Shown here: positions 1 to 22,696 of the stretch, in pieces | Position numbering within the stretch: position 1 is the stretch's first letter | Layout of the letters: every line of letters begins with the position of its first letter | Assembly (NCBI GenBank): GCA_052168235.1 | Contig: JBQLZK010000088.1 | Location: 1 to 22,696, forward strand | From: Thainema sp. | GTDB lineage: Bacteria; Cyanobacteriota; Cyanobacteriia; Phormidesmidales; Phormidesmidaceae | Length of the DNA stretch: 22,696 nt | Direction: 5' to 3' | The notes under the pieces: generated by a model | Told to the model about the DNA's origin: nothing | What the model saw: the letters and a program-made list of their open reading frames with translations, nothing else | Database searches by the model: none | Translations under genes and position numbers: made by a program

Positions 1-323
1 ATCCCACCTTATGATCTCATATTGAGATCGCTTTGGCTATTTTTCGAAGTACCCTCTAGTTCTATGGAATGGCTGATGAACTGGGTTGATTATGAACAGA
101 TTAAGATTTCTAGATAACCTCAATTAAAGCTCGAATTAATGTTTACATAAACCCTTATTAACCGCGCTATAAATGAGACATAAGATAAATAATTACGGAT
201 AATTACTGATTAGAAATTCACGAAAAACAAAGATTTAACGTATTACTCTATACCTGTTTTTTGAGCTATTTCATTATAGGCTGCTTACGTAAATTCCGTA
301 ATGGTCATGAAATAGGTGATACT

Positions 324-908
324 ATGAAGCACTTAGTCCTTGGGGTAGTCGCAGGTTTGGGCATGGGCGCGATCGCAGCTCCGGCTCATGCAGCCTTCTT
401 TAGCTGGGATGTTGAGTACACTGGCTGGTGGGATGCTGAGGGCGGTGGCTCTGTCGTTGGTTCCTTCGTTGCCAATGATGCTGATGCGGCTGACGGCATT
501 ATCTCTGGCGATGAGATTAAAAGCTGGTCTTGGAGCTGGAGCGGCAATGATTTCGCTTCGGCATTTGATATTTCTTCCAAAGATTCAGCGGCAGAAATCC
601 AGTTTATTGATGGCGGTTTCTTTGTCGATGGAACCCCTAACCTACCTAATTTTTTCGACGGCACTGATCAGGGCGTTTTTGTTGGTGGTGACGCAGGCGA
701 AAACATCATTGACTTTGAATTTTTAACCATTGAGACGATCGCGTCCGGTGATGTGCTTGAGTTTTCTGCCGGAGATCCCTTTTCGACCACGGGTAGCGTT
801 ATCGTCAGCGATCCAACCAAAGTGCCCGAGCCTGCAACGATTGTTGGCCTACTGACACTGGTTGCTCTGAGCGGTGTTAGCCTGCGTCGCAGCACCCAGT
901 CAGCTTAA
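324..908 (+). CDS. PEP-CTERM sorting domain-containing secreted protein
   Basis: Signal peptide MKHLVLGVVAGLGMGAIAAPAHA and an acidic Gly/Asp/Ser-rich body. C-terminus is KVPEPAT + hydrophobic helix + basic RR. The ATG at 324, preceded by AGGTGA, is preferred over the track's start at 261. Confidence 0.9.
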   Translation: MKHLVLGVVAGLGMGAIAAPAHAAFFSWDVEYTGWWDAEGGGSVVGSFVANDADAADGIISGDEIKSWSWSWSGNDFASAFDISSKDSAAEIQFIDGGFFVDGTPNLPNFFDGTDQGVFVGGDAGENIIDFEFLTIETIASGDVLEFSAGDPFSTTGSVIVSDPTKVPEPATIVGLLTLVALSGVSLRRSTQSA

Positions 909-1027
909 CCTGTGATCTAGTCTTGCCAGCCTTCTGGCGACATTAGCGCAAGGATCGGCTTAGGGTGCTGCCAATCCTGTTCGCCGCTGGCAGGCTAAAC
1001 GTTTGTAGCGCATGGTGCATCTCCTAG

Positions 1028-1061
1028 AAACCCTCTTTGGTCAGTGACCAAAGAGGGTTTT
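1028..1061. terminator. Probable intrinsic terminator, possibly bidirectional
   Basis: Perfect 16-bp inverted repeat AAACCCTCTTTGGTCA-G-TGACCAAAGAGGGTTT ending in a T-run, downstream of the PEP-CTERM gene. Confidence 0.7.
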
Positions 1062-1149
1062 AAAGTGCGATCGCAGATTTAGTTCCCTGCCAGTTATTTT
1101 CGCGTTAAGGTGTGTTTTGTAACTAATTATTACCGTTCCAAGGCGCACT

Positions 1150-1611
1150 ATGAATTTAGAGACCATCAAGCCCTGGCTTAATTTTTTTCATCCTGTCATC
1201 ATGTGGGCTTTGTTTGCTTTAACCGTCTACGCTCTCTACTTGGGCTTCCAGATTCGCCGCACGCGCAAAGCCGAAGGCGATAAGAAAAAAGAGCTGATTA
1301 AGGGTAAGTTCAACATCCGTCATCATCAAATCGGCTCGGCGTTGCTGGCCTTTATGATCCTGGGTTCCATCGGCGGCATGGCGGTCACCTACATCAACAA
1401 CGGCAAGCTGTTCGTTGGGCCTCACCTGCTGGTTGGCTTGGCGATGACGGGACTGATTGCATCGGCGACTGCGTTAGTGCCATTTATGCAGAAAGGCAAC
1501 GATGTGGCTCGCTATACACACATCGGCTTGAATCTGGCGCTGGTTGGGCTGTTTGGCTGGCAAGCTGTAACCGGCATGCAAATTGTACAGAAAATTCTCA
1601 GCAACTTTTAA
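1150..1611 (+). CDS. DUF4079 family membrane protein (cytochrome b561-like His pattern)
   Basis: Four hydrophobic segments with conserved His residues (FFHPVIMW, RHHQIGS, GPHLLVGL, YTHIGLN), as in cyanobacterial DUF4079 proteins. Confidence 0.85.
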   Translation: MNLETIKPWLNFFHPVIMWALFALTVYALYLGFQIRRTRKAEGDKKKELIKGKFNIRHHQIGSALLAFMILGSIGGMAVTYINNGKLFVGPHLLVGLAMTGLIASATALVPFMQKGNDVARYTHIGLNLALVGLFGWQAVTGMQIVQKILSNF

Positions 1612-1632
1612 TTACTCAGCTCATTCACATAG

Positions 1633-1692
1633 ACAAAAAACCAGAGAGGTGGTGTTGCATCGCGACGCGACACCACCTCTCTGATTTTTTGT
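1633..1692. terminator. Intrinsic terminator hairpin, probably bidirectional
   Basis: Stem CAGAGAGGTGGTGT (1642-1655) / ACACCACCTCTCTG (1670-1683), flanked by A6 and T6, about 20 nt after the DUF4079 stop. Confidence 0.8.
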
Positions 1693-1886
1693 GCAAAATG
1701 CAGGCTATTGCACATAGATTCATTAAATTCTCAGCCTACTCTCAGGTTCAACCGAGTCGGAGCATGAATAATGAGCTAGTAAGGGTGCTGTGCTAGAACT
1801 TGTCTAGCCACTAACGCATGGCTGCTCATCACTACCCTGACTGCAAGCCACTGCGAGTTCATGATTCTTAGCTGAACATCAGACCT

Positions 1887-3956
1887 ATGGCACCCGCTGC
1901 GCCGCTCTTCCTCAAATCGTTTCAGTCGAAGCTCTCACGTAAAATTACGCTTTGGGTTTTTCTGAGCCTCATGACAATTGAGGCAATTTTGCTGATTCCG
2001 ACCTACTACCGAAAAGAGCAAGCATTACTGAAGCAGTGCGAGGAAATTTCGGCAGCGGCGGCAAAAGCGATTCCGTTACTGAGCCTGCAAGGCGCTTCTG
2101 AAGAAACTATCTTAGATACGATCGCAACGCTGGAAGATGAGCCGTCTATTCTCGGTGGGGCGCTCTACGTCACGACGGATGATATGAGACGGCTTGTGGG
2201 GACGTTTGGCAAGCCACCGATTCTGACGCTGGCGGATATGCAAGAGCCGCAAATGATGCGAGTGCGATCGCAGAATGGCGATCGCTATGACGTGTCATGG
2301 GTACTTGAATCGGCGGATCAAGAATATACGTTAGTCATTCATCACGACACATCAGCCGTTCAGCGACAACTGTATCTTTACTTACTGGGCCTACTGGGGC
2401 TGATTGTGATTATTGCAGGCTTTGTGACGCTTGCCACTTTTTTAGGACTGGAGCGCATGATTGTGCGGGCAATTTTGGCCCTGAGAAATGATTTGCTGAT
2501 GGTGGGCGATGCAATTCAACAAGACGGAAAAGCCGCTCAGTTTCAGTCTCTCCAGTTTCAGCGTCGCGATGAACTGGGCGAGGTGATGACCGCCTTTGAG
2601 CAGATGTTTCAGCGGGTGACGCAGGAAATTGCCGAACGGCAGCAGGCTGAGCAGTCACTGCGAGAATCGGAGCAGCAGGTGCGCCTGTCGCTCCAGCGCG
2701 AGAATTTGCTTAATCAACTCGCAACTGAAATTCGCAATTCCCTGGATCTGGATCTGGTTTTAGCCACTGCCGTGACTGCAATTCGCCAACTACTCCAAGT
2801 CGATCGCTGTCAGTTTATGTGGTTTTGTCCCAATACGGGCCGAGAACCCTGCGATTTTGAGCTAAAGGGTGCCTTTTGGAACGTCGTCACCGAATCGAAA
2901 GCGGACTCACGCGCCAGCATTTTGGGGCAGTATGCCATTGATCCAGCCATTGACGTACAGGAACTACAAGCTCGGCTCGCAACAGCTTCCGTACTCCGCT
3001 GCGATCGCACCCATCCAGCAAATACATCTCTACTTCAGTCCGTCACTCCTATCGGTCAGTGGAATGCTCTCCTCGCGATCCCGATCCAAACGCGGTCAGG
3101 CGCAATGGGCCTGTTGCAGTGCAGTCACCACTGTTCAGAGCGCATATGGCAGGAGGATGAAGTGGAGTTAATTCAAGCCGTAGCCGACCAACTTGCGATC
3201 GCAATTAGTCAGGCCGAACTCTATGCCCAAACGCGGGAAGCCCAGGAAAGCGCCGAGAAACTCTTGCTGAATATCCTGCCGGAAGAGATTGCCGAACGGC
3301 TGCGGCAGGATACCCACTGCATTGCCGATCGGTTTGAGTCCGTGACGATTTTGTTCGCTGACATCGTGGACTTTACTGGATTGGCGGCGCAGATTCCGCC
3401 GACGGAATTAGTCAATCTGCTCAATCAGATCTTCTCAACGTTTGACAATCTAGCTGAGCACTATGGTCTAGAGAAAATTAAAACCATTGGCGATGCCTAC
3501 ATGGTGGTGGGTGGCTTACCCAAACAGCGCCAGGATCACGCCGAGTCAATTGCTGAAATGGCGATCGCCATGCAGCAGGCTGTACAAGAACTGAATCGAC
3601 CAGACGGTCAGCCCTTTGCCATTCGAATTGGCATCAGCACTGGCCCAGTGGTGGCAGGCGTAATTGGCCTGAAGAAGTTTATCTATGACCTGTGGGGAGA
3701 TGCGGTGAATACGGCCAGCCGCATGGAATCCCACGGTACAGCCGGAGGCATTCAGGTAACAGCCGCAACTTACGAATTGCTGCAAGACCAGTATGTCTTT
3801 GAGCCCCGAGGCGAAATCGCGATTAAAGGCAAAGGCAAAATGCACACCTACTGGCTGCGGGGCAAAACGGCTAAGCAGCCTTCTCCAAAAACGGCGGCAG
3901 CGGACAATCCAGCGCAATCACAATCGCCCGCAGCAGTTCCGCTTCTTGAATCGTGA
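1887..3956 (+). CDS. Membrane-bound class III adenylate cyclase (TM-sensor-TM-HAMP-GAF-cyclase)
   Basis: Cyclase motifs VTILFADIVDFT, EKIKTIGDAYM and YDLWGDAVNTASRMES; the K and D specificity residues favour ATP. Also HAMP motif RRDELGEVMTAFEQM, GAF motifs (IRNSLDL...QAVADQLAIAISQAELY) and two TM helices. Confidence 0.9.
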   Translation: MAPAAPLFLKSFQSKLSRKITLWVFLSLMTIEAILLIPTYYRKEQALLKQCEEISAAAAKAIPLLSLQGASEETILDTIATLEDEPSILGGALYVTTDDMRRLVGTFGKPPILTLADMQEPQMMRVRSQNGDRYDVSWVLESADQEYTLVIHHDTSAVQRQLYLYLLGLLGLIVIIAGFVTLATFLGLERMIVRAILALRNDLLMVGDAIQQDGKAAQFQSLQFQRRDELGEVMTAFEQMFQRVTQEIAERQQAEQSLRESEQQVRLSLQRENLLNQLATEIRNSLDLDLVLATAVTAIRQLLQVDRCQFMWFCPNTGREPCDFELKGAFWNVVTESKADSRASILGQYAIDPAIDVQELQARLATASVLRCDRTHPANTSLLQSVTPIGQWNALLAIPIQTRSGAMGLLQCSHHCSERIWQEDEVELIQAVADQLAIAISQAELYAQTREAQESAEKLLLNILPEEIAERLRQDTHCIADRFESVTILFADIVDFTGLAAQIPPTELVNLLNQIFSTFDNLAEHYGLEKIKTIGDAYMVVGGLPKQRQDHAESIAEMAIAMQQAVQELNRPDGQPFAIRIGISTGPVVAGVIGLKKFIYDLWGDAVNTASRMESHGTAGGIQVTAATYELLQDQYVFEPRGEIAIKGKGKMHTYWLRGKTAKQPSPKTAAADNPAQSQSPAAVPLLES

Positions 3957-5874
3957 CGGTGTTATCGACCATGACCGTATGCGCGCAAGCATCAACGATG
4001 GCCTGCTTCAGTTTGGGCGCAGCCTTTTCAAGCTGATTTAAGCTGTTGCCAATGTCATAAATACTGCAGTTGGGCGGCGTTTGGGGTAATTCTTGCGTAG
4101 CGGCATTGGGTAAGCAAAACAGGCCGGAACGTAGGGCATAAGCGGCATCTTCCGTTTTGCTGTGACCGACTCGTGCCAGTCCGGTTAAAACCGTGACGCA
4201 GTCCGACCAGATTTGTTCAACCTGGGTGTACTCCACCTGACCGCGATTGTTTTGCTCCGGCTTAAAGTAGGGCATTAGCCGTCGCTGTAGCACGATTTGC
4301 AGCACATACTCCGACAGCGAGAGCCGACCGTCAGCTCGTACCAAAGCCTTAATCGTGTTGAACACGCGACCGCACTGTTTAGTCGAAATAGTGCGAATAG
4401 CCGGAATCGTCAAATCCAGTAACGGTAAACGCAGCCGGGGATTCAAGTTCAAGATCAACGACTGGAACTGACGAACAGCATTGACGATATCTTCGGGTTC
4501 GTTTTGCTCCAGCAGCGCTAACTGCTTTTGACGGACGTCTTCGCTGTCCGGATCGAGCAGCAGACCATAGACGACTGCGATCGCACCATGGGGATGTCGC
4601 AACGCTTGGCGGAGTTCCTCCGGCATCTTGGCCATCGTCTGCTGAACATAGGCCAAATGCTCAGGATCGACTGTTCCTACTTGATTGACGACCTGAGTAG
4701 CAGACACTTGTACTGTCGCTGAACCGGAGGCCGATCCAGCTGCGGTTATCCCGTTAGCAGCAGTCGCTACCGCAGCTACAGGTGGAGTTACTGTCCCACC
4801 TAAACCCATGACTGCGGCTTCAGATTGGGCAATACTTGCTTGATTAACAACGGTTTCAATTCCAGATGGCTGAGTCGTTGCTATTGCTTGGAACTGACCC
4901 ACAACACCAAGCCGCTTAATTCGGATTGCCAGTGGTGGATGGGTGGCAAACCAATCAAATGAAAATAATCCGTTAGCCAGCGCATTGCTGAAAAACATGT
5001 GGCTGGCTTCTTCTGCTGCCGGGGACATCACTCGCGATCCGGTGGATAGCTGATTGATCTTTGATAGAGCGCTACTCAAGCCACTTGGATCACGGGTAAA
5101 CTGAACGGCTGAGGCATCGGCCAAAAACTCTCGCTGCCTTGAAACGGCAGCTTTAATCAGTCGGCCAAAGAAAACGCCGATCAGGCCAACCGCCACTAGC
5201 GTCAGGCCCAAGATGGCAAAGCCGCCTTGATTCTTGCCGCGTCGCGAACTACCAGAACTCCGCAGCAGCACGCGACCAATGATATAGAGCACCAAAATCC
5301 CGTTCAACACGCCAATTAGCCGAATATTCAGCCGCATGTCACCGTTCAGAATGTGGCTAAACTCGTGGGCGATCACGCCCTGCAACTCGTCCCGCGTCAG
5401 GTTATCCAGACAGCCACGGGTAACGGCCACGACGGCTTGATTGGGACTGAAACCAGCGGCAAAGGCGTTGATTCCCGCCTCATGCTGTAGCACATAGACC
5501 TGTGGCACTGAAATACCAGATGCGATCGCCATTTCTTCGACCACATTGAGCAAACGCTGCTCGTTTGGATCTTGTGTTTCGACCGTAACCAGTTGGCCAC
5601 CCAAATCCAGAGCAATGGCTGCCCCGCCCGCTTTGAGCGCCTGAATCTTCCAGAGGCTCCCAAACCCAACCGTAGCCAATACAGCACTCGCCACTGTGAA
5701 AAACAAGCCTGGATCCCACAGCGGCAGCAAGCTGCCCGTTGTATGAGACGTCATCACGGTAAAAACAACGGCCAGGTAGACAATTGCAATCATGCTGCTT
5801 AGCGCCAGGGCAAATAGCAGCAGCAACTGCACCGTATTACGGCGGGCCTGGTCTTGATGCTCAAAAAAATTCAT
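3871..5874 (-). CDS. M48 family (HtpX-like) zinc metallopeptidase, long form
   Basis: AHEFSH zinc motif, NAFAAG, SRQREFLADASA and THPPL; typical MNFFEHQDQARR N-terminus; downstream of lemA. Confidence 0.9.
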   Translation of the reverse strand: MNFFEHQDQARRNTVQLLLLFALALSSMIAIVYLAVVFTVMTSHTTGSLLPLWDPGLFFTVASAVLATVGFGSLWKIQALKAGGAAIALDLGGQLVTVETQDPNEQRLLNVVEEMAIASGISVPQVYVLQHEAGINAFAAGFSPNQAVVAVTRGCLDNLTRDELQGVIAHEFSHILNGDMRLNIRLIGVLNGILVLYIIGRVLLRSSGSSRRGKNQGGFAILGLTLVAVGLIGVFFGRLIKAAVSRQREFLADASAVQFTRDPSGLSSALSKINQLSTGSRVMSPAAEEASHMFFSNALANGLFSFDWFATHPPLAIRIKRLGVVGQFQAIATTQPSGIETVVNQASIAQSEAAVMGLGGTVTPPVAAVATAANGITAAGSASGSATVQVSATQVVNQVGTVDPEHLAYVQQTMAKMPEELRQALRHPHGAIAVVYGLLLDPDSEDVRQKQLALLEQNEPEDIVNAVRQFQSLILNLNPRLRLPLLDLTIPAIRTISTKQCGRVFNTIKALVRADGRLSLSEYVLQIVLQRRLMPYFKPEQNNRGQVEYTQVEQIWSDCVTVLTGLARVGHSKTEDAAYALRSGLFCLPNAATQELPQTPPNCSIYDIGNSLNQLEKAAPKLKQAIVDACAHTVMVDNTVTIQEAELLRAIVIALDCPLPPFLEKAA

Positions 5875-5931
5875 GGTGAATGGCCGATTGACAGCGATTT
5901 ATGTTAAATCCGCACGCGAGAATCGTTAAGT

Positions 5932-5964
5932 TTGCCAAACGCTTGCCGTGCAAGCATTTGGCAA
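5932..5964 (-). other. Intergenic RNA hairpin between lemA and the M48 gene
   Basis: 15-bp stem with a 3-nt loop. Its single mismatch becomes a G-U pair only on the minus (transcribed) strand. Confidence 0.55.
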
Positions 5965-5992
5965 GAATTACAGATTTTCAACCAGACTGTGA

Positions 5993-6580
5993 CTAGAACG
6001 AAACGCGGGGCGCTTCACGAACTTCGGGGCTGCTTTCTTCGAGGAGTTCAGCTGTACCAAAGTTAAACATGCCCGCAATGATGTTACTCGGGAAGACTTC
6101 TCGCTTCGTGTTGTACAGCGTGACCGCGTCGTTAAAGGCTTGACGAGCAAAGGAAATCTTATTCTCAGTGGAGCGCAGTTCTTCCATCAGCTGGCCCATG
6201 TTTTGATTGGCCTTCAGGTCAGGATAAGCTTCCGACAGAGCAAAGAAGCGACCCAGCACACCCGTCAGCGCCGCTTCCGCTTGACCCAACTGGCGCATTG
6301 CTTGGGGATCACCCGGTGCTTGTGCCGCTTGACTGCTGGCCGATACAGCCATATTGCGAGCTTGAATCACGGCTTCCAAGGTTTCCCGCTCATGCTTCAT
6401 GTAGCCTTTGACGGTTTCGACCAGATTGGGAATCAGATCGTAGCGGCGACGGAGCTGCACATCGATTTGAGCGTAGGCATTTTGGTAGCGATTACGCAGG
6501 GTGACAAGGCTGTTGTAGCCGCCAATTGCGATCGCAGCTACGACGCCAATTACGACAATTAGAAAAATGAACAAGCCCAT
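5993..6580 (-). CDS. lemA: LemA family protein
   Basis: N-terminal TM helix, QIDVQLRRRYDLIPNLVETVKGY, EAYPDLKAN, TENKISFARQAFND and a C-terminal PRVSF. The ATG at 6580 has an AAGAGG RBS. Confidence 0.93.
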   Translation of the reverse strand: MGLFIFLIVVIGVVAAIAIGGYNSLVTLRNRYQNAYAQIDVQLRRRYDLIPNLVETVKGYMKHERETLEAVIQARNMAVSASSQAAQAPGDPQAMRQLGQAEAALTGVLGRFFALSEAYPDLKANQNMGQLMEELRSTENKISFARQAFNDAVTLYNTKREVFPSNIIAGMFNFGTAELLEESSPEVREAPRVSF

Positions 6581-6834
6581 GAATATTCCTCTTGATTCAC
6601 TTGATTCATTGCTATTTGAACAGGGTTCGAATGCTGCTTTGCTTGAAGGCAAAATCTTGATGCCTCTAGAATGCCCGTTTGGTTGAAATCAGAACATGAT
6701 GTTCATATTCCTTTAGAAGAGCATTATGAGAACCAACACAGCTCCACAGCGATAGTTCTATCTACAACAATGTCAAAGGTGAATCCAGATCCTTGTTATG
6801 TAAGTAGACTTTATTGGAAATAAAGTTTTTGGGG

Positions 6835-6885
6835 TCGGAAATTGTTTTGTAGCGCGGCTCCGCCGCGCTACAAAACAATTTCCGA
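6835..6885. repeat. Perfect 24-bp inverted repeat with 3-nt loop (TCC on +, GGA on -)
   Basis: TCGGAAATTGTTTTGTAGCGCGGC-TCC-GCCGCGCTACAAAACAATTTCCGA. Confidence 0.95.
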
Positions 6886-6923
6886 TAAGGTCTAGTGTAA
6901 GGTAGGCGACAGATGGGGGGTCA

Positions 6924-6965
6924 GTTTTAGGTGTTGGGTACTAGGTGCTGGGGACTGAGTGCTTG
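6924..6965. repeat. Degenerate heptamer tandem repeat (STRR-like)
   Basis: GTTTTAG GTGTTGG GTACTAG GTGCTGG GGACTGA GTGCTTG. Confidence 0.55.
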
Positions 6966-7010
6966 AGGTATAGCAGTAGTCAAATTGGTCAGGACATTGA
7001 AAACTTTAGA

Positions 7011-7042
7011 AACGTTCCAACGTTTAAATGTTCAAACGTTAA
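7011..7042. repeat. Octamer tandem repeat AACGTTNN x4
   Basis: AACGTTCC AACGTTTA AATGTTCA AACGTTAA. Confidence 0.7.
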
Positions 7043-7126
7043 ACCTACAAATGACACCAAAACAACCAAGGCTATAGATAGAAAATTCGCCTCACTCCTC
7101 GTATCAGATCCGTGTATCAGAACTCA

Positions 7127-7177
7127 ATTTATTTTTCGTGAAGCGCTTGCGGAGCAAGCGCTTCACGAAAAATAAAT
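7127..7177. repeat. Perfect 24-bp inverted repeat with GGA loop; may also terminate the 7187-7729 gene
   Basis: ATTTATTTTTCGTGAAGCGCTTGC-GGA-GCAAGCGCTTCACGAAAAATAAAT, about 10 nt past the stop of the minus-strand ORF. Confidence 0.95.
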
Positions 7178-7186
7178 CATGGGTTT

Positions 7187-7729
7187 TCAACCGGACTTCA
7201 TATCACTCCTCACTTCCGAAGGAAACGGTCTAATCCACTTTGAGCGAAATGCCCAGTCTAGACCAACGCGAATTGCTGCAAACAATAGGATTCCCTCCAG
7301 GGTAAAGAGCCCGGCGCTAACGGTGGCGCTGAGCCATGCATCGCTGCACTGATAGCTCAGATCGGCTTGAGCCAAACCGCGAGTCAAACCAAATGCCAGT
7401 ACCGCACCAGATTTCAGATGCGTGTTGGTATCCTGTCGCAGGATGTAGCGATAGGTTGCGCCAAATAAAAAACCGCTAAAACCTGCGATCGCACCACTAA
7501 TCCAGACCGTTCTCGTCAGTCGGGGCCACAACATTATGATGATGGGCTCAGCCGAAGTTGGTGCCTGAAGCGTAGTTATCAGCTTTGCGACGGTGGTAGA
7601 GATTGAATCAGCAAATTCCTCATGCAGAATTAGGAGTGAGATGAAGATAAACAGTGCGATCGCACCACCGAGAAGTCCGGCTTTGAGAGATTCAAATCGT
7701 TCTGCAGGTGTGAATACCGATGCTGTCAT
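7187..7729 (-). CDS. Conserved cyanobacterial membrane protein of unknown function
   Basis: Several TM segments with motifs ERFESLKAG, LFGATYRYILRQD and HLKSGAVLAFGLTRGL. ATG at 7729 chosen; the track allows 7792. Confidence 0.75.
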   Translation of the reverse strand: MTASVFTPAERFESLKAGLLGGAIALFIFISLLILHEEFADSISTTVAKLITTLQAPTSAEPIIIMLWPRLTRTVWISGAIAGFSGFLFGATYRYILRQDTNTHLKSGAVLAFGLTRGLAQADLSYQCSDAWLSATVSAGLFTLEGILLFAAIRVGLDWAFRSKWIRPFPSEVRSDMKSG

Positions 7730-7827
7730 GGTCACTCTTACGTTGCTGTCAGAAATATTCACCTCAACAACTATACTCACATCGGGTACCAAAACCCAGA
7801 GGGTTTAGTTCGTTGAGACGCAGTCAC

Positions 7828-10206
7828 TTAAGTAACCTGCTGCTGTTGTAATAAGGCTGAAGCTGCGCTGCTATCTAATGGCGGGGCAAAATAGTAGCCT
7901 TGGCCAAACTTACACTGGATCGACTGTAAGTAGGAAAGCTGCCGTGGCGTTTCAACTCCTTCGGCAACGACATCTAGGTCTAAATTGAGCGCAAGATTGA
8001 CAATTGCTTTGACAATCTCCAATTTTTCTACGTCACTTTCCAACAGCGTAATAAACGATCGATCAACTTTGAGAACATCAATTGGAAAGCGATGTAGATA
8101 GCTCAGTGACGAATAACCTGTACCAAAATCATCTAGACAAACATCAATTTTCCTCGTGCGGATTTGATCGAGAATGCTGGCAGCAACCTCTGCATTTTCA
8201 ATTAGAGTACTTTCGGTAATCTCAACTTTCAATTGAGATCCCGCAATATCAAATTCGCTCAGAACCTGATCAATTTGCGAGATTAATTTAGGATTGGAAA
8301 ACTGCTTACCCGACAGATTAATATTAATCGCTAGCGGAACTGACAGCTCGAATTCTTGTTGCCAAAGGCGGAGCTGACGGCAAGATTCTTGCAGCACCCA
8401 CAAGTCAATATACGTAACTAACCCGATGTCTTCTGCGACCGGGATAAATTCATCGGGTGGGATCATGCCGCGCTCAGGATGCTGCCAGCGAACAAGCGCT
8501 TCAAATCCAGTAATACGTCCTGTTTCCAAAGAGATAATCGGTTGGTAATAAACGCGCAGTTCTTGACGCTCAATGGCCCGCTGTAGATCACTCTCCAACT
8601 GAAGCTGGTTGAGGGCATGGCCATGCATAGAGACATCAAATATTGCATACTGCCCCCGGTTTCGTCTTTTCGCACGATACATGGCGATATCAGCATCGCG
8701 CAGAAGCTGATCAGGGTTCGTGTAGTGTTCTGCACTCAGGGCAATACCAATACTAGAAGTAATAAAAATCTCGTGCCCATCCAGCACAATCGGAGCTTTT
8801 AAAACCGTATGAATGCGGTGGGCGGCTTCAATAGCATCAGTGGCCGACTGGATATCTTCTAACAGCACCACAAACTCATCGCCGCCCAAGCGCGCAACGG
8901 TATCACCGATACGCAGACAAGACTGTAGCTGCTGAGCCACCGTCTTCAATAGCCGATCACCAACAGAATGCCCCAAACTGTCGTTAATCACCTTAAAACG
9001 GTCTAGATCAAGAAATAGCACCGCGAACTGTAAGCAATCCGTTATTGGCTGACGAAGCGACCGTCGCCGCATCAGATGCAGCGCATGTTCCAAGCGACTC
9101 ATGAGTAACGTTCGATTGGGCAGTCCGGTCAGGGCATCGTGAAAGGCATCGTGGCGCAGTTGGGCTTCAATCCGCTGCCGCTCAGCCAGTTCAGTTTGAG
9201 CCTGCTGATAGAGCTTTGCTTGATGAATTGCGATCGCACATTGATCGGCTATCGCTTTGACCAACGCCACTTCATCATCTGTCCAATGGCGTTGACGGTC
9301 ACACTGCTGTAGGCAAATGCCGCCCAAATAGGTTTGCTGATACAGCAGAGACACAATGATGGTCGAACGGACACTGTAGGAGAGTGAGATCGCTTGAATC
9401 GAAGGCGGAATCTCGCCACAGTAAATGTCATGAATGACAACTGGCTGGTCGGTATTCAATGCGTTGCGATAATGCTCATACAGCGCACAGGTATTCCCTA
9501 GTAGCGACTCACGATCGTCACTGAGATAACTCAAATACCCGATGATTGAGGGAGCGGATAGCTCAATATTAGGCTGAAAAATGCCGCACCGATTGACTTG
9601 CAGCACTTCATGCAATTGATCAACCGTTGTTTGCAGCACCTCTTCTAGCAGCAAGGTTTGCCGCATGGCCTGCACAATGCGATTGACAATGGCTTCTCGC
9701 TTGGCCTGCTGCTCAATTTGTGCGATCGCAGCTTTTTGTTGACGACGCAGCTCAAATTCTTGGAGCGCTCGCTTCAGCACTGTTGGCAACCGAAACAGCC
9801 GATCCTTGAGCACATAGTCGGTCATGCCTGCCTTAATACATTCAACGGCAGCCTCTTCGCCCAAGCTGCCCGTTACCAAAATAAATGGAATATCCTGCCT
9901 AGATGCCTTCAACAGCTCAAACACCTGCAGCCCGTTCAGATTCGGTAACCGATAATCGGACAGCACCACATCATAGGTTTGCGTAGACAAAAGCGTCTGA
10001 CACTGGCTGGCAACAGTCGTAGCATCGTATGTAAACGATATCTGCGCGGCTTCTAGCGTCAGCACAATGAGTTCAATATCTTCAGGAACATCCTCGATAA
10101 TTAGCACGTTGAGTGGAGAGGGCAAGGCTTCCTGTACTGTCACGCCTTGTACTGCTTGTACTGAGGGTTGAACGAGGCTGTTACTCGGCGCATCTCCACT
10201 CATCAT
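7828..10206 (-). CDS. REC-GAF-GGDEF-EAL diguanylate cyclase/phosphodiesterase
   Basis: Receiver domain (LIIED...LSDYRLP...TG...YVLK), GAF (RQTLLLEEVLQTTV...QCAIAIHQAKLY), HDALTGLPNR, intact RLGGDEF, FEALVRW and DDFGTGYSS. Confidence 0.93.
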   Translation of the reverse strand: MMSGDAPSNSLVQPSVQAVQGVTVQEALPSPLNVLIIEDVPEDIELIVLTLEAAQISFTYDATTVASQCQTLLSTQTYDVVLSDYRLPNLNGLQVFELLKASRQDIPFILVTGSLGEEAAVECIKAGMTDYVLKDRLFRLPTVLKRALQEFELRRQQKAAIAQIEQQAKREAIVNRIVQAMRQTLLLEEVLQTTVDQLHEVLQVNRCGIFQPNIELSAPSIIGYLSYLSDDRESLLGNTCALYEHYRNALNTDQPVVIHDIYCGEIPPSIQAISLSYSVRSTIIVSLLYQQTYLGGICLQQCDRQRHWTDDEVALVKAIADQCAIAIHQAKLYQQAQTELAERQRIEAQLRHDAFHDALTGLPNRTLLMSRLEHALHLMRRRSLRQPITDCLQFAVLFLDLDRFKVINDSLGHSVGDRLLKTVAQQLQSCLRIGDTVARLGGDEFVVLLEDIQSATDAIEAAHRIHTVLKAPIVLDGHEIFITSSIGIALSAEHYTNPDQLLRDADIAMYRAKRRNRGQYAIFDVSMHGHALNQLQLESDLQRAIERQELRVYYQPIISLETGRITGFEALVRWQHPERGMIPPDEFIPVAEDIGLVTYIDLWVLQESCRQLRLWQQEFELSVPLAININLSGKQFSNPKLISQIDQVLSEFDIAGSQLKVEITESTLIENAEVAASILDQIRTRKIDVCLDDFGTGYSSLSYLHRFPIDVLKVDRSFITLLESDVEKLEIVKAIVNLALNLDLDVVAEGVETPRQLSYLQSIQCKFGQGYYFAPPLDSSAASALLQQQQVT

Positions 10207-10332
10207 GGATGGTTCCGTTTTATCCTGCCGCCAATTTTTACATCTTAAATCATTCAGCTAGTACCAAACTGAATGTAAACTTCATGTCTTATAGCTCATT
10301 ATTGAGTTGTGTTCCAAGCCCCTAAGAGGGTA

Positions 10333-10397
10333 ATTTTGTCGTCACAAATTTTCGCCACCCTTTGCCGCCACCCTTTGTTGTAACAAATTGTCGCCAC
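10333..10397. repeat. Degenerate 13-bp tandem array, 5 units
   Basis: ATTTTGTCGTCAC AAATTTTCGCCAC CCTTTGCCGCCAC CCTTTGTTGTAAC AAATTGTCGCCAC. Confidence 0.75.
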
Positions 10398-10442
10398 AAT
10401 AGAGCAGCCACACGATCCCTCTGGATACAAGGCAAACGCGAG

Positions 10443-10883
10443 TTAGAGTCGGGGCGTTTGATTGATCTGCATCCAATAGAGGCCAACCTGTTGAGACACC
10501 TCCTGAAATCGCTGAAAATCGAGTGGCTTAATCACGTAACTATTGACACCCAGTTCGTAACAGGCTTCGATATCCTGATTTTCGGCTGAAGAGGTCATGA
10601 CAACAACGACAAGGTTTTGGGTGCGGGGATGTTGGCGAATCGCTTCTAAAACCTGAATGCCGTCAACTTTGGGTAGCTTCAAATCCAGCAAAATCATCCG
10701 AGGCAGCGGACGGGATGGGGCAACATCGCCATTTTGACCAAACAGGTACAGCAAGGCTTGCTCTCCATCTTCCGCAACATCCATTTGATTAATGAAGGGA
10801 TAATCCTCAAGTGCTAAGCGGATCAGCTCAACATCGTTCGGATCATCTTCGACGACTAACAGACGGGACGGACTAATGACCAT
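10443..10883 (-). CDS. Single-domain response regulator, Rcp-like (phytochrome-partner type)
   Basis: LLVVEDD, ILLDLKLPKVDG, MTSS, GVNSYVIKP and the Rcp-type C-terminal YWxxIN..P. ATG at 10883; the start may be slightly upstream. Confidence 0.88.
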   Translation of the reverse strand: MVISPSRLLVVEDDPNDVELIRLALEDYPFINQMDVAEDGEQALLYLFGQNGDVAPSRPLPRMILLDLKLPKVDGIQVLEAIRQHPRTQNLVVVVMTSSAENQDIEACYELGVNSYVIKPLDFQRFQEVSQQVGLYWMQINQTPRL

Positions 10884-11057
10884 GTTTAAGACCATATGGA
10901 TGAGATAAATTACCTGCACAACGCAGCACCCATTGTCTTATTTATAACATAAAGATCAGTGTATACACGTAAATTATCTGGCAAACGTTTAAACTTGCTA
11001 ATCTGCGATCGCACCTGACAACGCCTATATCCCTCTAATCTGGCCAATCAAATCAAT

Positions 11058-11474
11058 TCAAGATGGAATACTATAAGGCACAACGTTCTCCTGCTCATTG
11101 GGATCGTTGCGGGCGACAATGGCGCGAGCGGGGTCAGTTTGGCTGAGATTTCTGGCTGTATGCGGCACACCCGGCGGAATGTAAAGGAAATCTCCGGCCC
11201 GATTGATGCTCGACTTTTCCAACTCTTTGCCATAGCGGGTTTCGACTTCACCCTCTAGCACGTAAATTCCCGTTTCAAAGCCCTGATGAAAGTGGGGTGC
11301 AGCGGTTGCTCCAGGCGGAATCACAACCAAGTGCATCGACAGTCCAGTGGTACCTGCAGTTGAGCCGGAAATGCCTAGAAAGTAGGGCAGCCGCTGACGG
11401 GTCATCACTTCAGCTTCAGGGCGAATGGTAACAAGTTCAGCATCAGAGATGAGATGAGGATTGGATGGATGCAT
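11058..11474 (-). CDS. Cupin domain protein
   Basis: Cupin motifs IPPG...PHFHQGFETGIYVLEG and GDFLYIPPGVPH. ATG at 11474 preferred. Confidence 0.88.
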   Translation of the reverse strand: MHPSNPHLISDAELVTIRPEAEVMTRQRLPYFLGISGSTAGTTGLSMHLVVIPPGATAAPHFHQGFETGIYVLEGEVETRYGKELEKSSINRAGDFLYIPPGVPHTARNLSQTDPARAIVARNDPNEQENVVPYSIPS

Positions 11475-11519
11475 GGAAGCCCTTCTTTTGGTAATTACCA
11501 ATAGTTGTAGTGCAATTGG

Positions 11520-11546
11520 GTGGAGGCGAATGGCCATTCGCCCCAC
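11520..11546. repeat. REP-like palindrome
   Basis: Perfect 18-bp palindrome GGCGAATGGCCATTCGCC (11525-11542) within GTGG...CCAC, between the ABC and cupin genes. Confidence 0.6.
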
Positions 11547-11572
11547 ATCATTGTTTATTGAGGCGAGAGCTT

Positions 11573-13441
11573 TTAAACGCGGGTCTGTTTGTGCAAACCC
11601 ATTTGAACTTGCCAGAGACCAGCGTAGATACCCTGTTTCTCTAGCAGCAGCTCGTGGGTGCCCTGTTCGACAATTTCGCCGTATTCCATGACGTAAATGC
11701 GGTCGGCGTTGCGAATCGTGGAGAGGCGATGTGCGATCGCAATTGTGGTGCGATGCTGCGTAATCTTATCTAATGACCGCTGAATAGCCGCTTCGGTTTC
11801 GTTATCAACCGCAGACGTGGCCTCGTCCAGAATCAGGATTGGTGGATCTTTGAGCAGGGCACGAGCAATGGCCAAACGCTGTCGCTGACCACCGGAGAGC
11901 TTTTGGCCCCGTTCCCCGACAATCGTGTCGTAGCCATTGGGCAACTGCTCGATAAAATCATGGGCTTCCGCCATCTTGGCGGCCTGTATGAGGTCTTCTA
12001 GGGGAGCATTAAAACTGCCATAGCGAATATTGTCAGCGACCGTGCCGTGGAAGAGAAAGACATCCTGGCTGACCAAACCAATAGAGCGGCGCAGATCGTC
12101 CAGATGAATGTCTGAAAGCTCCAGCCCGTCCAGGGTGATGCTGCCAGACTGAATCTCATACAGGCGCAGCAAAAGCTTCACCAGCGTACTCTTGCCCGAC
12201 CCAGTGGAGCCAACCACGGCAATGGTTTGCCCAGCAGGGATACTGAGCGACAGATGCTTGATCACAGGTGCGCCCGCATCGTAGGCAAACGTGACATCGC
12301 GCAGCTGAATTTCACCTTTCACATCCGCCAGCGGCAAAGCTCTGTTGCCCGGATGAATGGCAAACGGCGTATCCAGCAGATTCATAATTCGGTTGGTAGA
12401 CGCCATCGCTCGCTGATACTGGTCTAACGTTTCGCCCAGTCGCGTCAGCGGCCAGAGTAAACGCTGAGTGAGGAACACCAATACGCTATACGTACCGACC
12501 GACAGATTGCCACGAGTCGCTTCCAGACCGCCATAGAGCAGCGTAGCTGTGAAGCCTACTAAAATGACAAGTCGAATCAGTGGGACAAAGGCCGCGCTAA
12601 GTGCGATCGCACGTCGATTACTTTTGCGATAGGCATTGCTCTCATCGCGAATTCGGGCAATTTCATAGTTTTCAGCCGTGTAGCTTTTGATGGTGGTGAT
12701 ACCCGCCAAGTTATTGGCAAGCTGGCTGTTGAGCAAACCCACCCGCTCGCGCACATCGGCATAGCGGGGAGCCAGCTTTTTCTGGAATGCAATCGAACCC
12801 CAGAAGATAAACGGCATCGGCAACATGGCCATCCAGGCGACACTAGGAGCCAGCTTAAAAAAGGCGGCACCGATAATGATCACCGTTGTCGTCACCTGCA
12901 AGATGTCGTTGGCACCCCGATCCAGAAACCGCTCTAACTGGTTGACATCGTCGTTCAGCACCGCCATCAGGCTGCCCGTACTGCGGGATTCAAAGTAGGA
13001 CAAATCCAGGTCTTGCAAGTGGCTATAGGCATCCAGTCGCAGGTCGTGCTGCATCGTCTGGGCCAGATTGCGCCACAGCCACTCGTAGGCATACTGAAAC
13101 ACTGATTCCAGCCCCCAAACAATCAGAGTCAGGATCGACAGAATCATCAATTGGCTGAAGACATCGGTGACGCCCCAGCGAGCAATAATCGAATCCTGCT
13201 GCTGCACCACCACATCCACGGCCACACCAATTAGCACGGGGGGAGCTAGGTCAAAAATCTTGTTCAACACCGAACAGAGGCTGGCCAGCCCCATCCAGCG
13301 GCGATAGGAGCGCCCGTAGTACATGAGCCGCTTTAGCGGATGCGCTGATGAGGGCAGCGGTTTATAGTTGCGCTGTTGCGATCGCACTCGGATTTGCGCG
13401 GCACTCGCGGCGGCACGATGACCATTCCCTGAAATTTTCAT
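11573..13441 (-). CDS. ABC exporter, fused permease/ATPase (ABCB/MsbA-like)
   Basis: Multi-TM membrane domain, Walker A GSTGSGKS, signature LSGGQRQR, Walker [13 protein letters not shown] and H-loop IAHRLST. Exact start uncertain. Confidence 0.93.
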
Positions 13442-13454
13442 GCTTCAACGCCAT

Positions 13455-13553
13455 CAAAAGGTGCAAAGTGTGCTTGAGCTGTTGTTTGTGTTGGATAGAG
13501 GCTGCACTCTTTCCCAATACAAACAGCATGTTTGAATCACCAAAAGGTGCAAA
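13455..13553. repeat. 13-bp direct repeats (CAAAAGGTGCAAA) enclosing an imperfect hairpin
   Basis: Identical 13-mers at 13455-13467 and 13541-13553; stem 13481-13494 / 13514-13527. Confidence 0.75.
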
Positions 13554-13595
13554 CATCTATACTGCCATATATCTTTTACCCACCCTACCCACGCG

Positions 13596-14078
13596 ATGGA
13601 ACTCAAGTTACGCCCTGCCACTGCTACTGACTATCCTGCTGTTTGCCATCTGTTTGCCGATGCTGATGAGCTGTTCTTGGTTTGCCCCCGCAGCAAGTTT
13701 CCGCTGACGGTTGAGCAGATGCAGCAGATTGAATGTGAGCGGCATGACCTAACGGTGGCAGAGCATGAGAATACCGTCGTTGGGTTTGCCAATCTCTATA
13801 ACGTTGTGCCAGGAGAGCGGGCATTCATTGGCAATGTGATTATCCATCGCGACTATCGCGGACGCGGCTGGGGTAAGCAATTGCTGCAATACATGATGGC
13901 GCGAGTCGCCGAACACCATCAGCTCCCGCAAATCCATATTTCGGTGATGAATTCCAATACGCCTGCGCTGTTGCTCTATGCCCGATTGGGGTTTCAGCCC
14001 TATGCAATGGATCTGGCCCAAACGCCAAAAGGGAACTGGGTCGGCGTGCTGCATTTGAGACAAGAGGTTACTCGCTAA
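13596..14078 (+). CDS. GNAT family N-acetyltransferase
   Basis: Motif A (IIHRDYRGRGWGKQLL) and motif B (NTPALLLYARLGF). Confidence 0.9.
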   Translation: MELKLRPATATDYPAVCHLFADADELFLVCPRSKFPLTVEQMQQIECERHDLTVAEHENTVVGFANLYNVVPGERAFIGNVIIHRDYRGRGWGKQLLQYMMARVAEHHQLPQIHISVMNSNTPALLLYARLGFQPYAMDLAQTPKGNWVGVLHLRQEVTR

Positions 14079-14116
14079 AATAAAGCCAATCCAACTAACT
14101 CTAATGGCAAACCACA

Positions 14117-14269
14117 ATGATTGCCGTTCCACACTACATCAGCCCACGCCACCGTACATCCGAAAACACCTGGGAAGTCGTCGTCTATAAGGCAGATGAT
14201 TTGATTTGACTAAAAAGCATTGCTCTGAACTTTGCGATCGCTGAACTGTATCGCGATTTAGACAATTAG
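14117..14269 (+). pseudogene. Collapsed Uma2 (DUF820) family endonuclease remnant
   Basis: One frame reads MIAVPHYISP-RHRTSENTWEVVVYKADDLI*LKSIALNFAIAELYRDLDN*. This resembles a Uma2 N-terminus joined directly to a Uma2 C-terminus with the core missing, and has an in-frame TGA at 14207-14209. Family recognised by eye. Confidence 0.65.
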
Positions 14270-14309
14270 CTTTTGCAGGTCAGATTGGCGACACATACTC
14301 CATGCTGAT

Positions 14310-14338
14310 GTTGGGTTTCATGCTTCAACCTAACCTAC
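14310..14338 (-). repeat. GTAG-type REP-like element
   Basis: Minus strand GTAG-GTTAGGTTGAAGCATGAAACCCAAC: a GTAG tag followed by an imperfect palindrome. Confidence 0.6.
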
Positions 14339-14469
14339 TAGATCTGAGATCGCGCTGTATAGCGGTTTAAACAAATAGTTTTTTAAGAGTGAACGTCTGA
14401 CAAGAATCAAGTCTAAAAGATACCATTTAAGTTGAATTCACATATATATCGAGAATCAAGCTTACCGCC

Positions 14470-15855
14470 ATGGGTTCCGACGAAAGAAGCAGTGGGATAA
14501 TAAACTTCCCCCAATATTCAAGCAATCAAAGGCGTGGGAAAAAAGGAGTTCGTATAGTCGATGGAATTATCAGTGACGACCTAGACTGGATTTTTGTACC
14601 TATTCCTCAGGACTCTGATATAGGAATTGATGCCCATATTGAGGTGTTAACAGAAGGTACAGCACATGGAACTGGAAGGTTAATAGCTGCACAAATCAAA
14701 TGTGGTTCCTCATGGCTTGAAGAAAAAAACTCAGAAGGATATGTTTTTAGAGGAGAATTAAAACATCTTGACTACTATCTAAATTATTCTTTGCCAGTCC
14801 TCATCATTCTCTGCGATCCGAGTTCTAAAGAATGTTGGTGGTCTAGAGTTTCACCTACTGCTATTGAACGAACTCAGAAAGCCTGGAAAATTACAGTTCC
14901 GTTTAAGCAAAAGCTTGATAAAAATTGTCTTGATCAACTAGTTGATATTTCAAAAGCAGGGCAAATTGGGCATGACGCTTTCTTCTGGTGGAGCCCGTAT
15001 AAAATTGCTTGGCATCATGGTATAGAAATGGTAATTTTACCTATTCATCCAGAACAGGGGAAAGCTTTGTGTATGAGCAGCAATTTAATTACGAATGCTC
15101 AATATAAAGGATTAGTAGAAGAAGAATGGGTTGGGGAGCCAATAGGAAATTGCTATTCAGGTGAATTACTAATAGGGCCCTATTGGTCTAAGTTGTTTTC
15201 TCCTTGGGAAGATCCAAGATTTCAAGATCCGTATAAACCAGTTGTTTGTGTTTCTTATTGGAATGCTTCGCTCTACTGCGATTGGTTACATGAAAAGTAC
15301 GGGTGCTACGTAAAGCTGCCAACGCCTAGATTATGGGATTTTGCAGCATTCGGTACAGAATTTCCACACTATAATCCCAACGATTTTCTAAAATCAAGCT
15401 GTAAAATCCATCATCAAACAGATTGCCCTGCTGTGATTGATTTCAAGGGAGAGCGAACAAATCCCTGGGGAATAGCTGATTTACTAGGTAATGTTTGGGA
15501 GTGGTGTGCTCTTGATGATGAAGGTTTTATTGGAAGAGGTGCTAATCGCAATGTTCATCGACATCGTTACAGTGGTTCCTGTGATAAGAATCCTCAACTT
15601 AAGGGAGGAAGTTTCTTAGAAGATTTAGCATCTATAGTACCTTCAATGGCTTCAGCTCAATTAGCTGAAGGTAGTAGTACCCGTCAATTCGATATTGGCT
15701 TTCGCATAACTACGGAGGTTTCAGTATCTAGCTTACCAACCGATGTTCAAAACAAATTAAAGCTATGCAAGCGACTCTTACCCCGTAATCGAGCGTACAA
15801 AAATCCATCTCTTTATCCATCTGACTTTAAATTGAAAGATCTCAGAAAACTGTAA
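14470..15855 (+). CDS. DUF4365-like PD-(D/E)xK nuclease domain fused to an FGE-sulfatase (SUMF1/EgtB/PvdO-fold) domain
   Basis: N-terminal domain: DIGIDAHIE...LIAAQIKCG...HLDYY...LPVLIIL...WW. C-terminal domain: ITNAQY, PVVCVSYWNASLYCDWL, LPT..WDFAA, NPWGIADLLGNVWEW, KGGSF and IGFR. AT-rich relative to its neighbours. Confidence 0.8.
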   Translation: MGSDERSSGIINFPQYSSNQRRGKKGVRIVDGIISDDLDWIFVPIPQDSDIGIDAHIEVLTEGTAHGTGRLIAAQIKCGSSWLEEKNSEGYVFRGELKHLDYYLNYSLPVLIILCDPSSKECWWSRVSPTAIERTQKAWKITVPFKQKLDKNCLDQLVDISKAGQIGHDAFFWWSPYKIAWHHGIEMVILPIHPEQGKALCMSSNLITNAQYKGLVEEEWVGEPIGNCYSGELLIGPYWSKLFSPWEDPRFQDPYKPVVCVSYWNASLYCDWLHEKYGCYVKLPTPRLWDFAAFGTEFPHYNPNDFLKSSCKIHHQTDCPAVIDFKGERTNPWGIADLLGNVWEWCALDDEGFIGRGANRNVHRHRYSGSCDKNPQLKGGSFLEDLASIVPSMASAQLAEGSSTRQFDIGFRITTEVSVSSLPTDVQNKLKLCKRLLPRNRAYKNPSLYPSDFKLKDLRKL

Positions 15856-15980
15856 GACACTAAAGATATGGCGATCTCAACTCTTCCAAAACTCACTGAC
15901 AACGATCACAGAAAATCTAACGGCTGACGCTTCACCAACGATCGCATCTCCCGCTTTAGAGCGATCGCACCTAGCAATAA

Positions 15981-16586
15981 TCAACGAAACATTTGCACTG
16001 CATAGGCTTTGCCGGAATCAACGTAGATGCCATAGCCGAAGTGCGTGTATTCAGGTCGAAGCAAGTTTTCGCGGTGTCCGTCGCTGTACATCCAGCCTTT
16101 TTGAAACTCTTCTGCTAAGCCATAGGTGCGATTAATACCCAGGTTGAACCAGAAGTAGGCAATGTTTTCTCCGGCTCCGGTTTCGCCACCCACTGCAACG
16201 TATCGATCCGTGGGCGTTTTCCCTTCTGGGGAAACGTGATCGAAAAAGTCGCGCTTGAGCATGTCTTCAGCATGTCCCTGAGCGGCTTTTGACAAGAGCG
16301 GGTCTTCAACGAGAGCAGGCAAACCGTTCAAAGTGCGATCGCGATTGGCCAACTCCAGTGCAAATTGCTTCAGTTCATCTTGCGATCGCGTTTGATGCGC
16401 TGTCCACACCGTCACGGTTGGCTCGCCGATGCGCCAGTCGGCCTCACCACTGCCATTGGAGAAATAGAACAGCTCCCTGGAGTCCACCAAAGCAGCCAGT
16501 AGGAAAACTGAAGTAATCAGCCCGATCGCCCATTTTTGAGGCAACAGATAGCCAGTCTTCGCTCTCGCCCGATGTCGTCGAACCAT
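15981..16586 (-). CDS. CAP (SCP/Tpx/PR-1) domain protein
   Basis: N-terminal hydrophobic helix, LELANRDR, AAQGHAEDM...FFDH, GENIA, WMYSDGHRENLL and YAVQMF. Confidence 0.9.
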   Translation of the reverse strand: MVRRHRARAKTGYLLPQKWAIGLITSVFLLAALVDSRELFYFSNGSGEADWRIGEPTVTVWTAHQTRSQDELKQFALELANRDRTLNGLPALVEDPLLSKAAQGHAEDMLKRDFFDHVSPEGKTPTDRYVAVGGETGAGENIAYFWFNLGINRTYGLAEEFQKGWMYSDGHRENLLRPEYTHFGYGIYVDSGKAYAVQMFR

Positions 16587-16644
16587 ATAGGTATGAACTC
16601 AGCGCAACTTTACTAGGATTCCCGTTTTTGCTTAGGTATGGAGT

Positions 16645-16685
16645 GGTGCGCTACGTTTCGCTGCGCTGCACTAACGGCACCCTAC
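16645..16685 (-). repeat. GTAG-type REP-like element overlapping the rlmN stop codon
   Basis: Minus strand GTAG-GGTGCCGTTAG...CGTAGCGCACC; the TAG of GTAG is the rlmN stop. Confidence 0.65.
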
Positions 16686-17797
16686 GCGGGAGTAGCTACG
16701 CGAGAGGCGCGGAGCTGACCGCAGGCGGCATCTTTTTCGAGTCCACGGGTTTGGCGGACACTGACAGCGATGTGATGTTCCTTCAGCGTATCGACAAACT
16801 GCTGCACCCGCTGGCGACTGGGCCGCTTGTAATCCACCTCTTCAATCGGGTTGTAGGGAATCAGATTCACATGACTCTGGAAACCGCGCAGGTGCTGCGC
16901 CAGTTCCACTGCGTGTTCTGGCTCATCATTCAGTTCCGCCAGCAGAATGTATTCAAACGTGACCCGCCGCCCTGTAATTTGCACATAGTCGCGGCATTCG
17001 GCCAGTAACGTCTTCAGCGGATACTGTCTGGCGCTGGGAATTAGCTGCTCCCGAACGGCTTGATTTGAAGCGTGGAGACTCACAGCCAGCGTTGCTTGCA
17101 AATGGTGTTCCGCTAAACGGCGAATTCGACCCGGAATACCAACCGTTGAAATCGTGATTGAGCGCTGGGAGATGCCGATGTCCTGATTCAAACAGCGCAC
17201 GGCATTGACCACGGCATCGATATTCAGCAGCGGTTCACCCATGCCCATAAACACAATGTTGGACACCCGCTCCTGAAAATCTTCCTGCACCGTCAGCACC
17301 TGATCGACAATTTCATGCGTCGCCAAATTGCGAATGAATCCGCCCTTACCCGTGGCGCAGAAGTCGCAGGCCATCGGGCAGCCCACCTGAGACGAGACGC
17401 ACACCGTCAGCCGTCTGCCGCTGGGAATGCCCACCGTTTCAATGATGTGACCGTCTTGCAAGCGTAAGAGAAACTTAATCGTGCCGTCTGGGGCTTCGGA
17501 GCGATAGTGCAGTTCGGAGCGACCAACGGGATAGTCCGCCAGTTGCGATCGCAGTTGCTTCGAAAAAACCGAGATGTCCGTTAGCGATCGCGCCCCCTGC
17601 TGATAAATCCACTGGTAAAGCTGCTTACCACGATAGGCAGCCTGTCCCTGCTGCTGTATCCAAGCGGTGAGTTCCTCCAGGGTTTGACCCAGCAGTGGAC
17701 GTTCCGTGGTCGAATTAGATGCAGCTTCAGTCTGAGCAAGGGCGGCAAAATCGAGTTCAGGAGAGTCTGATTGAGCCGAAATAGGAGGGACAGCCAT
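16682..17797 (-). CDS. rlmN: Dual-specificity 23S rRNA A2503/tRNA A37 C2-methyltransferase RlmN
   Basis: Radical SAM motif [38 protein letters not shown] and DAACGQL. Confidence 0.97.
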
Positions 17798-17945
17798 AGT
17801 AAAGGAATGCGTTGCAACGGATCTCTATCTTAGAGCAGACTTTCAGATTCGTTGTAGCCTCAGACATTCAGGTTGGCGGCAATTTGCACTACGCTAGATT
17901 TCGATAGAATTTGGGCATTCGCCCTGTCGTTATCGTCGTACTTTT

Positions 17946-18857
17946 ATGCTGCCACTGTTGATTACTGCTGGGTTTTATCTGCCGCTGATAATTGTGGCTC
18001 AATTTCAATCGCCGGGGCCAATTGCCTTCGAAGCGGGGCCATTTACGATTCGCTGGTACGGCCTACTGATTGCCAGTGCGGTGCTGCTCGGCGTGACGCT
18101 GTCGCAGTATCTGGCCAAGCGGCGCAATGTTGATCCCGATTTGCTGGGTGATTTGGCGATTTGGCTGGTGATTGGGGCGCTGCCGGGAGCGCGGCTCTAC
18201 TACGTGCTGTTTGAATGGTCGCAGTATGCCGACGATCCGGCTAGTATTTTTGCCATTTGGCAGGGCGGCATTGCCATTCACGGCGCGATTATTGGTGGGT
18301 CACTCGCTGCACTGCTCTTTTGCCGAATTCGCAAGGTCTCGTTTTGGCAGATGGCGGATCTGGTGGCTCCGTCGCTGATTTTGGGACAGGCGATTGGTCG
18401 CTGGGGCAACTTCTTCAATTCAGAAGCCTTTGGCGCACCGACGGATTTGCCGTGGCGGCTGTATATTCCACCGAATCGACGTCCACCGGGATTAGGCGAT
18501 GTGGCCTATTATCACCCGACGTTTCTGTATGAATCGCTGTGGAATATTGGCGTATTGGTCTTGCTGCTGGGGCTGTTTTTCTGGGGGTTGCGGCGTCCGG
18601 GACGGCTGAAGGTGGGCACGCTGGCGATGGTCTATATGGTGGCCTATAGTTCCGGTCGGGTCTGGATTGAGGGTTTACGGCTAGATAGCCTGATGCTTGG
18701 CCCGTTACGTATGGCGCAGGTGATTAGTTTAGTTGCGATCGCAGTTGGCCTACTCGGTCTCTGGTGGCTCTATGGTGCAAAGCGATCGCTACCGGATGTG
18801 GTTGATCCCAATCGACCTGACCCTAAACGTAAGTATTCAGAGTCATCTGATTTGTAA
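17946..18857 (+). CDS. lgt: Prolipoprotein diacylglyceryl transferase
   Basis: [43 protein letters not shown] and RVWIEGLR. Exact start uncertain. Confidence 0.97.
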
Positions 18858-18892
18858 CCGACTTCGTTCCTTCACACCGCAAGCCATTGCCC

Positions 18893-19498
18893 ATGTCGCC
18901 CAAAATTTTGCTCACGTCTTTCACGATTTGGGAAGATCATCATCAGTCCAACTCCGCTGACGATCTGCTGGAACTAATGACGCAAGAGTGCGACAGGATA
19001 ATACCTAGCCTCAGCACTCAACTCCACTATTTACGCCAGCTTCCGGTGGACTATGATCATGCTCCGGCTCGGATTATTGAAGCCGTAAATCATCTGCAAC
19101 CCCACAGCATCATTTGCTGCGGCATGGCTGAAACTCGGCCTCGGCTCAGCGTTGAATCATGCGGCACCCATCGCCATGACCGAGACGATGTCTATCACAC
19201 ACCACTGCCGCTTGATCAACTCATTCAGGATCTCACCTTCACCGATATCAGCTACGATGCGGGCAGCTTTGTCTGCAACCACACCTACTACTCGGTGCTG
19301 AAACACGTCCATAGTCAACGACTGTCGTCGCCTTGCCTATTCGTACATGTCCCGGTTTTGACTACCGATAATCAAGCAGCGATCCTGACCGATTTCACTC
19401 AAATTGTGCAGCGAATTAGCGTCTGGGTGGAGTTCTCTACGGCTGCGCCAACAACAAAAACAGCTCTAAGCTCACCATACACACGGCAAAAATCGTGA
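18893..19498 (+). CDS. pcp: Pyroglutamyl-peptidase I (peptidase C15) family protein
   Basis: KILLTSF, LPVDY and the catalytic Glu/Cys/His contexts LSVE, DAGSFVCNHTYY and FVHVP. Confidence 0.85.
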   Translation: MSPKILLTSFTIWEDHHQSNSADDLLELMTQECDRIIPSLSTQLHYLRQLPVDYDHAPARIIEAVNHLQPHSIICCGMAETRPRLSVESCGTHRHDRDDVYHTPLPLDQLIQDLTFTDISYDAGSFVCNHTYYSVLKHVHSQRLSSPCLFVHVPVLTTDNQAAILTDFTQIVQRISVWVEFSTAAPTTKTALSSPYTRQKS

Positions 19499-22418
19499 CC
19501 ACAACCACAGCGCGTCTGGCCTGAGTGAGCTGCTTCTGCAAAACCTGATTCAGCCGTTCATCGGCTAAGCGCTTGGCATCCTCTGCTTCCTGACGTTTGG
19601 CCTGGGCCGTTTTGAGCTGCTGCACCAGTCCCGGTGACTGCTGTTGGCGAATGTAGTCCACCAGGTAGTCATGCACAAGCTGATAGCGTGGCTCTGGCGC
19701 AGCCGGAATTTCAAACACTAGGCCGGAGCCGACCAGGATTTCCAGCACCAGCGCAAAATCTCGCTCTGTCGCATCCTGGAGCAATAGACCTTCCACATCG
19801 GTTTCCAGTTCCTCCCGCGTCTTCTGCGGACGAATGCCGCCTTCTTCCGTCAAGAAAAACAGAATCAGATTGGCTAACTCCTGATTTTCGCGGCCACAGT
19901 CTTGCACCGATTCATGCAGGAAATGCTCCACTAGCACCTGCTTGGGCGAGTCGCCCAAAGCTCGATATTGCGCCAGTGTCGTAATCTCTTCCCGCTGAAG
20001 CTGTGCCCCCACGACCTGAAGTTCAATCGGTCGCACGTCTTGGTGTTCTACCGATAGATCGGCTACCAAGGCATCCACTAAATCTGCATCCAGCTCAAAC
20101 TGCGATCGCTGCGTCAACGTTTCAATCACCGTGCGGGCATCCTGTCGCGAGAAGTTGCCCAGGTAGTAGCGCACGTCTCGACTGAGGATGTCGTTGTTGA
20201 TGATTTCTAAATCCGTCAGCCGTTCGCACTCCAGCAAATAGTGCAGGTAATCTTCCCGCAGTGACAGAATGACGTTAACGAACGGTTGATTGATGCAGTC
20301 ACTCAGAAACTGCCAGAATGCTCGGCGCTCTTGCAGGTCGGGCCATTCAAAGAAGAATTCTTCAAACTGGTCGAAGATCAAGATTAGGAAGTGGTTTTGG
20401 TTGAGGAGGGTGAGGAGTGAGGAGTGAGGAGTGATGGGTAGATGGGTGGATGAGTGGATGGGTGGATGGGAATCGAGGGTGTCTGGGGAAGGGGCGAAGG
20501 GGAGAGCAGAATTCAGTTGGGTGGTGAGGTCGGTGGGCCAGTCAACGTAGTTGTTGAGTGCGATCGCACGTATTCTGCGTCCCTTCAAAAATTTCTGTTG
20601 ATTTAGGCGGGGGATGAGTCCGGCTTTGAGGATGGAGCTTTTGCCGACGCCGGATTGGCCGTGGATGACGGTGAGCTTATACTGGTCGTCTTCGATGCGG
20701 GCGAGCAGGCGATCTACGTCCTGTTGGCGACTGGAGATGACGATGGCGTTGGCTTTTGGGTTGGAGATCTGATCGGGGAGAGGTGCGATCGCATCTTCTG
20801 GTACGCCGACTGTGCTGGGAGATTGCCAGGGCTGAATGGGGACGGCACCGATAAAGGCGCGCAGGCCAAAGCTGCTCTCCACCTGCTCAAGCTGCTGTTT
20901 GACTTGGAAGGCTTTGTGGTAGCTGCCTTTGTCGTAGTAGTGGTCGTGCAGCGTATCCAGCACCAAGCGGTACAAGGTTAAGTCGTAGCGGGGGTTGACC
21001 TGCTGGCTAGCGATTTCCAAATTTTTGATCGCCTGGTTGCGATCGCGCAGGTGAATCTGGGCGGCACCGATCAGATAGTGATACCAGCCCTGCTGAGCCT
21101 GGACGATCCAAACCTGATCGGCGGGAATCTCGACATTGTCCAACAGCGCTAGAGCCTGTTCGCCTTCCCGAATGGCCAGTTTCCACTCTTCCCGAATCAG
21201 TTTAATCTCGGCCAAAAATCCGCGATCACGGGCGCGACGAATCGGATCGTCATAGAGCGCATGCAGTTCTAATGCAGCCAGGGAAACCTCTTCCAGTTCG
21301 TGCCAAATTTCAGGATTGGGCATGGGCAGTCGGCCCAGCTTTTGCAGCACTTCGGCCAAGGCGAGTACGTATCGCGCTACCACGTCTAGCCGATTCGCCT
21401 GCTGAAAGACGGTGAGACTTTCGACAAAATAGCGCCGTGCCTGCTCACAGGCGGTTCGGTAGGTGCTGCGCTGCAACACCGCATAGCTGCGCCACCAGAG
21501 GCCCAGGTAAAACAGCAGGCAGCCATAGCGCTCAGCCGCTGAAATCAGCGGGGCGTGGGCGGTGTGACCAGCATGACAAGCCTGATGAATTTGATCGGTT
21601 AACTGCTGGATATCTGAGTCAGAGTTGGGCAGCGTCACAAGTTGCTCCGCCTGTTCAGCCCGTGCCTGCCAAAAGGCTAAGCTTTGCTCGTATAGCCGCC
21701 GCGCCGTTTCCATTTCACCATTGGCATGGGCATCGCGAGCCTGCACAAAGTCCAGACTGGCCTGCAACTCCGCATCCAGTGCTTCACCCTGCGCCTGGAT
21801 ATCACTCAGGGCAAATTCCAGCTCATATCGTCGGCGCGAACCCGGTTCAATGCCAAATTCTGAATCCGGCAAAAAGCGATCGCTACCCGCATTCAGCGCA
21901 ATCTGAAACAGGCGATTGGCCTCCTGATGCAGCGAATGCAGCAGTTCTCCGGGCGGATAGCCGACTTGGATGGGGGCTGGTGCAAAGGTTTTCAGGTCGG
22001 GTGCGGTGCGGTTGAAGGTTTGCAGCACGTGGTCATTGACCCAGAGGACAATTGGGAAGGCAAAATCCTGCCGCAAACTGTCGCGAATCTGATTAGCCGA
22101 AGCTAAAAATTGGGTCAGCGATTTGACCGTTTCCAGCCCAGTCACAAACACGGCTCTGGGACTGGCTTGAACCTGCTGCTGAATGGCAACTCGTAATCCG
22201 TCCGCATCCGCCGCTAGCTGCACCACCTGCAAATCCCGCATCTGATCATCCGCCTGTAGCGCCTCAATCAGGATGTTTCGTAACCGGACATAGTTACAGC
22301 GCACAAGAATCAGTGAAAAATCGCCCTGGCTGAATAAGAGCGATCGCACAAGCTGATTCAGCGACTCCGCATTGTGGGCCACAATCTCTCCAGCAGTATG
22401 TCCTCGAACGACAGACAT
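19437..22418 (-). CDS. Large STAND-type NTPase: degenerate P-loop-like N-terminus, TPR-like helices, nSTAND1-type NTPase, coiled coil, C-terminal TM
   Basis: Walker A HGQSGVGKSS, Walker B LIFDQFEEFF, SLREDY, RPIELQVVG and YQLVHDYL; TPR-like Ala/Leu/Tyr helices upstream; ends in a hydrophobic helix. Confidence 0.8.
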   Translation of the reverse strand: MSVVRGHTAGEIVAHNAESLNQLVRSLLFSQGDFSLILVRCNYVRLRNILIEALQADDQMRDLQVVQLAADADGLRVAIQQQVQASPRAVFVTGLETVKSLTQFLASANQIRDSLRQDFAFPIVLWVNDHVLQTFNRTAPDLKTFAPAPIQVGYPPGELLHSLHQEANRLFQIALNAGSDRFLPDSEFGIEPGSRRRYELEFALSDIQAQGEALDAELQASLDFVQARDAHANGEMETARRLYEQSLAFWQARAEQAEQLVTLPNSDSDIQQLTDQIHQACHAGHTAHAPLISAAERYGCLLFYLGLWWRSYAVLQRSTYRTACEQARRYFVESLTVFQQANRLDVVARYVLALAEVLQKLGRLPMPNPEIWHELEEVSLAALELHALYDDPIRRARDRGFLAEIKLIREEWKLAIREGEQALALLDNVEIPADQVWIVQAQQGWYHYLIGAAQIHLRDRNQAIKNLEIASQQVNPRYDLTLYRLVLDTLHDHYYDKGSYHKAFQVKQQLEQVESSFGLRAFIGAVPIQPWQSPSTVGVPEDAIAPLPDQISNPKANAIVISSRQQDVDRLLARIEDDQYKLTVIHGQSGVGKSSILKAGLIPRLNQQKFLKGRRIRAIALNNYVDWPTDLTTQLNSALPFAPSPDTLDSHPPIHSSTHLPITPHSSLLTLLNQNHFLILIFDQFEEFFFEWPDLQERRAFWQFLSDCINQPFVNVILSLREDYLHYLLECERLTDLEIINNDILSRDVRYYLGNFSRQDARTVIETLTQRSQFELDADLVDALVADLSVEHQDVRPIELQVVGAQLQREEITTLAQYRALGDSPKQVLVEHFLHESVQDCGRENQELANLILFFLTEEGGIRPQKTREELETDVEGLLLQDATERDFALVLEILVGSGLVFEIPAAPEPRYQLVHDYLVDYIRQQQSPGLVQQLKTAQAKRQEAEDAKRLADERLNQVLQKQLTQARRAVVVVTIFAVCMVSLELFLLLAQP
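20402..20472. repeat. Intragenic STRR-like tandem repeats (7-mers then 8-mers)
   Basis: TGAGGAG at 20402, 20411, 20418 and 20425, then GATGGGTA GATGGGTG GATGAGTG GATGGGTG GATGGGAA (20433-20472). Confidence 0.85.
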
Positions 22419-22445
22419 GAATTCACTCAGCTCTCGCTAGGGGTT

Positions 22446-22620
22446 AAGAAACCCGGTTTCAAACGTACTTGTTTAGCGCGACACTCTGCATAGATCCCCC
22501 TAAATCCCCCTTAAAAAGGGGGAACTTTGAGCCAGAGTTGGAATAGCCCCTTTTTTAAGGGGGCGGCGACAGCGGGGGATCGTACACCTACGCTAAATGC
22601 GTCAAAGAAACCCAGTTTCT
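22446..22620. repeat. Nested palindromic dispersed-repeat (MITE/REP-like) structure
   Basis: Outer pair AAGAAACCC(G/A)GTTTC (22446-22460, 22605-22619); TTTAGCG/CGCTAAA (22472/22591); GATCCCCC/GGGGGATC (22493/22574); inner CCCCCTTAAAAAGGGGG with a near-perfect reverse complement. Confidence 0.75.
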
Positions 22621-22696
22621 TTGCATATCCTTTCTACAATCGTAATTGCTCAACTGGGTTGACCGAAACACAGCTTTGACAGAAGATGATAAGCTT

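Follow-up and report, generated by a model that had tools for sequence, protein, structure and literature searches.

A candidate single-chain sensor-nuclease in cyanobacteria: a DREN-type nuclease joined to an FGE-fold module

Introduction

What is the role of a solitary, low-GC gene whose product joins a nuclease domain to a module of the FGE-sulfatase/C-type-lectin (CLec) fold? The question is raised by an open reading frame in a 22,696-nucleotide stretch of DNA from Thainema sp. (contig JBQLZK010000088.1, positions 1 to 22,696; this whole stretch is called the window below). The initial annotation, made from the letters of the sequence, suggested a horizontally acquired defence gene in which the lectin-fold part recognizes a ligand and switches on the nuclease. 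What follows examines the two halves of the protein, the family to which each belongs and the origin of the gene, and arrives at a sensor-nuclease of this general kind as the reading that is, on balance, probable.

The gene and its product

The ORF list of the window gives a 461-amino-acid frame with an ATG start at 14470..15855 on the plus strand, to which the coordinates of all parts of the protein, given below, also refer. Pfam matches and alignment with orthologues indicate a complete coding sequence (461 aa and a stop codon) comprising, in order, a DREN nuclease, a linker, an FGE-fold putative sensor module and a conserved tail. The predicted structure of the full-length protein has a mean pLDDT of 85.7. 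A weak sigma-70-like promoter match (14397..14426, plus strand; 9/12 hexamer matches) is placed 44 bp upstream of the ATG; a promoter and terminator scan found three sigma-70-like sites in the region vs 5.0 expected from shuffled sequence, which is not above chance.

The nuclease half

Residues 25-158 (14542..14943) match Pfam DUF4365 (PF14280) with an E-value of 9.3e-33 (113.7 bits; cut-off 24.3), spanning profile positions 3-136 of 139. The PADLOC model Aga_REase-PNTD1-PNTD2 also matches the N-terminal half (E 4.2e-22), at model positions 4-150 of 429 only; what is recognized is the nuclease domain and not a complete system. A sequence-profile search of the PDB returns the DREN-APAZ chains 9jsb_D, 9qbq_A and 9qbp_A at E-values of 3e-14 to 7e-14, and Foldseek superposes the predicted model, in which the pLDDT of this domain is mostly >90, on the DREN domain of XauSPARDA (9qcc_Q and 9qcc_M; 154 and 152 columns, rmsd 3.0 and 2.9, E 1.6e-9).

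The D...QxK pattern on which the nuclease assignment had originally been based is present in two segments: DIGIDAHIE at residues 50-58 (D50 to E58, 14617..14643) and AAQIK at residues 73-77, which includes the second catalytic motif, Q75-I-K77 (14692..14700). D50, G52, I53, D54 and E58 are invariant in all five full-length proteins, and all 66 DUF4365 relatives keep the D..G.D pattern unchanged; Q75 and K77 are invariant in both sets. In the PDB profile alignment, D54, Q75 and K77 fall on D41, Q60 and K62 of NbaDREN, the triple substitution of which is reported to abolish nuclease activity (bioRxiv 10.1101/2023.06.08.544223); Q75 and K77 correspond likewise to Q62 and K64 of TmuRE. On sequence, catalytic residues and modeled fold, the assignment of the N-terminal half to the DUF4365/DREN-type PD-(D/E)xK nucleases is firm, in agreement with the initial annotation, and nuclease activity is predicted.

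The DREN effector of SPARDA is described as monomeric and inactive on its own, tethered through a flexible loop and activated by filament-induced tetramerization (PMC12205087); the nuclease that results is presented as assembly-gated and sequence-indiscriminate (PMC12205087; bioRxiv 10.1101/2023.06.08.544223). In our own reading of the alignment, the NbaDREN tetramer-interface residues Q29, D31 and R33 are replaced in the window protein by the hydrophobic I41, V43 and I45, so that the geometry of the SPARDA tetramer may not transfer. When two full-length copies of the window protein were modeled together, predicted self-association scores of 0.37, 0.37 and 0.30 were obtained, relative to a mark of 0.42 and to controls at 0.00. 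DUF4365 relatives bear many different C-terminal domains, and the one found here is joined through an inter-domain linker (residues 159-172, 14944..14985) that is delimited by pLDDT and by the start of homology to relatives of the C-terminal module (at about residue 173-174), and is predicted to be flexible around residues 166-170, where pLDDT is <50.

The FGE-fold module

The C-terminal module (residues 173-436, 14986..15777) has the FGE-sulfatase/C-type-lectin fold with a beta-strand N-terminal extension. Residues 195-413 match Pfam FGE-sulfatase (PF03781) at an E-value of 5.9e-20 (72.4 bits; cut-off 23.3), and the Foldseek matches of the C-terminal half include FGE, pFGE, PvdO and TvpA (2y3c), with 5nyy at E 3.7e-10 and also 2q17 and 1y1e; the best PDB match by sequence is SUMF2 (1y4j, E 8.7e-13). 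The claim that this fold occurs here without the cysteine pair that should follow GGSF is borne out: the window protein has zero cysteines between G380 and the GFR motif at residues 410-412, and each of the four orthologues has one. The FGE catalytic pair is C336/C341 of human FGE, according to PDB titles; that it is missing is read from the absence of cysteine after GGSF, direct alignment to solved FGEs having covered the GNVWEW core only. The EgtB, OvoA and SenA models score 26-27 bits against cut-offs of 360-420, the whole set of EgtB/OvoA/SenA, PvdO and GldK equivalog models ranges over 17.6-27.4 bits against cut-offs of 350-500, and the module has no DinB-like iron-binding domain ahead of it. 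Judged by these sequence criteria, the module is not an FGE-type enzyme, because the cysteine pair is absent, SUMF2 is the best PDB match and the EgtB, OvoA and SenA scores are far under their cut-offs.

What the module does conserve is a family signature of 53 positions, 47 of which are matched by the window protein. Its polar members (H314, D337, E344, D384/D385, T404, H406, D408 and R412) are strongly conserved in 67 diverse non-DREN relatives; the window copy departs from them at D384E and H406Q. Such conservation speaks less for a variable antigen than for a ligand that stays the same, a site for a metal or cofactor, or even a catalysis not yet described; put at its weakest, the polar signature fits a conserved ligand or cofactor no worse than it fits a variable antigen. 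The variable part of the module is a loop at residues 353-372 (15526..15585), identified from the family alignment and from low model confidence (pLDDT <50 at residues 354-364 and 368-370): among the 67 non-DREN relatives the commonest residue accounts for a fraction of only 0.11-0.13 at these positions, and up to 27 alignment columns are inserted after residue 362. Beyond the module, a clade-specific C-terminal tail (residues 437-461, 15778..15852) is predicted to be disordered (pLDDT <50 at residues 439-461) yet is conserved, with 56-87% identity among the five full-length proteins.

A module shared by different effectors

The search for relatives returned 115 proteins at E <= 1e-30 and 1,636 at E <= 1e-10, both halves of the protein being counted together. 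Ninety-three relatives match the C-terminal module only (query residues ~152-446, most of them 173-436) at 30-46% identity, with E-values from 1.1e-56 to 6.6e-29. Classed by Pfam scan at E <= 1e-5, their partner domains are Peptidase_C14 (caspase) in 37, TIR_2 in 16, CHAT in 2, EAD7 in 2, EAD11 only in 1 and a protein kinase in 1; the FGE domain alone is detected in 34. The effector-associated adaptor domains EAD7 or EAD11 are found in 4 of the 93, in 3 of them with no effector domain beside them, and nSTAND1 in 1. The module begins at HMM position 7 or lower in 60 of 97 relatives, and the part of the protein that precedes it has a median length of 141 aa for TIR, 244 aa for caspase and 168 aa for DREN. 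One plasmid-borne relative of the module sits among CHAT, RES, restriction endonuclease, IS5 and PIN-like genes.

On a 72-row tree, effectors of one kind are dispersed among the others. The caspase label requires 20 changes, at least 7 of them forced by well-supported branches, and the TIR label 12, at least 3 of them so forced; the DREN fusions form one small clade of 5 rows (SH-aLRT 100). As far as domain architecture and phylogeny tell, the C-terminal module is a swappable unit common to caspase, TIR, CHAT and DREN effectors, which always lie N-terminal of it. The cyanobacterial FGS domain has been described as joining at least 10 domains, always N-terminal to FGS, in predicted conflict systems (PMC7159879), and CLec/FGE domains have been proposed as antigen sensors (PMC10907252); defense-associated STANDs with FGE-sulfatase-like sensors are also reported (PMC13581612). 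Two supplementary text files of the eLife 2020 analysis contain neither DUF4365 nor FGS.

Orthologues, rarity and selection

Four orthologues (P0001-P0004) align end to end with the window protein, at 67, 67, 68 and 49% identity. The N-terminal half of the most divergent, P0004, is just 20-23% identical to those of the other full-length proteins and keeps the D/Q/K catalytic residues. This like-for-like exchange of the DREN half shows a selection for any working DREN on this sensor, and is direct comparative evidence that sensor and effector are combined in a modular way.

The DREN-FGE fusion is very rare: five 90%-identity clusters in ~15 billion proteins and one locus (L001) in 185,579 species genomes. 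The named members of the clusters are all from filamentous cyanobacteria. At >=80% protein coverage, none of the 50,697 phage records or 72,556 plasmid records contains the fused architecture; the viral proteins of BFVD contain DUF4365 and FGE-like domains as separate proteins only. Relative to the L001 orthologue, NG86 dN/dS is about 0.12 for the gene: 0.11 for the N-terminal half, 0.13 for the C-terminal module and 0.29 for the tail, values that are approximate because dS (1.6-1.9) is saturated; the low values in both halves indicate purifying selection, as expected of a real gene.

Origin and genomic context

The gene differs in composition from its surroundings, as the initial annotation had noticed. 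Its GC content is 0.395 and its GC3 0.284, vs means of 0.521 (sd 0.025) and 0.562 (sd 0.052) for the 15 other genes of the window (z = -5.0 and -5.3), and a fine composition profile places it within a low-GC segment (14340..15900, boundaries approximate, ~0.33-0.45 in 120-nt windows). Nucleotide homology to L001 covers 14518-15830 only, ending at the ends of the ORF, and the ORF is the only DNA that the two loci have in common. The gene accordingly looks horizontally acquired, mobile and accessory: it looks imported because its GC3 is about half that of its neighbours. The low GC could in part be a property of the gene rather than the mark of a recent transfer, because both orthologues have it: the L001 copy has a GC3 of 0.298 and is an outlier in its own locus, as the window gene is in its own.

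The HIP1 motif (GCGATCGC) occurs 32 times in the window vs 0.58 expected. None lies between 14241 and 15961, and the resulting 1727-bp gap is the longest in the window, the next being 1574, 1320 and 1283 bp. At 1 per 709 bp, about 2 copies would be expected in the gene (Poisson P(0) ~0.14); the absence of exact HIP1, which had been noted together with the caution that it counts for little on its own, is indeed weak evidence of foreign origin.

Two further elements that had been proposed next to the gene are not upheld. The supposed Uma2-like remnant is a frame at 14105-14266, its translation carrying an X at an in-frame TGA, with no Pfam family at E <= 1. As for the supposed REP-like element, Rfam gives no match at E <= 1 between 13900 and 16200; a look for insertion scars turned up, on either side of the gene, nothing beyond short inverted repeats with mismatches, e.g., 14340-14353 vs 15871-15884 (14 nt, 86% complementary). 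The flanking repeats are not told apart from chance or from HIP1-like sequence.

The two genomic contexts that were read for the DREN-FGE form are different, and one of them is a defense island. In the window, the neighbours are housekeeping genes (GNAT, CAP-domain, RlmN, Lgt, ABC transporter), and 0 of 5 window proteins tested match PADLOC models. At L001, the orthologue begins 60 bp after DarG of a DarTG pair (PADLOC DarT 4.9e-64, DarG 2.8e-143), with a Prok-E2/JAB/ThiF cluster lying before it and a Sipho_Gp157 gene after it. The possibility, raised at the outset as one that would tell against a defense role, that homologues are vertically conserved core genes is at odds with this single, defense-rich locus among the 185,579 species genomes.

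A proposed mechanism and its rivals

These facts suffice for a proposal, which we consider somewhat better than evenly supported: that the gene arrived by horizontal transfer as a unit complete in itself, and that its product is a cytoplasmic single-chain sensor-nuclease belonging to a conflict system of prokaryotes, directed against phages or mobile elements. The FGE/CLec-fold module would serve as a binding sensor, not as an FGE-type enzyme, and the N-terminal DREN as the effector, held inert as a monomer on its flexible linker, as in SPARDA. The sensor module would bind an invader-derived ligand, probably multivalent or oligomeric; binding would cluster the protein, allowing DREN oligomers to assemble into an indiscriminate nuclease; and degradation of cellular along with invader DNA would lead to abortive infection or dormancy. 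That window and L001 loci share no small partner ORF is consistent with a nuclease whose inhibition is built in. From the parts of the protein and their relatives we infer that it senses a ligand, clusters, activates its nuclease and thereby confers immunity. A wider proposition, which we hold only tentatively and think rather doubtful, is that the FGE/CLec module is a self-sufficient, NTPase-free pattern-recognition unit that clusters any attached proximity-activated effector (caspase, TIR, CHAT or DREN); its signature would then form a shared ligand pocket, with the 353-372 loop tuning specificity.

An alternative that we judge unlikely is that the protein is part of a conflict system whose several other genes lie elsewhere (vWA-MoxR with VMAP or iSTAND, an EAD-adaptor network or a STAND NTPase), and that it does not act alone but is recruited or switched on in trans. 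FGS-fused effectors are indeed reported mainly from cyanobacterial vWA-MoxR ternary systems and EAD networks (eLife 2020, PMC7159879), a few of the C-module relatives carry EAD7, EAD11 or nSTAND1, as enumerated above, and the conserved, predicted-disordered tail could be a docking peptide. Against this stand the absence of vWA, MoxR/AAA, VMAP and EAD domains from the 16 window ORFs and 18 L001 ORFs, and the confinement of DNA shared by the two loci to the ORF itself. An nSTAND1 gene lies 3.6 kb from the gene in the window, which would favour such a system; a functional link to it was considered and rejected, since it has native composition (GC 0.552), is separated by housekeeping genes, and resembles the NTPase of P0165, a caspase-nSTAND1-FGE relative, in no more than a generic way (28% identity across 205 aa). 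Less probable again is a modification-dependent, type IV-like restriction enzyme, in which the lectin-fold module reads a sugar or adduct on phage DNA and positions the PD-(D/E)xK nuclease. The layout of nuclease and reader domain resembles that of type IV enzymes, and C-type-lectin folds can bind carbohydrates; the conserved polar, pocket-like signature and the varied C-terminal domains of DUF4365 relatives point the same way. However, 55 of the 93 relatives pair the module with a caspase, a TIR or a CHAT domain; since such effectors do not act on DNA, the module's ligand is unlikely to be the substrate of the nuclease, and the DREN of SPARDA, as described, cuts without regard to sequence and is gated by assembly.

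That the module is after all an enzyme whose active site does without cysteine (an oxidase that depends on a metal, or a modifier of peptides), with either a metabolic or maturation role or the task of modifying its own effector or target, seems to us improbable to a similar degree. The NCBI name of relatives is 'SUMF1/EgtB/PvdO family nonheme iron enzyme', His, Asp and Glu are conserved in the signature, and a survey of 2012 offered the speculation that proteolysis works together with formylglycine modification (PMC3501461). The missing cysteine pair, the lack of a preceding DinB-like domain and the EgtB, OvoA, SenA and PvdO scores all argue against it, and a sensor accounts better for a module that is attached to death effectors of four unrelated classes, is distributed like a mobile, accessory gene and occurs in a defense island. 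Very improbable, in our estimate, is the remaining rival, in which the gene is the target of a diversity-generating retroelement (DGR) elsewhere in the genome and its sensor is periodically hypermutated. FGE/CLec domains are described as the usual DGR variable domains of cyanobacteria (PMC7159879; PMC10907252), as the initial annotation had stated. TvpA is among the fold matches, and the loop at residues 353-372 is hypervariable across the family. Yet the window contains no template-like repeat of the 3' part of the gene, no reverse transcriptase is found among the scanned ORFs of window or L001, and the segment from GG(S/G)F to GFR, the usual site of DGR variable regions, is conserved across the 67 relatives and 63-81% identical among orthologues.

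Relation to known systems

Both halves of the protein are known, though not in combination. In the literature searched, no description of the DREN-FGE architecture, and hence of a characterized system built on it, was found, which accords with the initial annotation, nor did the searches turn up an experimental study of stand-alone effector-FGS proteins. Work on DREN has been confined to its part as effector in Argonaute-guided SPARDA; FGS/CLec modules joined to caspases or TIRs are abundant in filamentous cyanobacteria, and predictions of a role in conflict or cell death date from 2012-2020. A nuclease-bearing member gives the FGS family an easily assayed output. If the wider proposition of a self-sufficient FGE/CLec recognition unit is true, this gene would be the first Argonaute-independent use of a DREN nuclease and, DNA degradation being easily scored in E. 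coli, the most tractable handle on what the abundant FGS sensors of multicellular cyanobacteria recognize. Were the mechanism to prove correct, detection tools might gain a collateral nuclease that responds to a ligand, as they have gained one for nucleic acids from SPARDA.

The closest known effector is that of SPARDA (NbaSPARDA, XauSPARDA, TmuRE-Ago), with which the window protein shares the DUF4365/DREN domain, the D...QxK residues and the fold. It also shares the attachment of the effector, by a linker whose flexibility is here predicted, to a non-catalytic sensing part; the logic by which sensor-driven assembly frees an indiscriminate nuclease is, for the window protein, an expectation. 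Where SPARDA senses by means of a guide RNA, the window protein has an FGE/CLec fold of the kind that binds proteins or other ligands; the polar residues at the NbaDREN tetramer interface are not kept, and one gene takes the place of two. It is not itself a SPARDA: the C-terminal half is FGE-sulfatase and not APAZ, and no Piwi/Argonaute domain is found in the 16 window ORFs or 18 L001 ORFs.

With Avs/STAND receptors that carry an N-terminal nuclease, the likeness is one of effector-and-sensor logic with ligand-induced oligomerization (PMC10907252), the latter being proposed for the window protein, and some STANDs are reported to use FGE-sulfatase-like sensors (PMC13581612). The window protein differs in having no NTPase/oligomerization module between effector and sensor; if the mechanism holds, a lectin-fold sensor would be able to control a death effector with no STAND or AAA+ NTPase involved. 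DGR variable proteins (TvpA, 2y3c, and cyanobacterial targets) resemble it in the fold with its beta-strand N-terminal extension and in the proposed binding role, and differ in that neither window nor L001 has a TR/VR pair or reverse transcriptase, and that the DGR-variable region is conserved here. SUMF2/pFGE and FGE (SUMF1) have the same fold and the core motifs GNVWEW, GG.F and GFR, and SUMF2, like the window protein, is without the catalytic cysteine pair; identity is only ~16-19%, and the window protein is, unlike these, cytoplasmic, bacterial, nuclease-fused and endowed with a polar signature of its own. Nearest in architecture are the caspase-, TIR- and CHAT-FGS proteins found in multicellular cyanobacteria and in other bacteria (among them the metacaspase-FGE-sulfatase of Asplund-Samuelsson 2012 and the FGS effectors of Kaur et al. 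2020), which are, like it, cytoplasmic two-domain proteins with a homologous C-terminal module, an N-terminal effector and the same junction between them; what sets the DREN clade apart is a nuclease in place of a protease or NADase, and a conserved C-terminal tail of its own.

The gene and its two halves

The gene at 14470-15855 (forward strand) encodes, from an ATG start, a protein of 461 aa, and both of its Pfam matches lie far over the curated cut-offs: DUF4365 (PF14280) at aa 25-158 (E 9.3e-33) and FGE-sulfatase (PF03781) at aa 195-413 (E 5.9e-20). The N-terminal motifs quoted in the initial annotation are present (DIGIDAHIE, residues 50-58; AAQIK, 73-77), and the reported lack of a Cys pair after GGSF is borne out by the absence of any cysteine between GGSF (379-382) and GFR (410-412). 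The low GC content is equally real: GC is 0.395 and GC3 0.284, against means of 0.521 (sd 0.025) and 0.562 (sd 0.052) for the other 15 genes in the window (z = -5.0 and -5.3). The window contains 32 HIP1 sites versus 0.58 expected, which marks the host as a cyanobacterium. The gene has no HIP1 site and lies in the longest HIP1 gap in the window (14234-15961, 1727 bp); with a Poisson P of only ~0.14, this is the weak evidence it was previously held to be. A Uma2-like remnant and a REP-like element said to lie beside the gene were not confirmed. The AlphaFold2 model of the full protein (36 sequences in the alignment; mean pLDDT 85.7, pTM 0.67) has low-confidence stretches at the linker (166-170), a loop (354-370) and the tail (439-461).

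Profile, catalytic residues and fold alike assign the protein to the DUF4365/DREN domain family; the Pfam match is joined by three others that uphold a DREN nuclease fold for the N half. PADLOC pairs it with the REase domain found in short-Argonaute-associated proteins (E 4.2e-22, over model positions 4-150 of 429 only); a profile from alignment A3 finds three solved DREN-APAZ sequences of SPARDA, the short prokaryotic Argonaute system, in the PDB (9jsb_D, 9qbq_A and 9qbp_A, E 3e-14 to 7e-14); and Foldseek lays the predicted model on the DREN chains of XauSPARDA over 152-154 columns at 2.9-3.0 A. D54, Q75 and K77 align with D41, Q60 and K62 of NbaDREN, whose triple substitution abolishes nuclease activity (bioRxiv 10.1101/2023.06.08.544223); Q62/K64 of TmuRE is the equivalent of the Q75/K77 pair (PMC10810196). 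The three residues are invariant in all five full-length DREN-FGE proteins (the window protein and its orthologues P0001-P0004) and in 66 of 66 N-half relatives, 56 from the best 150 HMMER matches and 10 from a cluster search. These relatives are all DUF4365 proteins with mostly unannotated C-termini, the recognised domains being Crr6/DUF1817 (9), PLDc_2 (3), NADAR-DarT1 (2), DUF6908 (1) and AbiTii (1).

The C half places the protein in the FGE-sulfatase fold family. TvpA (2y3c) is a DGR variable protein, and it is among the Foldseek matches of the model, together with bacterial and human FGE, the paralogue 1y4j and PvdO; the fold proposed initially thus stands. Since the equivalog models for EgtB, OvoA, SenA, PvdO and GldK score 18-27 bits against cut-offs of 350-500, and the best PDB sequence match is SUMF2 (E 8.7e-13), what is shared is the fold only, and the domain is predicted from its sequence to be incapable of FGE chemistry. 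Across 67 non-DREN relatives of the module conservation is 80% or higher at 53 positions; the polar set among them comprises H314, D337, E344, D384/D385, T404, H406, D408 and R412. The window copy agrees at 47 of the 53, deviating at P206L, D265N, R378K, D384E, H406Q and L409I (relatives deviate at a median of 4 positions, range 0-12). Loop 353-372 is hypervariable in the same 67 sequences: the commonest residue accounts for a fraction of 0.11-0.13, and inserts span as many as 27 alignment columns. On the alignment, this pattern is closer to a conserved pocket bearing a specificity loop than to a variable surface of the DGR type.

Relatives of this fold also turn up elsewhere. In phages of Microcystis (Ma-LMM01 and the MaMV group; phage records H2-H8 and H12-H13; BFVD A0A7F1), genes labelled 'kinase' or hypothetical code for FGE-sulfatase-like proteins with 23-31% identity to sensor residues 253-426; they may serve as receptor-binding proteins or as decoys. 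On plasmids, the module's best relative is a protein of 523 aa annotated 'SUMF1/EgtB/PvdO', in locus L002 (Mesorhizobium plasmid NZ_CP080523.1; region 6823-8819). A 141-aa hypothetical ORF abuts its start upstream, and its neighbours are a CHAT-domain protein, a RES NAD+ phosphorylase, a restriction endonuclease, an IS5 transposase and PIN-like genes.

One module, many effectors

Searched exhaustively with HMMER, 1.84 billion representatives yielded 14,797 matches at E <= 1e-3 (115 at E <= 1e-30). Among the best 150, a single protein, the orthologue P0003, spans both halves; 93 cover roughly residues 173-436 only, and 56 roughly residues 12-165 only. A Pfam scan of these 93 C-module relatives (E <= 1e-5) identified as N-terminal partners Peptidase_C14 in 37 (one also with nSTAND1), TIR_2 in 16, CHAT in two (one also with EAD11), EAD7 in two, EAD11 alone in one and a protein kinase, together with six FGE repeats, in one; the remaining 34 show the FGE domain only, many being fragments or having unrecognised N-termini. 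The junction is fixed: in 60 of 97 relatives the module match starts at or before HMM position 7, behind an N-terminal part of median length 141 aa (TIR), 244 aa (caspase) or 168 aa (DREN).

In a quick IQ-TREE tree of 72 module sequences (26 of 98 excluded because they were partial or multi-repeat) a single clade unites the five DREN-fused modules (SH-aLRT 100); it lies in an unresolved region shared with modules fused to caspase, TIR or EAD domains. The caspase label changes 20 times on this tree, at least seven of them forced by well-supported branches, and the TIR label 12 times, at least three so forced; the direction of these changes is unreadable because the root was not inferred. One DREN domain has been swapped for another on the same sensor in the P0004 lineage, because its C module is 63-81% identical to the rest of the DREN clade and its N half only 20-23%, the latter nonetheless still DUF4365 with its catalytic residues kept.

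An effector-swapping module family matches published computational work. Cyanobacterial FGE-sulfatase-fold (FGS) domains are paired with at least 10 different domains, each N-terminal to FGS, in predicted conflict systems (PMC7159879); 33 metacaspase-FGE-sulfatase fusions were counted in 2012 (PMC3501461); and CLec/FGE domains have been proposed as antigen sensors (PMC10907252) and serve as sensors in defence-associated STANDs (PMC13581612). No mention of a DUF4365 fusion to FGS was found in the available portions of these papers. The initial annotation knew of no characterised system with this architecture, and no paper in the literature searched joins 'DUF4365' and 'sulfatase'.

Distribution and genomic context

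When 5.8 billion clusters were searched by word index, four further full-length clusters came up (67, 67, 68 and 48% identical). The window protein belongs to a fifth, 90%-identity cluster that the cluster-representative search missed because its representative is a 43-aa fragment; rarity counts from representatives can thus overlook full-length members. The named members are unclassified Microcoleus and a Leptolyngbyaceae MAG, all filamentous cyanobacteria. Among 185,579 species-representative genomes a single locus turned up (L001), with the orthologue at 8961-10331 (GC3 0.298 versus 0.37-0.55 in other L001 genes), beginning 60 bp past DarG (PADLOC DarT 4.9e-64, DarG 2.8e-143).

Nucleotide homology between the window and L001 is confined to the ORF (14518-15830 versus 8982-10309, 71.6%); beyond it the comparison detects no common DNA. 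Measured against L001, NG86 dN/dS comes to 0.112 (N half), 0.132 (C module) and 0.29 (tail), at saturated dS. Distribution, ORF-confined homology and dN/dS together characterise the gene, at the level of sequence, as a functional, mobile, single-gene accessory unit. A defence island, L001, is one of its two readable contexts. In the other, the window, the neighbours are an ABC transporter, a GNAT protein, a CAP-domain protein, RlmN and Lgt, and PADLOC matched none of the five window proteins tested.

The order along L001 2307-11221 is three unannotated ORFs, a Prok-E2_D/Prok-JAB/ThiF (E1) cluster, a zinc-ribbon protein, DarT-DarG, DREN-FGE and, downstream, a Siphovirus Gp157-like (Sipho_Gp157) gene. 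The E1-E2-JAB cluster looks, at the Pfam level and with weak PADLOC E1-E2 matches, like a Bil-type ubiquitin-like defence system. Two of the 66 close DUF4365 relatives (alignment A2) carry, as a fusion, the NADAR antitoxin domain known from DarT1 systems (best E 8.8e-89); with DREN-FGE right after DarTG (L001 7196-10331), DREN and DarT may be recurrently associated, or this may be a coincidence.

Elsewhere in the window, 19437-22418 (reverse strand) encodes a 993-aa protein in which aa 563-920 are an nSTAND1 NTPase (E 5.9e-31) and the 550-aa N-terminus matches no family except, weakly, TPR (E 0.028). Its GC is native (0.552), and its 3' end overlaps by ~60 bp that of a convergent C15-peptidase-like ORF (18887-19498); this is probably a STAND-type conflict gene in its own right, with the NTPase unusually close to the C-terminus. 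The intergenic region that separates the LemA gene from an unannotated 201-aa ORF is richer in AT and contains two perfect hairpins of mutually unrelated sequence (6835-6885 and 7127-7177; 24-nt arms, 100% complementary, 3-nt loops), which may be terminators or else small mobile/REP-type elements. The DUF4079 gene is followed immediately by an inverted repeat at 1633-1692 (30-nt arms, 90% complementary, no spacer, A/T runs at its flanks) that resembles a bidirectional terminator. A 72-nt inverted similarity (3153-3224 versus 9208-9279, 76%) joins a GAF-adenylate cyclase gene and an RR-GAF-GGDEF-EAL gene on opposite strands, probably as paralogous GAF-domain coding segments.

Proposed mechanism and alternatives

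Caspase-type proteases are proximity-activated. In SPARDA a flexible loop tethers the DREN domain, which becomes active once filament formation forces it into D2 tetramers and then degrades nucleic acids without discrimination, leading to death or dormancy (PMC12205087); TIR domains also require oligomerisation (bioRxiv 10.1101/2023.09.23.559129). Since one module, at a fixed junction, serves all these effectors, the simplest explanation is that it gathers copies on binding: the FGE-fold module would bind a ligand, copies would cluster, their DREN domains would assemble, and collateral DNA degradation would ensue. That the protein is a sensor-nuclease is the reading towards which we lean, if by a little; its clustering step is held less firmly.

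Several identities can be set aside. The protein is not SPARDA, having neither APAZ nor Argonaute, and is not an FGE enzyme, the Cys pair being absent; a local DGR target and part of a vWA-MoxR system were also rejected for the window gene, on the ORFs scanned in the window and in L001. It is unlikely that the protein works in trans as part of a multi-gene system. Improbable in turn are a modification-dependent restriction enzyme and, to much the same degree, an enzyme with a non-cysteine active site. That the gene is the target of a remote DGR is most improbable.

The DREN-FGE architecture, foreseeable from published domain-network analyses, is very rare, was found undescribed in the literature searched, and offers a tractable entry to the predicted FGS sensor family. 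Closest to the sensor-nuclease in presumed working are the caspase- and TIR-FGS proteins; in place of their effectors the window protein carries that of SPARDA.
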